Source of the DNA: Clostridia bacterium
GTDB lineage: Bacteria; Bacillota; Clostridia; Oscillospirales; CAG-272
Length of the DNA: 64,000 bases
Direction of reading: 5' to 3'
Assembly: GCA_017483195.1 (NCBI GenBank)
Contig: JAFULR010000016.1
Span: 73,310 to 137,309 of the forward strand
Within the stretch, counting starts at the first letter, position 1, and each line of letters opens with the position of its first letter. Under the pieces are notes generated by a model. It worked only from the letters and a program-made list of their open reading frames with translations, searched no databases and was not told the origin of the DNA. Below, one piece after another: positions 1-64,000 of this stretch. The position numbers and the translations under genes are program-made.

Positions 1-1826
1 GGCAGGAGCAGATGATAAAGGCGATATACCGAGGAATAGTCAAGGAGAAGAACGTTTTTGTTCAGGCTCCAACGGGTATCGGAAAGACTATATCGTCCCT
101 TTATCCCGCCGTTCGCGCACTCAGTGAGGGCAAGATAGATAAGATTTTCTATCTTACCGCAAAGGCTCAGACAAGGCGCGAGGCATGGGGAGCTATGAAA
201 AAGCTTCACGCTGCCGGCGCAAGGCTTAAAACCATATTTATAAGCGCGAAGGATTCGGTGTGTGTATGCCCTAAAAAGACCGCGAGCGGACTTGGTGCAA
301 GCAATTTCTGCAATTCCTTTGATTGCGAATTTGCGCGTGGCTATTACGATAGGGTAAACGATGCCATTCGCGAGCTGGTTGAAGGATATTCCGGCTACAC
401 GCAATCACTTATTTTGAGTGTTGCTCAGAGGTATAGAGTGTGCCCGTATGAGCTTTCCCTTGATCTTTCACTTCTTTGCGACGTGGTGATCTGCGATTAT
501 AACTATATTTTCGATCCGATAATATATTTCCAAAGATATTTTGGCGATGAGGGTGAGCGCGGCAGATACGTCTTTCTGGTAGATGAGGCTCACAATCTTC
601 CCGACAGAGCGATAGATATGTATTCCGCATCGCTTTCAAGAAATGAGATTGCCTCGGTTGCGTGCGCTTTGCCGCCTTACGATAGCGAGCTTATTTGCGA
701 GCTTGACGGCTTTATAAGGCTGCTTGACGACTCTAAAGCGCTCTGCTACGATAATATGTTCAAAAATGAAAAGGGTGAGGAAACGGGTTATTATATCAGT
801 AAAAATGCCTATTCCGATATCGAAAAGAGAGTGGAATCCGTCAGCCGCGCCATGAGCGCTTGGATAAGGAAGAATAAGCTTTCCCAAAATCTTTTCGAGG
901 TTAAGGCTCTATACCGTGAGCTTAGTAAATACAAAAAGATAAGCGAGCTTTACGACGAGCATTACGTTTTCTTTATCGAGGTTTCGGGCGGTGACGTTAA
1001 GGTAAGGCTTGCATGTCTCGACCCATCACATCAGCTTGCCGCTTGCCACAAAAGAGCGGTTTCAAGCGTTATGTTTTCTGCGACCCTTGAGCCAATAGAT
1101 TATTTTTCCGACATTCTCGGTGGCGATAAGAGGAGTGTAAGGCTTCAGCTTCCGTCACCGTTTGACCATAAAAATCTTGGAGTGTTTTGCGTTGATGCCG
1201 TTAATACTCGCTTCGAGGAAAGGGAAAAATCCTATAAAAAAATAGCCTCCGCCATAGCTGGAGCAGTAAGCGGCAGGGCGGGGAATTATATCGTTTTCTT
1301 CCCCTCGTATAAGTATATGAGCGAAGTCAAGGCGGAATTTGAAAAGAAATATCCAAAGGTATTTTCCTTTTCTCAGAAGGCGAATATGAGCTATTCCGAA
1401 AAAGAAGAATTCTTGGCTAATTTCAAGGAGGATAACGGAATTCTCAGAGTGGGATTCTGTGTTCTCGGCGGCAGCTTTTCGGAGGGAGTGGATCTTCCGG
1501 GCTCACGTCTTATAGGAACCGTGATCGTTGGCGTGGGACTGCCGGGCATCTCCAACGAACGCAACATTATGAAGGATTATTTTGACAACACCCGTGAAAA
1601 CGGATATGATTACGCATATACCTATCCCGGAATGAACCGCGTGCTTCAGGCTGCGGGTAGAGTTATCAGAACTGAAAATGACAGGGGAATTGTTGTTTTA
1701 CTTGATGACAGATATGCTACGGAGCAGTATAAGGCTATGTTTCCGCTCCATTGGTCGCACGCAAAATACGTCCACAGCGCGCATGAGCTTGCGGGAGCGG
1801 TCAAAAAATTCTGGAGTGAGCAATAA
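1..1826 (+). CDS. DinG/XPD(Rad3)-family ATP-dependent DNA helicase, Fe-S cluster type; N-terminus probably outside the window
   Basis: Walker A QAPTGIGKT and DEAH box (VDEAHNL), with a Cys cluster (CVCP...C...C) between them. C-terminal motif QAAGRVIR. The frame stays open back to nt 3. Confidence 0.8.
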   Translation, partial: QEQMIKAIYRGIVKEKNVFVQAPTGIGKTISSLYPAVRALSEGKIDKIFYLTAKAQTRREAWGAMKKLHAAGARLKTIFISAKDSVCVCPKKTASGLGASNFCNSFDCEFARGYYDRVNDAIRELVEGYSGYTQSLILSVAQRYRVCPYELSLDLSLLCDVVICDYNYIFDPIIYFQRYFGDEGERGRYVFLVDEAHNLPDRAIDMYSASLSRNEIASVACALPPYDSELICELDGFIRLLDDSKALCYDNMFKNEKGEETGYYISKNAYSDIEKRVESVSRAMSAWIRKNKLSQNLFEVKALYRELSKYKKISELYDEHYVFFIEVSGGDVKVRLACLDPSHQLAACHKRAVSSVMFSATLEPIDYFSDILGGDKRSVRLQLPSPFDHKNLGVFCVDAVNTRFEEREKSYKKIASAIAGAVSGRAGNYIVFFPSYKYMSEVKAEFEKKYPKVFSFSQKANMSYSEKEEFLANFKEDNGILRVGFCVLGGSFSEGVDLPGSRLIGTVIVGVGLPGISNERNIMKDYFDNTRENGYDYAYTYPGMNRVLQAAGRVIRTENDRGIVVLLDDRYATEQYKAMFPLHWSHAKYVHSAHELAGAVKKFWSEQ

Positions 1827-1842
1827 AAAACTCCCGAAAGTA

Positions 1843-1871
1843 TTGAAATTATTGATATTTTGTGATACAAT
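1843..1871 (+). promoter_or_regulatory. sigma-A type promoter upstream of asnS
   Basis: TTGAAA (1843-1848), 17-nt spacer, TACAAT (1866-1871), with a TG-extended -10 (TGTGATACAAT). Confidence 0.55.
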
Positions 1872-1922
1872 ATATAAAATTTTTTAATTTTCTCAATAAA
1901 AACTCAAAAAGAAGGTAGAAAA

Positions 1923-3317
1923 ATGAAACGTATAACAGTAAAAGAGATCTTTGCGTCCCCCGAAAAGTATGCGGGACAGAAAATCACCGTTGCAGGTTGG
2001 GCAAGAACCATTCGCGCCTCCAACGTTTTCGGATTTATCGAGCTTAACGACGGAAGCTATTTTAAAAATCTTCAGGTCGTTTTCGAGGATGCAAAGCTTG
2101 ACAATTATAAAACCATAGCAAAGCAGAACGTCGGATGCTCCTTTGTGATCGAGGGTACTCTTGAGCTTACTCCCGAGGCAAAGCAGCCCTTTGAGCTTAA
2201 GGCTGAAAGGATCGACGTTGAGGGCGCATCAACTCCCGATTATCCTCTTCAGAAGAAGAGACACAGCTTTGAATATCTCAGAACGATAGCGCATCTCCGT
2301 CCCAGAGCGAACACCTTTAACGCGGTGTTCCGTGTAAGAAGCGTAGCGGCTTATGCCATCCATAAGTTCTTCCAGGACAGAGGATTTGTTTACGTTCACA
2401 CCCCTCTTATCACGGGAAGCGACTGCGAGGGCGCGGGCGAGATGTTCCAGGTTACAACGCTTGATCTTGAAAATCCCCCAAGAACCGAGAACGGCGAGAT
2501 AGATTATACTCAGGATTTCTTCGGCAAAAAGGCGGGACTTACGGTTTCGGGTCAGCTCAACGTTGAGACCTATGCTATGGCATTTGCAAACGTATATACC
2601 TTCGGTCCCACGTTCCGCGCAGAGCGTTCAAATACTCAGAGACACGCGGCGGAATTCTGGATGGTTGAGCCTGAGCTTGCCTTTGCGGATCTTACCGACT
2701 ATATGGATACCGCCGAGGATATGATGAAATTCGTGCTTTCCTACGTAATGGAAAACTGCAAGGCAGAGATGGAATTCTTCAACAATTTCGTTGATAAGGG
2801 ACTTATCGACCGTCTTACTGCTCTTGTGAACAGTGATTTCGGTAGAATTACCTATACAGAAGCGGTTGAAAAGCTTCAGAGCTGCGGTCATACCTTTGAA
2901 TATCCCGTATATTGGGGAATGGATCTTCAGACCGAGCACGAGAGATATCTCACCGAGGAGATCTTTAAAAAGCCCGTATTCGTAACCGATTATCCCAAGG
3001 ATATCAAGGCATTCTATATGCGCCAGAACGACGACGGCAAGACCGTTGCTGCAGCGGATATGCTCGTTCCCGGTGTAGGTGAGCTTATCGGCGGCTCTCA
3101 GCGTGAGGAGAGAATGGAGAAGCTTCTTGAGGCTATGGCAAAGTTCAACCTCAACCCCGAGGATTATTGGTGGTATCTTGAGCTTCGCAAGTACGGCGGA
3201 TGCCGTCACGCAGGCTTTGGTCTTGGCTTTGAAAGACTTATTATGTACATCACGGGTATCTCCAACATCCGTGACGTTGAAGCGTTCCCAAGAACCACGG
3301 GTAACGCGGAATTTTAA
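1923..3317 (+). CDS. asnS: asparaginyl-tRNA synthetase
   Basis: 464 aa. N-terminal OB domain and class II motifs (GPTFRAE...[17 protein letters not shown]). Length is typical of Firmicute AsnRS. Confidence 0.93.
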
Positions 3318-3612
3318 TTAACGCACAAACTTATGCGATAAAGTTTTCGTCCACCTTTTTCAAAAGGTGGCGCGGGTACGGGGCGCGTAGCCCTGTATTC
3401 AGCGTTTCTTTTGTTAGCTTTTCTTTGCGCTTTCTGTGTCAAAGAAAAGCGGCTGACTGCTATTGGTATCAAAGGTCCTTTAACGCTTTTTCTTTTGAGA
3501 AAGTAGCCCCAAAAGAAAAAGCTTTGCAAAAAGAAAATGGGCGTATTCGCCTGCGCGGCGGGCGCCCGCTTTTGAAAAAGCGGGGCAAAACAGCAAGTTG
3601 GTTTGTGCTAAC
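3318..3612. repeat. hairpin-rich mosaic intergenic repeat (copy E)
   Basis: Strong hairpins at 3351-3370, 3417-3450, 3485-3522 and 3565-3585. Inverted ends GCACAAAC (3323-3330) and GTTTGTGC (3601-3608). The 32-nt block 3560-3591 is identical to 9931-9962. Confidence 0.7.
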
Positions 3613-3638
3613 AATATTCATAAGAGGAGGTGTTCATT

Positions 3639-4925
3639 TTGAGATACAGTGAAATGAGCAACCGCGAGCTTGAGAAATTATATCTTGAGCTTAAAAATGA
3701 ATATAAAACGGTGTGCGAGAGTGGTCTTTCGCTCGACCTTTCGCGCGGTAAGCCCGGCAGGGAGCAGCTCGATATGATGACGGGAATGCTTGACTGCATA
3801 TCAAAGAGCGAGGACTGTATAAACGAAAACGGAGTTGACTATAGAAATTACGGAATTCTTGAGGGAATTCCCGAGGCGAAGAAGCTTTTTTCGGAGCTTT
3901 TGAATATTCCACCCGAAAATATATTCGTTGCGGGAAACTCGTCGCTCAATCTTATGTACGATACGGTCGCAAGAGCGATGCTTTACGGCGTTCTCGGAAG
4001 CGCAAAGCCCTGGTGCAAGCTTCCCGTTGTAAAATTCATCTGCCCTGCGCCCGGATACGATAGGCATTTTGCCATCTGCCAATCCCTTGGAATTGAGATG
4101 ATAACCGTCGATATGACACCCACGGGTCCCGATATGGACGCGGTCGAAGCTCTCGTTGCAAATGACGATAGCATCAAGGGAATCTGGTGCTGCCCGAAAT
4201 ATTCAAATCCCGAGGGAATAACCTATTCCGACGAAACGGTGCGCCGCCTTGCTAAGATGCACACCGCGGCAAACGATTTCAGGATCTTCTGGGATAATGC
4301 CTATGCCGTACACGACCTCTATCCCGATAAGCGCGACGAGCTTGCTGACATTTTTGAGGTCTGCCTTGAGTGCGGACACATCGACAGAGTGTTCTATTTC
4401 GCATCGACCTCAAAGATATCATTTCCCGGCTCGGGTGTTGCCATCTTTGCCACAAGCACGAGGAACTATAATCAGATAAAGCCCATTCTTGCGGCGCAGA
4501 CGATAGGCTTTGATAAGATAAATCAGATAAGACACGTCAAATATTTCGGAAATGCGGAGAATATCCGTGAGCATATGAAAAAGCTTGCAGAGATCATCCG
4601 TCCAAAATTTGATATCGTCAAGGATACGCTCTCGCGCGAGCTCGGTGATGCCGATATAGCGACGTGGAGCGATCCGAACGGCGGATATTTTATCAGCCTT
4701 AATACACTTGACGGATGCGCAAAGCGAGTATATAAGCTGCTCAAGAAAGCGGGAGTTGTCGTAACCACCGTCGGAGCTACCTTCCCGTACGGAAACGACC
4801 TTCGCGATAGAAATATACGCATCGCGCCGACCTATCCCTCGAACGGGGAGCTTCAGCAAGCGATGAACGTCCTCTGCCTCTGCGTAAAGATCGCAAGCGT
4901 TGAGAAGATGCTGGATATAATTTAG
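3639..4925 (+). CDS. PLP-dependent aminotransferase (class I/II fold)
   Basis: The track ORF starts at 3630. Aminotransferase-like sequence with the pyridoxal-Lys motif [12 protein letters not shown]. The AGGAGG RBS at 3624-3629 favours TTG 3639; ATG 3654 is an alternative. Confidence 0.75.
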
Positions 4926-4933
4926 GAGGATAT

Positions 4934-5182
4934 ATGAAGAAGATGACTGTGAAAATTCTTTCGATGATACTTGTTATCGCATTTGCGTTTGGAGTGATGT
5001 CAGTTCCGATTTTCGCGACGAACGCAGAGATCGAGGAGGAAGAGTACCACAATCCGCTTGGAGATTTTATGTCTGCAATTCTTATCGTTGCAGGCGTCGC
5101 ACTTTCGATAATTGCCATAGTGGAATTGATCTTCGAGTATATAGTGTCATCCATTGGAAATTGGATTAACGGAATAGCATAA
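4934..5182 (+). CDS. small secreted/membrane protein, unknown function
   Basis: 82 aa with an AGGAGG RBS directly upstream. Signal-peptide-like N-terminus, acidic EIEEEE stretch and one C-terminal TM helix. A terminator follows. Confidence 0.55.
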   Translation: MKKMTVKILSMILVIAFAFGVMSVPIFATNAEIEEEEYHNPLGDFMSAILIVAGVALSIIAIVELIFEYIVSSIGNWINGIA

Positions 5183-5190
5183 AAAATAAG

Positions 5191-5218
5191 GGAACAACCG
5201 CGAGGTTGTTCCTTTTTT
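5191..5218 (+). terminator. intrinsic terminator
   Basis: GGAACAACC-GCGA-GGTTGTTCC stem-loop followed by TTTTTT. Confidence 0.8.
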
Positions 5219-5225
5219 GTTGCTT

Positions 5226-5519
5226 TTCAAATTTTTGATTTATTGGTCACTTTTTTCGAGAAAAAAGTGACCAAAAAAGCTTTAATCAGCTTCGCGGCAA
5301 TACCAATAAAATCTGTACTAACCTGTAGGGACCGGCGTCCCCGACGGTCCATAACGATGAAATAACATCAAATTTCACGGCTACGCACAAACAAAATCCA
5401 ACATTTTTGAACAAAAGTTACTTTGCTTTTGAATTGGACCGTCGGGGACGCCGGTCCCTACAAGGTTACTTCAATTAAAAATGAATTTGTACTAATCCCT
5501 CGCTAAATCCCAATTTATC
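5226..5519 (-). repeat. mosaic dyad-symmetric intergenic repeat (copy D, inverted orientation)
   Basis: Ends are TTCAAATTTTTGATTTATTGG (5226-5246) and TCCCTCGCTAAATCCCAATTTATC (5496-5519), the reverse complements of the ends seen at 13072-13495. Palindrome at 5243-5274. Perfect 27-bp inverted repeat 5324-5350 / 5436-5462. Confidence 0.75.
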
Positions 5520-5526
5520 AACACAT

Positions 5527-5554
5527 AACAAAAGAGGGAACTTATCGTTCCCTC
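5527..5554 (-). terminator. intrinsic terminator of tyrS
   Basis: On the minus strand, GAGGGAAC-GATAA-GTTCCCTC is followed by TTTTGTT, starting 7 nt after the tyrS stop. Confidence 0.8.
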
Positions 5555-5560
5555 AATTTT

Positions 5561-6778
5561 TTATTTAATTACAACCTTCTTAAAGTTCTTCTTACCTCTT
5601 CTTACGAGGATGCCGTCCTTAAGATCTGCGGCTGTGAAGCTGTGGCGAAGATTTGTGATCTTTTCGTCGTTGACCGTTACGCCGCCCTGTTCAACTGCTC
5701 TGCGAGCTTCACTACGAGAGGGAACAAGCTCCGCTTTAACGAGAACGGAGAGAATGTCGATCGCGCCGTCCTGAAGATCGGATTCTGCAAGCTCAACTGT
5801 GGGAGCGTTATCCGCGCCGCCCGTGAAGAGTGAGCGAGCCATTGCCTGCGCCTTTTCTGCCTCGTCCTTTCCGTGTACCATCTCTGTAAGCTCATAAGCA
5901 AGGATCTCCTTTGCACGGTTGAGCTGTGCGCCCTCCCAGGTATCCATCTCGTTGATCTGCTCAATGGGAAGGAAGGTGAGCATTCTGATGCACTTAAGCA
6001 CGTCAGCGTCGCCAACGTTTCTCCAGTACTGGTAGAACTCAAAGGGACTTGTCTTGTTAGGATCGAGCCAAACTGCGTTGCCTGCGGTCTTGCCCATCTT
6101 TTTGCCCTGAGAGTCGGTGAGAAGGGTGATAGTCATAGCGTGAGCGTCCTTGCCAAGCTTTCTTCTGATAAGCTCGGTACCGCCAAGCATATTTGACCAC
6201 TGATCGTCGCCGCCGAACTGCATATTGCAGTTGTAGTTCTTGAAAAGGTGGTAGAAGTCGTAGGACTGCATTATCATATAGTTGAATTCAAGGAAGGAAA
6301 GACCCTTTTCCATTCTCTGCTTGTAGCACTCTGCAGAGAGCATTCTGTTTACAGAGAAGCACGCGCCGACCTCACGAAGAAGCTCAACGTAATTGAGATC
6401 AAGGAGCCATTCGGCATTGTTGATCATAGTTGCCTTGCCTTCACCAAAGTCGATGAATCTCTCCATCTGACGCTTAAAGCACTCTGCGTTGTGGTTGATA
6501 TCCTCGATCGTGAGCATCTTTCTCATATCGGTTCTGCCCGAGGGGTCGCCGATCATTGTCGTGCCGCCGCCGATTAGGGCGATGGGCTTGTTGCCTGCCA
6601 TCTGCAAGCGTTTCATAAGTGTAAGAGCCATAAAGTGACCTGCCGTCAAGCTGTCTGCGGTGCAGTCAAAGCCGATGTAGAAGGTCGCCTTGCCCTCGTT
6701 GATCATATTTCTGATCTCTTCCTCGTTTGTAACCTGAGCAATAAGCCCACGCGCAACGAGTTCTTCATAGATTTTCAT
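5561..6778 (-). CDS. tyrS: tyrosyl-tRNA synthetase
   Basis: 405 aa. HIGH-type motif (ADSLTAGHF), KMSKS-type motif (KKMGKT) and a C-terminal S4-like domain. RBS AGGAGA. A Tyr-specific T-box lies upstream. Confidence 0.93.
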   Translation of the reverse strand: MKIYEELVARGLIAQVTNEEEIRNMINEGKATFYIGFDCTADSLTAGHFMALTLMKRLQMAGNKPIALIGGGTTMIGDPSGRTDMRKMLTIEDINHNAECFKRQMERFIDFGEGKATMINNAEWLLDLNYVELLREVGACFSVNRMLSAECYKQRMEKGLSFLEFNYMIMQSYDFYHLFKNYNCNMQFGGDDQWSNMLGGTELIRRKLGKDAHAMTITLLTDSQGKKMGKTAGNAVWLDPNKTSPFEFYQYWRNVGDADVLKCIRMLTFLPIEQINEMDTWEGAQLNRAKEILAYELTEMVHGKDEAEKAQAMARSLFTGGADNAPTVELAESDLQDGAIDILSVLVKAELVPSRSEARRAVEQGGVTVNDEKITNLRHSFTAADLKDGILVRRGKKNFKKVVIK

Positions 6779-6843
6779 AATTTTTCTCCTATCTGAAATG
6801 TAATTGTTAACTATTTATAAGTAACTTTGAATTAGGTAAGAAG

Positions 6844-7423
6844 GGAACTCCCTCACCGCCTACGGCGGAGCTCCCTCTGCGGAAGGAGCCTCGGTGAGAT
6901 AATCCTCGATTTATCAAATATAGTATTTGAAAAACTATTGTTTGCTACTTTTAACTTTATTGATTTCGGCATCCAAGTACCCGCAAACCCAAGTGAAATC
7001 CTTATCGATTTGCTTATTCGGTATTCTGATTATTTGAATACCTTGTTTATTTATTTCTTCGGTGCGTATTTTATCTTTTTCAATACCCTCTTTTGAATAG
7101 TGTTGATTTCCGTCAATTTCAATAGCAATTTTCAAGCTTGGACAATAGAAATCAACAATGTATTCTCCTATTGCTTTTTGCCTTTGAAATTTCACTTCAT
7201 AATTTTTTAAAAAGTCATACCAAAGGTGTTTTTCTTGCGGTGTAGATCTTTTTCTTAGGTTTTTTGCTAAAACTATGTTTTTTCCATTATAAATTATTGG
7301 CATAATTTTACCTCTGAAAAGTTTTATTAAATTGTTATGTTAAACTTTATGGCTACACAAGAGAGAAGATCTTACCGAGGCTCCTTCCGAGGAGGGAGCT
7401 CCGCGAAGCGGTGAGGGAGTTCC
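6844..7423 (-). mobile_element. TIR-bounded cassette carrying a DUF559 endonuclease gene
   Basis: 6844-6900 and 7369-7423 are ~55-nt imperfect inverted repeats whose outer 16 nt (GGAACTCCCTCACCGC) are identical. They enclose a single ORF. The first 48 nt are identical to 63067-63114. Confidence 0.7.
6935..7303 (-). CDS. DUF559 domain protein (Vsr/restriction-endonuclease-like fold)
   Basis: 122 aa. STPQEKHLW...KFQRQKAIGEYIVDFYCPSLKIAIEIDGNQH...IRIPN matches the conserved DUF559 pattern. RBS GAGGT. Confidence 0.85.
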   Translation of the reverse strand: MPIIYNGKNIVLAKNLRKRSTPQEKHLWYDFLKNYEVKFQRQKAIGEYIVDFYCPSLKIAIEIDGNQHYSKEGIEKDKIRTEEINKQGIQIIRIPNKQIDKDFTWVCGYLDAEINKVKSSKQ

Positions 7424-7445
7424 TACTTGAAGTAAAAGTAACTAT

Positions 7446-7705
7446 AAAAAAATAAAAAGTCCCTGAACCCAAACGGGTTCAAGGACGAATTAGCGTGATA
7501 CCACCTTGCTTCGAGCGAAATGCGTGCATTTTGCTCCTCATTATGCGCTGTAACGGGCGCGCCGTTGCCGCCTACTCTCAAAACGGATTTCGGGACAAAG
7601 CTCCGAGATGTATTCGCGTTATGTTTTCTGCGCCTCTCACCCACCGGCAGCTCTCTGTAGAAAAGGGAAAACGTTACTGCTTCTCTTCATAGCATTAATT
7701 TATTA
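7446..7705 (-). promoter_or_regulatory. T-box riboswitch leader, tyrosine specifier (UAC)
   Basis: Read on the minus strand: K-turn/AGUA region, AG bulge CAGAGAGC and distal loop GGUGGGUGAGAG. Specifier GAA-UAC-A (UAC = 7610-7612), F-box CCGUUAC and T-box AAGGUGGUAUCACG. Terminator at 7459-7486 followed by a U-tract. Confidence 0.88.
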
Positions 7706-7711
7706 CAAGCT

Positions 7712-7740
7712 ATATTAACATAAAATTTACACGTTGTCAA
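7712..7740 (-). promoter_or_regulatory. sigma-A type promoter of the tyrS T-box leader
   Basis: Minus strand: TTGACA (7740-7735), 17-nt spacer, TAATAT (7717-7712). It overlaps the 3' end of mtaB. Confidence 0.55.
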
Positions 7741-9052
7741 CGATTTCCGCAAAAAAAGTTTCACCGTTGTGGCTTATCAATCTGACAAATGCCACCTCGG
7801 AGTGAAGGGGCTTCTCACTTTTAACGCAGACCTCAAGAAAATCGGGAGTGTGACCGTATGCCTTTCCGTTTTCAAAGCTTTCAAAAAGGACCCTGTGAGC
7901 GCCGCCTTGCGCCAAAATTCGGTCGAATTCTTCTTTGCGTATGCTCTTTTCAAGGGAGATAAGCTCCGCTGAGCGCATTTTTTTGATCTCCTGAGGTATC
8001 TGTTCTCCCATTTTTGCCGCAGGTGTTCCTTGGCGGGCAGAGAAGGGGAAAACGTGTATCATAAGGAAATTAGCTTTTTTTGCAAATTCAAGTGTTTCAT
8101 TGAAATCCTCGTCGGTTTCACCGGGAAATCCCACAATTATATCGGTGGTGTAACGAACGGCGGGCATAGCTGCGCGAAGTCGCTCCATATTGGCAAGTGC
8201 CTGATCGGCATTGTATTTACGCTTCATATTGCGAAGGGTTTTTGAGCTGCCCGACTGCATTGAAATGTGAAAATGGGGAGCGAGCTTTTTGAGATCTTTA
8301 ATCTTGTTTACGAATTTCTCCGTAAGACAGGAGGGATCGAGCGAGCCGAGACGAATGGTAAAATCGCCCTCTATCGCGTCTATATCGCAAAGAAGATCCG
8401 CGAAGGTGTAGCCGTCAATATCCTTTCCGTAGGATGCGGTCTCGATGCCCGTAAGCACCACCTCGCGACAGCCGTTTTTCACAAAGTGAGTTACCTCGCA
8501 AATTACCTCCTCTGGCACTTTTGAGCGTATTTTTCCTCGTGCGTAAGGGATGATACAATACGTACATTTACTCTCGCAGCCGTCCTCAATTTTGATATAT
8601 GCGCGCGTGCGGTCAAAATGCTTTATCTCCATTTTTTCAAAGCCTGCGGAGTCGATATCGCGCACGAAAATCTCGGTTTTTGCGTTCTTCTCATCGCGTT
8701 CAAAAAGGTCGCAAAGAGCTTCTGCGATAATGAGCTTGTCCGTGTTACCGCAAACGTAGTCAACTCCGGATATAGCCGCAATATTTTGCGGATTTGTCTG
8801 AGCAAGGCAACCCGTAACCAGAATGTATGCCTCTGGATTTCTTGAGATCGCGCGGCGGATAAACTGACGCGCCTTTCGGTCGCTCTCAGCCGTTACGGTG
8901 CAGGTATTTATAATGTATGCATCGCATTCCTCGGTGCTTGGCTTTATTTCAAAGCCCTGAGAAGTGAGACGCTCGGCTATTGCCTCGCTCTCATACTGGT
9001 TAACCTTGCATCCAAGCGTAAGTATGCCGACGCTCTTTCTAAAATCGTTCAT
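7727..9052 (-). CDS. mtaB: tRNA threonylcarbamoyladenosine methylthiotransferase MtaB (radical SAM)
   Basis: 441 aa. N-terminal TLGCKVNQYESEA (MtaB/YqeV type rather than MiaB) and radical-SAM motif CESKCTYCIIP. Confidence 0.82.
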   Translation of the reverse strand: MNDFRKSVGILTLGCKVNQYESEAIAERLTSQGFEIKPSTEECDAYIINTCTVTAESDRKARQFIRRAISRNPEAYILVTGCLAQTNPQNIAAISGVDYVCGNTDKLIIAEALCDLFERDEKNAKTEIFVRDIDSAGFEKMEIKHFDRTRAYIKIEDGCESKCTYCIIPYARGKIRSKVPEEVICEVTHFVKNGCREVVLTGIETASYGKDIDGYTFADLLCDIDAIEGDFTIRLGSLDPSCLTEKFVNKIKDLKKLAPHFHISMQSGSSKTLRNMKRKYNADQALANMERLRAAMPAVRYTTDIIVGFPGETDEDFNETLEFAKKANFLMIHVFPFSARQGTPAAKMGEQIPQEIKKMRSAELISLEKSIRKEEFDRILAQGGAHRVLFESFENGKAYGHTPDFLEVCVKSEKPLHSEVAFVRLISHNGETFFAEIVDNV

Positions 9053-9208
9053 TTTTACCTCTTTATATAAATGATGCTATAATTATATCACAATTTTGAA
9101 AAAAGTAAAGTTTTTTCTGAAAATAGACTTGAAAAAAGGGGAAAGCGGTAGTATAATAGTAAAGATAGTAAAATACATATGCTGAATTTCAGCGGAATGG
9201 AGTATATT

Positions 9209-9841
9209 ATGAGCAATTTACACGTTATGGATCATCCCCTTATCGCACACAAGCTTTCTATTATGAGGGACAAGGATACGGGTTCAAAGGATTTTCGTCA
9301 GCTTCTTAATGAGATCGCTATGCTTATGGGTTATGAGCTTACTCGCGACCTTCCTCTTGAGGACGTAGTTATCGAAACTCCCATCTGCAAGTCCACTCAG
9401 AAAATGATTCAGGGTAAAAAGCTTGCTATTGTTCCCATTCTCCGCGCAGGTCTCGGTATGGTTGACGGTCTTCTTTCCCTTATGCCCGTTGCAAAGGTGG
9501 GGCATATCGGTATGTACCGCGATCCCGAAACTCACAAGCCCGTTGAATATTACAGCAAAATGCCCGCGGATATTGAGGAGAGAATCGTTATCCTCGTCGA
9601 TCCCATGCTCGCAACGGGCGGATCCGCTTCGGATGCTCTTACGATGCTTAAGGAGAAGTACCATTGCAAAAATATCAGATTTATGTGCCTTGTAGCTTGC
9701 CCCGAGGGTGTTGCCAAGGTTCAGGCAGACCATCCCGACGTTGATATTTACACGGCGGCTATGGATGAAAGGCTTAACGAGCACGCATATATCGTTCCCG
9801 GTCTTGGTGACGCAGGCGACAGAATTTTCGGTACACTTTAA
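9209..9841 (+). CDS. upp: uracil phosphoribosyltransferase
   Basis: PRPP loop [13 protein letters not shown] and C-terminal [15 protein letters not shown] 9209 gives the typical ~210 aa; the track ORF begins at 9179. Confidence 0.92.
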
Positions 9842-9856
9842 TTTCGTTTGTAATTC

Positions 9857-9890
9857 AAGGAGAGGGAGGCTTCCTTCTCCTTGCTTTTTT
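9857..9890 (+). terminator. intrinsic terminator of upp
   Basis: CAAGGAGAGGGA-GG-CTTCCTTCTCCTTG-type stem with one wobble pair, followed by CTTTTTT. Confidence 0.7.
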
Positions 9891-9892
9891 GT

Positions 9893-10424
9893 AAATTAAG
9901 TTAGTTTACTTTGAACCGCTCACGCCGCTTGGGCGCCCGCTTTTGAAAAAGCGGGGCAAAACGATCGCTTGGTTTGAGCGCGACTTGGGTACCGCGCGAC
10001 GCCGTAAGGTGTCATCCTCGAGGGAGCAACGCGACCGAAGGATCTTGCGCGGAGTACAGACTAAATCCGCGTAAATTTTCGATAAAACACCGGTGTTTTA
10101 TCGGTTTTGAAGCTCCGATATCGTCCTTACACGCGAGCGTGATGGCTGATACCGTATCTTCAAAACTACGAAAAATCAAATTGGAAATTTGATTTTTCTA
10201 AAATTTGTTTACTATTATTGCAGACGTAAAGAAAGTGCTAATATACCGTCTATTGAGATCGTAGCAAATTACAGATTTTGCTTGCAAAATCGTTATGTGT
10301 TGCTCAGCAACACAATTTGCGCGGATTTAGTCGGGTTAGTACTAACTAAACGGCTTTTGGGCAAAGCGCTTTTAAGCTTTTTGGTTCTTTTTCTCGAAAA
10401 AGAACAATCCTTATCTATCTAACT
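9893..10424 (+). repeat. mosaic intergenic repeat (copy A, expanded, termini truncated)
   Basis: Shares the module CAATTTGCGCG...CTAAACGGCT...GGGCAAAGC...TTTTAAGCTTTTT (10313-10381) with copies B and C. Inverted repeat 10049-10078 / 10313-10345. Perfect palindromes at 10079-10103 and 10171-10197. Confidence 0.7.
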
Positions 10425-10445
10425 CTAAAAAAGCTTGGAGAAAAA

Positions 10446-11417
10446 ATGAAAGAATTTACAATAAAGAAAAACGACGCGGGGCAGAGGCTTGACAAATTTC
10501 TTACAAAGGCTGTCAAGGGCTTACCCATGTCACTTATGTACAAATACATCAGAACTAAAAAAATAAAGGTCAATCGCGCGAGGACCGAGCAAAAATACGT
10601 GCTACAGGAGGGCGATATAGTTCAGCTCTTCATCAAGGACGAATTCTTCGATTCACCCGAGAGGGACGACAGCGCGCTTGCATCCATCAAGCCCAAGCTG
10701 ACGGTCGTTTACGAGGATGAAAATATCATTCTTGTAAACAAACGCCCCGGAGTGCTTGTCCACGAGGATGACGAGGCACGCGATAATACCCTCATTATGC
10801 ACATTAAGGCATACCTCTATCAAAAGGGAGAGTACGATCCCGAAAATGAACAGAGCTTTGCTCCCGCTCTTTGCAACCGCATCGACAGAAACACGGGTGG
10901 CATAGTAATCGGTGCAAAGAACGCAGAGGCTCTGCGCGTGATGAACGAAAAGATAAAGAATGACGAGATATCAAAATTCTATTACTGCGCAGTTCACGGA
11001 AAAATGCCGAAAAAGGCAGATACGCTGACAGGATTTTTGCTAAAGGATAGCGATAAGAATCAGGTTAAGATATTTGATAAGCAGGTTAAGGGCTCCAAGA
11101 ATATCATCACAAAATACAAGGTGGTATCCGAGAAAAACGGCAATTCCTTGCTTGAAATTGAGCTTGTAACGGGAAGAACGCATCAGATACGCGCGCATCT
11201 TTCCTATATCGGTCATCCCTTGCTTGGCGACGGTAAATACGGTGTCAATAAGGATGACAGAGCCAAGGGCTATAAATATCAGGCACTTTACGCCTATCGT
11301 TTGCGCTTTGATTTTAACGATGATAGCGGCGCGCTCGGATACCTTCGCGGAAAAGAGGTAAAGCTCAGACGCGACGACGTCTGGTTCTTAAAAGATTTTA
11401 TATATCAGGAGAAATAA
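10446..11417 (+). CDS. RluA-family 23S rRNA pseudouridine synthase with S4 domain
   Basis: 323 aa. N-terminal S4-like region, catalytic NRIDRNTGG motif and HQIRAH motif. Confidence 0.85.
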   Translation: MKEFTIKKNDAGQRLDKFLTKAVKGLPMSLMYKYIRTKKIKVNRARTEQKYVLQEGDIVQLFIKDEFFDSPERDDSALASIKPKLTVVYEDENIILVNKRPGVLVHEDDEARDNTLIMHIKAYLYQKGEYDPENEQSFAPALCNRIDRNTGGIVIGAKNAEALRVMNEKIKNDEISKFYYCAVHGKMPKKADTLTGFLLKDSDKNQVKIFDKQVKGSKNIITKYKVVSEKNGNSLLEIELVTGRTHQIRAHLSYIGHPLLGDGKYGVNKDDRAKGYKYQALYAYRLRFDFNDDSGALGYLRGKEVKLRRDDVWFLKDFIYQEK

Positions 11418-13051
11418 TGATTGATTTTGTTGATAAAATACCGAAAAGGCTTTTGATAGCCGTGAGCGGACTGCTTTTGGGACTTACCGTGATATACGCA
11501 AGGCTCGGAATACTTGCCTATATCGCTCTGATACCCTTGGGCATTGCGCTTTTTGGAAAACTGAATAGCGGCGAATACAAAAAGAGGGCGGCTTACCTTG
11601 ACGGCTTTATCTTCTATATGGGTTTTGACCTTGTATGCTTTCATTGGTTCATCTATTTCTATCCGCTTGAGTTTGCCGGATTTAACTATGCGGAGTCCGT
11701 TTTGATCATCGCACTTGCGTGGGTTGGACTCTCCTTGCTTCAAAGTGTGTTTTCCGCACTTGTTTTCGTGTTTATATCAGTACTTTCAAGGACTGTAATT
11801 TATAAAAGATCCCCCGTGCTTATGCCGTTTTTTGTGGCGGCGCTTTTCACGGCAAACGAATGGACGCAGACCTTTACGTGGGCGGGCGTTCCGTGGGGAA
11901 GAATAGCCATATCGCAAACCGAGATGCCGATACTTATGCAGAGCGCGTCTCTTTTCGGAAGCTATTTTTTGACATTTATTGTTGTTTTGATCAATATGCT
12001 ATTGGCTTATGCCATTGTTAACATTGAAAAACGCAGGTTTCTTGCTCTTTCCGCTCTTGGAATCTTTGCGGCAAACGCGCTCTTTGGCACGGTCGCTTAT
12101 TTCGTTCCTGCATCTGACGAGGAAAGATCCATTACCGTGGCGGCTGTTCAGGGAAATTTTCCATCGCAGACAAATTACGGAGCAACTGCTGTTGAGGTCT
12201 ACAAGACCTATGAAAAACTCACAATAGAAGCGGCTGAAGCGGGAGCGGATGTGATCATCTGGCCCGAGGGAACCTTTTCCATTGAGCCCGATCGCTATTT
12301 TATTTACGACGGTAAGCTGCTCACGCTTGGGGAAAGAGTATCCTCTCTTGCTGGGGAGAGCGGAGCTACCGTGATTATTGGAAGCTATACGATAAATTCA
12401 GAAAATCAGCTTCTCAATTCAATGTCGGTATATTATGAAAACGGAGAAAGGATCGAAGGAGCTTATTCCAAGATGAAGCGAGTGCCCTTTGGCGAGTACG
12501 TGCCTATGAGGGACCTTATTACGACGCTGCTTCCCATCCTTGGCGAGATAAACGTTCTCGGCACCGACGTATATCGAGGAGACGGATATAAGACCTACCC
12601 TGCATTTGCAGAGGAGGGCTCTGCGCAGATAGGTACTCTTATCTGCTTTGATTCCATATACGAGGAAACGGCTCTTTCAATGGCGAGAGAGGGAGCGGAG
12701 ATGCTTATCGTTCCTTCGAATGACTCGTGGTTTTACGATTCGCGCGCACTTAATATGCATCATTCTCAAAACATTCTGCGCGCGGTTGAAACCGGCAAAT
12801 ATACCGTGAACTGCGGAAATACGGGAATGACCTCCATCGTTAGCGACAAGGGTGAGGTGCTTGTGCAGATCCCCATATTTGAGGATGGATACGCTATTGG
12901 AACGGTTAGCCCTTCAAGTGTCAGAACACTATATTCGTACATAGGAAACCTTTTTGTTTATCTCTGTGTTGCGTTTGTGATTGCTTCTATTATCATTGAA
13001 GGTGTAATCAGATTAAAAAATAAGAAAAACTATAAAAAGCCTCTCTTGTAA
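11417..13051 (+). CDS. lnt: apolipoprotein N-acyltransferase
   Basis: 544 aa. N-terminal multi-TM region plus a CN-hydrolase domain with the E-K-C triad context (IIWPEG, SKMKRVPFGEYVP, LICFDS). Its ATG overlaps the upstream stop by 1 nt. Confidence 0.8.
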   Translation: MIDFVDKIPKRLLIAVSGLLLGLTVIYARLGILAYIALIPLGIALFGKLNSGEYKKRAAYLDGFIFYMGFDLVCFHWFIYFYPLEFAGFNYAESVLIIALAWVGLSLLQSVFSALVFVFISVLSRTVIYKRSPVLMPFFVAALFTANEWTQTFTWAGVPWGRIAISQTEMPILMQSASLFGSYFLTFIVVLINMLLAYAIVNIEKRRFLALSALGIFAANALFGTVAYFVPASDEERSITVAAVQGNFPSQTNYGATAVEVYKTYEKLTIEAAEAGADVIIWPEGTFSIEPDRYFIYDGKLLTLGERVSSLAGESGATVIIGSYTINSENQLLNSMSVYYENGERIEGAYSKMKRVPFGEYVPMRDLITTLLPILGEINVLGTDVYRGDGYKTYPAFAEEGSAQIGTLICFDSIYEETALSMAREGAEMLIVPSNDSWFYDSRALNMHHSQNILRAVETGKYTVNCGNTGMTSIVSDKGEVLVQIPIFEDGYAIGTVSPSSVRTLYSYIGNLFVYLCVAFVIASIIIEGVIRLKNKKNYKKPLL

Positions 13052-13066
13052 AGGGAGGCTTTTTTG
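13038..13066 (+). terminator. intrinsic terminator of lnt
   Basis: AGCCTCTC / GGGAGGCT stem enclosing the stop codon, then TTTTT. Confidence 0.65.
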
Positions 13067-13071
13067 CGCGT

Positions 13072-13495
13072 TAATTGGGGTTTAGCGGGGAGTTAGTTTA
13101 GTTGGGATTTAGGGGGCATTTTTGAAAAAATTGCCCCCTATAACCCCTAAAAAACTTTAAATCGTTTTGCAAACAAACTTCGCGCAAATTGTGTTGTTTC
13201 ACAACACACAACGATTTTCTCCCTTGTCGAAAATCTGTAATTTGCTTGTGTAAAGAGTAGCCATTAGCTTATGCAAACCGGCTTCGTGCCGTGTAGCAAA
13301 TTACAATTTTTCGAGGTGACGAGAAAAATTTTCAGTACCAATTTATTGGTACAATTTGCGCGAAATCCGTGGACTCAGCACAGACTAAACGGCTACTGGG
13401 CAAAGCTATTTTAAGCTTTTTTGGTTACTTTTTTCTCGAAAAAAGTAACACCCTTTCTTAACACAAACTATCTCCCCGATAAATCAAAATTTGAA
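13072..13495 (+). repeat. mosaic dyad-symmetric intergenic repeat (copy B, full length 424 bp)
   Basis: Left end is TAATTGGGGTTTAGCGGGGAG and right end is CTCCCCGATAAATCAAAATTTGAA. The left half aligns with the reverse complement of the right half. Central inverted repeat CGCGCAAATTG (13181-13191) / CAATTTGCGCG (13352-13362). Confidence 0.8.
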
Positions 13496-14464
13496 CGTGA
13501 AAATCGCAAATGCGAGGGCGGCACAAAGCAGTCCTTGCATCAATTTTATAAAGAAAAACCTTTTGAACGAGAGCCCATATCCGTCGCACATCGCGATGAT
13601 CTGAAAATGTATCGAAAGCCCCGACCATCCAAGAAAAAAAGCGCAAACGGCGCATTTAAAAGCATATGGCGTAAGGTCTGAGAGTGATAGCACACCGCCC
13701 GTTATCTCAACTGTGCTGAGCAGGAGCTTTTGTATAATATCGGGCAAACCGAGTGAGCAAAGAGGTTGACGGATGGCTTCGGTAAGCGAGGAGAAAAATA
13801 TTACACAAGCGCATATGAGTATCATCGAAGCGGACGAGTGAGATATCGCCTCGACGATGATTTTTGGGAAGGGCTTTTTCGGAGAATTTTCTTCGTTAAT
13901 TCCGTTTAGTACAAACTCAAGATTCGCACATTTATTTTTTGATTTTACAAAAAATCCGATAATGAAGGATGATAATATTGATATAATCCACAAAATCCAA
14001 CCGTCGGTTGTGCTTTTTAATACGGATGAACCTAAAAATCCCGTGATGAACGGCAGGGAAGGAATGGAAAAGGAGGTAATGATCCATTCGCAGTCTTTAT
14101 TTGTTATTCTTTTCTTCTTCAAAAGTGACAGCGCACCGCTTATCGCAGCGGTATAACCGCAAAAAAGTCCCAATATCAAAGGAGCAGAGGCTTCTTTTTT
14201 TATTCCAAATATTTTGGATATGATTTTAGCGATCGGCCGTAGCAGCTTTTCCGCCGCTCCGCTAACGATCGCTATCTCGGATGCCGCCATAAGCGGAAAA
14301 AGGGACGGAATGAGAAGAGCTCCGCATTTTCCGACAGCACTTGCCGCTGCCCCGGCGGTAATTTCCGGATCATTCAAAAAAAGAGCGAGAAGGATAAGAG
14401 AAAAAACACATACGGCAAACGTTGTTATTCGCTTTTTGAAGCTTTTTGATGCGGATGGATTCAT
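13484..14464 (-). CDS. ylbJ: YlbJ-like sporulation integral membrane protein
   Basis: Multi-pass membrane protein resembling YlbJ. ATG 14464 is preceded by GAAGAGGGG; the track ORF runs to 14596. The last 4 codons (including the stop) lie inside repeat copy B. Confidence 0.55.
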   Translation of the reverse strand: MNPSASKSFKKRITTFAVCVFSLILLALFLNDPEITAGAAASAVGKCGALLIPSLFPLMAASEIAIVSGAAEKLLRPIAKIISKIFGIKKEASAPLILGLFCGYTAAISGALSLLKKKRITNKDCEWIITSFSIPSLPFITGFLGSSVLKSTTDGWILWIISILSSFIIGFFVKSKNKCANLEFVLNGINEENSPKKPFPKIIVEAISHSSASMILICACVIFFSSLTEAIRQPLCSLGLPDIIQKLLLSTVEITGGVLSLSDLTPYAFKCAVCAFFLGWSGLSIHFQIIAMCDGYGLSFKRFFFIKLMQGLLCAALAFAIFTFKF

Positions 14465-14513
14465 TTTGCGTAGCCCCTCTTCATAGATTGTACTAAAATT
14501 ATATAAAAAGGGG

Positions 14514-14810
14514 ATGGAAAATATGAAAGACAGAAAAAAAGTGTCTGCTCTTCCCAAGCTCAGGCAAATATTTGATCTTGACGGATTATTTCCCACAGCG
14601 GATATGCTTGAGCTAAGGGATACCTGCGAGCTTGATGCTCACGGGTGCGAGGGAATACTTCTTTACAGTGACACAATGATCAGGCTTTCAATGAAAAAAT
14701 ACGTTCTGAATATAATCGGCAAAGGGCTTTTTTGCTCCTCGTATCTTCCTTATACGATAAGGGTTCGCGGCGATATATCATCACTTGAGCTTGAGAGAAG
14801 GGGGGGATGA
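14514..14810 (+). CDS. yqfC: YabP/YqfC-family sporulation protein
   Basis: 98 aa, directly upstream of yqfD-phoH-ybeY-era-recO as in Bacillus subtilis. Confidence 0.65.
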   Translation: MENMKDRKKVSALPKLRQIFDLDGLFPTADMLELRDTCELDAHGCEGILLYSDTMIRLSMKKYVLNIIGKGLFCSSYLPYTIRVRGDISSLELERRGG

Positions 14811-14814
14811 GGTA

Positions 14815-16014
14815 ATGAAGAGCGGAGGTGCATCCGTATTTATATGGCTGCTTGGCAGCTTTGAAGCCCGTATTCCGCGCGTTTTTTGCGAGGATTTTTT
14901 AAATCTCTGCATGCGTTATGGGTTTGTATATTACTCATTGAGCTTTGATGAGGACGGCAAATACGTGCGTGTTACTATGGCGGAAAGTGAAAGAAAAAAG
15001 GTTTTAACTGCTTGCAGGATGTGGCAGATCAGAATAAACGTAGTTTCGAGGAGGGGACTTTTGCCTAAAATGTCCGATATTGGCGGCAGATGGGGATTGC
15101 TTGTTGGCGCACTTCTTTCGATATGCTTATACTTTTTGGCGCAGAGCGTGATATGGAGAGTGGATATCGTTGGAAATGAAAGGCTTTCCGACGAATTTAT
15201 TCAAGAAATACTGGCGGATCAGGGGCTTTGCGTGGGGGAGAAAATAAAAAGCATAAACGCAGACCTTATAGAGCAAAAGATATTGATAAACAACAGCGAT
15301 ATTTCGTGGATCTCAATAGGCGTTGTGGGAACGGTGGCGCGAGTGGAGATACGCGAGAGCATTGATACGGATATATCTCAAAAGGAAACGAAGCCTGCAA
15401 ATCTCGTTTCACGCTTTGACGCGCAGATAGTGGGAATGGAGGTATATTCGGGATTTTTGGCGGTAGAGGAAGGAGATTTTGTTCGTGCCGGAGAGCTTCT
15501 TGTTAGTGGGATTTACAAAACTGAGAAGGCTCCACTCAGGTTTACGCGCGCATCGGGGCGGATTCTTGGCAGGGTGGAGCATACCTTTGAGGTGGAAATT
15601 CCGCTTATTCAGGCGCAAAAAGTGCCAACGGGTGACAAAATCGAGAAAAAAACACTGATTTTTTTCGGAAAATCGATAAAACTTTTCACAAACTATAGAA
15701 ATTTGCCTTCAAGTTGTGATATAATAAATTATCTATATACATTAAACCCATTTTCGCTTGGCGAGCTGCCGATTGCTATCTCGGTAGATGAGTATCATCC
15801 ATATGAGATCACGGATGTTACAATAAGTGAGGAAGAGGCAATAGGTCAGGCATATGAGCGATTGCGATCCCTTATCGATGAGCAATTGCCCGAGGCGCAG
15901 ATACTGAGCAAAACGCTGTACGGAGAATTTGCGGACGGAAAATATGTTCTTAAATGCGAGGTTACGGCAATTTGCAATATTGCAAAGCAGGTGGAATTTG
16001 AGGTTTTGAATTAG
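14815..16014 (+). CDS. yqfD: sporulation protein YqfD
   Basis: ~400 aa with a central TM segment, in conserved synteny. ATG 14815 follows GGGGGATGAGG; the track ORF starts at 14785. Confidence 0.75.
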   Translation: MKSGGASVFIWLLGSFEARIPRVFCEDFLNLCMRYGFVYYSLSFDEDGKYVRVTMAESERKKVLTACRMWQIRINVVSRRGLLPKMSDIGGRWGLLVGALLSICLYFLAQSVIWRVDIVGNERLSDEFIQEILADQGLCVGEKIKSINADLIEQKILINNSDISWISIGVVGTVARVEIRESIDTDISQKETKPANLVSRFDAQIVGMEVYSGFLAVEEGDFVRAGELLVSGIYKTEKAPLRFTRASGRILGRVEHTFEVEIPLIQAQKVPTGDKIEKKTLIFFGKSIKLFTNYRNLPSSCDIINYLYTLNPFSLGELPIAISVDEYHPYEITDVTISEEEAIGQAYERLRSLIDEQLPEAQILSKTLYGEFADGKYVLKCEVTAICNIAKQVEFEVLN

Positions 16015-16044
16015 CCTTTTGAAATTTCGAACTAAGAGGTAAAA

Positions 16045-17067
16045 ATGAGTCAGGTAGTAATTAACGTTGAAAGTAATGAAATAACAAGCAGGGTGTTCGG
16101 TTGCTTTGATGCGAATATCAAAGCAGTTGAGCGCGCCTTTGACGTGCGCATATCCAACCGCCGCGCGACCGAGGGGGATGCAATCGTAATCGACGGGCAC
16201 GAGGGAAGCGTTGCGCTTGCTTCTCGTGTGATAAATCATCTTGTTTCTCTTGCGCAGAACGGCGCGGAGATAACGGAGCAGGGAGTTGACTATGCCATTT
16301 CAATGGTAAGCGAGGGCAACGGTGAAACACTGAGTGCTTCGTTTGGGGACGACTGCATCTTCGTAACGAGCAAGGGAAAGCCAATCAAGGCAAAGACCGT
16401 CGGTCAGAAGCAATACGTTGACGCGATAAAGAAGAATACGATAGTTTTCGGTATCGGCCCTGCGGGTACGGGTAAGACGTACCTTGCCGTGGCAATGGCA
16501 GTTAAGGCTTTGCGCGATAAGCAGGTGAGCCGCATCATCCTCACGCGACCCGCAATAGAGGCGGGAGAAAAGCTCGGCTTTTTGCCGGGGGATCTGCAGA
16601 GCAAGATAGACCCCTATCTCCGCCCTCTGTACGATGCGCTCTACGATATGATGGGCGTTGAGAATTACCAGAGCAAGATGGAAAAGCAGATAATCGAGAT
16701 AGCTCCGCTCGCGTATATGCGCGGACGAACACTTGACGATAGCTTTATAATTTTAGATGAAGCGCAGAACGCGACTCCCGAGCAGATGAAGATGTTCTTG
16801 ACGCGTCTCGGATTTAATTCCAAGGCGGTGATAACGGGCGACCTAACGCAGACAGATCTGCCATACGGTCAAAAGAGCGGTCTTGCAATAGCCACTCATA
16901 TTTTGCAAGATATTGAGGACATTCATATCCACCGGTTCACTGACAAGGACGTTGTACGTCATAAGCTCGTGCAGAAGATAATCCTTGCATACGATAAATT
17001 TGAGAAAAAAGCGCAGGAAAATGCAGAAAAAAGAAGAAACGAAGCAAAAACGTTTAAAAGGAAATGA
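16045..17067 (+). CDS. phoH: PhoH-family ATPase
   Basis: 340 aa. Walker A GPAGTGKT, ILDEAQN motif and the PhoH/YbeZ signature. Confidence 0.9.
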   Translation: MSQVVINVESNEITSRVFGCFDANIKAVERAFDVRISNRRATEGDAIVIDGHEGSVALASRVINHLVSLAQNGAEITEQGVDYAISMVSEGNGETLSASFGDDCIFVTSKGKPIKAKTVGQKQYVDAIKKNTIVFGIGPAGTGKTYLAVAMAVKALRDKQVSRIILTRPAIEAGEKLGFLPGDLQSKIDPYLRPLYDALYDMMGVENYQSKMEKQIIEIAPLAYMRGRTLDDSFIILDEAQNATPEQMKMFLTRLGFNSKAVITGDLTQTDLPYGQKSGLAIATHILQDIEDIHIHRFTDKDVVRHKLVQKIILAYDKFEKKAQENAEKRRNEAKTFKRK

Positions 17068-17075
17068 GGTAAATT

Positions 17076-17558
17076 ATGAGTCTTAAGATCTATTTTGAAA
17101 ACAATCAGGAAAAGCATTCCATACATTACAAATTGAAGATGCTCATTCGACATACGATACTTGAGACCCTTGATTACGAGGGTATGGAGAACGACGCGGA
17201 GGTAAGCGTTACCTTCGTTGACGATGAGGGCATACGCGAGCTTAATAAGAGATTCAGAAATATGGACAAGCCCACGGACGTGCTTTCGTTTCCCCTTCTT
17301 GACTATGAGGGTGAGAGCGAGGAGCCGTTCTTTGACGAGCTTTGCCACAATCTCGGTGATATAGTTATCTCACTTGAACGCGCTATGGCGCAGGCAAATG
17401 AGTTCGGACACTCGTTTGAGAGAGAGGTGGCATTCCTCACGGCACATTCAATGCTCCATCTTCTCGGTTACGACCACGAGCTTTCCGACGAGGACGATGC
17501 CGATATGAGAAAACGTCAGAACGATATTATGGAAAGACTCGGACTTTCGGTGAAATAG
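17076..17558 (+). CDS. ybeY: rRNA maturation endoribonuclease YbeY
   Basis: 160 aa with the zinc motif HSMLHLLGYDH. Confidence 0.92.
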   Translation: MSLKIYFENNQEKHSIHYKLKMLIRHTILETLDYEGMENDAEVSVTFVDDEGIRELNKRFRNMDKPTDVLSFPLLDYEGESEEPFFDELCHNLGDIVISLERAMAQANEFGHSFEREVAFLTAHSMLHLLGYDHELSDEDDADMRKRQNDIMERLGLSVK

Positions 17559-17569
17559 GAGAAAAGCGA

Positions 17570-17866
17570 ATGGCTAAATTTTTTAAAATTTTGGCGCTTA
17601 TTCTCGTTATTCTTTCATTGTTTACTCTGGCAAGCAGGGATTTCTTTCTCACTGTCGTTATTATTGTCGTTGCTTTGCTCGTATATCACGTTGGTGAGCT
17701 TATGGACAGAGTAGCATATCTTGAGGACAAGCTTAATATGCATTTGCCGATAGACAGTGAGGACGATCTGCCTCAGGTGAAGTGCAATAATTGCGGAAAA
17801 GAATACGATATGGATTATCATAGCTGCCCATATTGTGGGAAAAAGACAGAATTTGAACATAATTAA
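17570..17866 (+). CDS. small membrane protein with C-terminal zinc ribbon
   Basis: 98 aa. Two N-terminal TM helices and CNNCG...CPYCG. Sits between ybeY and era. Confidence 0.6.
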   Translation: MAKFFKILALILVILSLFTLASRDFFLTVVIIVVALLVYHVGELMDRVAYLEDKLNMHLPIDSEDDLPQVKCNNCGKEYDMDYHSCPYCGKKTEFEHN

Positions 17867-17876
17867 TAGGTGAAAA

Positions 17877-18764
17877 ATGAAAAGAACAGGATTTATAGCA
17901 ATAGTAGGTCGTCCAAACGTTGGAAAATCGACCCTTATGAACAGAATACTCGGTGAGAAGGTGGCTATCGTTTCCTCGAAGCCTCAGACAACGAGAAACA
18001 GAATTATCGGTATCCACACGGTGGGTGAGGATCAGTACGTTTTCCTTGATACTCCCGGAATACATCAGCCCAAGAACAGCCTTGGCGACTTTATGGTAAA
18101 GGCGGCAAACGATTCCATGCACGATGCGGATGCGGTTGTGCTTGTGGTTGACGCGGGCAAGGAGATAAGCCGAGTTGAAGAAAACATTATGGAATACGTT
18201 AAGAAAAGCGGTGTTCCAGCAATTCTTGCGCTCAATAAGGTCGATCTTTACACGCGAGATATTATCGCGCAGACGATAACCGCTTACGCATCCAAATGCG
18301 ATTTCGATGCCTTCGTTCCGATCTGTGCTAAGAAGGGCGAGCAGGTGGATGCTTTGCTTGGTGAGCTTTCAAAATTCCTCTCCGAGAGCGATTGGTTCTA
18401 TCCCGACGATATCGTTACCGATCAGCCCATTCGTCAGATGGCGGCTGAAATTATCCGCGAAAAGATATTAAGAACTTTAAATAAGGAAATTCCCCACGGA
18501 GTTGCCGTGGTTATCGAGGAATTCCGCGACGAGCCAACGATGGTGACCATCCGCGCAGAAATCTTCTGCGAAAAGGAGTCACATAAGGGAATTATCGTCG
18601 GCAAGGGAGGCAAGGAGCTTAAAATGGTGGGCTCATACGCTCGCGAGGATCTTGAAAAGCTCCTTGATAAAAAGGTATATCTCAACCTTTGGGTAAAGGT
18701 TAAGGAAAACTGGCGCGAGAGCGCAAGAACCGTTGGAAACTTCGGTTATCACGACGAGGAATAA
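17877..18764 (+). CDS. era: GTPase Era
   Basis: 295 aa. G1 motif GRPNVGKST, DTPG, NKVD and a C-terminal KH domain. Confidence 0.93.
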   Translation: MKRTGFIAIVGRPNVGKSTLMNRILGEKVAIVSSKPQTTRNRIIGIHTVGEDQYVFLDTPGIHQPKNSLGDFMVKAANDSMHDADAVVLVVDAGKEISRVEENIMEYVKKSGVPAILALNKVDLYTRDIIAQTITAYASKCDFDAFVPICAKKGEQVDALLGELSKFLSESDWFYPDDIVTDQPIRQMAAEIIREKILRTLNKEIPHGVAVVIEEFRDEPTMVTIRAEIFCEKESHKGIIVGKGGKELKMVGSYAREDLEKLLDKKVYLNLWVKVKENWRESARTVGNFGYHDEE

Positions 18765-18795
18765 AGCATCAAAATTCTGAAAGGAAGGTGAGAAA

Positions 18796-19593
18796 ATGCT
18801 ATACACGGTTGACGGCTTGGTTCTGCGCGTTCAGAATCACGGTGAGAATGACAGGCTTATAACCATACTTACCGCAAACGGCAAAATAAGTGCGCTATGT
18901 CACGGTGCGCGCTCCCTAAAGAGCAAGATGGCAAATCTCACTCAGCCCTTTGTTTACGGAAATTTTGAGATAAACAAACGCAGTGGCGCGCTTCCGTGGG
19001 TGAGGGGCGGCTCCACTAATGAGGTGTTTTACGGTCTGCGTGAGGGCGTTGAAAAAATGTTCTTAGCCACTTACGTTTGCGATGTGGCAAGTGAGCTTTC
19101 GGGAGAAGGGGTTGACTGCTCCGAGATATTAAGGCTTGCATTGAACACACTTTACGCTATAATGACGGATTTGCGTCCGCTTTCTCAGATAAAGGCGGCG
19201 TTTGAGCTGCGTGCGGCGGCAATATCCGGATACTGTCCCGACGTTTTGCACTGTGAGGACTGCGGTACGGAAAATTCCGAAAATACATATTTTGACGTTA
19301 TGAACGGCGCGATAGTTTGCTCTGCCTGCCTTGAAAAGCGCGGCGCGGGACTTGGGAAAAAATATTCGTCCGTTTACGATGACGTAAGGGAGAGGAGTGT
19401 TCTTGTTCCTTTAAATCCCGCATCGCTCTCGGCAATAAGATTTGTGCTTTATTCACCGCAAGAGAAGATATACTCGTTTTCACTTTCTAAAGAAGAGGAC
19501 CTTCGGATGTTTGCGCGTGCAGGGGAGGAATATCTGCTCAACCATCTTGGGCACGGCTTTGATTCACTTGATTTGTATTACTCAATGATTTAA
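18796..19593 (+). CDS. recO: DNA repair protein RecO
   Basis: 265 aa. N-terminal OB region and a 4-Cys zinc motif (CEDCG...CSAC). Downstream of era. Confidence 0.88.
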   Translation: MLYTVDGLVLRVQNHGENDRLITILTANGKISALCHGARSLKSKMANLTQPFVYGNFEINKRSGALPWVRGGSTNEVFYGLREGVEKMFLATYVCDVASELSGEGVDCSEILRLALNTLYAIMTDLRPLSQIKAAFELRAAAISGYCPDVLHCEDCGTENSENTYFDVMNGAIVCSACLEKRGAGLGKKYSSVYDDVRERSVLVPLNPASLSAIRFVLYSPQEKIYSFSLSKEEDLRMFARAGEEYLLNHLGHGFDSLDLYYSMI

Positions 19594-19598
19594 AAAAT

Positions 19599-21989
19599 AT
19601 GAAATATTCTGATAATTTATTTACTACTCTTGAATTTGATAAAATTAAGGCGCTTCTCTCGGAATGTGCTATGACAGAGGGCGCATCCGCCATGGCTCTT
19701 GCTCTTGAGCCCACGGACGATCCTGTCGTTATCGTGCGCAGACAGAGAAGGACAACAGACGCGCTCCGCTTGGCTAATGCCAAGGGTATGCCATCGATCC
19801 CCAACGTGCGTGACGTGGGCGCTTCCTGCGAGCGCGCTGATAAGGGCGCGGTGCTTTCAATGAGGGAGCTGCTTGACGTTGCGGGTGTTTTGCGTGCCTC
19901 AAGGATGCTTATTGATTATCTCAACGGAAACAAGCTCTTTGAAACCTCTCTTGACGAGATCTTCGACAGACTCATTCCCGACAGAAGACTTGAGGAGCGC
20001 ATTTTCCGTTCCATCATCTCCGAGGAGATGATGGCGGACGAGGCAAGCCCCGCGCTTGCTGAGATAAGAAGAAAAATAAGAAACGAAAACAATAAAATAA
20101 AAGACATTCTTCAAAAATATGTGACGGTTGGCTCACATTCAAAGTATCTGCAGGAAAATATCGTTACTATGCGTAACGGCAGATACGTAGTTCCCGTAAA
20201 GGCAGAATGCAAGAACGAGGTAAAGGGCTTGCTTCACGATACGTCCGCATCGGGCGCGACTATGTTTATCGAGCCCGCGTCGGTCGTTGAGGCAAATAAT
20301 GAGCTTCGTATGCTTCAAAGCCGTGAGGAGCATGAGATAGAGCGCATCCTGGCAGAGCTTTCAAGCCTTGTCAGTGACGCGTCGAATGCGATCTGGCTCA
20401 ATTACCGCAATATTTCCGAGATCGCGTTCTATTTTGCCTGCGCAACTCTTAGCCAGAGAATGAACGGCGTATATCCCGAGATCTCAAGGGGAAGGACTGT
20501 AAATCTTAAAAGGGCGCGCCATCCTCTTATCGACAGGGATAAGGTGGTTCCCGTGGATCTTTCCATCGAAAACGGAAACGATACTCTTATAATCACGGGT
20601 CCCAACACCGGCGGTAAGACGGTTACGTTAAAGACGCTCGGACTTTTCGCGCTTATGGCTCAATCGGGCTTGCATATTCCTTGTGACGAGGGCAGTGAGC
20701 TTTGCATTTTTGATAATATTTATGCTGATATTGGTGATGCGCAAAGTATTGAGCAGAGCCTTTCAACGTTTTCATCCCATATGGTGAGCATCGTTAAGAT
20801 GCTTGACGGCATTACGGATAACAGCCTTGTGCTTTTTGATGAGCTTTGCGCGGGAACGGACCCCGTTGAGGGCGCGGCTCTTGCCCATTCGATAATTGAG
20901 GCTGTAAGAGAAAAGGGCGCTATGTGTATGGCTACAACCCACTATGCGGAGCTTAAGGCTTATGCACTTCAGACTGCGGGTGTTTGCAATGCTTCGTGCG
21001 AATTTGACGTTGCAACCTTGAAGCCCACCTACAAGCTTATAATCGGTACACCGGGTAAATCAAATGCGTTTGCAATTTCTACAAAGCTCGGACTTGACGA
21101 GAGAATCGTTGAGAGAGCAAAGACCTTCATTGGTTCCGATGACAGAAATTTTGAAACCGTTATTGAAAAGCTTGAAAGCAGCAGAATAGAAATGGAGCGC
21201 GAAAGGGCAAGAGCAGAAGAGCTCAGAGCCGAATACGAGCGCTTTAAGGCTGAGAATGAGAAAATTTTGAATAGAAAGCTGGCAGAAGCCGATAAAACTC
21301 TTGAAAAGGCAAGAGAAAAGGCAAACGCCATGGTGCAGAGTGCAAAGGCTTCAAGCGATTACATTCTTGCTGAGATGGACAAGCTCCGCAAGCAAAGAGA
21401 GAGTGAGCGACTTGGGGATGAGGTGGATGAGGCTCGCAGAAAGATGCGTGCGTATCTGCGCGAAAACGAGAGCAAATTCAATCCCGTTGATGAGAAGGTG
21501 GATAAGGAGTATGTTCTTCCGCGTCCGCTTCGCGTAGGTGACGAGGTCTATATCGTGAATATCGATAAGAACGGCTTTGTTGTTGAAGCGCCCGATAAAA
21601 ACGGAAACGTTACCGTTCAGGCGGGAATTATAAAAACCAAGACCAAGGTGAAAAATCTTAAATTGATAGAGAATTCACCGTCCTTTATGGATAAAACGGG
21701 TAAAAAAGCCAAGGCAAGCGACTACAAGGCAACAGTCAGCCGTGACTGCCGTGACGAGATAGACCTTCGCGGAATGAACGGTGATGAGGCTTGGTTCAGG
21801 GTCGATAAATATCTTGACGAGGCTATGCTTGTTGGCTACAATTCCGTTCGTCTTATACACGGCAAGGGTACGGGTGCGCTTAAGAAAGCGCTTTGGGAAT
21901 ACCTGCGCCGCGACAGCCGTATAAAGTCCTATCGAATAGGTCAGTACGGTGAGGGCGACGGCGGTGTTACCGTGGTTGAGCTCAAATAA
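19599..21989 (+). CDS. mutS2: endonuclease MutS2
   Basis: 796 aa. MutS ATPase domain (GPNTGGKT) and a C-terminal Smr domain (IDLRGM...IHGKGTG). Confidence 0.92.
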   Translation: MKYSDNLFTTLEFDKIKALLSECAMTEGASAMALALEPTDDPVVIVRRQRRTTDALRLANAKGMPSIPNVRDVGASCERADKGAVLSMRELLDVAGVLRASRMLIDYLNGNKLFETSLDEIFDRLIPDRRLEERIFRSIISEEMMADEASPALAEIRRKIRNENNKIKDILQKYVTVGSHSKYLQENIVTMRNGRYVVPVKAECKNEVKGLLHDTSASGATMFIEPASVVEANNELRMLQSREEHEIERILAELSSLVSDASNAIWLNYRNISEIAFYFACATLSQRMNGVYPEISRGRTVNLKRARHPLIDRDKVVPVDLSIENGNDTLIITGPNTGGKTVTLKTLGLFALMAQSGLHIPCDEGSELCIFDNIYADIGDAQSIEQSLSTFSSHMVSIVKMLDGITDNSLVLFDELCAGTDPVEGAALAHSIIEAVREKGAMCMATTHYAELKAYALQTAGVCNASCEFDVATLKPTYKLIIGTPGKSNAFAISTKLGLDERIVERAKTFIGSDDRNFETVIEKLESSRIEMERERARAEELRAEYERFKAENEKILNRKLAEADKTLEKAREKANAMVQSAKASSDYILAEMDKLRKQRESERLGDEVDEARRKMRAYLRENESKFNPVDEKVDKEYVLPRPLRVGDEVYIVNIDKNGFVVEAPDKNGNVTVQAGIIKTKTKVKNLKLIENSPSFMDKTGKKAKASDYKATVSRDCRDEIDLRGMNGDEAWFRVDKYLDEAMLVGYNSVRLIHGKGTGALKKALWEYLRRDSRIKSYRIGQYGEGDGGVTVVELK

Positions 21990-22131
21990 TAGTAGCTTTT
22001 GTACTCGTTTGTAGCAAATGCTACAAAAAAACCACTAAAAAAACAAAAAATCATCAAAATACATCTTGTCAAATTGTTTTTGTTTATGTTATAATAAGTC
22101 ATAATTTTATATTTTCGGGGGATGGGCTTCT

Positions 22132-23244
22132 ATGAAAAAAGAACTTTACGGAGAATTACGCGTAATCGGTATGAAGGGCTGCGAGGAATTTGTATCGCAG
22201 GTTGACTCGTATCTTAAGGAGTGGAGAGGATCCGCACCCGAGGATACTTTCGTCGTTGATCACGAATGTCCTCGATTCGGTACGGGTGAGGCTAAATGTG
22301 TTATCCATGAAACTCTCAGAGGAGATGACGTTTATATCATTACCGATTGCTTTAATTACAGCGTTACCTACAAGATGTACGGTATGGATGTTCCTATGAG
22401 TCCCGACGATCACTACTGCGATCTTAAAAGGACTATAGCTGCAATTGCGGGTAAGGCAAGACGTATTACCGTTATTATGCTTATGCTTTACGAGGGACGC
22501 CAGCACAAGAGAAGCGCAAGAGAGAGCCTTGACTGTTCTCTTATGCTTCAGGAGCTTATCGGAATGGGAGTAACTAATTTCCTTACCTTTGATGCTCACG
22601 ATCCCAGAATCAATAATGCAGTTCCGCTTTCGGGCTTTGATAACGTTCAGCCCACCTATCAGATGATAAAGGCACTTGTTAAAAACGTTCCCGATATCGT
22701 GGTTGATAAGGATCACCTCGTTATGATATCCCCCGACGAGGGTGCTATGCAGAGATGTATGTACTATTCATCCGTTCTCGGAATAGACATCGGTATGTTC
22801 TATAAGCGCAGAAATTACTCCATTATTGTTAACGGTAGAAATCCAATTGAAGCTCACGAATATCTCGGTCAGGATCTTCACGGCAAGGACGTTATCATTG
22901 TTGACGATATGATCGCCAGCGGCGAGAGCCTTCTTGACGTTGCAAAGCAGCTTAAGGATAAGGGCGCGAAGAGAATATTTAACTTTGCGACCTTCGGACT
23001 TTTCACAAGTGGCTTTGATAAGTTTGATAAGGCTTATGAGGAAGGTCTTATCGATAAGATCTTTACCACAAACCTCGTTTACCATAAGCCCGAGCTTCAC
23101 GGTAAGGAATGGTGGTGTGAGGTTAATATGTGCAAGTATGTGTCTTTCCTTATTGATACTCTTAACCACGACGATACTATCAGTAGTCTTATCGATCCTG
23201 TTGACAGAATTAATAACATTCTCGTTAAATACGGCAAAAGATAA
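22132..23244 (+). CDS. prs: ribose-phosphate pyrophosphokinase (long form)
   Basis: 370 aa. FDAHD motif and PRPP-binding loop VIIVDDMIASGESL. Confidence 0.85.
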   Translation: MKKELYGELRVIGMKGCEEFVSQVDSYLKEWRGSAPEDTFVVDHECPRFGTGEAKCVIHETLRGDDVYIITDCFNYSVTYKMYGMDVPMSPDDHYCDLKRTIAAIAGKARRITVIMLMLYEGRQHKRSARESLDCSLMLQELIGMGVTNFLTFDAHDPRINNAVPLSGFDNVQPTYQMIKALVKNVPDIVVDKDHLVMISPDEGAMQRCMYYSSVLGIDIGMFYKRRNYSIIVNGRNPIEAHEYLGQDLHGKDVIIVDDMIASGESLLDVAKQLKDKGAKRIFNFATFGLFTSGFDKFDKAYEEGLIDKIFTTNLVYHKPELHGKEWWCEVNMCKYVSFLIDTLNHDDTISSLIDPVDRINNILVKYGKR

Positions 23245-23249
23245 AAAAC

Positions 23250-23279
23250 AGCCCGACTCGATCAAGAGTCGGGCTTTTA
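23250..23279 (+). terminator. intrinsic terminator of prs
   Basis: AGCCCGACTC-GATCAA-GAGTCGGGCT followed by TTTT. Confidence 0.8.
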
Positions 23280-23291
23280 CTATAAAGTGAT

Positions 23292-23714
23292 AAATTGGAA
23301 TTTATGGTGGAGATAGTTTAATTTGGAATAGCAGGGGGCTTTTTTGAAAAGCCGCCCCCTGCACCCCCGAAAAACTTTTAAAGTATTTTATCACTAAATT
23401 CCGCGCAAATTGTTCCGCAAGCGGAACGAGACGATTTTCTTTGCATTTTAACAGGCGCAAAGAAAATCTCTAATTTGCTAATGCAAATAATAACCATTTG
23501 CTTTGCTTGTGGCTATAGATAGAGTAGCAAATTGCAGTTTTTCGACAAGGGAGAAAAACGTTATGTGTTGCTCCGCAACACAATTTGCGCGAAATCCGTG
23601 GAGTCAGTACAGACTAAACGGCTACTGGGCAAAGCTATTTTAAGCTTTTGCCAAGCTTTTCTCGAAAAGCGTCCTTTTTTTTCTAACTAATTCCCCTATA
23701 AATCAAAATTTGAA
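23292..23714 (+). repeat. mosaic dyad-symmetric intergenic repeat (copy C, full length 423 bp)
   Basis: Ends are AAATTGGAATTTATGGTGGAG and TTCCCCTATAAATCAAAATTTGAA. 23581-23649 matches 13352-13420 at 67/69 nt. Central inverted repeat CGCGCAAATTG (23402-23412) / CAATTTGCGCG (23581-23591). Confidence 0.8.
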
Positions 23715-23804
23715 ATTTCGGTTTATTAACAGAATGTTCACAATTATGTATTATAATAATCTATTAGTAATTTATCTTGCCGTTTGTGGCGGAATGGAGT
23801 ATAT

Positions 23805-24752
23805 ATGTCAGAAAACAACAAAGCTTGCATTGCAAAAAAGACTTCGATCGGCGGTCAGGCTCTGATCGAAGGCATTATGATGCGCGGTCCAAAGAAAAGC
23901 GCGATGGCAGTTCGCAATCCGCAGGGTGAGATCGTCCTTGAAAAATGGGATAATGAGCCGGCAGATAAAAAGCCCGGTATTGTTGATAAATTAAGAAAGC
24001 TTCCCATCGTTCGCGGAGTTTTCAATTTTGCGATTTCTATGATCGCCGGCTACAAATCCCTTATGAAGAGTGCTGAGATCGCGGGCTTTGAGGACGAGGA
24101 TGAAAAAGAGGATAATAAGGGTATGATGGCAGTTGTTGGCATTATTGCCGGCGTGCTTGGTGTATGCCTTTCCGTTGGACTTTTCATTCTTTTGCCGACC
24201 TTCCTTTATGATCTTATAGCTAAGGTAGTTCCTGCGATCGCGGGGAACAGAATATTAAAGTCTGTATTTGAGGGTATCCTTAAAATAGCGATACTCGTTG
24301 CTTATATGGCGGCGGTTTCCAGAATGAACGATATTAAGCGCACGTTCCAATATCACGGCGCTGAGCATAAGACCATCTTCTGCTACGAGGCGGGACTTGA
24401 GCTTACGGTTGAGAACGTAAGAAAGCAGGGACGTTTCCATCCTCGCTGCGGAACTTCTTTCCTTATAGTTATGCTTCTTGTAAGTATATTCATCGGAATG
24501 ATAATTCCTCCCGAGCTTCCCACTCTAATAAGAACACTCATCAAGGTGCTTCTTCTTCCTCTTACAATGGGTATTGGCTATGAATTCATAAAATTTGCTG
24601 GAAAGCACGAAAACGCAGTAACTAAAATTCTTTCGGCACCCGGTCTCTGGATGCAGAGAATAACGGTGCTTGAGCCCGACGATTCTATGATAGAGTGCGC
24701 TATCACCGCCGTTAAAGAGGTAATCCCCGACGACGGCTCGGATCTAATTTAA
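23805..24752 (+). CDS. DUF1385-family membrane protein
   Basis: IGGQALIEGIMMRGP and YHGAEHK motifs are typical of DUF1385. ATG 23805 follows GGAATGGAG; the track ORF starts at 23784. Confidence 0.78.
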   Translation: MSENNKACIAKKTSIGGQALIEGIMMRGPKKSAMAVRNPQGEIVLEKWDNEPADKKPGIVDKLRKLPIVRGVFNFAISMIAGYKSLMKSAEIAGFEDEDEKEDNKGMMAVVGIIAGVLGVCLSVGLFILLPTFLYDLIAKVVPAIAGNRILKSVFEGILKIAILVAYMAAVSRMNDIKRTFQYHGAEHKTIFCYEAGLELTVENVRKQGRFHPRCGTSFLIVMLLVSIFIGMIIPPELPTLIRTLIKVLLLPLTMGIGYEFIKFAGKHENAVTKILSAPGLWMQRITVLEPDDSMIECAITAVKEVIPDDGSDLI

Positions 24753-24761
24753 TTAAATCAA

Positions 24762-24784
24762 AACTCCCACCGACGGTGGGAGTT
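24762..24784. terminator. bidirectional intrinsic terminator (DUF1385 gene / murE)
   Basis: AACTCCCACC-GAC-GGTGGGAGTT with T-rich runs on both sides. Confidence 0.75.
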
Positions 24785-24786
24785 GT

Positions 24787-26262
24787 TTATTTTGCGGAAT
24801 AGGTCAGTTCATTTATATAATCCTCGAGGATCTCTCGCTCGCAAAAATACTTATTTCTGCCATTTATCAGCTGATATCTTTCGTGTCCCTTACCTGCGAG
24901 GAGAATGATATCTCCGCGCTCGCTTTTCTCTGCGGCGAAGCGTATCGCTTCGCGTCTGTCGGGGATGCGGATGTACGAATCGGGATCGTAATACTGTCTT
25001 GCGATATCGTCGATAATCTGATCGGGACTTTCAGTGTCGGGATTATCTGATGTGAGGATCGAAAAATCCGCGTATTTAGAAGCGACCTCGCCCATTTGCG
25101 CGCGGCGCACCTGAGTTCTGCATCCTACCGAGCCGAAAAGGCATACAAGGCGGTTGGGCTCATATTTTCGAAGAGCCTGTAAAACACTTTTAAGGCTAAG
25201 TCCGTTATGCGCGTAATCTATCACGAAGCAAGCGCCGTTTGGCATAGTGAGGACCTCAAAGCGTCCGTCTATCTTCATTTTTGATAAGGATGCGGATATC
25301 TGCTCATCCGAAAGTCCAAAGGCTTTGGCAACCGCTATGGCGCAGAGGGCATTATGAATATTGAATTCACCCGGAACGGAGAGTGAGCAGGGAAGCGCAC
25401 CGTCCTTTTTGTTGCATATAAAGCTTGTGCCAAGCATATCGGAGGTTCTGCAAAGATCGATATTGGTGGCGGTGAAATCGGACCTTCCGCCAAGGGAGAA
25501 AAATCTTTTTTCGGCGGTGCAATCGGAGAGCATTTTTTTAGTACTCGGGTCGTCTGCGTTAGCGATAACGAGGCGCGATGGATATTCATCAAAGAGCTTC
25601 TTTTTTGATATCATATAGTCATCAAAATTCGGATGCTCCGCAGGGCCTATGTGATCGGGAGAAAGGTTTGTAAACGCGGTAATATCGAATTCGATCCCGA
25701 GCGTTCTTCCAAGCTTCAGGGCTTGGGAGGAGACCTCGATAACCGCCGCGCGCACACCCTCGTTTGCCATTTGGCGAAGATGATACTGCAGAATATGGCT
25801 TTCGGGAGTTGTGTTTTTTGAGTCCATGCGCTTGCTTGCGTATTGTATTCCGTTTGATCCTATATAGCCTGCGGGAATGCCCGCGTGATCGAGCATCTGC
25901 TTTATCATCAGTGCGGTAGTGGTTTTTCCTTTGGTTCCCGTGATACCGATCACTGAAATGGAGCGCGAAGGCTCGCCGTAAAGAGCGCAGGAGAGTAATG
26001 CAAGGGCACGTCGGCTGTCGGGCACCAGAATAACTGTCGCGTCACTCGGAAGTCCCTCGGGCTGTCTTTCACAGACGAAAATGCGGCATCCCGCATCATA
26101 TGCCTTGGGAGCAAATACGTGCCCGTCCGTTGCAAAGCCTCTGATACACACAAATACCGAGTGTTCGCGCGCTTCAAAGGAGCTGTTTGTTATGTGCTCC
26201 ACTTCGGTGTCGGTGAAGCTTCCGCAGTATTCAATTTTTTTCAGAAGCTGTGACAGGAGCAT
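24787..26262 (-). CDS. murE: UDP-MurNAc-L-Ala-D-Glu : diamino-acid ligase MurE
   Basis: Mur ligase P-loop GITGTKGKTT. C-terminal TSDNPDTE, where DAP-type enzymes have DNPR. ATG 26262 follows GAGG; the track ORF starts at 26274. Confidence 0.9.
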   Translation of the reverse strand: MLLSQLLKKIEYCGSFTDTEVEHITNSSFEAREHSVFVCIRGFATDGHVFAPKAYDAGCRIFVCERQPEGLPSDATVILVPDSRRALALLSCALYGEPSRSISVIGITGTKGKTTTALMIKQMLDHAGIPAGYIGSNGIQYASKRMDSKNTTPESHILQYHLRQMANEGVRAAVIEVSSQALKLGRTLGIEFDITAFTNLSPDHIGPAEHPNFDDYMISKKKLFDEYPSRLVIANADDPSTKKMLSDCTAEKRFFSLGGRSDFTATNIDLCRTSDMLGTSFICNKKDGALPCSLSVPGEFNIHNALCAIAVAKAFGLSDEQISASLSKMKIDGRFEVLTMPNGACFVIDYAHNGLSLKSVLQALRKYEPNRLVCLFGSVGCRTQVRRAQMGEVASKYADFSILTSDNPDTESPDQIIDDIARQYYDPDSYIRIPDRREAIRFAAEKSERGDIILLAGKGHERYQLINGRNKYFCEREILEDYINELTYSAK

Positions 26263-26439
26263 AATATACCTCAAAAATCAATATTTTACTAATTATATCA
26301 CAATACTTTGTATTTTGCCATAGGATTATCAAAAAAAAGTTTAGGCTTGCTAAAAAAATAAAAGCTATTGACTTTTTAGAGATTGGAATATATAATATAT
26401 TATGATAAAAGTAAAATGGCGTATTATGGGGAAGAGCAA

Positions 26440-27699
26440 ATGAGAGAATTTTTTGAAAGGGCGCATATCATAGTTGTCGGTGGCGGAGCTGCCGGAATGA
26501 TGGCTGCAACGGTCGCCGCAAGGAACGGTGCTGACGTGCTTTTGTTTGAAAAAAATGACAGACTTGGTAAAAAGCTGCGTATAACCGGTAAGGGACGCTG
26601 CAATGTCACCAACGATTGTGACAGAAACGAGTTTATGTCAAACGTTGCAACCAATTCAAAGTTTCTTTTTGCCTCTCTTTCGCGCTTTTCCACTGCAGAT
26701 ACAAAGGATTTTTTCGAGGAGCTTGGCGTTCCCTTAAAAGTCGAGAGGGGGAAAAGAGTTTTTCCCGTGTCGGATAAGGCGGAGGATATAGTGTCCGCTA
26801 TGAAGCGCGCTTGCGATGATGCGGGCGTTACGGTAATAAACAAAAAAGTTGATGATCTGATAATTGAAGGCGGCAGAGTTGCCGGTGTGATTGCGGAGGG
26901 AGAACCTTATGGAGCGAGATCTGTTATAGTCTGCACCGGCGGAGCTTCTTATCCAAGGACGGGATCAACGGGTGACGGATACCGCTTTGCTAAAAAGGCA
27001 GGGCACAAGATAGTTGAGATCAGACCTTCTCTTGTCCCGCTTGTTTCGAGCGGTAAGCTTTGCGCACGCCTGCAGGGGCTCTCACTTAAAAACATAGGAT
27101 TTAAAATAAAGGATACCGAAAGCGGCAAGGTGGTCTTTGAGGATTTTGGCGAGATGATGTTCACGCATTTTGGCATTACGGGTCCTGTGGTGCTTTCCGC
27201 GAGCGCGCATCTTTCCGATATCAAAAGCGGTAAGTACGTTGCGAGCATCGATATGAAGCCCGCACTCGATCACAAAACACTTGATTCTCGCATACTTTCG
27301 GATTTTTCCGAATTTATAAACAAGGATTTTATCAATTCGCTCGATGCACTTCTTCCGCAGAAGATGATACCTATCGTTGTTGGACTTTCAGGTATTGACG
27401 GAAGGAAAAAGGTAAATTCCATTACCAAGGAAGAAAGGGAAGCACTTGTTTCTCTTATTAAAAATATTGAGATTCCGATCTCGGATTTCCGTCCGATCAA
27501 CGAGGCAATAATCACAAAAGGAGGCGTAAGCGTTTCCGAGGTGAGTCCCAAGACTATGGAATCAAAGCTTGCGGCAGGTCTGTATTTTGCCGGCGAGGTA
27601 CTTGATCTTGACGCATATACGGGCGGATTTAATTTACAAATAGCATTTTCTACAGCTACTCTTGCGGGTGAGAACGCCGCATGGAGCAGCTTTGAGTAA
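26440..27699 (+). CDS. HI0933/YhiN (BaiN-like) family FAD-dependent oxidoreductase
   Basis: Dinucleotide-binding IIVVGGGAAGMMAA. Length and C-terminal region are typical of the family. Promoter TTGACT-17-TATAAT at 26368-26396. Confidence 0.75.
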   Translation: MREFFERAHIIVVGGGAAGMMAATVAARNGADVLLFEKNDRLGKKLRITGKGRCNVTNDCDRNEFMSNVATNSKFLFASLSRFSTADTKDFFEELGVPLKVERGKRVFPVSDKAEDIVSAMKRACDDAGVTVINKKVDDLIIEGGRVAGVIAEGEPYGARSVIVCTGGASYPRTGSTGDGYRFAKKAGHKIVEIRPSLVPLVSSGKLCARLQGLSLKNIGFKIKDTESGKVVFEDFGEMMFTHFGITGPVVLSASAHLSDIKSGKYVASIDMKPALDHKTLDSRILSDFSEFINKDFINSLDALLPQKMIPIVVGLSGIDGRKKVNSITKEEREALVSLIKNIEIPISDFRPINEAIITKGGVSVSEVSPKTMESKLAAGLYFAGEVLDLDAYTGGFNLQIAFSTATLAGENAAWSSFE

Positions 27700-27720
27700 A
27701 ATTATAAAGGGGATTTTAAA

Positions 27721-28383
27721 ATGATCAGAATTGCAATAGACGGTCCAAGCGGTTCCGGAAAGAGCACGCTTGCAAAGGCGGTTGCCCGTGAGCTTGGAAT
27801 AATTTACGTTGATACCGGTGCGCTTTACAGAACCGTTGGATATTATGTGTTTACAAGGGGTATAGATCCCCGAGACGAGCTTGCTGTAAAGGCCATTTTG
27901 CCTGAGATGCACATTAAGCTCCAATACGGCGAGGGTGGACAGCGCGTTATTCTGAACGGCGAGGATCTCGGTGATAAGATCAGACTTCCCGAAATGTCCA
28001 TGTATGCTTCCTTCGTTTCTTCGCTTCCCTCAGTAAGAGCATTTCTCCTTGAAATGCAAAAATCTCTTGCCAGGGAGAACAGTGTTGTTATGGATGGCAG
28101 AGATATAGGGACGGTTATAATTCCCGACGCGGATCTGAAGATATTTCTCACCGCAAGCAACGAGACACGTGCGCACAGAAGAACCCTTGAGCTTAAGGCA
28201 AAGGGAATAGACGTGAAGTATGAGGATGTTCTTGCGGATATGATTGAGCGTGACAATAACGATAAAAACAGAGACGTTGCTCCTGCGATCGCCGCAGAGG
28301 ATGCGATAATATTCGATAACTCAACAAAGAGCGTTGAGGACAGCGTTTGTGAGATTGTGAGGTTACTTAATGAGCGAAAATAA
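27721..28383 (+). CDS. cmk: cytidylate kinase
   Basis: 220 aa with IAIDGPSGSGKST. Typical Cmk length. Confidence 0.92.
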   Translation: MIRIAIDGPSGSGKSTLAKAVARELGIIYVDTGALYRTVGYYVFTRGIDPRDELAVKAILPEMHIKLQYGEGGQRVILNGEDLGDKIRLPEMSMYASFVSSLPSVRAFLLEMQKSLARENSVVMDGRDIGTVIIPDADLKIFLTASNETRAHRRTLELKAKGIDVKYEDVLADMIERDNNDKNRDVAPAIAAEDAIIFDNSTKSVEDSVCEIVRLLNERK

Positions 28384-29035
28384 GAATGAAAGCGTAAGCT
28401 TTGAAAAAGAAAAGAAAACGTATAAGTTTTTCTATTGGTTGCTTGCGGGCGCGGCTCGCCGACTTTACAGAGTCAGAATTATTAATGCGTCAAATGAGCC
28501 CCTTGACCAGCATTTTATAGTTGCCTGCAACCATACGGGTGCTGCAGACGGAGTAATCATCTGCGCAACTATGCAGAATCAGATCAGATTTATGAGCAAA
28601 AAGGAGCTTTTCAAGGTTCCGGTTGTAGGAGCTTTTCTCAAGGCTATAGGTTGCTATCCCGTTGACAGAAAGAGCAGCGACATCACCGCTCTCAGAAATA
28701 CTATCAATCTTCTTAAGGATAAGGATTGTGTTGGTATCTTCCCCCAGGGAACAAGAATGCCCGGAGTTGATCCCTCTACTACAACGGTTAAAAACGGTGT
28801 TGGACTTATTGCGGCTCGCAGCGGCGCAGACGTTCTTCCTGTTTGCATTAAGTCAAAATCGGGCAAAACACAGATGTTCAAAAAGAATTATCTTGTCATA
28901 GGAAATCTTATAAAGAATGAGGATTTCGATTTTGAAACCAATAAAGGCAGCGAAGGTCATCAGAAGGTAGCAGACCGCATTTTTGCGGAGGTTTGCAAGC
29001 TTTGGACCGAAACCGATATCAGCAATGTCAAATAA
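28370..29035 (+). CDS. plsC: 1-acyl-sn-glycerol-3-phosphate acyltransferase
   Basis: HX4D motif (NHTGAADG) and FPQGTR motif. Overlaps the cmk stop. Confidence 0.85.
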   Translation: MSENKNESVSFEKEKKTYKFFYWLLAGAARRLYRVRIINASNEPLDQHFIVACNHTGAADGVIICATMQNQIRFMSKKELFKVPVVGAFLKAIGCYPVDRKSSDITALRNTINLLKDKDCVGIFPQGTRMPGVDPSTTTVKNGVGLIAARSGADVLPVCIKSKSGKTQMFKKNYLVIGNLIKNEDFDFETNKGSEGHQKVADRIFAEVCKLWTETDISNVK

Positions 29036-31040
29036 TATAATTGTTGCTGGCAATGCGGGCTTCTGCGTTGGTGTGAAGCGTGCTACCGATTCGGTGGAAA
29101 ACAGAATAAAGAGCAAAAGAGACGGGGAGAGAATATACACGCTCGGTCATCTGATACACAACGACGGATATAACGCGTGGCTTGAAAAATGCGGAGTATG
29201 CGTCATAGGTGCTGATGAGATTGAAAAAATATGCGATAGCGCGAGCGAGTCCTCACCTGTTTCGGTGTTCATCAGAGCGCACGGCGTTGCTGTTGAAACC
29301 GAGAAGATCCTTAGTGCGTGCCGGGAGAAAAATGAATTTTTTGAGTTTTTTGATCTGACTTGCCCTTTTGTAAAAAGGATACACAAAATCGCCTGTGAAA
29401 ACAGCGGTGAGGGCAAGCTTTTTTGCCTGCTTGGAAGCGCGTCACACCCTGAGGTGGTAGGTATTATGAGCCACTGCAGAGGTGAGTCTGCGGTATTTGA
29501 AAACGCGGACGAGCTTGAAGATTATCTTAAAAATTTGGATTTATCTAAATTGCACAAAAAATCACTAAATTTGGCGGCTCAAACCACTCAAAATTTGGCG
29601 GAGTGGGAAAAAAGTAAAAAAATTGTAAAAAACTACTGTACAAATCCAATTTTTTTTGATACAATATGTAATGTTACGGAAATTCGTCAAACCGAGGCTA
29701 AAAACCTTGCCGAAAACTCCGATTTTATGGTTGTTGTAGGCGGAAAAACCAGCTCGAACACGGCAAAATTATATAAGATTTGTAAGGAAGCCTGCGAGCA
29801 TACCGTTTGGGTTGAAAATGCGAGTGAGCTTGACGGAAATTTTCCGACAAATAATAAAATAGGTATCGTGGCGGGAGCGTCAACGCCAAAGCGCGATATC
29901 GAGGAGGTATTTTTTAAAATGAGCGAAATGACAGAAAATTTTGCAGAATTGCTCGAACAATCACTTAAAACTTTAAATACAGGAGACACAGTAACCGGAT
30001 ACGTAACTCACGTTACCGATGCAGAGCTTCAGCTCGACCTCGGCGCAAAAGTTACAGGCATCATCAAAGCCGAGCAGATTACAGATGATGCATCCGCACG
30101 CCTTACACAGATGTTCAACATCGGCGATGCAGTTGAAGCATTTGTAATTCGTGTAAGCGATATCGAGGGTGTTGCAGAGCTTTCTAAGAAGCGCACAGAC
30201 TCCGATAGAAACTGGAAGAACATCGTTGCTCTTAAGGACAGCGGTGAGGTTGTTTCCGGTAAGGTAATTAAGGCAGTTGCAGGCGGTCTCACAGTTATGG
30301 TTGATTCCGTTAACGTATTCGTTCCCGCATCCCACTCCGGCGTTGCTAAGGACGGTGACCTCACAGCTCTTGTTGGTCAGACAGTTGACCTCAAGATCAT
30401 TGAGATCAAGGAGCAGGGCAAGAGAGCTATCGGCTCTATCAGAGTAGTACTTAACGCACTCAAGCGTGCAAGAGTTGAGGAGTTCTGGAACAACATCGAG
30501 GAGGGCAAGCAGTACACAGGTACAGTTCGTTCTCTTACATCCTACGGTGCATTCGTTGACCTTGGCGGTGTTGACGGTATGGTTCACGTAAGCGAGCTTT
30601 CCTGGAAGCCCGTTAAGCATCCCTCTGCAGTAGTTGCAGTAGGTGATAAGATCACTGTTTTCGTTAAGTCCTTCGATAAGGAAACAAAGAGAATCTCTCT
30701 TGGTTACAAGACAGATGACACAAATCCCTGGTTGCTCTTCACAAACAGATACAGTGTTGGTGACGTTGTATCCGTTAAGATCGTTAATATGATGCCCTTC
30801 GGCGCATTTGCAGAGATCATGGATGGCGTTGACGGCCTTATCCACATCTCCAAGATCGCTAACAAGAGAATCGGCAAGCCTGCTGACGTTCTTGAAATCG
30901 GTCAGGTAGTTGACGCTAAGATCATCGAGATCGACGAAGAAAAGCAGAAGATCAGCCTTTCCATCCGCGCTCTTCTTGAGGACGAGGTTGTTGAAGAGGT
31001 TGCTCCCGAAGCAGTTGAAGAAACAGTTGACGCTGAATAA
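29025..31040 (+). CDS. ispH: bifunctional IspH (HMBPP reductase) / ribosomal protein S1 fusion
   Basis: N-terminal IspH (NAGFCVGVKRA...) followed by four S1 repeats (e.g. GTVRSLTSYGAFVDLGGVDGMVHVSELS). ATG 29025 overlaps the plsC end. Confidence 0.88.
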   Translation: MSNNIIVAGNAGFCVGVKRATDSVENRIKSKRDGERIYTLGHLIHNDGYNAWLEKCGVCVIGADEIEKICDSASESSPVSVFIRAHGVAVETEKILSACREKNEFFEFFDLTCPFVKRIHKIACENSGEGKLFCLLGSASHPEVVGIMSHCRGESAVFENADELEDYLKNLDLSKLHKKSLNLAAQTTQNLAEWEKSKKIVKNYCTNPIFFDTICNVTEIRQTEAKNLAENSDFMVVVGGKTSSNTAKLYKICKEACEHTVWVENASELDGNFPTNNKIGIVAGASTPKRDIEEVFFKMSEMTENFAELLEQSLKTLNTGDTVTGYVTHVTDAELQLDLGAKVTGIIKAEQITDDASARLTQMFNIGDAVEAFVIRVSDIEGVAELSKKRTDSDRNWKNIVALKDSGEVVSGKVIKAVAGGLTVMVDSVNVFVPASHSGVAKDGDLTALVGQTVDLKIIEIKEQGKRAIGSIRVVLNALKRARVEEFWNNIEEGKQYTGTVRSLTSYGAFVDLGGVDGMVHVSELSWKPVKHPSAVVAVGDKITVFVKSFDKETKRISLGYKTDDTNPWLLFTNRYSVGDVVSVKIVNMMPFGAFAEIMDGVDGLIHISKIANKRIGKPADVLEIGQVVDAKIIEIDEEKQKISLSIRALLEDEVVEEVAPEAVEETVDAE

Positions 31041-31051
31041 TTAAACATATT

Positions 31052-31086
31052 AAGGGCTTCTCATAAAGGGGAGCCCTTGGTTTTTT
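31052..31086 (+). terminator. intrinsic terminator
   Basis: AAGGGCTTC / GGAGCCCTT stem followed by GGTTTTTT. Confidence 0.7.
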
Positions 31087-31096
31087 GAGGTGTATT

Positions 31097-31636
31097 ATGT
31101 ACAAGATAATATTAGACGAATCGAAAGAAATGATGTTTGAATTTTTCGACAAAGTTCAAATGAAGTCAGGCGAGATACTCGTTGTAGGATGCTCGTCGAG
31201 TGAGATCGTTGGCGAAGCAATAGGAAAGGGAAGCGATTTTAATGCAGCGAGTGCGGTGTATGAAGGAATTGCTCCCATTCTTGCGGAAAAGGGGATATTC
31301 CTTGCGGCGCAGTGTTGCGAGCATCTTAACCGCGCGCTCGTGGTTGAGAGAGAATGCGCCGAAAGATACGGACTTGAGACCGTTTGTGTTGTTCCCAAGG
31401 CAAAGGCGGGCGGCTCGTTTGCCACCGCGGCTTATGAGAATTTCAAGGATCCCGTTGTTGTTGAAACAATCAAAGCTCACGCGGGGATAGATATCGGCGA
31501 TACGCTGATCGGTATGCATCTGCGCTCGGTTGCCGTGCCCGTGAGACTTTCGGTAAAAAGGCTTGGTGAAGCAAACCTCGTTTTCGCAAGGACCCGCCCG
31601 AAATATATCGGCGGCCCGAGGGCGTGTTACGAATAA
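31097..31636 (+). CDS. TIGR01440/UPF0340 (YwlG-like) family protein
   Basis: ILVVGCSSSEIVG...LAAQCCEHLNRALVVER is characteristic of the family. ATG 31097 follows GAGGTG. Confidence 0.75.
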   Translation: MYKIILDESKEMMFEFFDKVQMKSGEILVVGCSSSEIVGEAIGKGSDFNAASAVYEGIAPILAEKGIFLAAQCCEHLNRALVVERECAERYGLETVCVVPKAKAGGSFATAAYENFKDPVVVETIKAHAGIDIGDTLIGMHLRSVAVPVRLSVKRLGEANLVFARTRPKYIGGPRACYE

Positions 31637-31649
31637 GTAAGATTTAAAG

Positions 31650-31675
31650 GAAGAGCCCCCGGGCTCTTCTTTTTG
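31650..31675 (+). terminator. intrinsic terminator
   Basis: GAAGAGCCC / GGGCTCTTC stem followed by TTTTTG. Confidence 0.8.
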
Positions 31676-31762
31676 TTGGTTTGTCAACTAAAATTGATAT
31701 AGAATTAATACTTAATTAACTTTTGCGCAGTATAATTACAAAAAAATGTGTGAGGTGGAATT

Positions 31763-32509
31763 ATGTCGGATGCGATGTGGACGATCATTATATTGTCATA
31801 TCTATTTATGGTATTTTCGATGCTCGGATGGGTGCTTGAGCTGTTTTTCAGGCGGTTCATCTCAATGAAAAAGTGGATAAACCCCGGACTTTTAAAGGGT
31901 CCCTATCTGCCAATTTACGGAACGGGCGTTGTGTGTCTTTACGTTTTTATACATATCATGAAGTCGTTTGAGGGCTATTTTGCGGCATCTTGGCTCTTTG
32001 ATCTGAGTGTGATCGTGGGTATCGGCGCGCTTATGACTCTGATAGAGCTTATAGGCGGACTTATATTCATTCGCGGAATGAAGGTGCGCCTTTGGGATTA
32101 CTCAAAGCGATGGGGCAACTACAAGGGAGTAATATGTCCGCTTTATTCGCTTATCTGGACGCTGGCGGGCGCGCTTTTTTACTACGCTTTATTTGAGCCG
32201 CTCAACAATATGGTATATTCCTTTATTACACTTGATTGGCTGCTTTTTGCGGTGCTTTTGGTCGGTGTATTTTTCGGCATCTTTATTGCGGATTTCTGCG
32301 AATCGGTGCAGCTCGTTTCTAAGGTAGAGAAGCTCGCCAAGGAGATGAGGATGGAGGTCGATTGGGACAGACTGAAATCGGAGATACGCGAGGAGCTTAA
32401 GAGCAAGAGCCTCAAAACGAGCTTTTTGTCCCCATTCAATACTCCTTACGGCATAGCCGAGCATATGAAGATACACTTTGAAGGCAAGAGAAGGAATAAA
32501 AAAGATTAA
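31763..32509 (+). CDS. multi-pass membrane protein (putative ABC-transporter type IV / CmpB-like, DUF1113)
   Basis: 248 aa. N-terminal SMLGWVLELFFRR...YLPIYG resembles that family. The assignment is from memory only. Confidence 0.5.
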   Translation: MSDAMWTIIILSYLFMVFSMLGWVLELFFRRFISMKKWINPGLLKGPYLPIYGTGVVCLYVFIHIMKSFEGYFAASWLFDLSVIVGIGALMTLIELIGGLIFIRGMKVRLWDYSKRWGNYKGVICPLYSLIWTLAGALFYYALFEPLNNMVYSFITLDWLLFAVLLVGVFFGIFIADFCESVQLVSKVEKLAKEMRMEVDWDRLKSEIREELKSKSLKTSFLSPFNTPYGIAEHMKIHFEGKRRNKKD

Positions 32510-32597
32510 TTTTTGGTAAAATGATGATTTTACAAAAGTGCGAAAGAGGTAATTTTGAAACTGTATATTGCTCAAAAACGTTGAATAATTTATTAGA

Positions 32598-32624
32598 GGG
32601 AGCTGTGTATCAGCTCCCATTTTC
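32598..32624 (+). terminator. intrinsic terminator
   Basis: GGGAGCTG-TGTAT-CAGCTCCC followed by ATTTTC. Confidence 0.7.
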
Positions 32625-32763
32625 ACGATTTTTTATGAACGTTGTGCCTTATGTATGTAATAGTTTCGTTTTTTTGATGTTTTTCGGCAACCTGTCCAAT
32701 TTACTCTTATGGATATATATGGTATAATAAAATTGCCCAACAAAAAAAGAAAGGAAAGACATT

Positions 32764-35082
32764 ATGAAAAACTTGAAAATTGCTACACTGTTGGTATTTG
32801 TAATCGTTGTTATGATTTTCACACTTACTTCCTGTGAATTTATAAACAACATTTTTCCAAATCCCAACACGGGCCACACCCATACTTACAATGAAGGTAA
32901 GTGCGAATGCGGAGCAGAGGATCCTGACTATGTTCCTCCTCACGAACACAGCTACACAACTGTAGTTACAGACCCCACATGTACTGAAAAAGGCTACACA
33001 ACCTACACATGTGCTTGTGGCGATACCTACGTAGCTGACGAGGTTGAAGCATCCGGTCACGATTATGAAGCAACCGTTACAGCTCCCACATGTACTGAAA
33101 AAGGCTATACAACCTACACATGTGCTTGTGGCGACACCTATGTAGCTGACGAGGTTGAAGCATCCGGTCACGATTATGAAGCAACCGTTACAGCTCCTAC
33201 ATGTACAGAGGATGGTTACACAACCTACACATGTGCTTGTGGCGATAGCTACGTTGACGATGAAGTTCCTGCAGCTCATACCTACAATGATGACGGTATT
33301 TGCACAGCTTGTGGAGATCAGATTTCCGCAATTCCTGTTGAAGGCAAGGGATACATCTTCGGAATGTATCAGGGTAAGCTTAATAAAGTGTACTACCTTA
33401 AGGGTGGTATGAGTGGATACTATATGGCAACTACCGATAATCCCGATGAAGCTCTCTATGTATTTATTGAGGCAACTGAAGGTGGATACTATATGTATTG
33501 CTATGTAAATGGTGTAAAGACATACATTAACATGGTTGTTTCCGGTACACACGTAAACGGTGCTTATGCTACCACAGCTTCTACTGTTTATACAATCGAT
33601 CCCGAAAGCAAGACACTTATAGCAAATGTTAACGGAGAAGATTATTGGTTCGCTACCAGAAATGATAATACATATACAACCATGGGACCCTGCAAGGTTT
33701 CCTACGATGGTTTCTACGGTGAATTCTACTATGAACACGAGCATTCTTTTGAGGTTAGTGAAGTTGTTGCTCCTACATGTACAGGAGTAGGATATACTCT
33801 CCATGCTTGTGCTTGCGGTGCAACCAAGAAGACTGATGAAATTGATGCTCTCGGTCACAAAGGAGGCGAATGGGAGATTGAATCCAACGCTACTTGTGAA
33901 GAAGCAGGCAAGAAAGTGATCAAATGTCAAAACGAAGGATGCGGTGAGGTGCTTGAAAGCGAAGAAATCCCCGCGCTCGGTCATACTTACGTTGACGGCA
34001 AGTGTGCTTGCGGAGCTGAAGACCCCGACTACGCGGCTCATGAGCACAAATATACAGAAACAATTACTGCACCCACTTGTACAGTTGAAGGCGTTAAGAC
34101 TTTCACATGTGCTTGCGGTGATACTTATACAGAAGCTATTCCTGTAGTTGATCATATCGATACAAACCTTGATATTACTTGTGACTTTGAGGGATGCACA
34201 AAGAGAATCCTTCCTGCCGCAAACAGTAAAGTGTCTCTCTTTACTGCAAATCATATGATCATTGTATCTCTCAGCAGCAGCTATTATGTTGAGGGTGTTA
34301 TAATTGAAATCACCGATGCTAAAAACGGTATTTTCATTATACAGGATGAAGCGGGTGACACTATTCTTGTTAGAATGCCCAAGAATGAAGCAGGTGTTGC
34401 TTATTCCTCTTGGACAGCTAATAAAGTAGTTGTTGGTGATACCGTTCAGATATACGGTAAGCCCGCCAGAAATACTGGCTCTCCTGCAACACAATCTGCC
34501 AAGATCGAAAGCGGAATACTTACAATCCTTAAGCATGAGCATTCATTCAGCGAAGCAACCTGTGATAAGGCTTCCGTTTGTGCTTGTCTTGCAGTAGGTG
34601 AGCCCGCACTTGGACACATTGATGAAAACGCAGATAACGTTTGTGACCGTTGTCCTTGGAAAATGAATATGGCAAAATCAAGTATTGCAATCGGTACAGC
34701 AGAGAAGTATAACGGAGTTCTTGATGCTGCTCAGACTTTCTGGACTTGGAGTAATGATGATTTTGATGCTGTTATAGCAAAGGGAACATCAACATTTACC
34801 ATTTATAAAACTGCTAAGGATTACATGCAGCTTAAGAAGCAGAACACATTTACATTGGTTAACAAGAGCGGTGTTGTAATTACAAGTATTACTATTAAAG
34901 CAAGCAATGCAACTCAGCTCAATAACCTTGTAAATGCAATCGGTAATCAGTATACAGTAACTACAAATACAGATGACCTTAGTGTTACTATCGAGTGGAA
35001 TAAGACAGATGATTTTACCTTTAGTAATATTAGCACTACAACTGTATATATCAGTGGTGTTGAAGTCATTTACGAAAAGTAA
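32764..35082 (+). CDS. surface lipoprotein with repeated Cys/His modules, an OB-fold-like domain and an unknown C-terminal domain
   Basis: 772 aa. Signal peptide with lipobox LTSC. Repeated H-x-Y...PTCTE-GY...C-CG...GH modules. The 34260-34520 segment resembles the OB fold of extracellular nucleases. Confidence 0.8.
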   Translation: MKNLKIATLLVFVIVVMIFTLTSCEFINNIFPNPNTGHTHTYNEGKCECGAEDPDYVPPHEHSYTTVVTDPTCTEKGYTTYTCACGDTYVADEVEASGHDYEATVTAPTCTEKGYTTYTCACGDTYVADEVEASGHDYEATVTAPTCTEDGYTTYTCACGDSYVDDEVPAAHTYNDDGICTACGDQISAIPVEGKGYIFGMYQGKLNKVYYLKGGMSGYYMATTDNPDEALYVFIEATEGGYYMYCYVNGVKTYINMVVSGTHVNGAYATTASTVYTIDPESKTLIANVNGEDYWFATRNDNTYTTMGPCKVSYDGFYGEFYYEHEHSFEVSEVVAPTCTGVGYTLHACACGATKKTDEIDALGHKGGEWEIESNATCEEAGKKVIKCQNEGCGEVLESEEIPALGHTYVDGKCACGAEDPDYAAHEHKYTETITAPTCTVEGVKTFTCACGDTYTEAIPVVDHIDTNLDITCDFEGCTKRILPAANSKVSLFTANHMIIVSLSSSYYVEGVIIEITDAKNGIFIIQDEAGDTILVRMPKNEAGVAYSSWTANKVVVGDTVQIYGKPARNTGSPATQSAKIESGILTILKHEHSFSEATCDKASVCACLAVGEPALGHIDENADNVCDRCPWKMNMAKSSIAIGTAEKYNGVLDAAQTFWTWSNDDFDAVIAKGTSTFTIYKTAKDYMQLKKQNTFTLVNKSGVVITSITIKASNATQLNNLVNAIGNQYTVTTNTDDLSVTIEWNKTDDFTFSNISTTTVYISGVEVIYEK
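32941..33279 (+). repeat. in-frame tandem repeat, 111-bp unit, ~3 copies
   Basis: Units start at about 32947, 33058 and 33169. Each encodes HDYEATVTAPTCTEKGYTTYTCACGDTYVADEVEASG or a close variant. Copies 1-2 are nearly identical at the DNA level. Confidence 0.9.
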
Positions 35083-35103
35083 TATTTTACTAATTTAACA
35101 AAG

Positions 35104-35148
35104 GCGGTTGTTCTTTATCAACGGATATTGAACAACCGCTCCTTTTTT
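35104..35148 (+). terminator. intrinsic terminator
   Basis: GCGGTTGTTC / GAACAACCGC 10-bp stem followed by TCCTTTTTT. Confidence 0.8.
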
Positions 35149-35309
35149 ATATTTGCTTGGATATTGATTAAAGCAACCCGTTGCCAAAATTTTAACAAAT
35201 TTTTTGTAAAACTATTGATAATTTGACAAAAGTGTGATATATTATTAATTGGTAAAGATTGGGCTTATTAAAAATATGCCCGAATACGTTATGAAAGGAA
35301 TTTTTAAAA

Positions 35310-36629
35310 ATGACCTACAACAAGAAATCTATTGAAGATATTGAGATCGTGGAAGGCGCGAGAGTTCTCGTAAGATGCGATTTCAACGTACCCCTCAAGG
35401 ACGGCGTTATCACAAGTGATAAGAGAATCGTTGAGGCACTTCCCACTATTAAATATTTGCTCGCAAAGGGCGCAAGAGTTGTTCTTTGCTCCCACATGGG
35501 CAAGCCCCACAACATCCTTACAGAGGGCTTTGGTCTTACAAAGAAGGAAAAGAAGAAGGTTGAGGCTCTTCCCGAAGAAGAAAGAGAAGCAGCTAAGGCT
35601 GAGCTTCTTGCAAAGGCTCTTAAGAACGACAAGAAGAATCTCACACTCGCTCCCGTTGCGGCTCGTCTTAACGAGTACCTTGGCGGTGTTGTAACATTCG
35701 CAGAAGACATTATCGGTGCTGACGCGCAGACTAAGGTTGCTGCTCTTGAAAACGGCAAGGCAGTTCTTCTTGAGAACGTTCGCTTTGACGCAAGAGAAGA
35801 GAAGAACGGCGAGGATTTCGCAAAAGAGCTTGCTAAATATTGTGATATCTACGTAAACGACGCATTCGGTACTGCTCACCGCGCTCACGCAACAACTGCA
35901 GGCGTTGCTATGTACGGTGGAGTTCCCGCAGTTTGCGGTTACCTTATTCAGAAGGAGATCGGCGTTATGGGTAAGGCTCTTACCTCTCCCGAGCGTCCCT
36001 TCGTTGCAATCCTTGGCGGCGCTAAGGTTGCAGATAAGCTCAACGTTATCAACAACCTTCTCACAAAGGTTGATACACTCATCATCGGCGGCGGTATGGC
36101 TTACACATTCCTCGCAGCTAAGGGCTACGGCGTTGGCAAGTCCCTTCTTGACGATACAAAGATCGACTACTGCCGTGATATGATGTCAAAGGCAGAGGCT
36201 AACGGCGTTAAGCTCCTTCTTCCCGTTGACGTTGTAACTATCGCAGAGTTCCCAAATCCCATCGACGCACCCGTTGAAACACTTGAGGTAGAGGCGGATG
36301 CGATTCCCGCTGACCGTGAGGGCTGTGACATCGGTGCTAAGACTCAGGCTCTTTACGCTCAGGCAGTTCTTGATGCTAAGACCGTTGTTTGGAACGGTCC
36401 TATGGGTGTATTTGAGAACCCCACACTTGCAAAGGGTACTATCGCTATGGCGGATGCTCTTGCTCGCTCCAGCGCAACAACTATCGTAGGCGGTGGCGAC
36501 TCTGCGGCTGCATGCGAAACACTTGGATTTGCTTCTAAGATCACACATATCTCCACAGGCGGCGGCGCATCTCTTGAGTTCCTTGAGGGACTTGAGCTTC
36601 CCGGCATTGCATGTCTTGAGGACAAATAA
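35310..36629 (+). CDS. pgk: phosphoglycerate kinase (with a ~35-aa Lys/Glu-rich insertion)
   Basis: 439 aa. Canonical PGK motifs ([32 protein letters not shown]). Extra segment between GKPHN and [10 protein letters not shown]. Confidence 0.93.
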
Positions 36630-36695
36630 TTGAACTATATTTTTGCTGTGCTACGCTTTGTGGCACAGCAAAATTACGCATAAAGGAGAAATAAA

Positions 36696-37451
36696 ATGAG
36701 AAGATACGTTATAGCAGGAAACTGGAAGATGAATTTCACACCCTCCGAGGCAACTGCGTTTATTAATGAGGTAAAGCCCCTTGTTGAGGGCAAGAACAAT
36801 TGCGATATTATCTTTTGCGCTCCCTTCGTAACGATCGGCGCGGCTATGGAAGCGGCAAAGGGCTCAAATATCAAGATCGGCGCACAGAACGTACACTTTG
36901 AGGAAAAGGGCGCGTTCACTGGCGAGATCTCCGCTAAGATGCTTAAGGAGATCGGCGTTGAGTACGTAATCATCGGTCACTCCGAGCGCCGTCAGTATTT
37001 CGGTGAGACGGATCACACCGTAAATCTTCGAACAAAGGCAGCTCTTGCGGCAGGTCTTAAGGTCCTTCTTTGCCTTGGAGAGGTCAAGGAGGAGCGTCTT
37101 GCGGGCATTACTAACGAGGTGGTTGCTATGCAGACAAAGCTTGATCTTGCAGGAATTTCCGCAGAAGAGCTTAAGAACGTTATTATCGCTTACGAGCCCG
37201 TTTGGGCTATCGGTACGGGACTTACGGCAACTCCCGAGCAGGCTGACGAGACCTGCGGAGCTATCCGTGACGTTGTTGCTTCTCTCTATGGCAGAGAGGC
37301 TGCAGAGGGGCTTATCATCCAGTACGGCGGTTCTATGAACGAAAAGAACGCGTCCGAGCTTCTTTCTAAAGCGAACGTTGACGGCGGTCTTATCGGCGGC
37401 GCATCCCTTGTTGCCGAAAAGTTCAACGCAATCGTTGACGCGGCACAGTAA
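36696..37451 (+). CDS. tpiA: triosephosphate isomerase
   Basis: 251 aa. GNWKMN, IIGHSERR and AYEPVWAIGTG motifs. Confidence 0.94.
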   Translation: MRRYVIAGNWKMNFTPSEATAFINEVKPLVEGKNNCDIIFCAPFVTIGAAMEAAKGSNIKIGAQNVHFEEKGAFTGEISAKMLKEIGVEYVIIGHSERRQYFGETDHTVNLRTKAALAAGLKVLLCLGEVKEERLAGITNEVVAMQTKLDLAGISAEELKNVIIAYEPVWAIGTGLTATPEQADETCGAIRDVVASLYGREAAEGLIIQYGGSMNEKNASELLSKANVDGGLIGGASLVAEKFNAIVDAAQ

Positions 37452-37466
37452 TACGAATTTTATCAG

Positions 37467-37496
37467 GTGGGAGCTTTATTCGCTCCCACTTTTTTG
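37467..37496 (+). terminator. intrinsic terminator of tpiA
   Basis: GTGGGAGC-TTTATTC-GCTCCCAC followed by TTTTTT. Confidence 0.85.
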
Positions 37497-37506
37497 ATGA
37501 CTGATC

Positions 37507-37559
37507 TTCAAATTTTTATTTATAGAGGAATACCACTCCCCTATAAATCAAAATTTGAA
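37507..37559. repeat. minimal 53-bp member of the mosaic repeat family (two termini only)
   Basis: TTCAAATTTTTATTTATAGAGGA (37507-37529) and TCCCCTATAAATCAAAATTTGAA (37537-37559) are inverted (21/23) and separated by 7 nt. Confidence 0.75.
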
Positions 37560-37681
37560 ACTTTTTTATTATTTCCCTTGATAATTTTTGCTATTTATGT
37601 TATACTAATATGAATTATTATGTAAAATTGCGCCGATTGTGTCTTGAAGAGGCTTTTCGGCGGCAGAAGGACGGTGAAAAA

Positions 37682-38062
37682 ATGGCAAATTATCGCAGAG
37701 GAAGAATAAACGATGAGGTACAAAGGGAGCTTGCGAGCATTCTCAGAGACGTTAAAGATCCAAGAGTAAGCGGAGCTTTTGTTAGCATTACTGCTGTGGA
37801 CGTTACTCCCGACCTCAAGTTCGCAAAAATATATTACAGCTCACTTATGGGAGACAAAAAGGAGCTTGCAAAAGGACTTCGCGCGGCAAGCGGATTTATT
37901 CGTTCGCAGATAGCACAAAGGCTTAATCTCAGAATCACTCCCGAGCTTACTTTTATACTTGATGACAGTGTTGCACACGGCGCGCACATTTCAAAGCTTC
38001 TCAACAGCATTACGTTTTCCGAAGATTTTGAAGAAAACGAAGAAGAGAACGGTGAAGAATAA
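37682..38062 (+). CDS. rbfA: ribosome-binding factor A
   Basis: RINDEVQRELASIL...ITAVDVTPDLKFAKIYYS is typical RbfA. ATG 37682; the track ORF starts at 37610. Acidic C-terminal tail. Confidence 0.85.
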   Translation: MANYRRGRINDEVQRELASILRDVKDPRVSGAFVSITAVDVTPDLKFAKIYYSSLMGDKKELAKGLRAASGFIRSQIAQRLNLRITPELTFILDDSVAHGAHISKLLNSITFSEDFEENEEENGEE

Positions 38063-39075
38063 TGCGTCAGGAATGCAGAAAATATACGCTTGACGACGTT
38101 TGCTCGCTTCTTTCGGAGAGAAAAAATACTCTTATTATTTATCACGCTCGCCCCGATGCGGATGCGATAGGCGCATCCTTTGCCTTGAAGCTTCTTATTG
38201 AAGCTATGGGAGCAAAAGCGATCTGCACGTGCGAGAGTGAGATCCCCTCACGCTTAGCTTTTCTTACCGAAAAGCACCAGAAAAGCGCAAAATTTGAGAA
38301 TATCGATAAAAGCTTTGAATTCGAGCGCATTATAACCGTTGACACGGCGAGCCCAAGTCAGCTGGGTGAGCTTCAGGGGCTTTTTGAGGATAGGGTGGAT
38401 CTTATGCTCGACCACCACGAAAACGGAATACGATACGCGGACAGTTATATCAAATCGGATTATGCGGCATCCGGAGAAATCATTTTCGAAATAGCTGAAA
38501 AGCTTGTCAGCCTTGGAGAGATAAAAGAAATACCAAGAGACGTTTATGATCTTGTTTACGCGGCTCTTTCAAGTGACACGGGATGCTTCAAGTATTCCAA
38601 CGTGTCGGCACATACACATATGTGTGCGGCGCGCTTGCTCGCGGCGGGAATAGACGCTGCTGAAATCAACCATAGGCTTTTTGATTGCAAGAGCGAGCAA
38701 ATGCTTGCGGCTGAATCGGCAGGCTTTCAGAATATGAAATTTTACAACAACCGAAAAATCGCCGCGGTGATCTTTCCGTATGAGCTTAAAAAGGAGCTCG
38801 GAGTTGAGGATGAGCATCTTGAAACTCTTGTTGACGTTGCCCGCGCGGTTGACGGTGTAAAAATAGCTATGAGTGTTCGTCAGTCAACTGCCTACCGCTC
38901 ATTCAGGATATCGCTCAGATCGTCCTGCGGCTTCGATGTTTCAAACGTAGCAAAGCATTTTGGCGGTGGTGGACATACAAAGGCTGCGGCATGCACTATC
39001 GAAGCGGACTCCATTGAATTTGCAACCCGTCTTGTTGTTGACGAGATAATGCGCAGATGGGGAAAAAACAACTGA
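38062..39075 (+). CDS. DHH/DHHA1 phosphoesterase (NrnA-like)
   Basis: HARPDADAIGAS, LDHHEN and GGGGH motifs. Typical position after rbfA. Confidence 0.8.
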   Translation: MRQECRKYTLDDVCSLLSERKNTLIIYHARPDADAIGASFALKLLIEAMGAKAICTCESEIPSRLAFLTEKHQKSAKFENIDKSFEFERIITVDTASPSQLGELQGLFEDRVDLMLDHHENGIRYADSYIKSDYAASGEIIFEIAEKLVSLGEIKEIPRDVYDLVYAALSSDTGCFKYSNVSAHTHMCAARLLAAGIDAAEINHRLFDCKSEQMLAAESAGFQNMKFYNNRKIAAVIFPYELKKELGVEDEHLETLVDVARAVDGVKIAMSVRQSTAYRSFRISLRSSCGFDVSNVAKHFGGGGHTKAAACTIEADSIEFATRLVVDEIMRRWGKNN

Positions 39076-39161
39076 TATCTTCTAAACTAAATCAGATAAA
39101 CATTAAAACATAAAAATATAACATATCCTTTGCCCATTCGCAAAGGAGAAGGAGAATTATT

Positions 39162-41135
39162 ATGAATACAAAACCAAAATTTTACGTAACCACGGCGATA
39201 GCTTACGCATCACGCAAGCCACACTTCGGCAACACCTACGAGGTTATCATGACCGACGCGGTGGCAAGATACAAGAGAGCGCGTGGCTTTGACGTGTTCT
39301 TCTGCACGGGCACCGACGAGCACGGTCAGAAGATCGAGGACCTCGCAAAAGAGGCCGGCATCACTCCCAAGGCATACGTTGACGGAGTTGCAGGTGAGAT
39401 AAAGGCCGTTTGGGATAAGATGAACACGTCCTACGACTACTTTATCCGCACAACTGACGACTACCACGAGAGAGCCGTTCAGAAGATGTTCAAGAGATTT
39501 TACGATCAGGGCGATATATACAAGGGAAAATACGAGGGCTGGTACTGCACCCCCTGCGAGTCCTTCTTTACCGAAACTCAGGCGGTTGACGGCAAGTGTC
39601 CCGACTGCGGCCGCGAGGTGCAGAGAGCAGAGGAGGAGGCTTACTTCTTCAAGATGAGCAAGTATGCCGACAGACTTATCAAGCACATCGAGGAAAACCC
39701 CGATTTCATTCAGCCCGAGTCAAGAAAGAAGGAAATGATAAACAACTTCCTTAAGGTGGAGGGAGGACTTCAGGACCTTTGCGTATCCCGTACTTCGTTC
39801 TCCTGGGGAGTTCCCGTTGATTTTGACAAGAAGCACGTTACCTACGTTTGGCTTGACGCGCTTACGAACTATATTACCGCAATTGGCTTTGATCCCGATA
39901 AGACCTACGAGGAGCAGAGCGAGGAATTCAAGAAATGGTGGCCCTGCGATTGCCACGTTATCGGTAAGGACATCCTTCGCTTCCACACTATCTATTGGCC
40001 CATCTTCCTTATGGCGCTTGATATTCCGCTTCCCAAAAAGGTATTCGGTCACCCCTGGTTCAATTTCGGTATGGACAAGATGTCCAAATCCAAGGGCAAT
40101 GTGATCTATGCGGACGAGCTTGCAGACGATTTTTCCGTTGACGCGGTTCGTTACTACGCGCTCTCCGAAATGCCCTATGCAAACGACGGCTCGATAACCT
40201 ACGACGCAGTTATCAAGAGATACAATACCGATCTTGTAAACAATCTCGGTAACCTTGTAAAGCGTACTCTTGATATGGAGAAGAAGTATTTTGACAAGGA
40301 GATCCTCGCTCCCGCAGCTTGTGATGAGCTTGACGGCGAGCTTAAGGCTGCTTGTGTTAAGGCTTACAATAAATATATCGCGTATATGGACGATTATCAT
40401 CTTGCGGATGCGCTTGAATCCGTTTTTGAGATGCTGTCCCGCGCGAATAAGTATATTGATGAGACTACTCCTTGGGTCCTTGCGAAGGACGAGAGCAAGA
40501 GAGAGCGCCTTGGTACTGTTCTTTACAATCTTCTTGAGACCATCCGTTGGGGAGCTATTATGCTTGCGCCCTTTATTCCCGAAACGAGTGAGGAGATCCT
40601 TAATGAGCTTGCAACCGAGGCAAGAGGGCTTGACAGCATAGGCACGGAGGATAAATTCGGCGGTATCGTTGTAGGTGGCTTTGTATCCGACTCAAAGGTG
40701 CTTTTCGCACGCGTTGACGAGGCAAAGAAGCTCGCTGAGCTTGAAGAACGCAGACTTGCAAGAATGGCGGCTAAAGCCTCTGAGGAGCCCGTAATCGAAA
40801 AGCCCGAGGGACTTGCGCTCATAGGCATTGAGGACTTTATGGCGGTCGAGCTTCGCGTGGCAAAGATCATTGAGTGCGAAAAGGTACCGAAGGCAAAGAA
40901 ACTTCTTAAGCTTAAGGTGGATCTTGGCTACGAGCAGCGCCAGGTGGTTTCGGGAATTGCGAAATTCTACGAGCCCGACGCGCTCATCGGCAAAAAGATC
41001 GTGCTTGTATGCAATCTCAAGCCCGCAACTCTTTGCGGTATCGAGTCGAACGGCATGATACTCGCTTCCGGTGAGGAGCAGGTGAGAGTAGTATTCCTTG
41101 ACGAAGCAACACCCCTTGGCGAAAGAATTAGATAA
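39162..41135 (+). CDS. metG: methionyl-tRNA synthetase with C-terminal tRNA-binding domain
   Basis: 657 aa. HIGH-type motif (PHFGN), zinc knuckle CPDCG, KMSKS motif and a C-terminal Trbp111/EMAP-like OB domain. Confidence 0.93.
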   Translation: MNTKPKFYVTTAIAYASRKPHFGNTYEVIMTDAVARYKRARGFDVFFCTGTDEHGQKIEDLAKEAGITPKAYVDGVAGEIKAVWDKMNTSYDYFIRTTDDYHERAVQKMFKRFYDQGDIYKGKYEGWYCTPCESFFTETQAVDGKCPDCGREVQRAEEEAYFFKMSKYADRLIKHIEENPDFIQPESRKKEMINNFLKVEGGLQDLCVSRTSFSWGVPVDFDKKHVTYVWLDALTNYITAIGFDPDKTYEEQSEEFKKWWPCDCHVIGKDILRFHTIYWPIFLMALDIPLPKKVFGHPWFNFGMDKMSKSKGNVIYADELADDFSVDAVRYYALSEMPYANDGSITYDAVIKRYNTDLVNNLGNLVKRTLDMEKKYFDKEILAPAACDELDGELKAACVKAYNKYIAYMDDYHLADALESVFEMLSRANKYIDETTPWVLAKDESKRERLGTVLYNLLETIRWGAIMLAPFIPETSEEILNELATEARGLDSIGTEDKFGGIVVGGFVSDSKVLFARVDEAKKLAELEERRLARMAAKASEEPVIEKPEGLALIGIEDFMAVELRVAKIIECEKVPKAKKLLKLKVDLGYEQRQVVSGIAKFYEPDALIGKKIVLVCNLKPATLCGIESNGMILASGEEQVRVVFLDEATPLGERIR

Positions 41136-41192
41136 AAAACAAAAGGGGAGAGCAATCTCCCCTTGATTTGAATTTCTATAAAGGACAAAAAT

Positions 41193-41996
41193 ATGAAATT
41201 TTTTGATTCTCACGCGCATTATTTCGACGCGTGGTTTAACGAATACGAGGGCGGAGCGGACGCGCTTCTTAAAAAGCTTTTTGCGGATAAGGTCGGAGCG
41301 ATAGTGAATATTGCCACAAATCCCGAAAATCTTAAGGAGTGCATAGCGCAGGCTAAAAAATATGAAAATATGTACGTTTCGTCGGGAATTCACCCCGAGG
41401 ATTGCCTTTATATCGAAGATATCGATGAAGCTCTTGAGCAGATAGAGGCAAGCGTGCGCGACGAAGACTTGCGCAAGGAGAACAAGATAGTGGCGATAGG
41501 TGAGATAGGCTTTGACTACCATCTTGACGAGCTTACGGACGAGGTAAAGGAAAAGCAGAGATACGTTTTTGATGCTCAGATGAAAATGGCTCAAAAATAC
41601 GGCTTGCCCGTGATAATCCACGACAGAGAAGCGCACGGAGATTGCTTTGAGATGGCTTTGAAATACCCCGACGTGAAGGGAATATTCCACAGCTACAGCG
41701 GCTCTTCGGAAATGGCGAGGGAGCTTATACGCCGCGGCTGGTATATCTCGTTTTCGGGCGTAGTGACCTTCAAAAACGCGAGTCGCGTGCGTGATGTGCT
41801 TGCGAGCATCCCGCTTGATCGCTTGCTTATAGAGACCGACGCGCCCTATCTTTCTCCCCATCCTCTGAGGGGTAAGATGAACCATTCGGGCAACCTCGAA
41901 TATACCGTAGGCGCCATCGCGGCAGTTTTCGGAAAAACGCCGGAGGAGATCGCACAGATCACGTTTGAAAATGCGAAAAAAATTTATAATTTATGA
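41193..41996 (+). CDS. tatD: TatD-family metal-dependent hydrolase
   Basis: 267 aa. FDSHAH, EIGFDYH and ETDAPYL motifs. metG-tatD synteny as in Bacillus. Confidence 0.87.
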   Translation: MKFFDSHAHYFDAWFNEYEGGADALLKKLFADKVGAIVNIATNPENLKECIAQAKKYENMYVSSGIHPEDCLYIEDIDEALEQIEASVRDEDLRKENKIVAIGEIGFDYHLDELTDEVKEKQRYVFDAQMKMAQKYGLPVIIHDREAHGDCFEMALKYPDVKGIFHSYSGSSEMARELIRRGWYISFSGVVTFKNASRVRDVLASIPLDRLLIETDAPYLSPHPLRGKMNHSGNLEYTVGAIAAVFGKTPEEIAQITFENAKKIYNL

Positions 41997-41999
41997 TAA

Positions 42000-42035
42000 A
42001 AAGAGCCCGTTTTTTGAAAAAACGGGCTCTTTTTG
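42000..42035 (+). terminator. intrinsic terminator of tatD
   Basis: AAGAGCCCGTTTTTT / AAAAAACGGGCTCTT long stem followed by TTTT. Confidence 0.8.
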
Positions 42036-42116
42036 GCACGAATTTTAATAGGTGTTGACAAATTTATAATAGAATGCTATAATTTTTATAACAGTACCTG
42101 ATAAGGAGGGAAAGTG

Positions 42117-44012
42117 ATGAAAAATTCAAAAACCAGATTAGTTTTTCTTGTGTGCATCGTACTTTGCGCATTTGCTGTGGTATCGTGTGAGTATCGATAC
42201 GGAAATTATTATGAGAAAAATGGTATTGAATATCAGATTTATGATGATCACTGCGAGGTTCGGAACATCCAAGGAATTGCCGGATTTTGGGTTGAGATCC
42301 CATCACATATAGAAGGGAAGCCCGTTACGAGCATAAGGGTGGATTACAGATGGATATTCTTTCCCGATATCATCCAAGCGAGGACACTTATAATTCCCGA
42401 TACCGTTGAATATATTGATGCTAGCGTTTATTCAGAATGTCCGCATCTTAACTATAACGAGTATGAGGGCGGGCTTTATCTTGGTAATGAGGAAAATCCC
42501 TACTATGCTTTTATGCGCCCCAAGAACGTTCCGAGGGAAGAGACGGTTGAAACCTATAGCTACAACCCCAATGATATGGATTTACCTGAAAAGGAGACAC
42601 CCGTGCTTCCTCCATATCCTCAATATGGTCCTAATTCATATAGCTGTGAGATACATCCGGACACGGTTGTGCTTGCTGAAGCGGCTTTTGCAAGCTGTGA
42701 GGGCTTGAAGAGTATTACCATACCCGGCAGATTTGAGGTTTTGCCCGAGTACTTATTCGCAGGTTCTAAAGATCTCGAAATAGTAGTTTTAGAGGAAGGT
42801 ATAAAGGTGATACCGCAGGGCGTATTCGTGGACTGTGCTTCTTTGAAGAAAGTTGAATTTCCCGATAGCCTCGAGACTTTTCGTTCAAGCTTTTCCGGTT
42901 GTACAAGCCTTGATAGTATAGAACTGCCGGATTGCATTGAGTATTTCGATGATATGTTTCTCGGTTGCGAATCCCTTAAAACTGTGTATATAGGGAAAAA
43001 CGTCGGTTTGATCAGTGACATTGCTTTTTCGGAATGTCCTTTGCTTGAGTCAATTAACGTCAGCGAAGAAAATCCGTATTTTACTTCCATAAACGGAGAC
43101 CTGTATTCCAAAGACGGAACGGTTCTTATTAAATACGTCGGCGGAAAGAAGGACACGTTTTTTGCCGTTCCCGACGGTGTTACAACCGTAATGGATCGAG
43201 CATTTGACAGCGCGGCGCATCTTGTTGAGGTCGTGGTACCAGATAGCGTTGTTGAGTACGGTATGGATATGTTTGAAACCTGCTCCTCGCTTGAAACAGT
43301 AACGCTTGGCAGAGGAATTACAGAGATAGATGGAAGAATGTTTGGATATCGTAATCCTTTAAAAACACTCAATATTTCGAATGCGATTTCGGATATAGAC
43401 GCATATACTTTTTATTCCTGTTATAAGCTCGAGACTATAAACGTGGATGAAAATAACCCGTATTACGTTAGTATTGACGGCAATCTTTATTCCAAGGACG
43501 AAACTGTATTTGTAAGATATTGCGGTGGAAAGCCGGAGACCTCGTTTGACGTACCAGAAAGCGTTACGGTTATCGGAGGCTGTGCTTTTGCAGGTTCAAA
43601 TAATCTTACTTTCATTTCTATGACAGATAAGGTTACCTCTATAGGAGGTGGGGCATTCTATGAATGCGATAAGTTAGTAAAAGTTGATCTAAGTGAAAAC
43701 GTTACAGTGATATCTAATGGAATGTTTGAAGGTTGCCAAAGCTTGGGAGAAGTGATACTGAGCGACAATGTTACTGTAATAGGAGAACGTGCTTTTTCGG
43801 GCACAGGCTTCAATTCAAAGGTGTATCTTCCGAATGGCATCCAATATGTTGGATGGGAATCCTTCCTGCATACTGACGTTGTGTATGACGGAACTATGGA
43901 AGAATGGATGGAGGTTCACAAAAGAAGTCTTGAGCGTGATCCAAAATATATGCGCTATTACACGTATTACGTACAATGCACTGACGGAACTTTGCGTATT
44001 GAAGATGATTAA
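42117..44012 (+). CDS. BspA-type leucine-rich-repeat surface lipoprotein
   Basis: Signal peptide with lipobox AVVSC. Many ~23-aa repeats of the pattern I-IP-SV--IG--AF--C--L. RBS AAGGAGGG is 6 nt upstream of ATG 42117. Confidence 0.75.
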   Translation: MKNSKTRLVFLVCIVLCAFAVVSCEYRYGNYYEKNGIEYQIYDDHCEVRNIQGIAGFWVEIPSHIEGKPVTSIRVDYRWIFFPDIIQARTLIIPDTVEYIDASVYSECPHLNYNEYEGGLYLGNEENPYYAFMRPKNVPREETVETYSYNPNDMDLPEKETPVLPPYPQYGPNSYSCEIHPDTVVLAEAAFASCEGLKSITIPGRFEVLPEYLFAGSKDLEIVVLEEGIKVIPQGVFVDCASLKKVEFPDSLETFRSSFSGCTSLDSIELPDCIEYFDDMFLGCESLKTVYIGKNVGLISDIAFSECPLLESINVSEENPYFTSINGDLYSKDGTVLIKYVGGKKDTFFAVPDGVTTVMDRAFDSAAHLVEVVVPDSVVEYGMDMFETCSSLETVTLGRGITEIDGRMFGYRNPLKTLNISNAISDIDAYTFYSCYKLETINVDENNPYYVSIDGNLYSKDETVFVRYCGGKPETSFDVPESVTVIGGCAFAGSNNLTFISMTDKVTSIGGGAFYECDKLVKVDLSENVTVISNGMFEGCQSLGEVILSDNVTVIGERAFSGTGFNSKVYLPNGIQYVGWESFLHTDVVYDGTMEEWMEVHKRSLERDPKYMRYYTYYVQCTDGTLRIEDD

Positions 44013-44024
44013 CAATAAAAATTT

Positions 44025-44056
44025 AAAAGCACCCTGTGAGGTGCTTTTATCTTTTT
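44025..44056. terminator. bidirectional intrinsic terminator
   Basis: AAAAGCACC-CTGTGA-GGTGCTTTT with T-runs on both strands, between convergent genes. Confidence 0.75.
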
Positions 44057-44484
44057 CTGCGTTTACGTTTTCGCGGCTTGGAAGCCTTTATGCCCACGAG
44101 TGCGCCGAGGGGGAAGGTGGCAAGGGAGAGCGCGCGGAGCAAAATGCGTGGCAGCAGCTCCGTTCCGCTTGCGAGCGTGTGGGGTAGGGCGAGCGCGAGG
44201 AGCGTTGATATAAGCGTGAATGACGCTCCCGTTAGGATCGCGTTCAGATAAGGTGCGCGCTTATTGATCTTTGATGCGGCAAATCCGCCGAAAAACGCCG
44301 TTATAAACAGTGTTACAAAGCCGAGCGGTTCTACAAACGCGGTGGGATCGGGCGTAAGATATGCCGCAGCAGTGCCCACGAGCAGAAGGGCAACACTTAT
44401 TGCCGCCGTTGATAAAATACTAATCAAAATCGGTCTGAAAATGCTGTAAAAGCTGCTTTGTGCGTTTGTTTTCTTATTTTTCAT
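44047..44484 (-). CDS. small multi-pass membrane protein (TIGR04086/YrzE-like)
   Basis: 145 aa from ATG 44484 with RBS GGAGG; the track ORF extends to 44724. Four TM helices and a basic C-terminal tail. Downstream of yajC. Confidence 0.5.
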   Translation of the reverse strand: MKNKKTNAQSSFYSIFRPILISILSTAAISVALLLVGTAAAYLTPDPTAFVEPLGFVTLFITAFFGGFAASKINKRAPYLNAILTGASFTLISTLLALALPHTLASGTELLPRILLRALSLATFPLGALVGIKASKPRKRKRRKR

Positions 44485-44587
44485 ATTTCCTCCGAGGGAT
44501 CTTTTTTGTAAAATATATGTAATCCCAAGAATGAAAATGCCAAAAAATAAAAGAACCGAGCTTTTTTGCTTGGTTCTTTTATTTAAA

Positions 44588-44917
44588 TTACTGAGCGTCC
44601 TCTGCTTTAACGTCAACGTTGCGGATAGCGGACTTGAGTAAACGGATCTTTGTACCGTTCTTCGTTGTCTCGATAACGCAAGTCTCGTCCTTGATGCTAA
44701 CGATTCTTCCGATGATACCGCCAATGGTTGTTACCTCGTCGCCAACCTGAAGATTGTTTCTCATATCGTTCGCTTCCTTTTCAGCCTTCTTCTGAGGTCT
44801 GATTGTAAGGAAATACATTGCAACGAACATTACAACAATCATAAGAATGGGGAAGAGAGATGTAAGAAGATCTCCGCCGCCCGTTGGGGTGGTTGTGTTT
44901 TCCAATAAATTAAACAT
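44588..44917 (-). CDS. yajC: preprotein translocase subunit YajC
   Basis: ATG 44917 with RBS GGAGG. Single TM, then RPQKK...L-VGD-V-T-GG--G-I. Confidence 0.85.
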   Translation of the reverse strand: MFNLLENTTTPTGGGDLLTSLFPILMIVVMFVAMYFLTIRPQKKAEKEANDMRNNLQVGDEVTTIGGIIGRIVSIKDETCVIETTKNGTKIRLLKSAIRNVDVKAEDAQ

Positions 44918-45159
44918 TTGATTATACCTCCGTAAAAATTTCAAATTACTAACTTAATTATTATACAATATTTTTCAGCTTTTTTCAATAGTATTTTCCG
45001 TTTTTTTGAAAATTAACTGAAATTTAATAACTTGGGCGGTCAAAATTAATAAAAATAACAGTATTTTCTTGCAAATAACGATTTTATATGTTATAATATA
45101 CTAAATAATTATGTAAACTTTTAAGAAAGGCGCGCTTTGGCGCGTAAAATATACGAAAA

Positions 45160-45669
45160 ATGAGCAAATCACAGTATCTTGAATGTGGAAAAATTATAAA
45201 TACTCATGGCGTTCGCGGAGGCTTGAAGCTTGAATCGTGGTGCGATACGCCTCAGGATCTTGCATCCCTTAAAAGAGTTTATCTTAAGGAGGGTAAGGAA
45301 TACGCTTGCCACAGGGTGAAAAGAGCATCCGTTTTCAAGCAATTCGTGCTTCTTGAGATCGATGGAGTGAATGATATAGACACGGCAAATGCTCTTCGCG
45401 GCAGGATCGTTTATGCCGATAGGAATGATATATCCATTGACGAGGACGGATTCTTTATCGCGGATATTATCGGGCTTCCCGCTATAGATGTCGAAAGCGG
45501 CAAGGAGATTGGTAAGCTCGCGGACGTTTTCAACCTCGGCGCGAGCGATCTTTACGAGATAGATACAGCCGACGGCAAAAAACTCATTCCCGCGGTCGAG
45601 GAATTTATAAAAGAGGTCGATACCGAGCGCGGAATTTTCGTTAAGCTGATAGAAGGAATGTTGGACTGA
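45160..45669 (+). CDS. rimM: 16S rRNA processing protein RimM
   Basis: 169 aa. GKIINTHGVRGGLK N-terminus and a PRC-barrel C-terminus. Upstream of trmD. Confidence 0.87.
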   Translation: MSKSQYLECGKIINTHGVRGGLKLESWCDTPQDLASLKRVYLKEGKEYACHRVKRASVFKQFVLLEIDGVNDIDTANALRGRIVYADRNDISIDEDGFFIADIIGLPAIDVESGKEIGKLADVFNLGASDLYEIDTADGKKLIPAVEEFIKEVDTERGIFVKLIEGMLD

Positions 45670-45670
45670 A

Positions 45671-46369
45671 ATGAGATTTGATATAATGACACTCTTTCCC
45701 GAGCTTGTTTTGGGCGTGCTTGGAGAGAGCATAATAGGAAGGGCGCAAAAAGCGGGACACGTATCTGTTCACGCGCACAATATTCGCGATTTTGCTAATA
45801 ACAAGCACCGCAAGGTTGATGATACCGTTTACGGTGGCGGCTTTGGAATGCTTATGATGGCACCGCCCGTTTGCGATTGCTATGAATTTGTAAAAAATCA
45901 GGTTGAGCAGGAGCTTGGAACCGAAATAAAATCCAAGGCAATATATATGAGCCCACAGGGGGCTGTTCTGACTCAGAAAAAGGCAGAGGAGCTTGCGCAA
46001 TATGATAATCTCATCATCATCTGCGGTCATTACGAAGGAATTGACACACGCGCACTTGAGGAGATACAGCCCGAAGAGATATCTATCGGGGACTACGTTC
46101 TCACGGGCGGCGAGCTGCCCGCGTGCATTCTTGTGGATTGCATCTCGCGTCTTAAGGACGGCGTGCTTTCCGACAAGGCTTGCTACGAGGAGGAGAGTAT
46201 TTCAAGTGGCTTGCTTGAATATCCTCAATATACGCGTCCGTATGAATTTCACGGCAAAAAGGTGCCCGACGTACTTATATCGGGCAATCACGCAGAGATA
46301 GACAAATGGAGAAGGGAGCAGGCTCTAAGGGTAACTCGCGAAAAGCGACCGGACCTTCTCGAAAAATAA
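45671..46369 (+). CDS. trmD: tRNA (guanine37-N1)-methyltransferase
   Basis: 232 aa. IICGHYEGIDTR and GDYVLTGGELPA motifs. Confidence 0.93.
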   Translation: MRFDIMTLFPELVLGVLGESIIGRAQKAGHVSVHAHNIRDFANNKHRKVDDTVYGGGFGMLMMAPPVCDCYEFVKNQVEQELGTEIKSKAIYMSPQGAVLTQKKAEELAQYDNLIIICGHYEGIDTRALEEIQPEEISIGDYVLTGGELPACILVDCISRLKDGVLSDKACYEEESISSGLLEYPQYTRPYEFHGKKVPDVLISGNHAEIDKWRREQALRVTREKRPDLLEK

Positions 46370-46395
46370 TAATTCACTGCTTAAGGAGTGATATT

Positions 46396-48375
46396 TTGAA
46401 TAATTTACAGGAAAACGGATTATTTAACGATAAAAAAAGTAAAAAAATAGAAAAAGGCCAAAAGAAGAGAAATTATGGTCAGATCATCTTTTTCTTGTCT
46501 CTTTGGGCTGAAAAAATCTCCAGAACTATAAAGGGTAGCTTTATAGGATATATTTTTTCAGGGCTTTATGCTAAATTAGAGAGTCTTTGGGAAAAGGGAA
46601 GTCTGCATCATTTCATTAAGAAAAAGTCCATATTCGGAAGCTTTGCTCTGCGAAACAGGGTGGCAAAGCTTTATGAAGAGAGCTTTGTATGCAGGCTGGT
46701 GACTGAAATATCATCGCGCATGATTCAATCATACCTCAGAATATGGGGAGTATCTTTATTCTCGTTCGCGTTTGTTACTGTGTTTATATCGATGCTTAAA
46801 TATTATTTTACTTCCGATATAGATATGTTTAACGTGTTTATTGGAATTGTGCTCTCCGTGCTTGCCATACCGTTGCTCGCATCCAAAAGAAGATTGGGCG
46901 AAGCGTTGGTAAAAAGCAGAGTATCATATTACGTTATAAATCATATTCTGCATCTTGACGAGAGCAAGTTTGAAGCGGATAATTCGGTTTCCGGAGGCAG
47001 CTATCCGATAGTATTTACCGTTTCGGCATTTCTTGGACTTATAACATATCTTGTAAATCCAATTATCCTTATCGACATTCTCTTTGTCATGATTTTTATG
47101 GCACTTATAATGTGCTTCCCTGAATTGGGAGTGATTTCGATGCTCGGTATCGTTCCTTTTTTGAGCGTGTTTGAAAGACCGTCAATGATAACCTTGTTTT
47201 TGGTTATTGTTTCTTTGCTTGGATTTTTCTCAAAATTTATGAGGGGAAAGAGAGTACTTGCATTTGAGCTGATAGATATTTTAGTGCTGTTATTTGGCAC
47301 ATTGATGCTGTTTGGCGGAATATTTACGCGCGGAGGCGTTCCATCATTGCTTTCTGCAGCTATGTATTTTGCTTTTATCCTTACCTATTTTTTGATAGTA
47401 AACTCATACATCAGAAAGACCTGGATATACAGAAGTGTAAAGCTGATGGTCATAAGCACGTCGGTCGTGGCTTTGGTGGGAATTTTTGAGGATGGCGTTG
47501 TAAGCTCATCATTTGTGGATATGTCGGTATTTGCCGATATTGGGGCGAGAGTAAGCTCATTTTTGGGCAATCCCAATATGCTAGGCGTATATCTTGTTAT
47601 GGTATTTCCTTTCTGTGTATCACAGATGCTCAGCTCGGAAAAGAGAATTAATAAATTTTTATACGCTCTTTGCTCGCTTTCTGTTCTGATTTGCACGGTT
47701 ATGACCTGGTCCCGCGGAGCGTGGCTTGGCATTATGGTATCAATTGTATTAGTTGCGTTGCTGTATAATTTTAAAACCGTGTGGTTTTTCGCATCCGCTG
47801 TAATTACAATGCCGATTTGGTTGGATCTTGTTCCTCAGAACATATTGAACAGACTGCTGAGTATCGTTACTATGTCCGATAGCTCGGTTATATACCGCTT
47901 CAATACCTGGCGCGGAGTGCTTAATATGATTGGGGATAATCTTTTGTCGGGAATAGGAGTTGGCGAGAGCGCGTTCAAGCGTATTTACTCATTGTATGCC
48001 GTTCCCGGAACTGAATCCGTTATGCACTCTCACAATTTGTTTTTGCAGATAACTCTTGAGCTTGGCATTGCGGGCATCGTGCTTTTCGCGTTGATAATTT
48101 TCACTTATACACAAAAATCCCTTGAGGCTGTAAAATACGGAAGAAGGGACAGTAAATCAAGATCACTTATAATCGCATCATTTTCGGGTATAATCGGAGC
48201 TCTTGTTATGGGAATTACCGATCATATCTGGTATAATTACCGAGTTTTTTTGGTTTTCTGGGCGGTAATGGCTCTCGGCGTAGCGCTTGTCAGAATAAAT
48301 GACAAGGAAAAGGCAAAGAAGGAAGCCGCAAACTCCGAGGATCCTCGAAGAGCTGACGTCGATATATACATTTGA
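46396..48375 (+). CDS. O-antigen ligase (Wzy_C) family polytopic membrane protein
   Basis: About 12 or more TM segments. TWSRGAWLGIMVS...HSHNLFLQI is typical of the O-antigen ligase domain. TTG 46396 lies 7 nt after AAGGAG; the track ORF starts at 46306, inside trmD. Confidence 0.65.
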   Translation: MNNLQENGLFNDKKSKKIEKGQKKRNYGQIIFFLSLWAEKISRTIKGSFIGYIFSGLYAKLESLWEKGSLHHFIKKKSIFGSFALRNRVAKLYEESFVCRLVTEISSRMIQSYLRIWGVSLFSFAFVTVFISMLKYYFTSDIDMFNVFIGIVLSVLAIPLLASKRRLGEALVKSRVSYYVINHILHLDESKFEADNSVSGGSYPIVFTVSAFLGLITYLVNPIILIDILFVMIFMALIMCFPELGVISMLGIVPFLSVFERPSMITLFLVIVSLLGFFSKFMRGKRVLAFELIDILVLLFGTLMLFGGIFTRGGVPSLLSAAMYFAFILTYFLIVNSYIRKTWIYRSVKLMVISTSVVALVGIFEDGVVSSSFVDMSVFADIGARVSSFLGNPNMLGVYLVMVFPFCVSQMLSSEKRINKFLYALCSLSVLICTVMTWSRGAWLGIMVSIVLVALLYNFKTVWFFASAVITMPIWLDLVPQNILNRLLSIVTMSDSSVIYRFNTWRGVLNMIGDNLLSGIGVGESAFKRIYSLYAVPGTESVMHSHNLFLQITLELGIAGIVLFALIIFTYTQKSLEAVKYGRRDSKSRSLIIASFSGIIGALVMGITDHIWYNYRVFLVFWAVMALGVALVRINDKEKAKKEAANSEDPRRADVDIYI

Positions 48376-48392
48376 TTGATTTTGGAGGCAAT

Positions 48393-48899
48393 ATGGAAAA
48401 TAATATAAAAAATACCGAAAAAAAGAGAAGGAGATTTAATGCCTTTGATCTTTTGATATTGGTAATCGCTTTGGCAGTTGCTTTTGCTGCATTTTGGATT
48501 ATTGATCCGTTGTATTTGTTCTCGGCTGACGAAAAGCAGCCCGTTACGCTCACATACGTTGTGGTATTCCGCGGAGTTGATGATGACGTAAAGAACGGAA
48601 TGAAGATGGGTGACACAGTTACCGCCGGCTCAACAAGTGAGGTGCTTGGTAAGGTAACTGCAATAAAAACAAAAGAGGCGGTCGTGTGGGAACACATTGA
48701 AGGTAACGATACGATGGTAAAGAAAACCCTTGAGGGCAAGAGCGACGTTTACGTTACTGTCAAGGTTGACTGCCAGTATGAAAAAGGCATTGGATATACC
48801 GTTAACGGTCAACAGATAGCCTACGGTACAAGGCTTTCATTAAGACTTTCAGGTTTTGTGGGTGTGGGCGAATGCGTTTCACTCAGTGTGGATAAATAA
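48393..48899 (+). CDS. DUF4330-like single-TM protein
   Basis: N-terminal RRFNAFDLLILVIALAV anchor followed by a beta-rich domain. RBS GGAGG. Paralog of the next gene. Confidence 0.5.
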   Translation: MENNIKNTEKKRRRFNAFDLLILVIALAVAFAAFWIIDPLYLFSADEKQPVTLTYVVVFRGVDDDVKNGMKMGDTVTAGSTSEVLGKVTAIKTKEAVVWEHIEGNDTMVKKTLEGKSDVYVTVKVDCQYEKGIGYTVNGQQIAYGTRLSLRLSGFVGVGECVSLSVDK

Positions 48900-48910
48900 G
48901 GGGGTAGAGT

Positions 48911-49417
48911 ATGGATAACGAAAACAAAAAAAGCAGATTTAATGCCATAGACGGCGTTATAATACTCCTCGCTCTTCTTTGCCTTGTTGCTATTGCGTAT
49001 AAGGCCATTACCTTTAACGATAATACCATAAATGCGGATCTCAAGGAATACCGCGTTCATTTTAAGGTGGATAATATAAGCAGCTCCGCTTACGATTATT
49101 TCGTAAAGGGAGATACTATGAGAATAAAATCAACTAACAGAGTGTTTGGCACTTTAGAGGGCATAAATCAGCACCTTCCGGCTGTTGGCGCATATAATGA
49201 AAATGGGGGAAAGGTTCTTTACCCCACGGTTGATAAACCCACTATCTATAATGATACAAGATACTCCTTATCGGGTTACGTTACTGTAAGGGGCGAGATG
49301 ACCGAATACGGATTTTTGCTCAATGGAGATACGTATATTTCATCAAACTCTACGCTTGATATAATCAGCGAGCATATTGAAACCACGATAAGAATAATTG
49401 ACATTATCGAAAAATAA
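48911..49417 (+). CDS. DUF4330-like single-TM protein (paralog)
   Basis: N-terminal SRFNAIDGVIILLALLCL anchor. Same architecture and length as 48393-48899. Confidence 0.5.
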   Translation: MDNENKKSRFNAIDGVIILLALLCLVAIAYKAITFNDNTINADLKEYRVHFKVDNISSSAYDYFVKGDTMRIKSTNRVFGTLEGINQHLPAVGAYNENGGKVLYPTVDKPTIYNDTRYSLSGYVTVRGEMTEYGFLLNGDTYISSNSTLDIISEHIETTIRIIDIIEK

Positions 49418-49604
49418 GATTTAGGGTGCATATTTTTTGCAAAAATGTGCAAAATTGTTAAAAAAATAATTATTTTCGCCAAAAGTTTATGCAAGTGTAC
49501 AAATACTTTTTCTTGATTTTATCTGCTTAACTTGATATAATATACTTATAAAACTATCTAACTTTTTAATTATATTTGAGTAGAGTGAAATTAGGAGTGT
49601 AACT

Positions 49605-49877
49605 ATGATTACTAAAGAGGTAAAAATTTCAAATGCAATAGGACTTCACGCAAGGCCCGCCACCTTCTTTATTCAAAAGGCAAATACGTATAATAGCACC
49701 ATTTGGGTTGAAAAGGATGACAGAAGGGTAAATGCAAAAAGCCTCTTAGGTGTTCTTTCATTGGGTATTGCCAAGGGAATGACCATTGTTCTCACTGCTG
49801 AGGGTCAGGACGAGGAGCTTGCAATAGAAGGACTTACCAAGCTTATCGATACAGGCTTTGAGGAGCAGCTGTTCTGA
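49605..49877 (+). CDS. ptsH: phosphocarrier protein HPr
   Basis: 90 aa. His15 context GLHARPA and Ser46 context NAKSLLGVLSLG. Confidence 0.88.
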   Translation: MITKEVKISNAIGLHARPATFFIQKANTYNSTIWVEKDDRRVNAKSLLGVLSLGIAKGMTIVLTAEGQDEELAIEGLTKLIDTGFEEQLF

Positions 49878-49897
49878 TTGCTTAAATTTAAGATTTT

Positions 49898-49924
49898 GGC
49901 GGGGAGTTTCTCCCCGCCGTTTTA
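49898..49924 (+). terminator. intrinsic terminator of ptsH
   Basis: GGCGGGGAG-TTT-CTCCCCGCC followed by GTTTT. Confidence 0.75.
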
Positions 49925-49953
49925 CTCTGAAAATGTGAAAGGAGCGTGATTAT

Positions 49954-51774
49954 ATGCCAACAAAAGCTGAGTTGCTTATTAAAGCCAACGGACTGCCGCT
50001 TTGCGCGGGGGTCTATATTATGCGTGACAGAGCCGGCAAGGTGATTTACGTCGGCAAGAGCGCAAAGCTTAAAAATCGCGTTTCTCAGTATTTTCAGAAC
50101 AGTGAAAAAAATGTGAAGACCGCCAAGATGGTGGCGAATGTTTTTGATTTTGACTATATACTCTGTGATACCGAGATGGAGGCGCTCACGCTTGAAAACT
50201 CACTTATCAAGCAGTATTCTCCTAAATATAATATCAGACTTAAGGATTCAAAATCATATCCCTATATAAAGGTAACTGACGAGGAATATCCTCGCATAGT
50301 TTTCACAAGAACACGCCTTTCGGACAGGGCAAAATATTTTGGACCGTTCGGCGGCGCGGGTACTGTTTTTGAAATTATGTCACTGTTACAAAAAACACTC
50401 GGAATTCCAAGCTGCAAGCTCTCCTTTCCGCGCGATATCGGAAAGGGACGTGAGTGCCTTTACTACCAGATGAAGCAATGCTGCGGAGTGTGCCGTGGGC
50501 ACGTTTCGGCAGAGGAATACGGCGAGCTTATAAAATGCGCTCTTGACATACTCAAGGGCAACACAAGAGGAGCAATATCCTCTCTTGAAGAAAAGATGTA
50601 CGCATACAGCGAGGCAGAGAAATACGAGGCGGCTATGAAATGTCGCGATACTATCCGCGCACTCGAGAAGATAAGGGAAAAGCAGAAGGTGGTGGATTCA
50701 CCCGATGCGGAATACGACGTTATTGCGCTCTATTCGGAGGAGCTTTGCTCCTGCCTCTCTATATATTCCGTAAGAGAGGGCATACTCGGCGGTAAAAACG
50801 ACTACGTTTTCGGTTCGGACAAGCTGCTTGACGAGGCATCGCTCACCGCGTTTTTGGTTGATTATTATTCACATTCTGACGGAATACCCAAAAGAATTGT
50901 TTTTGACAGTAGCGTATCGGTTGAGGAGGAGCTTTTGTCAGACTTTTTGAGCGATCAGGCGGGCAAACGTGTAACTCTATGGACACCTCAGCGCACCGAA
51001 ATGAAAAAGCTTTGTGCGATGATATTTGCAAATGCTAAAGAAAAAGCGAATGCTTACGTTAAGGAATATGAAAAGGACAATTCTACCCTGTTCCGACTTG
51101 CTGAGATACTTGGACTTGAGAGCTTGCCCGAAAGGATGGAGGCTTATGATATTTCAAATATAGGCGCAGAGCATAAGACGGGTGGAATGGTGGTATATGT
51201 TGACGGTAAGCCTAAAAAGAGCGATTATCGCACCTTTACCATAAAAGACGTGGATGGAACCGACGATTATGCGTGTATGCGAGAAACATTGCGCCGCAGA
51301 CTCGCTCATCTTTCCGATGAGCGAGGATCTATGAGTGAATACCCCGATCTTTTGCTCATAGACGGCGGCAGGACGCACGTTATGGCAGTTAAAGAAGTGC
51401 TTGCCGATATGGGACTTGAAATTCCCGTCTTCGGTATGGTAAAGGATGATTTCCATAAAACTAGAGCTCTTTGTACCGAGAGCGAGGAGATAAGCATAGC
51501 GCGTGAGCAGGCTGTTTACGGGCTTATATACCGTGTTCAGGAGGAGGTACACAGATACACTGTGTCAAGAATGAGCGCGGCAAAATCAAAGACCGTTAAG
51601 CACTCTTCTCTTGAAAGGATCAACGGTATCGGTGCGGCAAAGGCAAGGTTGCTTTTGGCAAAATTCGGAAGCCTGAATGCCATAAAATCCGCAACTGAGG
51701 AGGAGCTTTCTTTAACGAAGAGTATAAGTAAGGCGGACGCTAAAAATATTTATAATTATTTTCACGGAGATTGA
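49954..51774 (+). CDS. uvrC: excinuclease ABC subunit C
   Basis: 606 aa. GIY-YIG domain (GVYIMRD...VIYVGKS), UVR domain and a C-terminal HhH. Confidence 0.93.
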   Translation: MPTKAELLIKANGLPLCAGVYIMRDRAGKVIYVGKSAKLKNRVSQYFQNSEKNVKTAKMVANVFDFDYILCDTEMEALTLENSLIKQYSPKYNIRLKDSKSYPYIKVTDEEYPRIVFTRTRLSDRAKYFGPFGGAGTVFEIMSLLQKTLGIPSCKLSFPRDIGKGRECLYYQMKQCCGVCRGHVSAEEYGELIKCALDILKGNTRGAISSLEEKMYAYSEAEKYEAAMKCRDTIRALEKIREKQKVVDSPDAEYDVIALYSEELCSCLSIYSVREGILGGKNDYVFGSDKLLDEASLTAFLVDYYSHSDGIPKRIVFDSSVSVEEELLSDFLSDQAGKRVTLWTPQRTEMKKLCAMIFANAKEKANAYVKEYEKDNSTLFRLAEILGLESLPERMEAYDISNIGAEHKTGGMVVYVDGKPKKSDYRTFTIKDVDGTDDYACMRETLRRRLAHLSDERGSMSEYPDLLLIDGGRTHVMAVKEVLADMGLEIPVFGMVKDDFHKTRALCTESEEISIAREQAVYGLIYRVQEEVHRYTVSRMSAAKSKTVKHSSLERINGIGAAKARLLLAKFGSLNAIKSATEEELSLTKSISKADAKNIYNYFHGD

Positions 51775-51775
51775 T

Positions 51776-52339
51776 ATGAGAATTATTACCGGAAAAGCAC
51801 GCGGAGTGCGTCTTGAAACTCTTGAGGGGCTTAACACGCGTCCTACAAGCGAGAGAAGTAAGGAAGCAATATTTTCAATGCTTCAGTTTGATATAGCGGG
51901 TGCCACCGTATTGGATCTGTTTGCGGGCTCGGGACAAATGGGGCTTGAGGCGGCGAGCAGGGGAGCGGAACGTGTTTATCTTGTTGATAAGAGCAGGGAT
52001 GCCTTTAAAATAGTAAGCAAAAATATCGAGAAAACGCGCCTATCTGACACGGTCACGGCAAGAAACGAGGATTCGATCACTTTTGTAAAAAAATGTGATG
52101 CGAAAACGAAATTCGATATCGTTTTTCTTGATCCGCCATACGCAACCGATCTTATCGATGAATCCCTCACCGTCCTTTTTGAGCGAGAGCTTATTGGTGA
52201 TGAGTCCGTCATTGTTTGCGAGAGCGACAGGTTTGAAATTTTGGGGCTTGAAAATTCTCAGAAATATGATATAATCAAAACAATGAAGCACGGAGTTGCG
52301 CACATTTCCGTGTTAAGAATAAAAAGTGAGGCGATTTAA
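51776..52339 (+). CDS. rsmD: 16S rRNA (guanine966-N2)-methyltransferase RsmD
   Basis: 187 aa. DLFAGSGQMGLEA and LDPPY motifs. Confidence 0.88.
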   Translation: MRIITGKARGVRLETLEGLNTRPTSERSKEAIFSMLQFDIAGATVLDLFAGSGQMGLEAASRGAERVYLVDKSRDAFKIVSKNIEKTRLSDTVTARNEDSITFVKKCDAKTKFDIVFLDPPYATDLIDESLTVLFERELIGDESVIVCESDRFEILGLENSQKYDIIKTMKHGVAHISVLRIKSEAI

Positions 52340-52819
52340 TTGAAAATTGCAGTAGTTCCCGGCAGCTTTGATCCAATGACTGTGGGACATGTTAATATTA
52401 TTGAGCGAGCGGCGCTTTTGTTTGACAAGGTTTATGTGGCGGTGATGATAAATGACGCCAAAAGCTATATGTTTACTCCCGCGCAAAGAACGGAGATAGC
52501 AAGGCTTTCCCTTGAGCATATTCCAAACGTTGAGGTTATATTTGACGGTGGAATGCTCGCATCTCTTGCCGAGCGTCTTGGAGCATGCGCAATAGTCAAG
52601 GGAATACGCGACGATAAGGATTATCACTATGAGTTTGAAATGGCTCAGTATAATCACCGTATGAATCCCAATGTTCAAACGGTTTTTCTTCCGTGTGACG
52701 AGGGAGCGCGTGAGATCAGCTCCACGGCAGTGCGCAAAAGACTTGATATTGGTGATGATATATCTGACGTAGTTGCGCGCGGCGTGACAGAATATCTTAA
52801 AGAAATAGTTATAAAATGA
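52340..52819 (+). CDS. coaD: pantetheine-phosphate adenylyltransferase
   Basis: 159 aa. PGSFDPMTVGHVNII and ISSTAVR motifs. TTG start abuts the rsmD stop. Confidence 0.92.
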   Translation: MKIAVVPGSFDPMTVGHVNIIERAALLFDKVYVAVMINDAKSYMFTPAQRTEIARLSLEHIPNVEVIFDGGMLASLAERLGACAIVKGIRDDKDYHYEFEMAQYNHRMNPNVQTVFLPCDEGAREISSTAVRKRLDIGDDISDVVARGVTEYLKEIVIK

Positions 52820-52823
52820 TAAA

Positions 52824-52849
52824 AAGCAAGGGAAGACCTTGCTTTTTTC
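52824..52849 (+). terminator. intrinsic terminator of coaD
   Basis: AAGCAAGG-GAAGA-CCTTGCTT followed by TTTTT. Confidence 0.8.
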
Positions 52850-52915
52850 GATTGTAATAAATTTTTTGTAATGCTCATATATTTGACCGAGAAAGATTTT
52901 TTGGAGGAGCTTGAT

Positions 52916-54394
52916 ATGAGCGAACATACTATTTACAGCGATATAGCGCGCAGAACGGGCGGAGATATCTATATAGGTGTGGTGGGGCCGGTAAGAAGCG
53001 GCAAATCCACGTTTATCAAAAGATTTATGGAATCCCTTGTTTTACCCAATATTAAAGAGGGATATGACCGTGACAGAGCGCGCGACGAGCTTCCGCAGAG
53101 CGCGGGCGGTAAAACGGTAATGACAACGGAGCCTAAGTTTATTCCCGACGCGGCAGTGACCGTGGAGATGGGAGAGGGCGAGAGAATGCGCGTTAAAATG
53201 ATAGATTGCGTGGGCTACGTTGTCCCGGATGCTCTCGGAACTATAGAGGAGGGACAGCCGAGAATGGTGCGTACTCCCTGGCAAAGTGATCCCATGCCCT
53301 TTACCGCGGCGGCAGAGCTTGGAACTAAAAAGGTGATCAACGAGCATTCCACCATTGGAATTCTTGTTTCGACAGACGGAAGCATTGGAGAGATACCTCG
53401 GGATAGCTATGTTTTTGCAGAGGAGAGGATAGTAAAGGAGCTTCGTGCTATAGGAAAGCCTTTCGCTATAGTTTTGAATTCCGCTCATCCAACAGATCCT
53501 CAAAGCATAGCTCTTGGCGAGGAGCTTGAAGAAAAATATGGCGCTCCCGTGGCGCTTGTGAACTGCTTGGAGCTTAACGGAGAGGATATAAAAAATATTC
53601 TTCAGATGATCTTGTGTGAGTTTCCCGTGACGGAGGTGAAGGTTAAGCTTCCCGAGTGGATGAAGGCGCTCGAGCCATCACACCCGGTTAAACGTTCCAT
53701 AAGCGACTCGGTCTGCAAGTGCGCGGATGAAATTCGCAGAGCGGGGGATATAAAAAAGGGCTTTTCGGCGTTGCGCGAGAACGACAACGTAAGGGACGTT
53801 ATATTTGAGAGCGTTGATTACGGCTGCGGCAGGGCTGTGCTCTCCGTTGTTTGCACAAGGGAGCTGTATTTTAAAACTCTTTGCGAGCTTACTGGCTTTG
53901 ATATCTCGAGTGAGGAGCAGCTTGTGAGAATGTTGAGGGAATATTCAAAAAAGAAGAGCGAGTTTGACCGCGTTGCAGAAGCACTCACGCAGGCGGACGA
54001 AAAGGGATACGGTATAGTTATGCCGGACGTGAGTGCCTTGCATCTTGAAGAGCCCGAGATCGTTAAGCAGGCGGGCGGATACGGAGTTAAGCTTCGCGCC
54101 AGCGCGCAGTCCATTCATATGATCCGTGCCAATATTGAAACTGAGATAAGCCCCATAGTCGGTACTGAGGCGCAGAGCGAGGATCTTGTTCGTTATATGC
54201 TTGAGGAATTTGAAGAGGATCCGCGTAAGATCTGGGAGTCAAATATGTTTGGCAAAAGCCTTTACGAGCTTATGAACGAGGGACTTCACACCAAGCTTGA
54301 GCATATTCCCGACGAGTCGCGCACAAAACTCTCCGAGACCCTTGAGCGCATTATAAACGAAGGCTCTAACGGACTTATTTGCATTATTTTATAA
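52916..54394 (+). CDS. spoIVA: stage IV sporulation protein A (coat-assembly ATPase)
   Basis: 492 aa from ATG 52916 with RBS GGAGG. Walker A GVVGPVRSGKSTFIKRFME. Full-length SpoIVA-like sequence. Confidence 0.92.
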   Translation: MSEHTIYSDIARRTGGDIYIGVVGPVRSGKSTFIKRFMESLVLPNIKEGYDRDRARDELPQSAGGKTVMTTEPKFIPDAAVTVEMGEGERMRVKMIDCVGYVVPDALGTIEEGQPRMVRTPWQSDPMPFTAAAELGTKKVINEHSTIGILVSTDGSIGEIPRDSYVFAEERIVKELRAIGKPFAIVLNSAHPTDPQSIALGEELEEKYGAPVALVNCLELNGEDIKNILQMILCEFPVTEVKVKLPEWMKALEPSHPVKRSISDSVCKCADEIRRAGDIKKGFSALRENDNVRDVIFESVDYGCGRAVLSVVCTRELYFKTLCELTGFDISSEEQLVRMLREYSKKKSEFDRVAEALTQADEKGYGIVMPDVSALHLEEPEIVKQAGGYGVKLRASAQSIHMIRANIETEISPIVGTEAQSEDLVRYMLEEFEEDPRKIWESNMFGKSLYELMNEGLHTKLEHIPDESRTKLSETLERIINEGSNGLICIIL

Positions 54395-54399
54395 ATAAA

Positions 54400-54430
54400 A
54401 AGCACCTCTTGAAAAGAGGTGCTTAAATTT
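54400..54430. terminator. bidirectional intrinsic terminator
   Basis: AAGCACCTCTT-GAA-AAGAGGTGCTT between convergent genes. Confidence 0.8.
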
Positions 54431-54436
54431 TAATGA

Positions 54437-55807
54437 TTATTCAATTCCAAGAATATGTCTTGCAACGTGAACGCCGCTTGCGGATGCGTGGGAGAGGGAG
54501 TGGGTAATACCGCTTCCGTCACCGATTATGTAAAGTCCCTTGTGCTGGCTTTCGAGATTTTCGTCAACCGCAACCTCCATATTATAGAACTTAACCTCAA
54601 CGCCGTAGAGAAGAGTGTCATCGTTCGCAGTACCGGGAGCGATCTTATCAAGGGCATATATCATTTCGATGATGCCGTCGAGAATTCTCTTGGGAAGAAC
54701 GAGTGAAAGATCACCGGGGGTTGCCGCAAGAGTGGGAGTAACTGTACATTCCTCAATTCTCTTAGCGTTACTTCTTCTACCTCTCATAAGGTCGCCAAAG
54801 CGCTGAACTATAACACCGCCGCCAAGCATATTGGAAAGACGTGCGATATTTTCACCGTAGCCGTTTGAATCCTCAAAGGGCTCTGTGAAGTGCTTGGAAA
54901 CGAGGAGAGCAAAGTTAGTATTATCCGTCTGCATGGAGGGATCCTCATATGAGTGACCGTTTACCGTAACGATACCGTTTGTATTCTCGTTAACAACGCT
55001 GCCCTTGGGGTTCATACAGAAGGTGCGAACATTATCCTCAAACTTTTCGGTTCTATATACGATCTTGCTCTCGTAAAGCTCGTCTGTAAGATGTGAAAAT
55101 ACGGATGCGGGAAGCTCAACGCGAACACCGATATCCACGCGGTTGGACTTCTTTTCAAGTCCGAGCTCGTGGCAAACCTTTTCCATCCACTTTGAACCGA
55201 TACGGCCAACGGAAATTATACATTTGTCGCAGTCATATTCGCCCTTTTTAGTGATAACTCTATATCCACCGTCGCTAAGCTTGATATGCTCAACGGGAGT
55301 GCTGAAATAGAAATCAACCTTATCCTTGAGATCGTTATAGATGTTTTCAAGAACGATATAGTTTTTATCCGTTCCAAGGTGGCGTACGGATGCATCAAGA
55401 AGATTGAGCTTATTCTGCAAGCAAAGCTTTTTGAATTTGGAGTTGGCTGTGGAATAGAGCTTTGTACCTTCTCCGCCGTAAGCCATATTTATATCGTCAA
55501 CGTAATGCATAAGCTCGGTAGCGCGTGCCTTGCCGATATATTCGTAAAGCGTACCGCCAAAATTGTTTGTGATATTGTACTTACCGTCAGAGAAAGCACC
55601 TGCGCCGCCGAATCCACTCATAATAGAGCAGGTTTTGCAGCTGATACATGACTTAACTTTCTTGCCGTCTATGGGACAATGTCTTTTGTGAAGGGGATAA
55701 CCCGCTTCAAAAACGGCAATTTTGAGATCACCGTTCTTTTTTACAAGCTCGAATGCGGTGAAAATACCGCCGGGGCCCGCGCCTACGATTATAACGTCAT
55801 ATTTCAT
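54437..55807 (-). CDS. FAD-dependent protein (COG2509-like dehydrogenase)
   Basis: 456 aa. VIIVGAGPGGIFTA dinucleotide fold and Cys-rich segment CPIDGKKVKSCISCKTC. Confidence 0.7.
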   Translation of the reverse strand: MKYDVIIVGAGPGGIFTAFELVKKNGDLKIAVFEAGYPLHKRHCPIDGKKVKSCISCKTCSIMSGFGGAGAFSDGKYNITNNFGGTLYEYIGKARATELMHYVDDINMAYGGEGTKLYSTANSKFKKLCLQNKLNLLDASVRHLGTDKNYIVLENIYNDLKDKVDFYFSTPVEHIKLSDGGYRVITKKGEYDCDKCIISVGRIGSKWMEKVCHELGLEKKSNRVDIGVRVELPASVFSHLTDELYESKIVYRTEKFEDNVRTFCMNPKGSVVNENTNGIVTVNGHSYEDPSMQTDNTNFALLVSKHFTEPFEDSNGYGENIARLSNMLGGGVIVQRFGDLMRGRRSNAKRIEECTVTPTLAATPGDLSLVLPKRILDGIIEMIYALDKIAPGTANDDTLLYGVEVKFYNMEVAVDENLESQHKGLYIIGDGSGITHSLSHASASGVHVARHILGIE

Positions 55808-55830
55808 TATGATATTCTCCTTTTTTGCAT

Positions 55831-55936
55831 AAAAAAGCCGCTTGAACGGTCGTTCGGACTAAAATCCTCAACCTCAAGCGGTCATACCTACGATTTTATT
55901 CCATATCATTATATAACAAATGCAGGGCGTTGTCAA
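55831..55936 (-). promoter_or_regulatory. promoter plus leader terminator-like hairpin upstream of the FAD-dependent gene
   Basis: Minus strand: TTGACA (55936-55931), 17-nt spacer, TATAAT (55913-55908). Then CCGCTTGA...TCAAGCGG stem (55881-55838) followed by TTTTTT, ending 16 nt before the RBS. Confidence 0.55.
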
Positions 55937-56037
55937 GTCCTTTTATACATTTTTGTATATGTTCACAAAAATTTCAAAAGCGTTCATTTTTTGTTGACAT
56001 CAAAATGCTTAGGTGTTACAATTAAGGTAACAAAAAT

Positions 56038-57498
56038 TTGTCAAAGAAAGAAGATGTTTTGATGTTTTATTTGGCTTTTGCAATAGTTTTATCCGTCTCT
56101 TTGTTTTTGAGTATTCGCTTCCTCGGAAAAGAAGGTAAGAGCGCTCAATTTGATAAGCTTATGAGTGCTTCGACTATAGTATTCGTAGTGCTTTCTATGT
56201 TCGCGTTCTTTTTGCCCGATCTGTTTTGCTCGACCATTGGCGATGCCGCACTTGAGCTTCCTTGGGGGCGCTTCCACGCGATCCTTCGTTGGATAAACGG
56301 TATAAGCTTTGTGGTGCTTCCGATTGCGGTTTTTCAGAAAAACAAGTATTTTGAGAAGATCGCGAGCTATTGGTGCCTGCCGGTTGCGCTTTTCAACGTT
56401 ATTTTCTATTATCAGTACATATATTATTTTGTCAGAAAGCCCAACATAGGCGGCGGTTTTTATACGCTTGCATTCGCGTCTGAAGAATTCCGCGCGTTTC
56501 TTGTGAGCGTCCCCTTCAGAAGTGCTGTCTTTGGTCTTACTTGCCTTGCGCAAATACTTGCGCTTGCGCTTTTGACATATAAGAACAGAGAAAAGCTCAG
56601 AATTAAGAAGGACGAAATCAAAAATCTCATTCTCGTACTGTTGGGTGTTACTTATATCTCCCTTCCTGTGTACGTGGCACAGTTCTTCTTTGGACACGTG
56701 GGCATAGAGATGCAGAGGTTTACGGTTCCTCATATTATTTGGATGATTTCAATTCCCGTTATCATCGTGGCTATCTACTTCGGATTCAGAAAGAAGTCCT
56801 ATGAGACAAGATACCTGCTCGTTCTCGCGCTTTCCTGGGCGCTTATGTACCAGTTTACGCAGATGTTCGGAGCCGCAGCCGAGCTTAACGTGATGAAGCT
56901 TCCGCTCCAGCTTTGCAACCTCGGTTCATATCTCTGCCTTGCAATGCTTTTGCGCAGAAATGAAAAGATATATCACTTTGCGCTCATCGTAAATGTTGTC
57001 GGTGCGCTTATTGCCATAATCATTCTTGACATTGTGAAAAAGGATTCCGCGCTAACTCACTTTTTTGTAATTCACTATATAGTTGAGCATACGAAGGTGT
57101 TGATTATCCCGATTCTCTGCCTTGTCCTCAAGGTGTTCAAACCGCTTGATCTTAGATCGCTCAAGCATTTCTCGGTAGGATTTACTGTCTATTGGGCATT
57201 TATCCTTGTTCTCGGAACACTCTCAAACGGATTTAAGAGAATGCCTCAGTTTTCAAATATCAATTCGTTCTTTACAGCTAATCATCTGTTTATGTTTGAT
57301 AAGGACACAGCACGCGGTCTTGTCGGATTTACCGATCCGCTTTTTGAAAATTGTGTGATCAAAATAGGCTACTTCGAGTTATATCCTCTCGTTCAAGGAC
57401 TCGTGTATGTGGCTTTTATGGCTTTGTGTGTTGGGGTGTTCTTCATTTTCTATGGCTTGACTGCAAAGCAGAGAAGGGCAGCAAAAGGAGAAATTTGA
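56038..57498 (+). CDS. polytopic membrane protein, C-terminal half YwaF/TIGR02206-like
   Basis: About 12 TM segments. The LPLQLCNLGSY motif in the C-terminal half resembles the YwaF family. Start uncertain (TTG 56038 or ATG 56062). Promoter TTGACA-17-TACAAT at 55993-56021. Confidence 0.55.
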   Translation: MSKKEDVLMFYLAFAIVLSVSLFLSIRFLGKEGKSAQFDKLMSASTIVFVVLSMFAFFLPDLFCSTIGDAALELPWGRFHAILRWINGISFVVLPIAVFQKNKYFEKIASYWCLPVALFNVIFYYQYIYYFVRKPNIGGGFYTLAFASEEFRAFLVSVPFRSAVFGLTCLAQILALALLTYKNREKLRIKKDEIKNLILVLLGVTYISLPVYVAQFFFGHVGIEMQRFTVPHIIWMISIPVIIVAIYFGFRKKSYETRYLLVLALSWALMYQFTQMFGAAAELNVMKLPLQLCNLGSYLCLAMLLRRNEKIYHFALIVNVVGALIAIIILDIVKKDSALTHFFVIHYIVEHTKVLIIPILCLVLKVFKPLDLRSLKHFSVGFTVYWAFILVLGTLSNGFKRMPQFSNINSFFTANHLFMFDKDTARGLVGFTDPLFENCVIKIGYFELYPLVQGLVYVAFMALCVGVFFIFYGLTAKQRRAAKGEI

Positions 57499-57514
57499 TA
57501 TTTTGATAAAAACG

Positions 57515-57545
57515 AAAGCTCATCTGCGGATGGGCTTTTTGCTTT
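57515..57545 (+). terminator. intrinsic terminator
   Basis: AAAGCTCATC-TGCG-GATGGGCTTT followed by TTGCTTT. Confidence 0.7.
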
Positions 57546-57589
57546 GTTGAAAAATAATGAAAAATTTAGAAAAAATATTAAAAAATCTC

Positions 57590-57618
57590 TTGACAAATGG
57601 GAATTTTAGGTATATAAT
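57590..57618 (+). promoter_or_regulatory. consensus sigma-A promoter of feoAB
   Basis: TTGACA (57590-57595), 17-nt spacer, TATAAT (57613-57618), with an A/T-rich upstream region. Confidence 0.7.
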
Positions 57619-57625
57619 AGCCCAC

Positions 57626-57643
57626 AGTTAGCATAGGCTAACT
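57626..57643. promoter_or_regulatory. palindromic operator 1 (AGTTAGC-ATAG-GCTAACT), DtxR/IdeR-like
   Basis: 18-bp dyad starting 8 nt after the -10 hexamer. The 17-nt AGTTAGCATAGGCTAAC recurs at 57921-57937. Confidence 0.6.
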
Positions 57644-57672
57644 AATGAAGCGGAGCGAAAGGAGACAGTACT

Positions 57673-57891
57673 ATGACACTTAAAAATGCGGAGCTTGGAA
57701 AAGAATACGTGATCAAGAGCATCGTTACGAATGACGAGGAGCTTGATGCTTTTTTGTTCTCGCTCGGCTGCTACAGCGGAGAGCGCATAACCGTGGTATC
57801 TGCGCGCCGCGGAGGATGTGTCGTTTCTATTAAGGATGCGCGCTACAATATAGACCTTCAGTTGGCAGATGCCATTGAGGTCGAGGAATAA
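57673..57891 (+). CDS. feoA: FeoA-family protein
   Basis: 72 aa, SH3-like FeoA sequence, directly upstream of feoB. Confidence 0.85.
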   Translation: MTLKNAELGKEYVIKSIVTNDEELDAFLFSLGCYSGERITVVSARRGGCVVSIKDARYNIDLQLADAIEVEE

Positions 57892-57920
57892 AAGGGAATA
57901 CCTTTTATTTTTTGGAAGCG

Positions 57921-57937
57921 AGTTAGCATAGGCTAAC
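57921..57937. promoter_or_regulatory. palindromic operator 2, identical core to operator 1
   Basis: AGTTAGCATAGGCTAAC lies between the feoA stop and the feoB RBS. Confidence 0.55.
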
Positions 57938-57990
57938 CGTAAATATTGATCAGTTTAAAAATTAGTTTATATAAATCGGAGGAAAAATCT

Positions 57991-60012
57991 ATGAGAATTG
58001 CCTTAACGGGTAACCCGAACTCTGGCAAGACCACAATGTACAACGCGCTCACCGGCAGAAACGAAAAGGTCGGAAACTGGGCGGGCGTTACGGTTGACAA
58101 AAAGGAGCATCAAATAAAAAGCGTATATACGGGCGGCAAGGAGCTTATTGCCGTTGACCTTCCCGGCGCGTATTCTATGTCACCCTTTACTAACGAGGAG
58201 AGCGTAACGAGCGACTACGTAAAGAACGAAAGCCCCGACGTTATCATCAATATCGTTGACGCGTCTAATCTTTCAAGAAGCCTTTTCTTCACTACTCAGC
58301 TCCTTGAGCTTGGTATTCCCGTTGTTGTTGCGCTTAATAAGAGCGACGTGAACGAGAAGAAGGAAACTAAGATCGACGTTGAGCTTCTCTCGAAAAAGCT
58401 CGGATGTCCCATCGTGAATACCGTTTCAACGAGCGGAGAGGGACTTAAGGAGCTTATCTCGACCGCGGCATCCTGCGCAGGTAAGGTGCAGACTGCTCCT
58501 TATAAAGAGGGTAAGATTGACCTCACGAGCAAGGATTCCGTAATTGCGGCTGATAGAAAGAGATTTGATTTTGTAAATAAGATAGTAAAAGATGTCGAGG
58601 AAAGAAAGGTGCTTACAAGGGACGTCAGCCTTTCCGACAAGATAGACGATATTCTTACTAACAAATGGCTCGGAATACCGATCTTCGCGCTTGTAATGTT
58701 CCTTGTGTTCTACATTTCACAGTCAACACTCGGTGCGTGGATCGCAGACGGTGTTGAGATCGGAGAAACGTTCATTCCGGGACTTGTTCCGCTTCTTGAG
58801 ACCTTCCAGGGCTTTGTGGGAGAGCTTCTCACCGCGGCGGGAGCTAACGAGCTTCTTCTTGCGATACTCGTTGACGGTGTTATCGGCGGCGTGGTCGCGG
58901 TAGTAGGATTTCTTCCTCTTGTAATGGTTATGTATTTCCTTATCGCTCTTCTTGAGGATTGCGGATATATGAGCCGCGTTGCGGTAGTTCTCGATCCTAT
59001 TTTCAAGAGAGTCGGTCTTTCCGGTAAGTCGGTAATTCCTTTCGTTATCACGGTAGGATGTGCGGTTCCCGGTGTTATGGCAAGCCGTACCATCAAGAAT
59101 GAGCGCGAAAGACGTGCAACGGCAATGCTTGCGCCCTTTATGCCCTGCGGCGCGAAGATCCCCGTAATTTCGCTTTTTGCGGGTGCATTCTTTGATAATG
59201 CTTGGTGGGTGAGCGCGCTTATGTACTTCTGCGGAATTGCCATCATATTCCTCGGCGCGCTTTTGGTAAATAAGATCACGGGTCACAAGGCTCGCAAATC
59301 CTTCTTTATCATTGAGCTTCCCGAATACAAAATGCCCTCCTTCTGGGGCGCATTCAAATCGATGTGTGCTCGCGGATGGTCTTACATAGTTAAGGCGGCA
59401 ACCATCATTTTGCTTTGCAATATGGCGGTTCAGATCATGCAGACGTTTGATTGGAGCTTTAATGTTGCAGAGAGTGCAGATACTTCTATTCTCGCGTCCA
59501 TCGCAGAACCCTTTGCATATATTCTTGTACCCGTTGTCGGAGTTCTTTCTTGGGAGCTTGCCGCAGCGGCTATCACGGGATTTATCGCAAAGGAGAACGT
59601 TGTCGGAACGCTTGCCGTTTGCTTCGTCGGTCTCGAGAACCTCATTGATACTGAGGAGCTTGAGATGATGGAGGGTGCGGGTGCTGAGGTTGCGGGAATA
59701 CTTGCAATCACCAAGGTTGCGGCTCTTGCATATCTTATGTTCAATCTTTTCACACCTCCTTGCTTTGCGGCAATAGGCGCTATGAATGCTGAGATGAAAA
59801 GCTCAAAGTGGCTTTGGGGCGGTATCGGACTTCAGCTTGGAGTGGGCTATACTGTATCTTATCTCGTATATACCGTCGGTACGCTTCTTACAAAGCCCTC
59901 GCTTCTCAGCATACCTGTTGCAATAGTCGGCGGTATTATAGTCGCTGCTTTCGTAGGTATCATCTGCGGACTTATTCACAACACCAACAAAAAGCTTAAG
60001 GCAAGATCATAG
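57991..60012 (+). CDS. feoB: ferrous iron transporter FeoB
   Basis: N-terminal G domain (GNPNSGKTT, DLPG, NKSD) plus a polytopic permease domain. ATG 57991 follows GGAGGA; the track ORF starts at 57946. Confidence 0.93.
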   Translation: MRIALTGNPNSGKTTMYNALTGRNEKVGNWAGVTVDKKEHQIKSVYTGGKELIAVDLPGAYSMSPFTNEESVTSDYVKNESPDVIINIVDASNLSRSLFFTTQLLELGIPVVVALNKSDVNEKKETKIDVELLSKKLGCPIVNTVSTSGEGLKELISTAASCAGKVQTAPYKEGKIDLTSKDSVIAADRKRFDFVNKIVKDVEERKVLTRDVSLSDKIDDILTNKWLGIPIFALVMFLVFYISQSTLGAWIADGVEIGETFIPGLVPLLETFQGFVGELLTAAGANELLLAILVDGVIGGVVAVVGFLPLVMVMYFLIALLEDCGYMSRVAVVLDPIFKRVGLSGKSVIPFVITVGCAVPGVMASRTIKNERERRATAMLAPFMPCGAKIPVISLFAGAFFDNAWWVSALMYFCGIAIIFLGALLVNKITGHKARKSFFIIELPEYKMPSFWGAFKSMCARGWSYIVKAATIILLCNMAVQIMQTFDWSFNVAESADTSILASIAEPFAYILVPVVGVLSWELAAAAITGFIAKENVVGTLAVCFVGLENLIDTEELEMMEGAGAEVAGILAITKVAALAYLMFNLFTPPCFAAIGAMNAEMKSSKWLWGGIGLQLGVGYTVSYLVYTVGTLLTKPSLLSIPVAIVGGIIVAAFVGIICGLIHNTNKKLKARS

Positions 60013-60041
60013 AAAGCAATTGAAATAGATAGTGGCAACTC

Positions 60042-60070
60042 TTGACAGAGCTTTGCGGCTGTGATACAAT
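60042..60070 (+). promoter_or_regulatory. sigma-A type promoter
   Basis: TTGACA (60042-60047), 17-nt spacer, TACAAT (60065-60070), with a TG-extended -10. Confidence 0.6.
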
Positions 60071-60094
60071 ATAAAAAAACACAGGAGAGCAGAT

Positions 60095-60388
60095 ATGGAA
60101 AAGAATAAGAAAAAATGGAGCGACGAGCCGCTTCCCAATAAGATCGTTACGGTTATTTCTGTAGTTATTGCATTGGCAGTTATCGTGCTCGCTATTTTGC
60201 AGATATTCAACGTGTGGAGTTTTGCTATTGATATCATTATTCCGTTGATGGGCTTGAACCTGCTCTGCCAGACGTATATAATGTGGAATCACAGCAGAAA
60301 GGCAGCATATTTTAATCTTGCCTGCGCTATCTTCGTTTTCATTTGCTCACTGTTTGTTTTACTTACGAAATATTATTTTAAGATATGA
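60095..60388 (+). CDS. small three-TM membrane protein, unknown function
   Basis: 97 aa with RBS AGGAGA. Its stop overlaps the next start (ATGA). Confidence 0.5.
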   Translation: MEKNKKKWSDEPLPNKIVTVISVVIALAVIVLAILQIFNVWSFAIDIIIPLMGLNLLCQTYIMWNHSRKAAYFNLACAIFVFICSLFVLLTKYYFKI

Positions 60389-60537
60389 AACCAATTGATA
60401 TTATTATAATTTTAGCTCTGGCGGCGATAGCTCTCGGCATCATCCTCTATATCCGAAAGGAAAAGAAAAAGGGTAGCAAATGCGTGGGCTGTCCCTACGG
60501 AAAGAGCTGCTCGGGCAATTGCTCGGAAAAGAAATAA
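60385..60537 (+). CDS. FeoB-associated Cys-rich membrane peptide
   Basis: Not in the ORF track because it is under 60 aa. Translates to MKPIDIIIILALAAIALGIILYIRKEKKKGSKCVGCPYGKSCSGNCSEKK: one TM helix plus C-x2-C...C-x3-C. A terminator follows. Confidence 0.6.
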   Translation: MKPIDIIIILALAAIALGIILYIRKEKKKGSKCVGCPYGKSCSGNCSEKK

Positions 60538-60566
60538 GCAAAAAAAGATAAATACAAATCCAAATA

Positions 60567-60597
60567 AAAAAGCCGCGGAGCGATCCGCGGCTTTTTG
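60567..60597. terminator. bidirectional intrinsic terminator
   Basis: AAAAGCCGCGGA-GCGA-TCCGCGGCTTTT. Confidence 0.85.
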
Positions 60598-60605
60598 CGT
60601 GTGTT

Positions 60606-61274
60606 TTATTTAAAGAGTATTCCGCCAACGTCGGTGAGCGGAGCATCGTAAAGCTCAACTACGCGCTTTCCGTATTTTTCGATAAAAGCGCGGATGCGCT
60701 CGCCGTCGGGGTGATATTCAAGAGAGCCGCAGAAATAGACCGCGTCATCCGTTACACCCGACGCACCGCCTATAAACCCGTAACCGTAGGGCGGAAGGGA
60801 AATGCTCCCCGCAGCGATCAAAAGCGCATCGATCCCGATCTCACAAGCGGCGGTATAAATACCATCGTCAGCGGTTATTATCGCTTTGTCGCTCACTATA
60901 CAGGTCGAGCAATGCGCATAGCCCTGCGCGACGCGGTGGATGGTATAGCCGTTATCTTCAAGATATTTCAAAACGGTTTTTGACGCGCGCTTTACGTTGC
61001 AGAACGCGTGCGAGCCCACCACGGCGATATTTAAAGGAACATCGTTCGGATATTTTGCGCCCATGGGCTCGCTGATGCTTTCAAATTCACCGTCAATTAA
61101 ATAATCCTCGTGCTTGAAGATCTTACCGTTCACGTCCAAAAGCAGCATATCCGCGTGCGTGTCAGTAGGATGATCGAGCGCAGAAAAGGGAGCAAGTAAT
61201 CTAACTTCAAAATTATCTTGCTTGAGAGCTTCTGTTATTTTGCTGTCTGCATTTTGACTGATGTATGCGAGCAT
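60606..61274 (-). CDS. hypothetical cytoplasmic protein (possibly a guanidino-group-modifying-enzyme-like fold)
   Basis: 222-aa ORF with coding-like composition. No motif I can assign with certainty. Confidence 0.5.
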   Translation of the reverse strand: MLAYISQNADSKITEALKQDNFEVRLLAPFSALDHPTDTHADMLLLDVNGKIFKHEDYLIDGEFESISEPMGAKYPNDVPLNIAVVGSHAFCNVKRASKTVLKYLEDNGYTIHRVAQGYAHCSTCIVSDKAIITADDGIYTAACEIGIDALLIAAGSISLPPYGYGFIGGASGVTDDAVYFCGSLEYHPDGERIRAFIEKYGKRVVELYDAPLTDVGGILFK

Positions 61275-61293
61275 TTTTGACTCCTATGGATAA

Positions 61294-61327
61294 ATAAAAA
61301 GGGCAGACTCGAAAAAATCGGTCTGCC
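61294..61327 (-). terminator. intrinsic terminator of rpmB
   Basis: Minus strand: GGCAGAC...GTCTGCC stem followed by CTTTTTATTTA. Confidence 0.7.
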
Positions 61328-61353
61328 AAGCTTTTTACGCTAAATTTTAATAA

Positions 61354-61539
61354 TTAAGCACGGTTAATTTTGCCTGAACGAAGGCAACGAGAGCAAACTG
61401 CAACAGTAACGGGAGTGCCGTTAACGATTGCCTTTACCTTTCTGATGTTGGGCTTCCAGGTTCTGTTTGTCTTGCGGTTAGAGTGAGAAACGTTCTGACC
61501 GAAAACAACGCCTTTTCCACAAACACTGCATTTTGCCAT
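61354..61539 (-). CDS. rpmB: 50S ribosomal protein L28
   Basis: 61 aa. MAKCSVCGKG...SHSNRKTNRTWKPN is a canonical L28 sequence. Confidence 0.93.
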   Translation of the reverse strand: MAKCSVCGKGVVFGQNVSHSNRKTNRTWKPNIRKVKAIVNGTPVTVAVCSRCLRSGKINRA

Positions 61540-61671
61540 AATGACACCTCCTGATAAAGCGTAAAAATACGCCCGAAATTACATAATAGTTCACGAACAG
61601 TAGATATTATATCATACAAAAAACCAAAATGCAAGAGATTTTGAAAAAAATATTTAAAAATTATTCTTTTT

Positions 61672-62982
61672 TTATTGCGATTCGTGGTGTTTTTTGTTGT
61701 ACGGTGGCAGGTGGATGCCATATTCGGAATTAGCGCAAAGAGAGGACTCAATTCTCAATAGGCGGTTGTATTTTGCAACATGTTCACCGCGGCAGGGCGC
61801 GCCTGCTTTGATAAAGGGCGCGTTAAGAGCCACGGCTATATCGCAAAGTGTGGTATCCTCGGTCTCGCCCGAGCGGTGTGAAAGAATGAAGCTATATCCT
61901 GCGTCCCTTGCGATGCTCACAGTTTTCAGCGTTTCACTAAGTGTGCCTATCTGATTTGGCTTGATAAGGATGGCATTTGCTATTCCCATTTCAATTCCGT
62001 CGAACAATCGTGTGGGATTTGTGACAAAGAGGTCATCTCCAACAAGCATTATTTTGTTTCCGAGCCTTGCGGTAAGCTCAGCCCAGCCCTCAAAATCCTC
62101 TTCGGAGAGTCCGTCCTCGATGGAGATTATGGGATATCGCTCGCATAGACCTTCGTAATATGAAACAAGCTCCTCTGCGGTGTATTCGATATTTCGTTTC
62201 ATAGTGCGGTAGAGACCCTCATCAGCTCTGTACCACGCGCTTGAAGCAACGTCAAGGGCAATTTTTACGTCATTTAAGTTATAGGTGCTTCTGCCGATCG
62301 CCTCAACGAGAAGATCAAGTGCCTCCTCGTCATCGTGAAGATCGGGCGCATATCCTCCCTCGTCGCCAACGCCCACCGATAGGCCGCGCTCCTTTAAAAT
62401 GTTGCCGAGATTGTGATATATTTCACTTCCCATTTGCAGAGCGTGTGAAAAGCTCTCCGCACCTACGGGGACGATCATAAATTCCTGGATCTCAACGTTG
62501 TTTGAAGAGTGAGCTCCACCGTTAAGCACGTTGAACATTGGGCAGGGAAGTCTGCGCGCCAAAATTCCTGACAGGTATCTGTAAACGGGAACGTGATAGT
62601 AGTTTGCACTCGCTCTCGCACAGGCGAGGGAAACCGAAAGAGTTGCATTTGCTCCGAGATTTGACTTATTTTCGGTGCCGTCAAGCTCGCAAAGGATCTT
62701 GTCTATCTCTGCCTGATCTGTGGCATACATTCCGCAAAGGGCAGGTGAGATATGCTTGCAAACACTCGATACGGCTTCGTTAACTCCCTTGCCGTGGTAA
62801 CGTTCCTTTTCCGCGTCACGAAGCTCAAGGGCTTCATATTTTCCAACGGATGCTCCGGACGGAGCGGATGCAACTCCCACCGTACCGTCATCAAGCAATA
62901 TTGTTGCCTCCACCGTTGGATTTCCGCGTGAGTCGAGTATCTCACGAGCGCAGCATTTGATTATCTGTGGTTTTATTGACAT
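61672..62982 (-). CDS. eno: enolase (phosphopyruvate hydratase)
   Basis: 436 aa. ILDSRGNPTVE, SIEDGL, LVGDDLFVTNP, IKPNQIGT, SHRSGETED and AKYNRLLRIE are all present. Confidence 0.93.
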   Translation of the reverse strand: MSIKPQIIKCCAREILDSRGNPTVEATILLDDGTVGVASAPSGASVGKYEALELRDAEKERYHGKGVNEAVSSVCKHISPALCGMYATDQAEIDKILCELDGTENKSNLGANATLSVSLACARASANYYHVPVYRYLSGILARRLPCPMFNVLNGGAHSSNNVEIQEFMIVPVGAESFSHALQMGSEIYHNLGNILKERGLSVGVGDEGGYAPDLHDDEEALDLLVEAIGRSTYNLNDVKIALDVASSAWYRADEGLYRTMKRNIEYTAEELVSYYEGLCERYPIISIEDGLSEEDFEGWAELTARLGNKIMLVGDDLFVTNPTRLFDGIEMGIANAILIKPNQIGTLSETLKTVSIARDAGYSFILSHRSGETEDTTLCDIAVALNAPFIKAGAPCRGEHVAKYNRLLRIESSLCANSEYGIHLPPYNKKHHESQ

Positions 62983-63019
62983 ATTTTTTGCTCCTTTTTT
63001 AGATTATGTAATGTGGAAT

Positions 63020-63314
63020 AATTGGGGTTTAGCGGGAAATTAAAAAGTAAGTTTATTTGTGCAACAGGAACTCCCTCACCGCCTACGGCGGAGCTCCCTC
63101 TGCGGAAGGAGCCTATTTAAGATGACCTTTCACAATTAGCTGTACAACTTAAATTGTTTGATGCTATATGGTTTTTAAATACTTTATGGCTACATAAGGA
63201 GGAACATCTTACCGAGGCTCCTTCCGCAGAGGGAGCTGTCATTTTCCTTGGAAAATGACTGAGGGAGTTCCCCTTTTTTAAGAAAACCAACTTTCCAATA
63301 AATCAAGATTTGAA
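63020..63314 (+). repeat. mosaic repeat family member hosting a nested DUF559-type TIR element
   Basis: Left end AATTGGGGTTTAGCGGG (63020-63036) and right end CCAATAAATCAAGATTTGAA (63295-63314), the same termini as copies B and C. The interior is replaced by 63067-63271. Confidence 0.7.
63067..63271 (-). mobile_element. gene-less (MITE-like) derivative of the DUF559 cassette
   Basis: 63067-63114 is identical (48/48) to 6844-6891. The right TIR 63206-63271 matches 7369-7423 apart from one swapped hairpin. The subterminal ACTTTATGGCTACA is shared with 7344-7357. No ORF inside. Confidence 0.75.
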
Positions 63315-63324
63315 ATTTTAATAC

Positions 63325-63359
63325 AAAAAAGCGCATAACAGTACGTAACTATTATGCGC
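63325..63359 (-). terminator. intrinsic terminator of the downstream-most minus-strand gene
   Basis: Minus strand: GCGCATAA...TTATGCGC stem followed by TTTTTT. Confidence 0.75.
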
Positions 63360-63378
63360 ATATTTTGTTATGAAAATT

Positions 63379-64000
63379 CTATTTCTTGGAATTTGGATTC
63401 AGCAAATTATAGAGCTTTGGAATTGCGGGAGAAAAATCGCAGTATCTGTCAATGATCTTTCCGAAAAATCCGATAAGCACGGAATTCAAAAACGCGGCTA
63501 TCACCGTGAGTGCGCCGATCATATCGAAACGGAACTCTCCAAGAAGCAAAAGCATCATTGCTATGGATATGGCAAGCATCGATCCGTCGAAAAAGAGCTT
63601 CATTTTGCTAAGATCAATCCCCTTTGACTCCGCCACCTCTTTAACGAAGATCTCATATGCGGACGGTGGAATGTAGGTTCTAAGCATAAGAGCTATTGCA
63701 AATCCCGTGATGAGTGTGCCTATTGCGGCAACGAGTATTCTTGATACGATGCTTACGGGAGTTATCGAAGAAAGCAGAGAGTTAACTATATCGAAGCAGG
63801 CTCCGTAAAAAAGTATGTTACAGATCGTAGCGATAAATTTTCCCTTGAATTTGCCGATCAGTATGCAGCACAGAGTAAGTAAAAAGCCCTGAATTATGTA
63901 TTCGCACACACCAACGGTCAAAAAGCCTATTTTTTCATGCATAATAAAAGCGGGCGCGATGATTGCGGAAAGTCCGAACGCGCTCTTGGAAACGAGGCAG
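63379..64000 (-). CDS. polytopic membrane protein (YczE/DUF6198-like), N-terminus outside the window
   Basis: The reading frame stays open through nt 64000, upstream of the track ATG at 63942. Five or more TM helices. The family assignment is tentative. Confidence 0.6.
   Translation of the reverse strand, partial: CLVSKSAFGLSAIIAPAFIMHEKIGFLTVGVCEYIIQGFLLTLCCILIGKFKGKFIATICNILFYGACFDIVNSLLSSITPVSIVSRILVAAIGTLITGFAIALMLRTYIPPSAYEIFVKEVAESKGIDLSKMKLFFDGSMLAISIAMMLLLLGEFRFDMIGALTVIAAFLNSVLIGFFGKIIDRYCDFSPAIPKLYNLLNPNSKK

Follow-up and report, generated by a model that had tools for sequence, protein, structure and literature searches.

A DUF559 nuclease cassette with inverted arms, polymorphic for presence and absence, between the Tyr T-box terminator and tyrS in Clostridia

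In a Clostridia bacterium (assembly GCA_017483195.1, contig JAFULR010000016.1) the tyrosyl-tRNA synthetase gene tyrS is separated from its T-box terminator by a 630-bp segment whose only gene encodes a DUF559 nuclease, which raises the question of what this segment is and how it came to lie within the leader. We analysed it in a stretch of 64,000 nucleotides, referred to below as the window. All features of the tyrS leader are on the minus strand, in the order mtaB, Tyr T-box (7478-7699), terminator, insert (6816-7445) and tyrS (5561-6778). A promoter-like site at 7712-7740 (TTGACA, 17-nt spacer, TAATAT, with a TG extension) is the sole strong sigma-70-like match within 6700-7760. The T-box (RF00230) scores 105.1 bits (E = 1.4e-23) against a gathering score of 93 for the covariance model, includes both the specifier (GAA-UAC-A, UAC being a Tyr codon) and the terminator, and is the only Rfam family match over the entire window. 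The terminator (7446-7486) consists of a hairpin at 7459-7486 and a T-tract at 7446-7458. As the preliminary description had it, the arms of the element begin 22 nt from the U-tract and end 65 nt before the tyrS ATG.

Within species, the cassette is present in some strains and absent from others. Its limits were set by comparing filled and empty alleles, with the junctions read by eye. In the species of the window (species A) the filled state is found in the window and in seven further contigs (L001, L002, L004-L008), while the site is empty in L003 (TyrS identical, tyrS 99.3% identical at the nucleotide level) and in L134-137 and L148 (TyrS 98-99% identical). Empty alleles with identical TyrS miss exactly the segment 6816-7445; the outer coordinates first proposed, 6816-7443, nearly coincide with this indel and stop just short of its end. 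Other samples of the same species carry an identical cassette (0/630 mismatches). Six empty and three filled contigs represent the sister species B, in which filled and empty alleles (L138/L139) show 0 differences in 1218 + 966 nt of flank (2.2 kb), and the start of contig L147 coincides with the right edge of the variable segment. The same site is filled in four species-level lineages, so some empty alleles may have arisen by loss instead of being ancestral.

We then compared divergence of the cassette with that of its surroundings. Between the two species the cassette is 94.5-95% identical at the nucleotide level and tyrS 87.1%; dS is 0.17 for the DUF559 gene, 0.76 for tyrS and 1.31 for mtaB, which places the cassette 4 to 8 times below its flanks and rules out vertical inheritance of the tyrS cassette as found in the window and in species B. 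Because of this difference, the alignments firmly indicate that the cassette entered the same site by horizontal transfer, replacing adjacent flank. The terminator hairpin of the window (GTCCTTGAACCCGTTTGGGTTCAGGGAC, shared with L138 and L139) is of the sister-species type, unlike that of the same-species empty alleles (GTCCTTGGGTTTTCACCCAAGGAC in L003, L134-137 and L148). Nine differences separate the window's tyrS from the same-species empty allele; three of them fall within the first 105 nt (positions 27, 87 and 105), each with the base of the sister-species allele. Replacement in species B affects 13 nt adjoining the insert. Two cassette haplotypes of this species differ at 19/652 positions while their flanks differ at 0-3/2184. 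For the cassettes of L033 and L034 (dS about 1.1 vs about 0.9) the values make vertical inheritance possible. A three-way scan of informative sites with L134, itself mosaic in mtaB, was noisy. Ordinary transformation and recombination, with no nuclease involved, would likewise be expected to import the cassette and replace flank. Mobility of the cassette as such is well supported.

Two further loci carry cassettes of the same kind. In the T-box leader of valS they occur in L012, L150-162 and L172-174, and the empty leader of L169 makes valS a second site with presence/absence; relatives with 96% identical valS hold differing cassettes there. Downstream of the upp terminator they occur in L009 and L175. 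An identical protein (P0029) is encoded at valS and at upp, and these two loci share 646/659 nt, beginning exactly at GTTAGTTT after each T-run. Thus, a near-identical gene-carrying unit is present at two non-homologous loci. In a tree built for jumps between tyrS and valS the branching was poorly supported (bootstrap 16-52%).

Arms of 55/57 nt enclose the single DUF559 ORF, and the inverted repeats noticed earlier at 6844-6900 and 7369-7423 are real: a 16-nt core (6844-6859 vs 7408-7423) is 100% complementary, a second block of 36 nt (6865-6900 vs 7369-7404) is 92% complementary, and the whole arm matches over 57 nt at 87.7%. With up to 3 mismatches the arm 16-mer occurs 4 times in the window vs 0.32 expected, a count reached in 0/100 shuffles. 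On the minus strand, the 5′ arm (7369-7423) is composed of a box GGAACTCCCTCA, a variable hairpin CCGC-TTC-GCGG, a box AGCTCCCTC, a loop and GAAGGAGCC; the 3′ arm (6844-6900) is its inverted copy, with CCGCC-GTA-GGCGG as the variable hairpin. The stem of this hairpin is kept through 25 different sequences, and a perfect stem of at least 4 pairs is found in 76% of them vs 5.5% of shuffles. An Rfam search of the arms gave no RNA family at E <= 1. The 5′ untranslated region (7304-7368) contains a GTAGCC box (7351-7356) and a ribosome-binding site AGAGGT (7310-7315), and is common to the centre of gene-less doublets (7328-7400 vs 63165-63237, 81% identity). Arms of type 1, of type 2 and hybrids mix with the protein variants and are not strictly cognate, and the position of the gene relative to the arm modules varies between lineages.

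Each end of the segment is formed by a terminal module. The left one, ATAGTTACTTTTA (7433-7445), lies directly 3′ of the terminator T-tract, and the right one, AAAGTTACTTATA (6816-6828), is inverted relative to it. They contain the two 11-mers (7433-7443 and 6816-6826) that had been suggested as a target duplication. The 11-mers exist and match at 10/11 positions; however, the empty alleles place both inside the indel at its ends, their relation is inverted, and the module recurs in dozens of copies, for which reasons we discard a simple target duplication and read them as conserved terminal modules. In dozens of further copies this module, AGTWASTTT, is found 12-17 nt outside the GGAACTCCC box. 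The left junction, a T-run followed by ATAGTTAC or GTTAGTTT, recurs at the valS and upp sites, and identity between the two non-homologous loci begins exactly at the left terminal module. A better candidate for the target duplication, or for a recombination core, may be the 7-nt ATAGTTA, present as a direct repeat at 7439-7445 and 6808-6814. Inserts are flanked by ATAGTTA at tyrS and by ATAGTTA/ATAGATA at valS, and empty sites carry a single (A/C)GTTAA at the position of 6808-6814, preceded by a T-run in all three empty sites compared. These single copies are related, not identical, to the flanking repeat, and the element contains AGTTA-like cores in its interior as well.

The DUF559 gene (6935-7303, minus strand) encodes 122 aa. 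Its GC content is 30% and its GC3 27% vs 62% in tyrS (cassette GC 35% vs 45% for the window), a foreign composition that speaks for a mobile element. The ORF matches PF04480 (DUF559) with 88.4 bits against a cut-off of 20.6 bits (E = 3.7e-25), in agreement with the first assignment, and a Pfam search of the protein gave no domain beyond DUF559. With dN/dS of 0.03-0.18 the gene is under purifying selection. D51, E62, D64, H68, D77, R80, R93, N96 and Q98 do not vary among 40 homologues, and from this alignment the protein clearly appears to keep its catalytic residues. The AlphaFold model (pLDDT 87.6) comprises a nuclease core and two short N-terminal helices, with no additional DNA-binding module for a long target. 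Foldseek placed 3HRL first (E = 7e-6), followed by the catalytic domain of I-Bth0305I (3R3P; E = 8e-5, probability 1.0, TM 0.60/0.74), with Vsr (1cw0/1vsr) weaker; phmmer matched 3R3P at E = 0.016. Judged by the predicted structure, the nearest characterised relative is the homing endonuclease I-Bth0305I. Two PHROG 'homing endonuclease' families also match the protein (E = 1.6e-7 and 4.6e-6), and PADLOC gives homing-endonuclease matches along with one to the nuclease domain of methyl-directed restriction enzymes (E = 7.7e-12). The earlier remark that mobility is not a known role of DUF559 genes is only partly right: the family has been grouped with Vsr and the Vsr-like I-Bth0305I (PMC3424549, PMC2677866, PMC3239194). 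No transposase of a known family (DDE, HUH, serine, tyrosine) is encoded in the cassette, and no methyltransferase or other partner gene was found adjoining it.

How such a gene is expressed is suggested by its surroundings. Over 6700-7760 no promoter or terminator was predicted other than those of the T-box, with none inside the cassette, and in each of the four contexts observed the DUF559 gene runs in the direction of the gene upstream of it. Since both observations hold, coupling of DUF559 expression to tRNA-Tyr charging, as proposed earlier, fits the data; the gene would be transcribed only by read-through of the upstream terminator, which at tyrS would occur when tRNA-Tyr is uncharged. 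The question is then how tyrS and valS stay expressed and regulated across 630 extra structured nucleotides. In the predicted RNA fold the arms pair (dG -197 vs -132 kcal/mol for shuffles, z = -8.7); a single arm is not unusually stable as RNA (z only -0.3 to -2.1). Pairing of the arms in the transcript could bring the T-box and the tyrS ribosome-binding site close, and the arm duplex may permit RNase III-type processing, so that tyrS expression would survive the insertion.

We also looked for the arms elsewhere, and both gene-carrying and gene-less copies exist. Among 43 arm-bearing loci in 10 Clostridia MAGs the gene is present in only 4-5, that is, ~85% are gene-less; many gene-less copies terminate contigs, and in RGIG9556 near-identical ones occur. 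In the window, a gene-less 'long-form' copy (63019-63314, plus strand; arms 63067-63114 and 63206-63272; outer modules TAATTGGGGTTTAGCGGG... and ...CCAATAAATCAAGATTTGAA) has a terminator on one side and the enolase gene on the other. The copy occurs in L167 too, the sole contig informative for polymorphism at this site. The conserved sequence of gene-less copies reaches about 47 nt past the repeat noted earlier. At its ends the high-copy long form has the outer repeats GATTTATCGGGGAG, which are missing from the tyrS cassette and are shared by other repeat families of the window with unrelated interior modules; at 37505-37559 a carrier of roughly 55 bp has no interior. The cassette unit belongs to a larger mosaic system of repeats. 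Because the outer repeats of the long form are absent from the tyrS cassette and common to other families, separate transposition machinery may act on them, and homing alone cannot explain gene-less doublets at many unrelated loci. No transposase was seen near any examined copy.

Arms of the same architecture surround DUF559 genes in distant lineages. Among DUF559 genes of 44-60% identity, flanking inverted repeats were found at 14/64 vs 2/269 random placements (Fisher p = 2e-9), and the arrangement X-loop-X′-hairpin-X′ is kept across families of differing sequence; in some distant families (L071, L083) the gene has a whole doublet to either side. We rejected a general association of DUF559 with T-boxes, as 291 kb of distant DUF559 loci contained one T-box motif, not adjoining the gene. 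Carriage by a phage or plasmid was likewise rejected: matches numbered only 2 in phages and 36 in plasmids, below 40% identity, and 2.9 million viral contigs contained 16 weak DUF559 loci and no instance of the arm pattern.

Taken together, we regard 6816-7445 as probably a selfish mobile element of small size, in which structured arms enclose a Vsr-like nuclease gene that has no promoter, and which spreads in a homing-like manner. The preliminary description had already proposed a small selfish element with DUF559 as its only gene, and the empty sites, gene-less copies and other armed DUF559 genes support it. As part of this explanation, insertion would favour the position immediately 3′ of an intrinsic terminator's T-tract, here that of the Tyr T-box. 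The nuclease, we infer, drives mobility: it would cleave targets that lack the cassette or the gene, at the AGTTA-type core next to the T-tract or close to it, repair by recombination with a filled copy would then copy the cassette in, and the repeated arms and terminal modules would provide homology at new loci.

A close parallel is offered by I-Bth0305I and the 'fractured gene' endonucleases, which have the same nuclease fold (PMC2677866, PMC3239194). Like the cassette, Vsr-like homing genes are small, selfish and AT-rich, occupy a fixed site by essential genes, and are polymorphic for presence and absence, with adjacent flank replaced; hairpins ahead of the start codon have been reported for 'fractured gene' endonuclease genes too (PMC2677866). 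Nuclease homology, fixed-site polymorphism, flank co-conversion and spread faster than host divergence are all found here, with the reservation that ordinary recombination could give the same co-conversion and horizontal-spread pattern at tyrS. Unlike the cassette, Vsr-like homing genes reside in phage and environmental genes, within introns or split inteins, and have neither terminal inverted repeats nor gene-less derivatives, whereas the cassette encodes 122 aa, lies on a bacterial chromosome in an untranslated leader, is bordered by structured arms in inverted orientation and hardly occurs in viral collections. The Vsr-like homing enzymes possess an extra DNA-binding region, from which the much larger I-Bth0305I derives its long target (PMC3239194). 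Recognition of a specific empty site by the 122-aa protein is uncertain because this region is missing.

The main alternative is that the arms and outer modules are MITE- or REP-like and moved by an unlinked transposase, DUF559 being cargo or a trapped gene that serves the cell in Vsr-type repair or as a minimal restriction or defence nuclease. MITEs and their autonomous parent insertion sequences have in common with it terminal inverted repeats, short gene-less copies that outnumber gene-carrying ones (the majority of arm-bearing loci), contigs that break at copies and near-identical copies within one genome. The missing GATTTATCGGGGAG ends and the carrier without interior fit such passive movement, as does the free mixing of protein variants and arm types; the restriction-nuclease match by PADLOC would suit a cellular role, and defence genes likewise show presence/absence polymorphism and horizontal transfer. 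On the other hand, gene and arms are gained and lost as one unit and are shared between non-homologous loci from the first base, and DUF559 genes of distant lineages are specifically enriched for such arms. Unlike insertion sequences, the cassette has no transposase of any known family, none was seen near the copies, and the placement of the gene among the arm modules is variable. A 122-aa protein without a sensor domain is an unlikely defence system, and the partner methyltransferase that Vsr has is missing here. YcjD (PRK09767), a solitary DUF559 protein, belongs to the same Pfam family and shares the ExDGxxH catalytic motif with Vsr and the cassette protein, yet the latter scores 56.7 bits to the YcjD model, far under the equivalog cut-off of 218 bits, and no REP or other repeat features are annotated around ycjD of E. 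coli K-12. We consider a passenger gene unlikely.

A second alternative makes DUF559 the dedicated nuclease of the doublets, acting on arm hairpins or cruciforms and mobilising gene-less doublets in trans, as RAYT transposases have reportedly been proposed to do for REPINs. Much of the architecture resembles REPtrons and BIME mosaics: a nuclease gene between inverted hairpin repeats (with whole doublets either side of it in L071 and L083), high-copy dispersal of the same repeats between genes as gene-less inverted doublets, often just after terminators, mosaic combination of modules, and an arm plan kept across families. The preserved stem of the variable hairpin fits as well, but is equally compatible with a role at the RNA or the DNA level. 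RAYTs are HUH Y1 transposases, whereas the cassette enzyme has a PD-(D/E)XK Vsr-like fold without known strand-transfer chemistry; instead of being single-copy and vertical, the DUF559 gene is polymorphic, has moved between species and occupies two to three loci; its arms are not cognate with the protein variants and are longer than REPs, about 55-90 nt each with two hairpins per arm. This reading is rather improbable.

Inversion of the DUF559 segment between its arms, giving phase-variable expression relative to the T-box promoter, would be in line with the length and 88% identity of the inverted repeats and with a published survey in which DUF559-annotated CDSs are over-represented (odds ratio 14.3) among the predicted targets of programmed inversion (PMC9881135), an enrichment that may reflect flanking repeats only. 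Every copy in more than 20 contigs of several species, at tyrS, valS and upp, has the orientation of the upstream gene, and no recombinase gene adjoins, which leaves such a switch very unlikely. That the segment is an ancestral, fixed and immobile part of the tyrS leader, as the four lineages filled at this site might suggest, is scarcely credible given empty alleles within two species, flanks identical between filled and empty alleles, the low dS of the cassette and its copies at other loci.

If the mobile selfish cassette favoured here is typical, small DUF559 proteins may in part be nucleases of an unrecognised class of bacterial selfish elements, promoter-less, housed in hairpin inverted-repeat modules, targeted behind terminators, expressed by read-through and making or mobilising REPIN-like gene-less doublets; we offer this generalisation tentatively and with considerable doubt. 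Were it true, the class would be a non-HUH counterpart of RAYT/REPIN, and T-box control at tyrS and valS would mean induction by uncharged tRNA. A Vsr-like nuclease would thereby be linked to REP/MITE-like hairpin repeats, which to our knowledge have so far been tied only to HUH transposases. Our literature search found no description of DUF559 cassettes of this kind. The family is very large (about 19,000 clusters at 50% identity; 3,266 clusters at E <= 1e-10), and selfish mobility gives part of this domain-of-unknown-function family a testable function. Location of a mobile element within riboswitch-controlled leaders of essential aminoacyl-tRNA synthetase genes also implies that amino-acid starvation possibly induces its nuclease. 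Finally, metagenome assemblies of these gut Clostridia are interrupted at the repeats, and the cassette makes a handy marker at strain level.

On the minus strand, the tyrS locus of the window comprises, in order, an mtaB-like radical-SAM gene (7727–9052), a promoter-like site (7740–7712), a T-box leader (7478–7699; RF00230, 105 bits) with UAC as the Tyr specifier, its terminator hairpin (7459–7486) with the T-tract, a 122-aa ORF of the DUF559 family (6935–7303; PF04480, E = 3.7e-25), and tyrS (5561–6778). The Tyr T-box with its terminator and the DUF559 ORF, both claimed in the preliminary description, are borne out by these matches, and the distances given there from terminator to cassette and from cassette to the tyrS ATG (22 and 65 nt, respectively) are correct. 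So are the inverted repeats with identical outer 16 nt: they extend over 57 nt at 88% overall, with one 36-nt stretch being 92% complementary. The 16-mer of these arms has 4 matches in the window (0.32 expected). GC3 is 27% in the DUF559 gene versus 62% in tyrS.

At tyrS, the cassette is an insertion/deletion polymorphism. Empty mtaB-tyrS sites, for which the preliminary description had proposed to look among relatives, were found in L003 (a contig from another sample), in five further contigs with TyrS 98–99% identical to that of the window, and in species B, a sister species whose TyrS has 95% amino acid identity to the window's. In L003, whose TyrS protein is identical to that of the window (tyrS 99.3% identical at the nucleotide level, T-box essentially identical), the terminator T-tract runs directly into the tyrS ribosome-binding site. 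The window's cassette is present in eight contigs with 0 mismatches over 630 nt. In species B, 22 contigs share one identical TyrS; among the ten listed, six are empty and three filled. Empty L138 and filled L139 have 0 differences over tyrS (1218 nt) and the upstream 966 nt, the empty junction being GGGACTTTTTT / AATTAAGTTAAAT / ATTACATTTTAG and the filled one GGGACTTTTTT / ATAGTTAC ... CTTATAAATAGTTAAAA / ATTACATTTTAG; placed on the window, the variable segment is 6816–7445. The tenth contig, L147, has its first base exactly at ATTACATTTTAG, the expected product of an assembly-graph bubble at the cassette polymorphism. The tyrS site is also filled in two further species-level MAGs (L033 and L034) and probably in a third (L049).

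The cassette is mobile both horizontally and within genomes. It is 94.5–95% identical between the window and species B, versus 87.1% for tyrS, and synonymous divergence between the two is 0.17 for DUF559, 0.76 for tyrS and 1.31 for mtaB. The terminator hairpin of the window's filled allele is of the species B type, while empty alleles of the same species carry another; of nine differences between the tyrS genes of the window and L003, three fall within the initial 105 nt, each of them a species B base. The cassette therefore arrived together with a small stretch of adjoining donor sequence. Species B itself has two cassette haplotypes, with 19 differences over 652 positions and 0–3 over 2184 in their flanks. 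Separately, among contigs with near-identical TyrS (window versus L134 and L003), mtaB is far more diverged than tyrS (dS 0.73 versus 0.22 for L134), a contrast that suggests mosaic recombination around the locus.

Related cassettes (proteins 76–85% identical) occupy the gap separating valS from its T-box terminator in L012, L150–162 and L172–174; this leader is empty in a close relative, L169, and in two relatives with 96% identical valS the cassettes at this one site differ, as do their arm types. A further site lies immediately past the upp terminator (L009, L175). P0029, a 124-aa protein, is encoded in identical form at both valS and upp, where 646 of 659 nt are common, starting from exactly GTTAGTTT after each terminator's T-run; this is a translocation of the gene-carrying unit between non-homologous sites. 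The cassettes lie directly past terminators and are always co-oriented with the upstream gene. In all three empty sites the T-run is followed by (A/C)GTTAA, and AGTTA-like cores mark the ends and internal joints of the unit. The window also carries a repeated module, GGGCGCCCGCTTTTGAAAAAGCGGGGCAAAAC..., at 3560–3608 and 9931–9979 (copies 86% identical); its copy after upp, just preceded by a T-run and AAGTTAGTTT, sits in the spot occupied by the DUF559 cassette in L009 and L175.

From the outside inward, each arm consists of an AGTWASTTT terminal module, a 12–17 nt spacer, box GGAACTCCCTCA, a variable hairpin, box AGCTCCCTC, a short loop and GAAGGAGCC. The variable hairpin has 25 distinct sequences, and 76% of them form a perfect stem (4 pairs or more) versus 5.5% of shuffles; retention of the stem indicates selection on structure, whether at the DNA or the RNA level. 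There is also a second type of arm (AACTACACCCG, hairpin, CCACCCTCTTC...GAAGAGGGCTC), as well as hybrid doublets, and gene placement relative to the central GTAGCC module varies between lineages. Some arms (L012 610–680; L034, L175) carry a nested insert of ~60 nt, GATGCGGGGTTCCCCGAAACGAGCGTAGCCGAGTTTTGGGGGTTCGCGCGGTTGG, in the inner-hairpin loop, an additional layer of modularity. In L163 (1880–2520), a DUF559 gene lacking a 3′ arm is immediately preceded by two tandem gene-less doublets, each of a type-1 and a type-2 arm, and the stop codon of the gene is 25 nt from the next ORF start.

Scanning one genome per species, we found the arm core at 43 loci in 10 MAGs of uncultured Clostridia, Eubacteriales and Lachnospiraceae, besides two chance matches. 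Gene-carrying and gene-less copies, which the preliminary description had proposed to count, both exist; the latter are the majority, the gene being present only in L009, L012, L033, L034 and probably L049. MAG RGIG9556 has 19 arm loci, most at contig ends, and its near-identical copies begin at (GA)TAAATTGGGATTTATCGGGGAG. The window's gene-less copy (63019–63314) retains both arms and has additional outer modules TAATTGGGGTTTAGCGGG... and ...CCAATAAATCAAGATTTGAA. Such modules are common to other repeat families of the window (13072–13495, 23526–23714, 10286–10425), which, like the repeat at 37505–37559, lie just past terminators, and the whole is a BIME-like mosaic. These three intergenic repeats form a second mosaic family with a ~96-nt core, AAAATCGTTATGTGTTGCTC...GGCTACTGGGCAAAGC..., bounded by the outer modules of the gene-less copy (TAATTGGGGTTTAGCGGGGAG / CTCCCCGATAAATCAAAATTTGAA). 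The minimal ~55-bp palindrome at 37505–37559 is built solely from the outer pair of modules (TTCAAATTTTTATTTATAGAGGA...CTCCCCTATAAATCAAAATTTGAA) and resembles an 'empty carrier' of mosaic repeats.

Inverted repeats of differing sequence also accompany distant DUF559 genes. Among 80 metagenome loci with proteins 44–60% identical to the window's, 64 had sufficient flank on both sides; repeats scoring at least 16 flanked 14 of these 64 versus 2 of 269 random placements on the same contigs (Fisher p = 2e-9). They have a common layout (X, loop, X′, GC hairpin, X′), and some genes have whole doublets on both sides. Enrichment of DUF559 CDSs among predicted inversion targets in a published survey (PMC9881135) is an independent sign of such repeats. 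The T-box location was not general among the distant loci checked. RGIG9556 has a second DUF559 gene (L011 1100–1700; 51% identical) with its own distinct arms GAGGGGAAGGGGGACCATCTTTGATGGTGGATGAGGGG / CCCCTCATCCACCGCAAGCGGTCCCCCT, so several DUF559-plus-arm lineages can coexist in a genome.

The nuclease gene is conserved and apparently active: D51, E62, D64, H68, D77, R80, R93, N96 and Q98 are invariant in forty homologues, and dN/dS is 0.03–0.18 over nine cassettes. The AlphaFold model (pLDDT 87.6) matches, in order, 3HRL (a Neisseria DUF559 protein), 3R3P (the catalytic domain of homing endonuclease I-Bth0305I), PvuRts1I/AbaSI and Vsr, in agreement with sequence searches; a published survey (PMC3424549) assigns Vsr, DUF559, DUF2726 and 3R3P to a single clade. 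The family comprises 19,443 clusters (50% identity, E ≤ 1e-3). Many homologues (P0362–P0510) are annotated 30–100 aa beyond the ~120-aa core, which may reflect ORF calls extending into GC-rich arms.

Only the T-box promoter and T-box terminator are predicted in the tyrS leader region. Expression would then depend on terminator read-through, and at tyrS and valS an uncharged cognate tRNA would lead to synthesis of the nuclease. Empty or gene-less targets could then acquire a copy of the cassette by recombinational repair that the nuclease promotes. The read-through RNA has a predicted fold of –197 kcal/mol versus –132 for shuffles (z = –8.7); pairing of the arms may place the leader close to the tyrS ribosome-binding site and could provide a site for processing. 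This would account for the insertion being tolerated at an essential gene.

We consider a nuclease-driven selfish cassette somewhat better than an even bet, the remainder going to rivals because of the weak points of a homing-like reading. A classical homing enzyme with a long target would need a larger protein, protein variants and arm types are not cognate, and homing does not account for the spread of gene-less doublets. Long-form outer repeats, moreover, suggest a second mobilising activity. A passenger cassette, carried in a repeat mobilised by something else, is an unlikely contender. A true REPIN/RAYT analogue is decidedly improbable. Very little weight is left for an invertible switch or a static leader.

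Each component is of a known kind (Vsr-like homing nuclease, MITE/REP-like repeats, T-box). What is new is how they are combined, what the unit targets and the function this implies for DUF559. The literature searched held no description of hairpin-armed DUF559 cassettes or their gene-less derivatives, nor of any mobile element inserted between the T-box terminator of a synthetase gene and the gene itself.

Other repeats were noted in the window. Tandem 111-nt (37-codon) repeats with a Cys-containing motif (...TCTEKGYTTYTCACGDTY...) in a large ORF at 32947–34128 bear no relation to the cassette. The region downstream of tyrS (5190–5480, 4934–5182) is repeat-rich, with an outer-module copy (5226–5246), a perfect 28-nt inverted repeat TGTAGGGACCGGCGTCCCCGACGGTCCA (5324–5351 and 5435–5462) and a AAAGTTACTTT palindrome (5414–5424). 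It is strain-variable: L134 lacks the 82-aa ORF along with these repeats, a carboxylesterase gene replaces the window's content in L002, and the GGGACCGGCGTCCCCGACGGTCC module of this region is found in L042 too.

Follow-up and report, generated by a model that had tools for sequence, protein, structure and literature searches.

A clade-restricted family of non-coding palindromic repeats with paired, unlike ends in uncultured ruminant-gut Clostridia

What kind of repeat is the palindromic sequence of 424 nucleotides at positions 13072-13495, and how do its copies come to share their ends while differing in so much of what lies between them? The element was analysed within a stretch of 64,000 nucleotides of a Clostridia bacterium (hereafter the window, meaning the whole of that stretch), for which the original prediction had proposed a dyad-symmetric intergenic element belonging to an unnamed REPIN/MITE-type family. 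Such repeats cause metagenome assemblies to break in a large and uncultured group of Clostridia from ruminant guts, and knowing their ends and layout would aid assembly, annotation and the detection of rearrangement breakpoints. In addition, the REP/REPIN/BIME picture, which has been built mostly on Proteobacteria, would extend to Clostridia.

The explanation that we regard, taken as a whole, as rather probable is that 13072-13495 is a non-coding, DNA-level palindromic repeat of a clade-specific mosaic extragenic family that resembles REPINs, BIMEs and MITEs. In each copy a shell of two unlike ends (TTC-AAATTTTGATTTATCGGGGAG and CTCCCCGMTAAATCCCAATTT-AT) surrounds an exchangeable set of hairpin modules, the copies persist just downstream of terminators at the same sites across species, and diversification proceeds by (i) replacement, (ii) gain and (iii) loss of interior modules, with the outermost 10-15 nt remaining fixed.

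The element and its copies in the window

The coordinates and sequences originally given for 13072-13495 are all correct. The accompanying claim that its two halves align along the whole length was overstated, as the global identity of the element to its own reverse complement is 0.63 vs 0.55 in shuffles; the symmetry resides in four nested repeat pairs and in hairpins, not in every base. An inverted-repeat finder detected these four concentric inverted pairs together with two local side hairpins (13104-13146 and 13424-13449). The terminal pair (13073-13099 / 13465-13491) is 27 nt long and 81% complementary, the CGCGCAAATTGT pair (13179-13192 / 13351-13364) comprises 14 nt with 100% complementarity, and the inner pair TCGAAAATCTGTAATTTGCT / AGCAAATTACAATTTTTCGA (13227-13246 / 13295-13314; 20 nt, 90%) flanks a 48-nt centre with a TAGCC...GGCT core, the whole block spanning 13227-13314 without an assigned strand.

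Read from the left, the element opens with the type-1 terminus TAATTGGGGTTTAGCGGGGAG (13072-13092, plus strand), 8 nt past the lnt terminator (13034-13064), and continues with the side hairpin H1' GGGGGCATTTTTGAAAAAATTGCCCCC (13112-13138, no assigned strand), whose outer stem differs among copies and whose T-run/A-run core is kept. The left anchor CGCGCAAATTGT is followed at once by the hairpin GTGTTGTTTCACAACAC (13181-13207, plus strand), and this arrangement is mirrored, with a different stem, by the right hairpin GTACCAATTTATTGGTAC and then the anchor ACAATTTGCGCG (13335-13362, minus strand). The second side hairpin, H1 GGTTACTTTTTTCTCGAAAAAAGTAAC (13423-13449, no assigned strand), precedes the type-2 terminus, the reverse complement of which reads TTCAAATTTTGATTTATCGGGGAG (13472-13495, minus strand). 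A convergent gene on the minus strand, ending at 13484, takes its last three codons and stop (TFKF*) from this right end, and the description 'strictly intergenic' therefore has to be softened to nearly so.

In agreement with the original prediction, no ORF, transposase or Rfam family that accounts for the element was found. A search of the window with Rfam 15 gave a T-box at 7478-7699 as the sole match at gathering threshold, the sub-threshold matches across 12950-13600 (from a run with an E-value threshold) were terminator-like noise, and no tRNAs were found in the window. A scan of the element for promoter-like or terminator-like sites detected none inside it. Folding, which had been suggested as a check, yields -146.7 kcal/mol for one single strand (z = -8.6) and -148.2 kcal/mol for the other (z = -8.9), both far more stable than the dinucleotide shuffles against which these scores were calculated.

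The end motif AAATTKKGRTTTAKNGGGGA, with up to three mismatches allowed, has 11 matches in the window vs 0.36 expected, and none of 100 shuffles reaches 11; the enrichment of this 21-nt imperfect inverted repeat is about 30-fold. Ten of these matches form five convergent pairs, namely 13072/13492 (the element under study), 5230/5516, 23292/23711, 37510/37556 and 63019/63311, and the eleventh, at 13099-13118, is internal to 13072-13495. Chance similarity or an assembly artefact, in favour of which only the AT-rich composition of the termini can be cited, is refuted by these counts, by fold z-scores near -9 and by the recurrence of these elements at identical sites in independent assemblies from many samples, and retains practically no probability.

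All of the relatives that had been named in the window hold up, in different states of preservation. The one listed at 23292-23714 is a full-length homologue (23289-23714, plus strand) flanked by the prs terminator and the DUF1385 gene; it belongs to the same subfamily, agrees in polarity, its type-1 end being the left one, and is 69% identical to 13072-13495 over 449 aligned columns. Convergent end pairs were also found in (i) the inverse-orientation copy at 5226-5519 (minus strand), whose interior consists of a GTAG-type REP doublet (5325-5350 / 5436-5461) and one side hairpin, (ii) the minimal 53-bp copy at 37507-37559 (no assigned strand), which has two type-2 ends and nothing else, and (iii) the copy at 63019-63314 (plus strand; originally 63020-63314), the interior of which is different and represents what is left, without the ORF, of the GC-rich inverted repeats on either side of the DUF559 endonuclease gene at 6843-7423. 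The remaining two share interior modules with the family, and their ends are degenerate or missing: 9893-10424 (plus strand) is a mosaic copy with eroded ends, its type-1 end being short by about 14 nt, that has kept right-arm modules of the 13072-13495 subfamily, and 3318-3612 (plus strand) is an interior-only copy that has lost both ends and is homologous to the interior of a third 23289-23714 allele known from other strains (L149). The palindromes at 41996-42036 and 60568-60596 were rejected as family members, being ordinary terminators. The repeats and the DUF559 unit occupy about 4-5% of the window.

Unlike ends and their distribution

Copies outside the window, which the original prediction had led one to expect, are numerous. 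An exact match to AAATTTTGATTTATNGGGGA, sought in one genome per GTDB species, occurs in at least 120 stretches, nearly all of them from MAGs labelled Clostridia, Eubacteriales or Oscillospiraceae, and the sources of these MAGs are yak, sheep and deer guts. The 0.70 Mb of these listed loci (at least 120) contain 231 end matches and 53 convergent pairs, with pair spans of 86-758 bp and no favoured size (47-758 bp overall between end motifs). For many matches the nearest contig end is no more than 300 nt away, which is expected of repeats that break assemblies. As a control, 805 kb around Prs homologues of more distant relatives (55-89% identity) contained 4 end matches, no CGCGCAAATYGT anchors and no REPs, compared with 11 end matches, 5 CGCGCAAATYGT anchors and 2 REPs in the 64-kb window; the Prs-based metagenome scan returned mostly relatives outside the clade, in which synteny is different. 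IMG/VR viral contigs gave a single chance match, inside coding sequence, and PLSDB plasmids gave none. The family is non-coding, palindromic and restricted to a clade of uncultured ruminant-gut Clostridia.

The conserved part that defines the family is confined to a pair of unlike ends of about 21-24 nt each. One end is TTC-AAATTTTGATTTATCGGGGAG and the opposite one is CTCCCCGMTAAATCCCAATTT-AT; as partners in a pair, the type-2 end is written AAATTTTGATTTATCGGGGAG and the type-1 end AAATTGGGATTTAKCGGGGAG. Nearly all convergent pairs of the GTDB stretches (at least 120) consist of one type-2 and one type-1 end, and the same combination is found in four of the five pairs of the window, which was not chosen by the type-2 pattern. 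The two ends are complementary save for a fixed 2-nt mismatch (TT/CC or GG/AA). At position 6 of the end T is opposed to G in 50 of 56 pairs, so that the element is polar, and the adjoining position is usually mismatched too.

The end repeat is conserved over 54 aligned junctions, and no target-site duplication or direct repeat was detected at any of them. Conservation extends slightly outwards, with T-T-T-C found 5′ of the type-2 repeat at 61%, 89%, 87% and 81%, and A-T-c found 3′ of the type-1 repeat at 76%, 67% and 46%. Arm complementarity fades past about position 21, and end-to-end covariation is barely over expectation beyond position 20. A rearrangement in one locus (L145) places a different gene right after ...AAAATTTGAA, with the breakpoint exactly at the ...TTTGAA terminus, and the boundary of the element therefore lies after the TTC/GAA triplet. 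Many ends are situated 5-10 nt beyond the T-tract of a terminator, which agrees with the earlier statement that copies usually abut an intrinsic terminator, and in two loci (L105 and L113) copies follow each other head to tail at a distance of 1-3 nt. Each end contains a small dyad, ATAAAT-N4-ATTTAT, followed by CGGGGAG. In single-stranded or cruciform DNA both ends would be expected to pair, giving a branched rod.

Conserved inverted ends around arbitrary interiors are also what a classical MITE would present. The ends of about 21 nt would then be bound by the DDE transposase of a full-length IS located elsewhere, and cut-and-paste movement would explain the unrelated interiors; the minimal 53-bp copy with ends only and a cargo version with a DUF559 ORF both agree with this, and an autonomous copy could escape notice as MAG assemblies break at repeats. 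Nevertheless, we consider a classical MITE unlikely, given (i) the lack of target-site duplication at the 54 aligned junctions, (ii) two ends that are consistently unlike, (iii) the absence of recent near-identical copies, (iv) the replacement of a single arm at 13072-13495 (see below), which fits recombination instead of transposition of the whole element, and (v) the absence of any transposase coding capacity within or beside the end pairs of the window and of about 0.7 Mb of end-bearing loci. With neither a target-site duplication nor a partner transposon found, the family falls outside the strict definition of a MITE; the original proposal of an unnamed REPIN/MITE-type intergenic family is nevertheless supported, the family being real, abundant, non-coding and palindromic. 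Two kinds of candidate for an autonomous partner were rejected, the 3.1-kb end pair in L074, which encloses housekeeping genes, and other unpaired ends, where only degenerate partners or ordinary genes are present.

Old sites with changing interiors

At 424 bp, the element represents one subfamily in its intact form and is at the same time one allele of a hypervariable site. Five copies of 391-429 bp at unrelated loci of other MAGs (L060, L106, L097, L117 and L065) can be aligned over their full length with 13069-13495 and 23289-23714, with a mean column identity of 62% in the seven-copy alignment. Their shared layout consists, in the first half, of the type-2 end, H1, AAAAACTTTTAAA, CGCGCAAATYGT with hairpin H2, TTTGCTA and the central TAGCC...GGCTA hairpin and, in the second half, of TAGCAAA, hairpin H2' with ACRATTTGCGCG, TTTAAAAGTTTTT, H1' and the type-1 end. 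According to RNAalifold on the seven copies the long-range pairs are conserved yet almost invariant, and there is therefore little covariation signal. In the hairpins adjacent to the anchors (n=39) the perfect stem is on average 7.1 bp long vs 2.8 bp when shuffled, and there are 21 distinct stems that are linked by stepwise double changes (for instance GTGTTG/CAACAC, GTATTG/CAATAC, GTAATG/CATTAC and GTTCCAAC/GTTGGAAC). Such compensatory changes fit selection for the hairpins, and also fit a selection-free 'correction' of quasi-palindromes by template switching; together with the conserved layout, they could equally mean a selected structured RNA or a protein-binding scaffold.

Strains of one species, compared through contigs that encode identical flanking proteins, carry the same ends at the same site and differ in their interiors (flanks 91-100% identical). 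At 13072-13495 the intergenic gap is 432 bp in the window and 820, 920 or 1114 bp in other strains (flanks 96-98.5% identical); both termini and the right arm are common to all, and in the other alleles the left arm is swapped for GC-rich modules of 400-700 bp, including a DUF559-type repeat and several ...CCCTAC units. As only one arm is replaced, recombination or template switching is indicated, not transposition of the whole element. At least four alleles are distinguished at this site and three at 23289-23714, where intergenic lengths are 361, 560 and 578 bp, the interiors are unrelated and the outermost 10-15 nt are the same. At 9893-10424 one strain is without an 82-bp module and has 19 additional bp as well as a compensated hairpin change. 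Hypervariable as they are among strains of the same species, these sites would be useful for strain typing.

Matching sites in other species hold elements of different size (position 62973 of the window and L088; L082 and L057). In another species (L107) the site of 9893-10424 is empty, in a sequence too diverged for the junction to be defined. A flank-to-flank search of all loci for empty sites found only filled sites with other alleles, none of the empty sites sought turned up within the same species, and no transposition event was seen. Near-identical copies at different sites were not found either, so that nothing points to recent activity. What turns over at these old sites is the interior.

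Short copies consist of the shell plus one central unit. A frequent unit of this kind is a doublet of GTAGGGACNGGCGTCCYCGACNGTCC, a GC hairpin with a 5′ GTAG tag at its foot, which is the feature that typifies RAYT-type REPs (PMC6006769). For 38 of 43 GTAG REPs an end is located no more than 800 bp away, on the expected side, the distance from the start of the REP to the start of the nearest end motif being typically about 46-64 nt. With respect to the shell, doublets of both orientations exist, and in one locus (L085) the doublet has no shell. A shell in L132 that is orthologous to 63019-63314 contains an intact DUF559 ORF. Copies may reshuffle their interiors with one another through template switching or ectopic recombination, and other palindromic elements (the GTAG REP doublets and the DUF559 unit) may insert near the apex. 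Interiors swapped at fixed sites, and REP doublets nested in a second type of repeat, make the family a natural system for studying the recombination and persistence of hairpin repeats.

The stability of the fold, the layout shared across species with its stepwise compensatory stem changes, and the position just past terminators and genes could each be accommodated by a structured RNA family of 3′-UTR stabilisers, terminators or small-RNA genes, in which layout and hairpins would be under selection for RNA folding; moreover, REPs and MITEs are often transcribed (PMC3733652). Several observations make this account quite improbable. Both strands fold equally well, the orientation of copies relative to neighbouring genes shows no significant bias (type-2 to type-1: tandem 12 and 7, convergent 13 and divergent 7, with a crude ORF-based gene call) and Rfam gives no match at threshold, which together favour a DNA-level repeat over an RNA. 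The same conclusion follows from the lack of promoter-like or terminator-like sites in an element whose interiors are wholly replaced among conspecific strains, and the mostly invariant long-range pairs provide no covariation signal. For those copies that are transcribed, an RNA role is possible.

Long persistence at matching sites across species, ends that are the only strictly conserved part, the small dyad in each end and the lack of signs of recent transposition would also suit sites that are immobile and maintained by the host, the ends of which would serve as binding sites for a nucleoid, topoisomerase or regulatory protein, in the way that IHF, gyrase and Pol I bind to the BIMEs of E. 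coli. Against this architectural role, 3318-3612 and 9893-10424 have lost one or both ends with nothing visibly replacing them, a related species is without the element at 9893-10424, and no candidate binding protein was found, so that we hold it to be distinctly unlikely. Under the mosaic repeat that we favour, a putative host role in termination, insulation or as a recombination hotspot would be a by-product.

Instead of being decayed mobile DNA and nothing else, the shell might represent a dedicated structured-DNA 'landing pad' at which non-coding hairpin cassettes are exchanged at fixed chromosomal positions, a conjecture with a small chance of being right. In an extruded hairpin or cruciform the paired ends would present the apex, and the TT/CC or GG/AA mismatch would set polarity. 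Extrahelical bases set polarity in integron attC sites. Single-strand-specific enzymes would repeatedly insert, swap and excise GTAG REP doublets, the DUF559 endonuclease unit and AT-rich hairpins. In a related reading, the subfamily of about 390-430 bp, with its conserved layout, might act as a functional structured nucleic acid. Identity with attC sites was considered and rejected. The latter consist of R''-L'' ... L'-R' boxes with a GTTRRRY core, measure 57-141 bp and are found in cassette arrays beside an integrase, whereas the ends described here are without GTTRRRY, the copies are dispersed among housekeeping genes and no integrase is present.

Relation to known repeats and a candidate enzyme

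The family is apparently undescribed, its end sequences not having been found in the literature searched, and combines features of REPINs, BIMEs and MITEs. With REP/REPIN-RAYT systems it shares extragenic, non-coding, hairpin-forming inverted doublets without target-site duplication, hundreds of diverged copies, vertical inheritance and persistence at matching sites. As in REPINs, two inverted units fold together, here in the form of the nested pairs and the doublet 13181-13207 / 13335-13362. Sister copies even hold true GTAG-tagged REP doublets, such as the one in the inverse-orientation copy, and a RAYT-like gene with in-frame REPs exists in the clade (L106). RAYTs recognise a 5′ GT[AG]G tag, and the cognate RAYT gene is usually single-copy and flanked by repeats. 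A REP unit carries this tag at the foot of a hairpin of 20-40 nt, whereas the termini and modules of 13072-13495 are without a GTAG-footed GC hairpin and the ends are AT-rich inverted repeats of 21 nt that lack the tag. As its own units carry no GT[AG]G tag, the element is not a REP in the strict sense. Further differences are a far greater length (about 760 bp between end motifs at most), a multi-layered build, the absence of any abundant identical 'master' copy and a RAYT-like gene that is not bracketed by the ends.

The likeness to the BIMEs of enterobacteria, which concerns organisation only (E. coli PU sequences were not compared), lies in palindromic units and linker motifs that are joined in mosaic combinations, in a location that follows terminators and separates convergent or tandem genes, and in a unit content that varies by strain at each locus. 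However, the sequences are unrelated, BIMEs have no enclosing conserved terminal repeats, and they are arrays of REPs, whereas the palindromes here are nested concentrically.

Bacterial MITEs such as Correia/NEMIS, ERIC, RUP and Bcr1 are comparable in their terminal inverted repeats of 15-30 bp and in being non-coding, intergenic and stably folded, and the pneumococcal BOX has a similarly modular make-up (boxA-boxB(n)-boxC) and no constant length. MITEs of the Correia/NEMIS, ERIC, RUP and Bcr1 type have target-site duplications (TA for Correia) and vary little in size, unlike the present family, which has no duplication, an approximately tenfold size range, unlike ends and concentric layers. 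The IS200/IS605-derived PATE, whose left and right ends are unlike and carry subterminal hairpins, lack inverted ends, produce no duplication and insert 3′ of a fixed tetra- or pentanucleotide. The absence of duplication and the conserved 5′ TTTC recall these elements, but here the ends are inverted repeats and no subterminal hairpin is conserved.

A further comparison is offered by TIRtrons, the repeats related to tyrosine transposases that are flanked by long TIRs ('TIRYT'); the TIR repeat families, some of which contain GGGGWSAS (Di Nocera et al. 2013, PMC3733652), have been described in Proteobacteria and Acidobacteria, as opposed to the Clostridia studied here. In Pseudomonas, hundreds of composites join degenerate REPs to unrelated stem-loops (PMC3733652). 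TIRtrons, too, are moderately abundant inverted-repeat families that are unrelated to GTAG REPs and often form dimers or clusters, although in the present family no transposase gene bracketed by the ends was found. The ends carry CGGGGAG(A/T), which matches GGGGWSAS partially, with an exact match (GGGGAGAC) in only a few copies; this motif serves as a lead, not as a test. If the ends are substrates of tyrosine (HUH) transposases, the little-studied TIR-type repeats associated with these enzymes would gain a case with many copies.

The family may have spread in trans, through an enzyme that leaves no target-site duplication. The likeliest mobiliser would be a single-strand-specific HUH tyrosine transposase of RAYT/TIRYT type, an assignment that we make tentatively. 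Y1 transposases that go together with TIR repeat families provide a precedent (PMC3733652). A tblastn search of the end-bearing loci with E. coli RayT found one intact homologue, encoding 180 aa (L106, 3218-3760; E = 2.6e-7), and a deleted one in L120; the window contains no RAYT-like gene. The L106 protein has REP_Tyr_transpos as its sole NCBIfam match (5.3e-16; 58.8 bits, which is under the 80-bit cut-off) and a weak match to Pfam Y1_Tnp. It has more than 4000 homologues, mostly from Oscillospiraceae/Clostridia MAGs, which in the contexts examined have conserved housekeeping surroundings, and some of which come from loci or genera without good end matches. An end-bounded element is present on one side only of the L106 gene, whose own REPs are of GTAG type. 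From these surroundings and the wider distribution of homologues, the gene was not tied to the shell ends as their cognate enzyme, and since it is not bracketed by the ends and has homologues in end-poor genera, the link between ends and enzyme is drawn on analogy only. The RAYT-like gene does account for the nested GTAG REPs, and its protein contains two in-frame GTAG REPs around the HUH motif, an arrangement known for tnpA_REP subclass 2.4 (PMC6006769).

Element ends at gene boundaries

The palindromic repeat elements consist of two unlike ends (type-1 and type-2) around an exchangeable interior. In the main copy, the type-2 end (window 13484-13495) supplies the stop codon of a convergent 326-aa gene as well as the three codons before it (…TFKF*), an arrangement common to all strain alleles seen. 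At locus L145, the element at 3757-4052 is the same as the one at window 5226-5519, but its type-2 terminus adjoins a different gene, a carboxylesterase with its start codon 12 nt from the element; the genome has been rearranged here, and the break falls precisely on the terminus of the element. Elements also occur head-to-tail (L105, about 3775-3802; L113, about 4406-4435); 1-3 nt separate the type-1 end of one element from its neighbour's TTC and type-2 end. Two near-perfect palindromes from the self-comparison of the window (41996-42036 and 60568-60596) were rejected as family members, being ordinary bidirectional intrinsic terminators.

A DUF559 unit inside and outside the shells

A T-box leader (window 7478-7699, minus strand; 105 bits, exceeding the gathering score) has the tyrosyl-tRNA synthetase gene (5561-6778) downstream of it, and an inserted DUF559 unit (6843-7423) lies between the two. 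The unit carries an ORF of 122 aa with a Vsr-like endonuclease fold (6935-7303, minus strand), with GC-rich inverted repeats of 45-58 bp on both sides, and is missing from an otherwise identical strain (L135), where the empty site reads ...GTTAACTA|AATAATAAAAG. Within the family, the element at window 63019-63314 contains a remnant of the unit without the ORF, and the matching shell in L132 holds an intact DUF559 ORF. The gene and its flanking inverted repeats behave as a small mobile unit.

REPs within a RAYT-like transposase gene

Genes for a RAYT-like (REP-associated) tyrosine transposase were found at L106 (3218-3760, minus strand), L239 (4001-4510) and L241 (4001-4504), with a further copy at L120 (about 5550-5849). 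In L106 the HUH motif is bracketed by two in-frame GTAGGGACAGGCGTCCTCGACTGTCC REPs, and a 68%-identical homologue also has GTAGGG/CCCTAC motifs within the gene. In the L120 copy, the missing segment is exactly the stretch bounded by REPs, as if the REP doublet had been excised. At three loci the gene is apparently part of a NUDIX-RAYT operon. In L239, repeat modules form an intergenic mosaic of 1.27 kb upstream of these genes (2316-3588); it finishes with a type-1 terminus, which leaves about 65 nt to the start of NUDIX. The upstream side is likewise occupied in L106 and L240.

Coding repeats in a long ORF

Repeats of 111 nt, both tandem and dispersed, are found at window 32947-34128 inside a long ORF (32764-35082); the protein repeat that they encode is about 37 aa long and contains cysteine (…PTCTEKGYTTYTCACGD…).

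Follow-up and report, generated by a model that had tools for sequence, protein, structure and literature searches.

The 205-bp sequence in front of the enolase gene (eno), located at 63067-63271 of the window (the whole 64,000-nucleotide stretch of DNA analyzed here), is quite probably an ORF-less doublet of a REPIN- or MITE-like kind and the partner of DUF559 cassettes, the two forms belonging to one selfish repeat family. The original prediction had paired the sequence, as a gene-less copy, with the coding DUF559 cassette in the tyrS leader, in the manner of a transposable element and its MITE. Common membership in one family is borne out by the shared modules, boxes and leader, but the picture of a classical MITE with a transposase and terminal inverted repeats (TIRs) does not hold. 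Judged by its sequence, the element is a REPIN/BoxC-like structured doublet rather than a classical MITE.

The eno-front element shares end sequences with a DUF559 cassette

The element lies between eno, whose start codon is at 62982 on the minus strand, and an upstream membrane-protein gene that ends at a stop codon at 63379. A distance of 85 nt separates it from the eno start codon, and the terminator of the upstream gene lies just before it. G000 denotes the 1.34-Mb genome from which the window comes, other G-numbers denote its relatives, and C-numbers denote contigs.

As predicted, the left 48 nt of the element (63067-63114) are identical at 48/48 positions to the left end of the tyrS-leader cassette (6844-6891; blastn-short against the 1.34-Mb genome, E 4e-21). 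This identity is not peculiar to the resident cassette, because the left module is also identical at 45/45 positions in another species (G006:C8). The match that had been claimed for the right end stands in part. The terminal 12 nt TGAGGGAGTTCC are common to the element and the cassette, and 63165-63237, which contains ACTTTATGGCTACA and ATCTTACCGAGGCTCCTTCCG, shares 81% identity over 73 nt with the leader upstream of the cassette's DUF559 ORF (7328-7400; 57 nt at 87.7% by blastn-short against the 1.34-Mb genome), but the right spacer hairpin differs, being GTCATTTTCCTTGGAAAATGAC in the element and CCGCGAAGCGG in the cassette. The DUF559 ORF is indeed missing from the element, where the ORF list contains only chance ORFs of <=57 aa, and the gap between the two end modules, put at ~90 bp in the original prediction, is 97 nt (63115-63211). 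The arms of the element form inverted repeats of 33 nt (91%).

The inserted unit probably extends beyond the 205 bp and includes outer arms of ~25-30 nt on both sides (Table 1), giving a total of ~260 bp, since the empty site of the cassette in G015 includes such arms. A AAGTAACTTT-like motif is present 10-20 nt outside nearly all copies. No Rfam 15 family matches the element at the gathering score, and an Rfam E-value search returned only sub-threshold matches to plant miRNA hairpins. Plasmid and phage collections contain no match to the element.

Table 1. Features of the eno-front element and of the DUF559 cassette in the tyrS leader, in window coordinates
Feature	Position	Strand	Remarks
Enclosing 'mosaic family' palindromic element, ends AATTGGGGTTTAGCGGG... 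/ ...AATAAATCAAGATTTGAA	63020-63314	.	Doublet at its centre
Left outer arm ATTAAAAAGTAAGTTTATTTGTGCAACA	63039-63066	+	Inverted repeat; probably within the inserted unit
Left terminus GGAAC and pyrimidine 'third' tract GGAACTCCCTCA	63067-63078	+	Identical to cassette; complement of right terminus TGAGGGAGTTCC
Left spacer hairpin CCGCC-TAC-GGCGG	63079-63091	+	Same spacer type in G006, G013 and G015
Left pyrimidine-loop-purine hairpin AGCTCCCTC-TGCG-GAAGGAGCC	63092-63113	+	Mismatch is C.A as read here and T.G in the complementary strand
AT-rich pseudo-palindromic core	63114-63215	+	Layout conserved in 19 doublets; right half 81% to 7328-7400
Core sub-terminal boxes	63114-63124 and 63205-63217	+	Core layout
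Core degenerate left box	63136-63148	+	Core layout
Core centre TTAAATTGTT...	63149-63171	+	Core layout
Core right box ACTTTATGGCTACA	63181-63194	+	Core layout
Right hairpin GGCTCCTTC-CGCA-GAGGGAGCT, purine-strand version, T.G wobble	63216-63237	+	Inverted repeat and module finder
Right spacer hairpin GTCATTTTCC-TT-GGAAAATGAC	63238-63259	+	Differs from the cassette's CCGCGAAGCGG; type recurs in G009; predicted to fold
Right purine 'third' tract and terminus TGAGGGAGTTCC	63260-63271	+	GAGGGAG mirrors the hairpin purine arm; 7/7 canonical purine-motif triplets
Right outer arm CCTTTTTTAAGAAAACCAACTTTCC	63272-63296	+	Inverted repeat; by analogy with the cassette empty site (G015)
DUF559 cassette, 633 bp	6814-7446	-	Between T-box terminator and tyrS start codon
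Cassette arms	6814-6843 and 7424-7446		Bounds from the G015 empty site
Cassette modules	6844-6890 and 7379-7423
DUF559 ORF, 122 aa, same strand as tyrS	6935-7303	-	Pfam PF04480, E 3.7e-25
T-box leader RF00230	7478-7699		Rfam

Architecture of the end modules

The modules follow a common order, i.e., a GGAAC terminus, a 7-nt pyrimidine tract, a spacer hairpin, and a hairpin in which a 4-nt loop joins a pyrimidine arm to a purine arm. On the other strand this order reads as pyrimidine arm, loop, purine arm, spacer hairpin, purine tract and GTTCC-3'. The GGAAC end is conserved in doublets from six species. The final purine tract is the mirror of the purine arm, and all 7 positions fit purine-motif triplets (G.G, A.A). 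The Watson-Crick stem of the module hairpin contains one T.G wobble, which is present in 46 of the 106 unique modules collected from G000 and the fetched loci with a rule-based finder. These 106 modules belong to >10 sequence families, among them GGGAGAG/GAGAGGG, GAAGAGGG/GGGTGTAG and GGAGAAGG/GGATGAGG, and within every family the third tract varies together with the stem. Non-symmetric families such as the first two confirm that the tracts are mirror rather than direct repeats.

The mirror arrangement is also evident from counts over the whole genome. G000 has 145 GC-rich pyrimidine/purine hairpins, compared with 49 in the reversed genome. Among the G000 hairpins with a purine arm that is not mirror-symmetric, a perfect third tract in mirror order is found <=80 nt downstream in 39 cases, whereas the wrong arrangements number 5 (direct, downstream), 7 (mirror, upstream) and 2 (direct, upstream); the reversed genome has 0 mirror-order tracts downstream. 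The spacers share no common sequence and are self-complementary; the folding energy of 89 distinct spacers is -0.33 kcal/nt versus -0.12 kcal/nt for shuffles, and 89% of the spacers lie below their own shuffle mean in folding energy.

Module types A and B differ in the closing pair of the hairpin, which changes from G-C to C-G from one type to the other; the change is compensatory within a module, which argues for local folding and not for pairing between the two ends of an element. Different module types (A/B, A/C, etc.) are paired in 15 of 20 doublets, as read by eye from 19 doublets and one 1.5-unit composite. Thus, although structurally equivalent, the two ends frequently do not constitute sequence inverted repeats, and it is for this reason that 'TIR plus transposase' is the wrong picture. 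These patterns suggest that the modules can fold into a hairpin plus an intrastrand purine-motif triplex on the strand with its 3' end directed out of the element; the support for the triplex is sequence covariation, as ViennaRNA omits triplexes. As single-stranded DNA, the 205-bp unit has a predicted folding energy of -66.4 kcal/mol (z -12.3).

A family of gene-less doublets in the genus

A total of 19 complete doublets, 185-233 bp in length, were extracted from six congeneric species. Each of them has two inverted end modules around an AT-rich core of ~97 nt, and the cores have a common layout: a sub-terminal box CTCTGTNAGAT, a box GTAGCC(A/G)TATAG, a centre TTCAAATTGTTAGAT..., a box CTTTACGGCTAC, and a sub-terminal box ATCTNACNGAG. 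The doublets occupy many loci in the six congeners and outnumber the cassettes. Among 41 relatives, the hairpin pattern CTCCCTCNNNNGAAGGAG is restricted to the genus, where it is found in 11 of 23 species including G000. There are 51 matches in G009, 11 in G000, 10 in G017, 8 in G006, 7 in G020 and 5 in G013, and a reversed-pattern control gave 0. In a 596-Gb collection, a pattern with 16 specified bases is expected hundreds of times by chance, and the matches listed from a scan of that collection are mostly single chance hits; among the matches listed, the labels are Clostridia/Eubacteriales MAGs from yak, sheep and cattle gut.

The census bears out the expectation that the family extends beyond the two loci of the window, with copies on C1, C6 and C15 and the hairpin pattern in ten congeners. 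The remaining G000 copies comprise a tandem array located at the ends of C1 and C15 and, on C6, a composite of 500 bp; C1 also has partial copies. The genes that flank the copies differ and are unrelated between loci. Pairwise identity between doublets is mostly 62-85%, which suggests that the doublets within one genome are mostly old. The copy in the window shares 77% identity with its best relative, a G009 doublet, and 67-69% with the other G000 doublets, values that contradict the view of it as a private or recent derivative of the resident cassette. Recent expansion is indicated in G009, where many near-identical copies appear to exist, because most of its copies are at contig ends and overlap one another at 97-100%. 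No target-site duplication flanks GGAAC...GTTCC in the eight copies inspected.

Cassette and doublet differ by one central block

The DUF559 protein of the cassette carries a catalytic-type motif, DF...E-x-DG-x-x-H, that aligns to PDB 3HRL and to I-Bth0305I (3R3P). When the two ends of the cassette were aligned separately with the doublets by local alignment, the left 90 non-coding nucleotides matched the left ~90 nt of the doublet, and the right ~100 nt matched the doublet from position ~98-102 onward. Between the aligned halves there are ~6-10 nt in the doublets versus ~390 nt (a 21-nt RBS leader plus the ORF) in the cassette. By these alignments, the cassette is a doublet with an RBS and an ORF at the centre of its core, or the doublet is a cassette minus exactly that unit; they fit loss and gain of the ORF alike.

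The cognate DUF559 subfamily (80-86% amino acid identity) is also found in G009, G012, G017 and G020. The cassette resides in the tyrS leader in G000, G009 and G020, and in the valS T-box leader in G012. In the sister species G015, the tyrS leader is a clean empty site that delimits the insert, and the insert includes outer arms of ~25-30 nt with the motif AAGTAACT; like arms flank the 205-bp element. The empty tyrS site of G015 shows a possible TAACTA repeat, and TAACTA is also part of the arms of the element. In G002, the tyrS leader is interrupted at the same position by a ~125-bp doublet that lacks the gene and belongs to another module family (stems CTCGCCC/GGGGAGAG). The tyrS T-box leader is thus a target for both forms, the cassette in three species and the gene-less doublet in G002. 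A deletion remnant is present at the tyrS site on G012:C286, and its end point is unlike that of the remnant at the eno site. A promoter scan found no sigma-70-like site for the DUF559 ORF beyond chance, and the idea that the GTAGCC box acts as a -35 element was dropped on this result.

History and fixation at the eno site

In G018, G016, G004 and G021, eno is located directly behind the upstream terminator and the element is absent, G018 being without the entire 63011-63327. In G014, the same outer 'mosaic' palindrome is present at the eno site with a different payload of the GTAGGG type. In G015, whose flanks are 91-93% identical, the same enclosing element is found with the same borders, and only 31 nt, GGAACTCCCTCACCGCCTACGGTGGAGCTCC, remain inside. 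This remnant matches a deletion between 8-nt direct repeats, GGAGCTCC (63090-63097) and GGAGTTCC (63264-63271). Because G015 keeps the remnant at the same spot, the insertion at the eno site is older than the split from this sister species.

The element is present at the eno site in all of 8 metagenomes, which come from several host species and studies, with 0-7 substitutions, and no joint skipping the element (empty allele) was found in them. Its presence therefore varies between species and not within the species. Given the G015 remnant and the lack of an empty allele in the 8 metagenomes, the eno-site copy is old, fixed and decaying by deletion; the recent mobility proposed in the original prediction is unsupported at this site, and the insertion or excision heterogeneity it looked to does not appear there. 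Site-specific precise excision was considered and rejected: the remnant at eno in G015 and the one at tyrS in G012 do not share an end point, so ordinary deletion at palindromes fits better. The promoter scan detected no sigma-70-like promoter facing eno. Metatranscriptome contigs contain fragments of other copies only, and these could be due to DNA carry-over.

Candidate enzymes and alternative explanations

A perfect module lies <=350 nt from the DUF559 gene at 15 of 20 loci of the relatives, and on both sides of the gene at 11. Across these 20 loci, the module family differs according to the DUF559 subfamily. In G000, G009 and G017, the spacer type of the cassette is found again in the genome's own doublets. 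Extra gene-less modules were found in 4 of the 5 genomes with the cognate subfamily versus 2 of the 18 without it (P ~0.008, one-sided Fisher's exact test, which ignores phylogeny and is limited by MAG completeness). Doublets occur with no intact cognate DUF559 in G006 (99% complete, 8 modules) and G013 (5 modules). Contig G006:C199 terminates inside a module at the tyrS leader, and MAGs may lose repeat-flanked genes, which bears on the missing cognate genes in these two genomes.

RAYT was also evaluated as a mobilizer of the doublets. G000 has five RAYT-like genes (NF047646, 66 bits; curated cut-off 80). No triplex module lies within 500 nt of any of the five; instead, every one of them includes an inverted GTAGGG-type repeat pair. 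From this context, these genes seem to be associated with the genome's other palindromic repeats, and RAYT was rejected as the enzyme that moves the doublets.

DUF559 itself is a possible mobilizer, a role that we put forward tentatively. In such a scheme, the doublets would be the non-autonomous form and would have arisen by loss of the ORF. The Vsr-like DUF559 nuclease would break folded modules in trans, the T.G wobble of the module hairpin being a candidate recognition feature, and the break would then be repaired from another family member, such that doublets are copied or homogenized. Repair from a family member would explain the nesting in other palindromes, the mixed module types and the apparent absence of target duplications. 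DUF559 has a nuclease fold and no known transposase activity, and we know of no PD-(D/E)xK nuclease that performs strand transfer.

The ORF and its RBS form a clean block of ~390 nt at the core centre with both halves intact, and DUF559 resembles the homing nuclease I-Bth0305I. Both observations would also be in keeping with the converse relationship, in which the doublets are primary, BIME/REPIN-like repeats spread by host processes or another enzyme, a homing-type DUF559 ORF has invaded some of their centres, and the 205-bp copy is an uninvaded 'empty allele'. The great excess of doublets over cassettes and their persistence without a cognate gene in G006 and G013 point the same way, as do the motifs CACGGCTAC and AAAGTTACTTTG, found both in the core and outer arms and in GTAGGG-type palindromes of this genome (window 5370-5440), and the five RAYT-like genes, which could move palindromic repeats. 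We nevertheless regard invasion of preexisting doublets as rather unlikely, since several module families each have their own DUF559 subfamily and repeated matched invasions would be required. Moreover, the cassettes in T-box leaders move whole, together with their modules, the empty site of G015 is clean, and the RAYT-like genes, with a GTAGGG pair each, have no triplex module nearby in any of the five cases.

The location of the element just past a terminator and close upstream of eno, its fixation in 8 metagenome strains, the conservation of module structure while spacers and core drift, and the very stable predicted fold could instead reflect a host function, such as a stabilizer or processing site in the eno 5'-UTR, a barrier after the terminator, or a nucleoid or replication signal, with the likeness to the cassette being secondary. 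A host function is improbable, however, when in four relatives the element is missing and eno follows the terminator directly, the sister species has deleted most of it, G014 holds an unrelated payload at the same spot, copies elsewhere adjoin unrelated genes, and neither an Rfam match nor a sigma-70-like promoter towards eno was found. Chance likeness, or a local segmental duplication of the ends of the tyrS cassette, might be read from the occurrence of the 48-mer at only two loci within the 64-kb window. The E-value of the 48-mer, the additional copies on C1, C6 and C15, the occurrence of the pattern in ten other species and the unrelated flanking genes refute this and leave it with practically no probability.

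DUF559 is a very large protein family whose function is not established. To our knowledge, triplex-type repeats of the BoxC/PIT/TM_ECO kind, known since the 1990s, have neither a function nor an associated protein. With doublets and DUF559 cassettes as two forms of one repeat family, DUF559 becomes a candidate, testable protein partner for triplex-type repeats: the same modules and leader occur with and without the DUF559 gene, the subtypes match within a genome, and both forms share the tyrS T-box target. Such repeats also account for assembly breaks in these gut Clostridia.

Comparison with known systems

REPINs consist of two inverted REP hairpins, and the RAYT gene is a single-copy gene for an HUH tyrosine transposase that is flanked by its REPs. 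Like REPINs, the doublets described here are non-coding pairs of inverted hairpin units with a short spacer and many copies; a small gene is flanked by the same units and is far outnumbered by the doublets; and the copies are located after terminators, have no evident target duplication and show matching between repeat subtype and gene within a genome. Unlike the RAYT system, the gene encodes a PD-(D/E)xK (Vsr-like) nuclease and not an HUH Y1 enzyme, the modules are of a triplex-type three-way kind that start with GGAAC and have no 5' GTAG (GTAGCC occurs only in the core boxes), and the RAYT-like genes of the same genome pair with the GTAGGG repeat type. With MITEs, the doublets share their short, non-coding and multi-copy nature, ends and sub-terminal sequence in common with a coding element, presence/absence between species, and nested insertions, but they have no transposase and no clear target-site duplication, and their ends are often of different sequence types. 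The coding partner, a ~120-aa nuclease of the same fold with its own RBS that forms a compact block in conserved sequence, is reminiscent of I-Bth0305I (PDB 3R3P) and the free-standing Vsr-like EDxHD homing genes; in contrast to these, the 205-bp element is gene-less, and the cassettes have structured end modules that homing genes do not need.

The closest structural parallel is with BoxC/PIT/TM_ECO. TM_ECO/BoxC is a class II purine-motif triplex repeat that often has one stem mismatch, often occurs as inverted pairs of two subtypes and is tied to local deletions, and the 2015 survey found no mobility gene beside these repeats (Holder et al. 2015, PMC4666352; for BoxC/PIT elements, Hoyne et al. 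2000 as cited in PMC4666352). By the coordinates in Table 1 of that survey, TM_ECO motifs 1 and 2 are separated by a 16-nt gap (PMC4666352). The modules have the same class II order, pyrimidine stem, loop and purine stem, with a second purine tract that mirrors the first, and they too are GC-rich, multi-copy repeats of intergenic regions whose numbers vary patchily from one close relative to the next. Both groups also have one conserved mismatch in the Watson-Crick stem, frequently form inverted pairs from two unlike subtypes (A and B), and show deletions at palindromic pairs, represented here by the remnants at eno in G015 and at tyrS in G012. The G002 module comes near to the TM_ECO stems with CTCGCCC/GGGGAGAG, including a G.A mismatch. 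The two groups differ in that the TM_ECO consensus, CCCTCNCCC N3-6 GGGNGAGGG N3 GGGNGAGGG, has stems of 9-10 nt and a second loop of 3 nt, whereas the modules have stems of 7-8 nt (CTCCTTC/GAGGGAG) and, in place of the short loop, a hairpin of 11-40 nt (13-22 nt in the element) that would give a three-way fold. Instead of a 16-nt gap, the module pairs enclose a conserved core of ~97 nt. The modules come from uncultured gut Clostridia and are found flanking DUF559 genes, and their triplex is a predicted one.

In the papers searched, DUF559 is mentioned together with inverted repeats only in a table row on predicted inversions and in a fold survey. The only DUF559 gene of E. coli K-12 is ycjD, and a TM_ECO of type 'A mm' is located 165 nt downstream of it on the same strand, a proximity with a chance probability of ~1e-3 by a rough, post hoc estimate (23 motifs in 4.6 Mb). 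A broader proposal, more speculative than the role of DUF559 as a mobilizer and one we hold doubtful for now, is that DUF559 nucleases and class II triplex/hairpin modules constitute a two-part selfish system parallel to RAYT/REPIN. The doublets would then be the equivalent of REPINs, and BoxC/PIT/TM_ECO with ycjD in E. coli would represent the branch of the system in enterobacteria. The folded purine strand would be what the nuclease recognizes, and the conserved stem mismatch, T.G here and G.A in TM_ECO, would echo the mismatch recognition of Vsr.

Module arrays and the eno slot

Upstream of eno, the interval from the preceding gene's terminator to the eno ribosome-binding site forms a slot that holds the gene-less doublet (two inverted modules around an AT-rich core) in the window; it was compared with three other loci (L012, L005 and L008). 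It is vacant in some congeners, and in others the same outer palindrome is present with differing payloads. Where the slot is vacant, the terminator lies only about 45 nt from the eno ATG, and judging from this distance eno may depend on read-through there.

In the tyrS leader of the congener G002, a gene-less doublet of about 125 bp occupies the same insertion point as the DUF559 cassette of the window's genome (G000), and its modules are of a different family from those of G000. G000 also carries a tandem array of at least three doublets, with a period of 237–254 bp and modules of type A on the left and type C on the right. The array breaks the assembly, and the two contig ends that bear it are probably one locus.

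Two DUF559 loci, in G020 and G016, carry three modules in the order module–core–module–ORF–module, such that the DUF559 ORF is directly followed, at its 3′ end, by a complete gene-less doublet. This arrangement, which occurs in two different module families, suggests insertion or recombination at modules. The ORF-upstream modules of valS and tyrS cassettes in two species (G012 and G020) share the same extra hairpin of ~50 nt, which is inserted where the pyrimidine/purine hairpin has its 4-nt loop; this loop hairpin is absent from the G000 cassette. A second DUF559 gene of G000, with 54% amino acid identity to that of the window, reads through a triplex module at its 3′ end, a second module lying 45 nt beyond, and its 5′ side bears no module.

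Coordinates of the features compared
Feature	Sequence (locus)	Position
eno slot	window	63011–63327
Gene-less doublet, tyrS leader	G002:C24 (L072)	about 1820–1950
Tandem doublet array	G000:C1	98290–98748
Tandem doublet array	G000:C15	99416–99787
Triple-module array	G020:C54 (L031)	147–962
Triple-module array	G016:C9 (L017)	1301–1863
Extra hairpin carrier	G012:C285 (L041)	95–200
Extra hairpin carrier	G020:C54 (L031)	843–905
Second DUF559 gene	G000:C10	16877–17350
RAYT-like paralog 1	G000:C7, outside window	18861–19415
RAYT-like paralog 2	G000:C11, outside window	8138–8638
RAYT-like paralog 3	G000:C7, outside window	273–779
RAYT-like paralog 4	G000:C6, outside window	71780–72301
RAYT-like paralog 5	G000:C14, outside window	37422–37961
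Intergenic GTAGGG-type palindrome	window	5324–5462
ycjD	NC_000913.3 (L077)	1351407–1351760
TM_ECO/BoxC motif	NC_000913.3	1351195–1351245

Comparison with RAYT genes and E. coli triplex repeats

All five RAYT-like (REP-associated tyrosine transposase) paralogs of G000 contain an inverted GTAGGG... palindrome pair within the reading frame, each with its own variant (e.g., GTAGGGGCGCGCTTTGCGCGTCC). Such intragenic rather than flanking repeats are unusual for RAYTs. GTAGGG-type palindromes are also dispersed in intergenic regions of G000, one example being GTAGGGACCGGCGTCCCC.

The sole DUF559 gene of E. coli K-12, ycjD, has a TM_ECO/BoxC intrastrand-triplex motif (CCCTCGCCCC TCT GGGGAGAGGG TTA GGGTGAGGGG) 165 nt downstream on the ycjD coding strand; gene and motif are separated by a stretch that includes a duplicated piece of the gene's 3′ end. 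The stems of the G002 doublet are nearly equal to those of TM_ECO, including the G.A stem mismatch.
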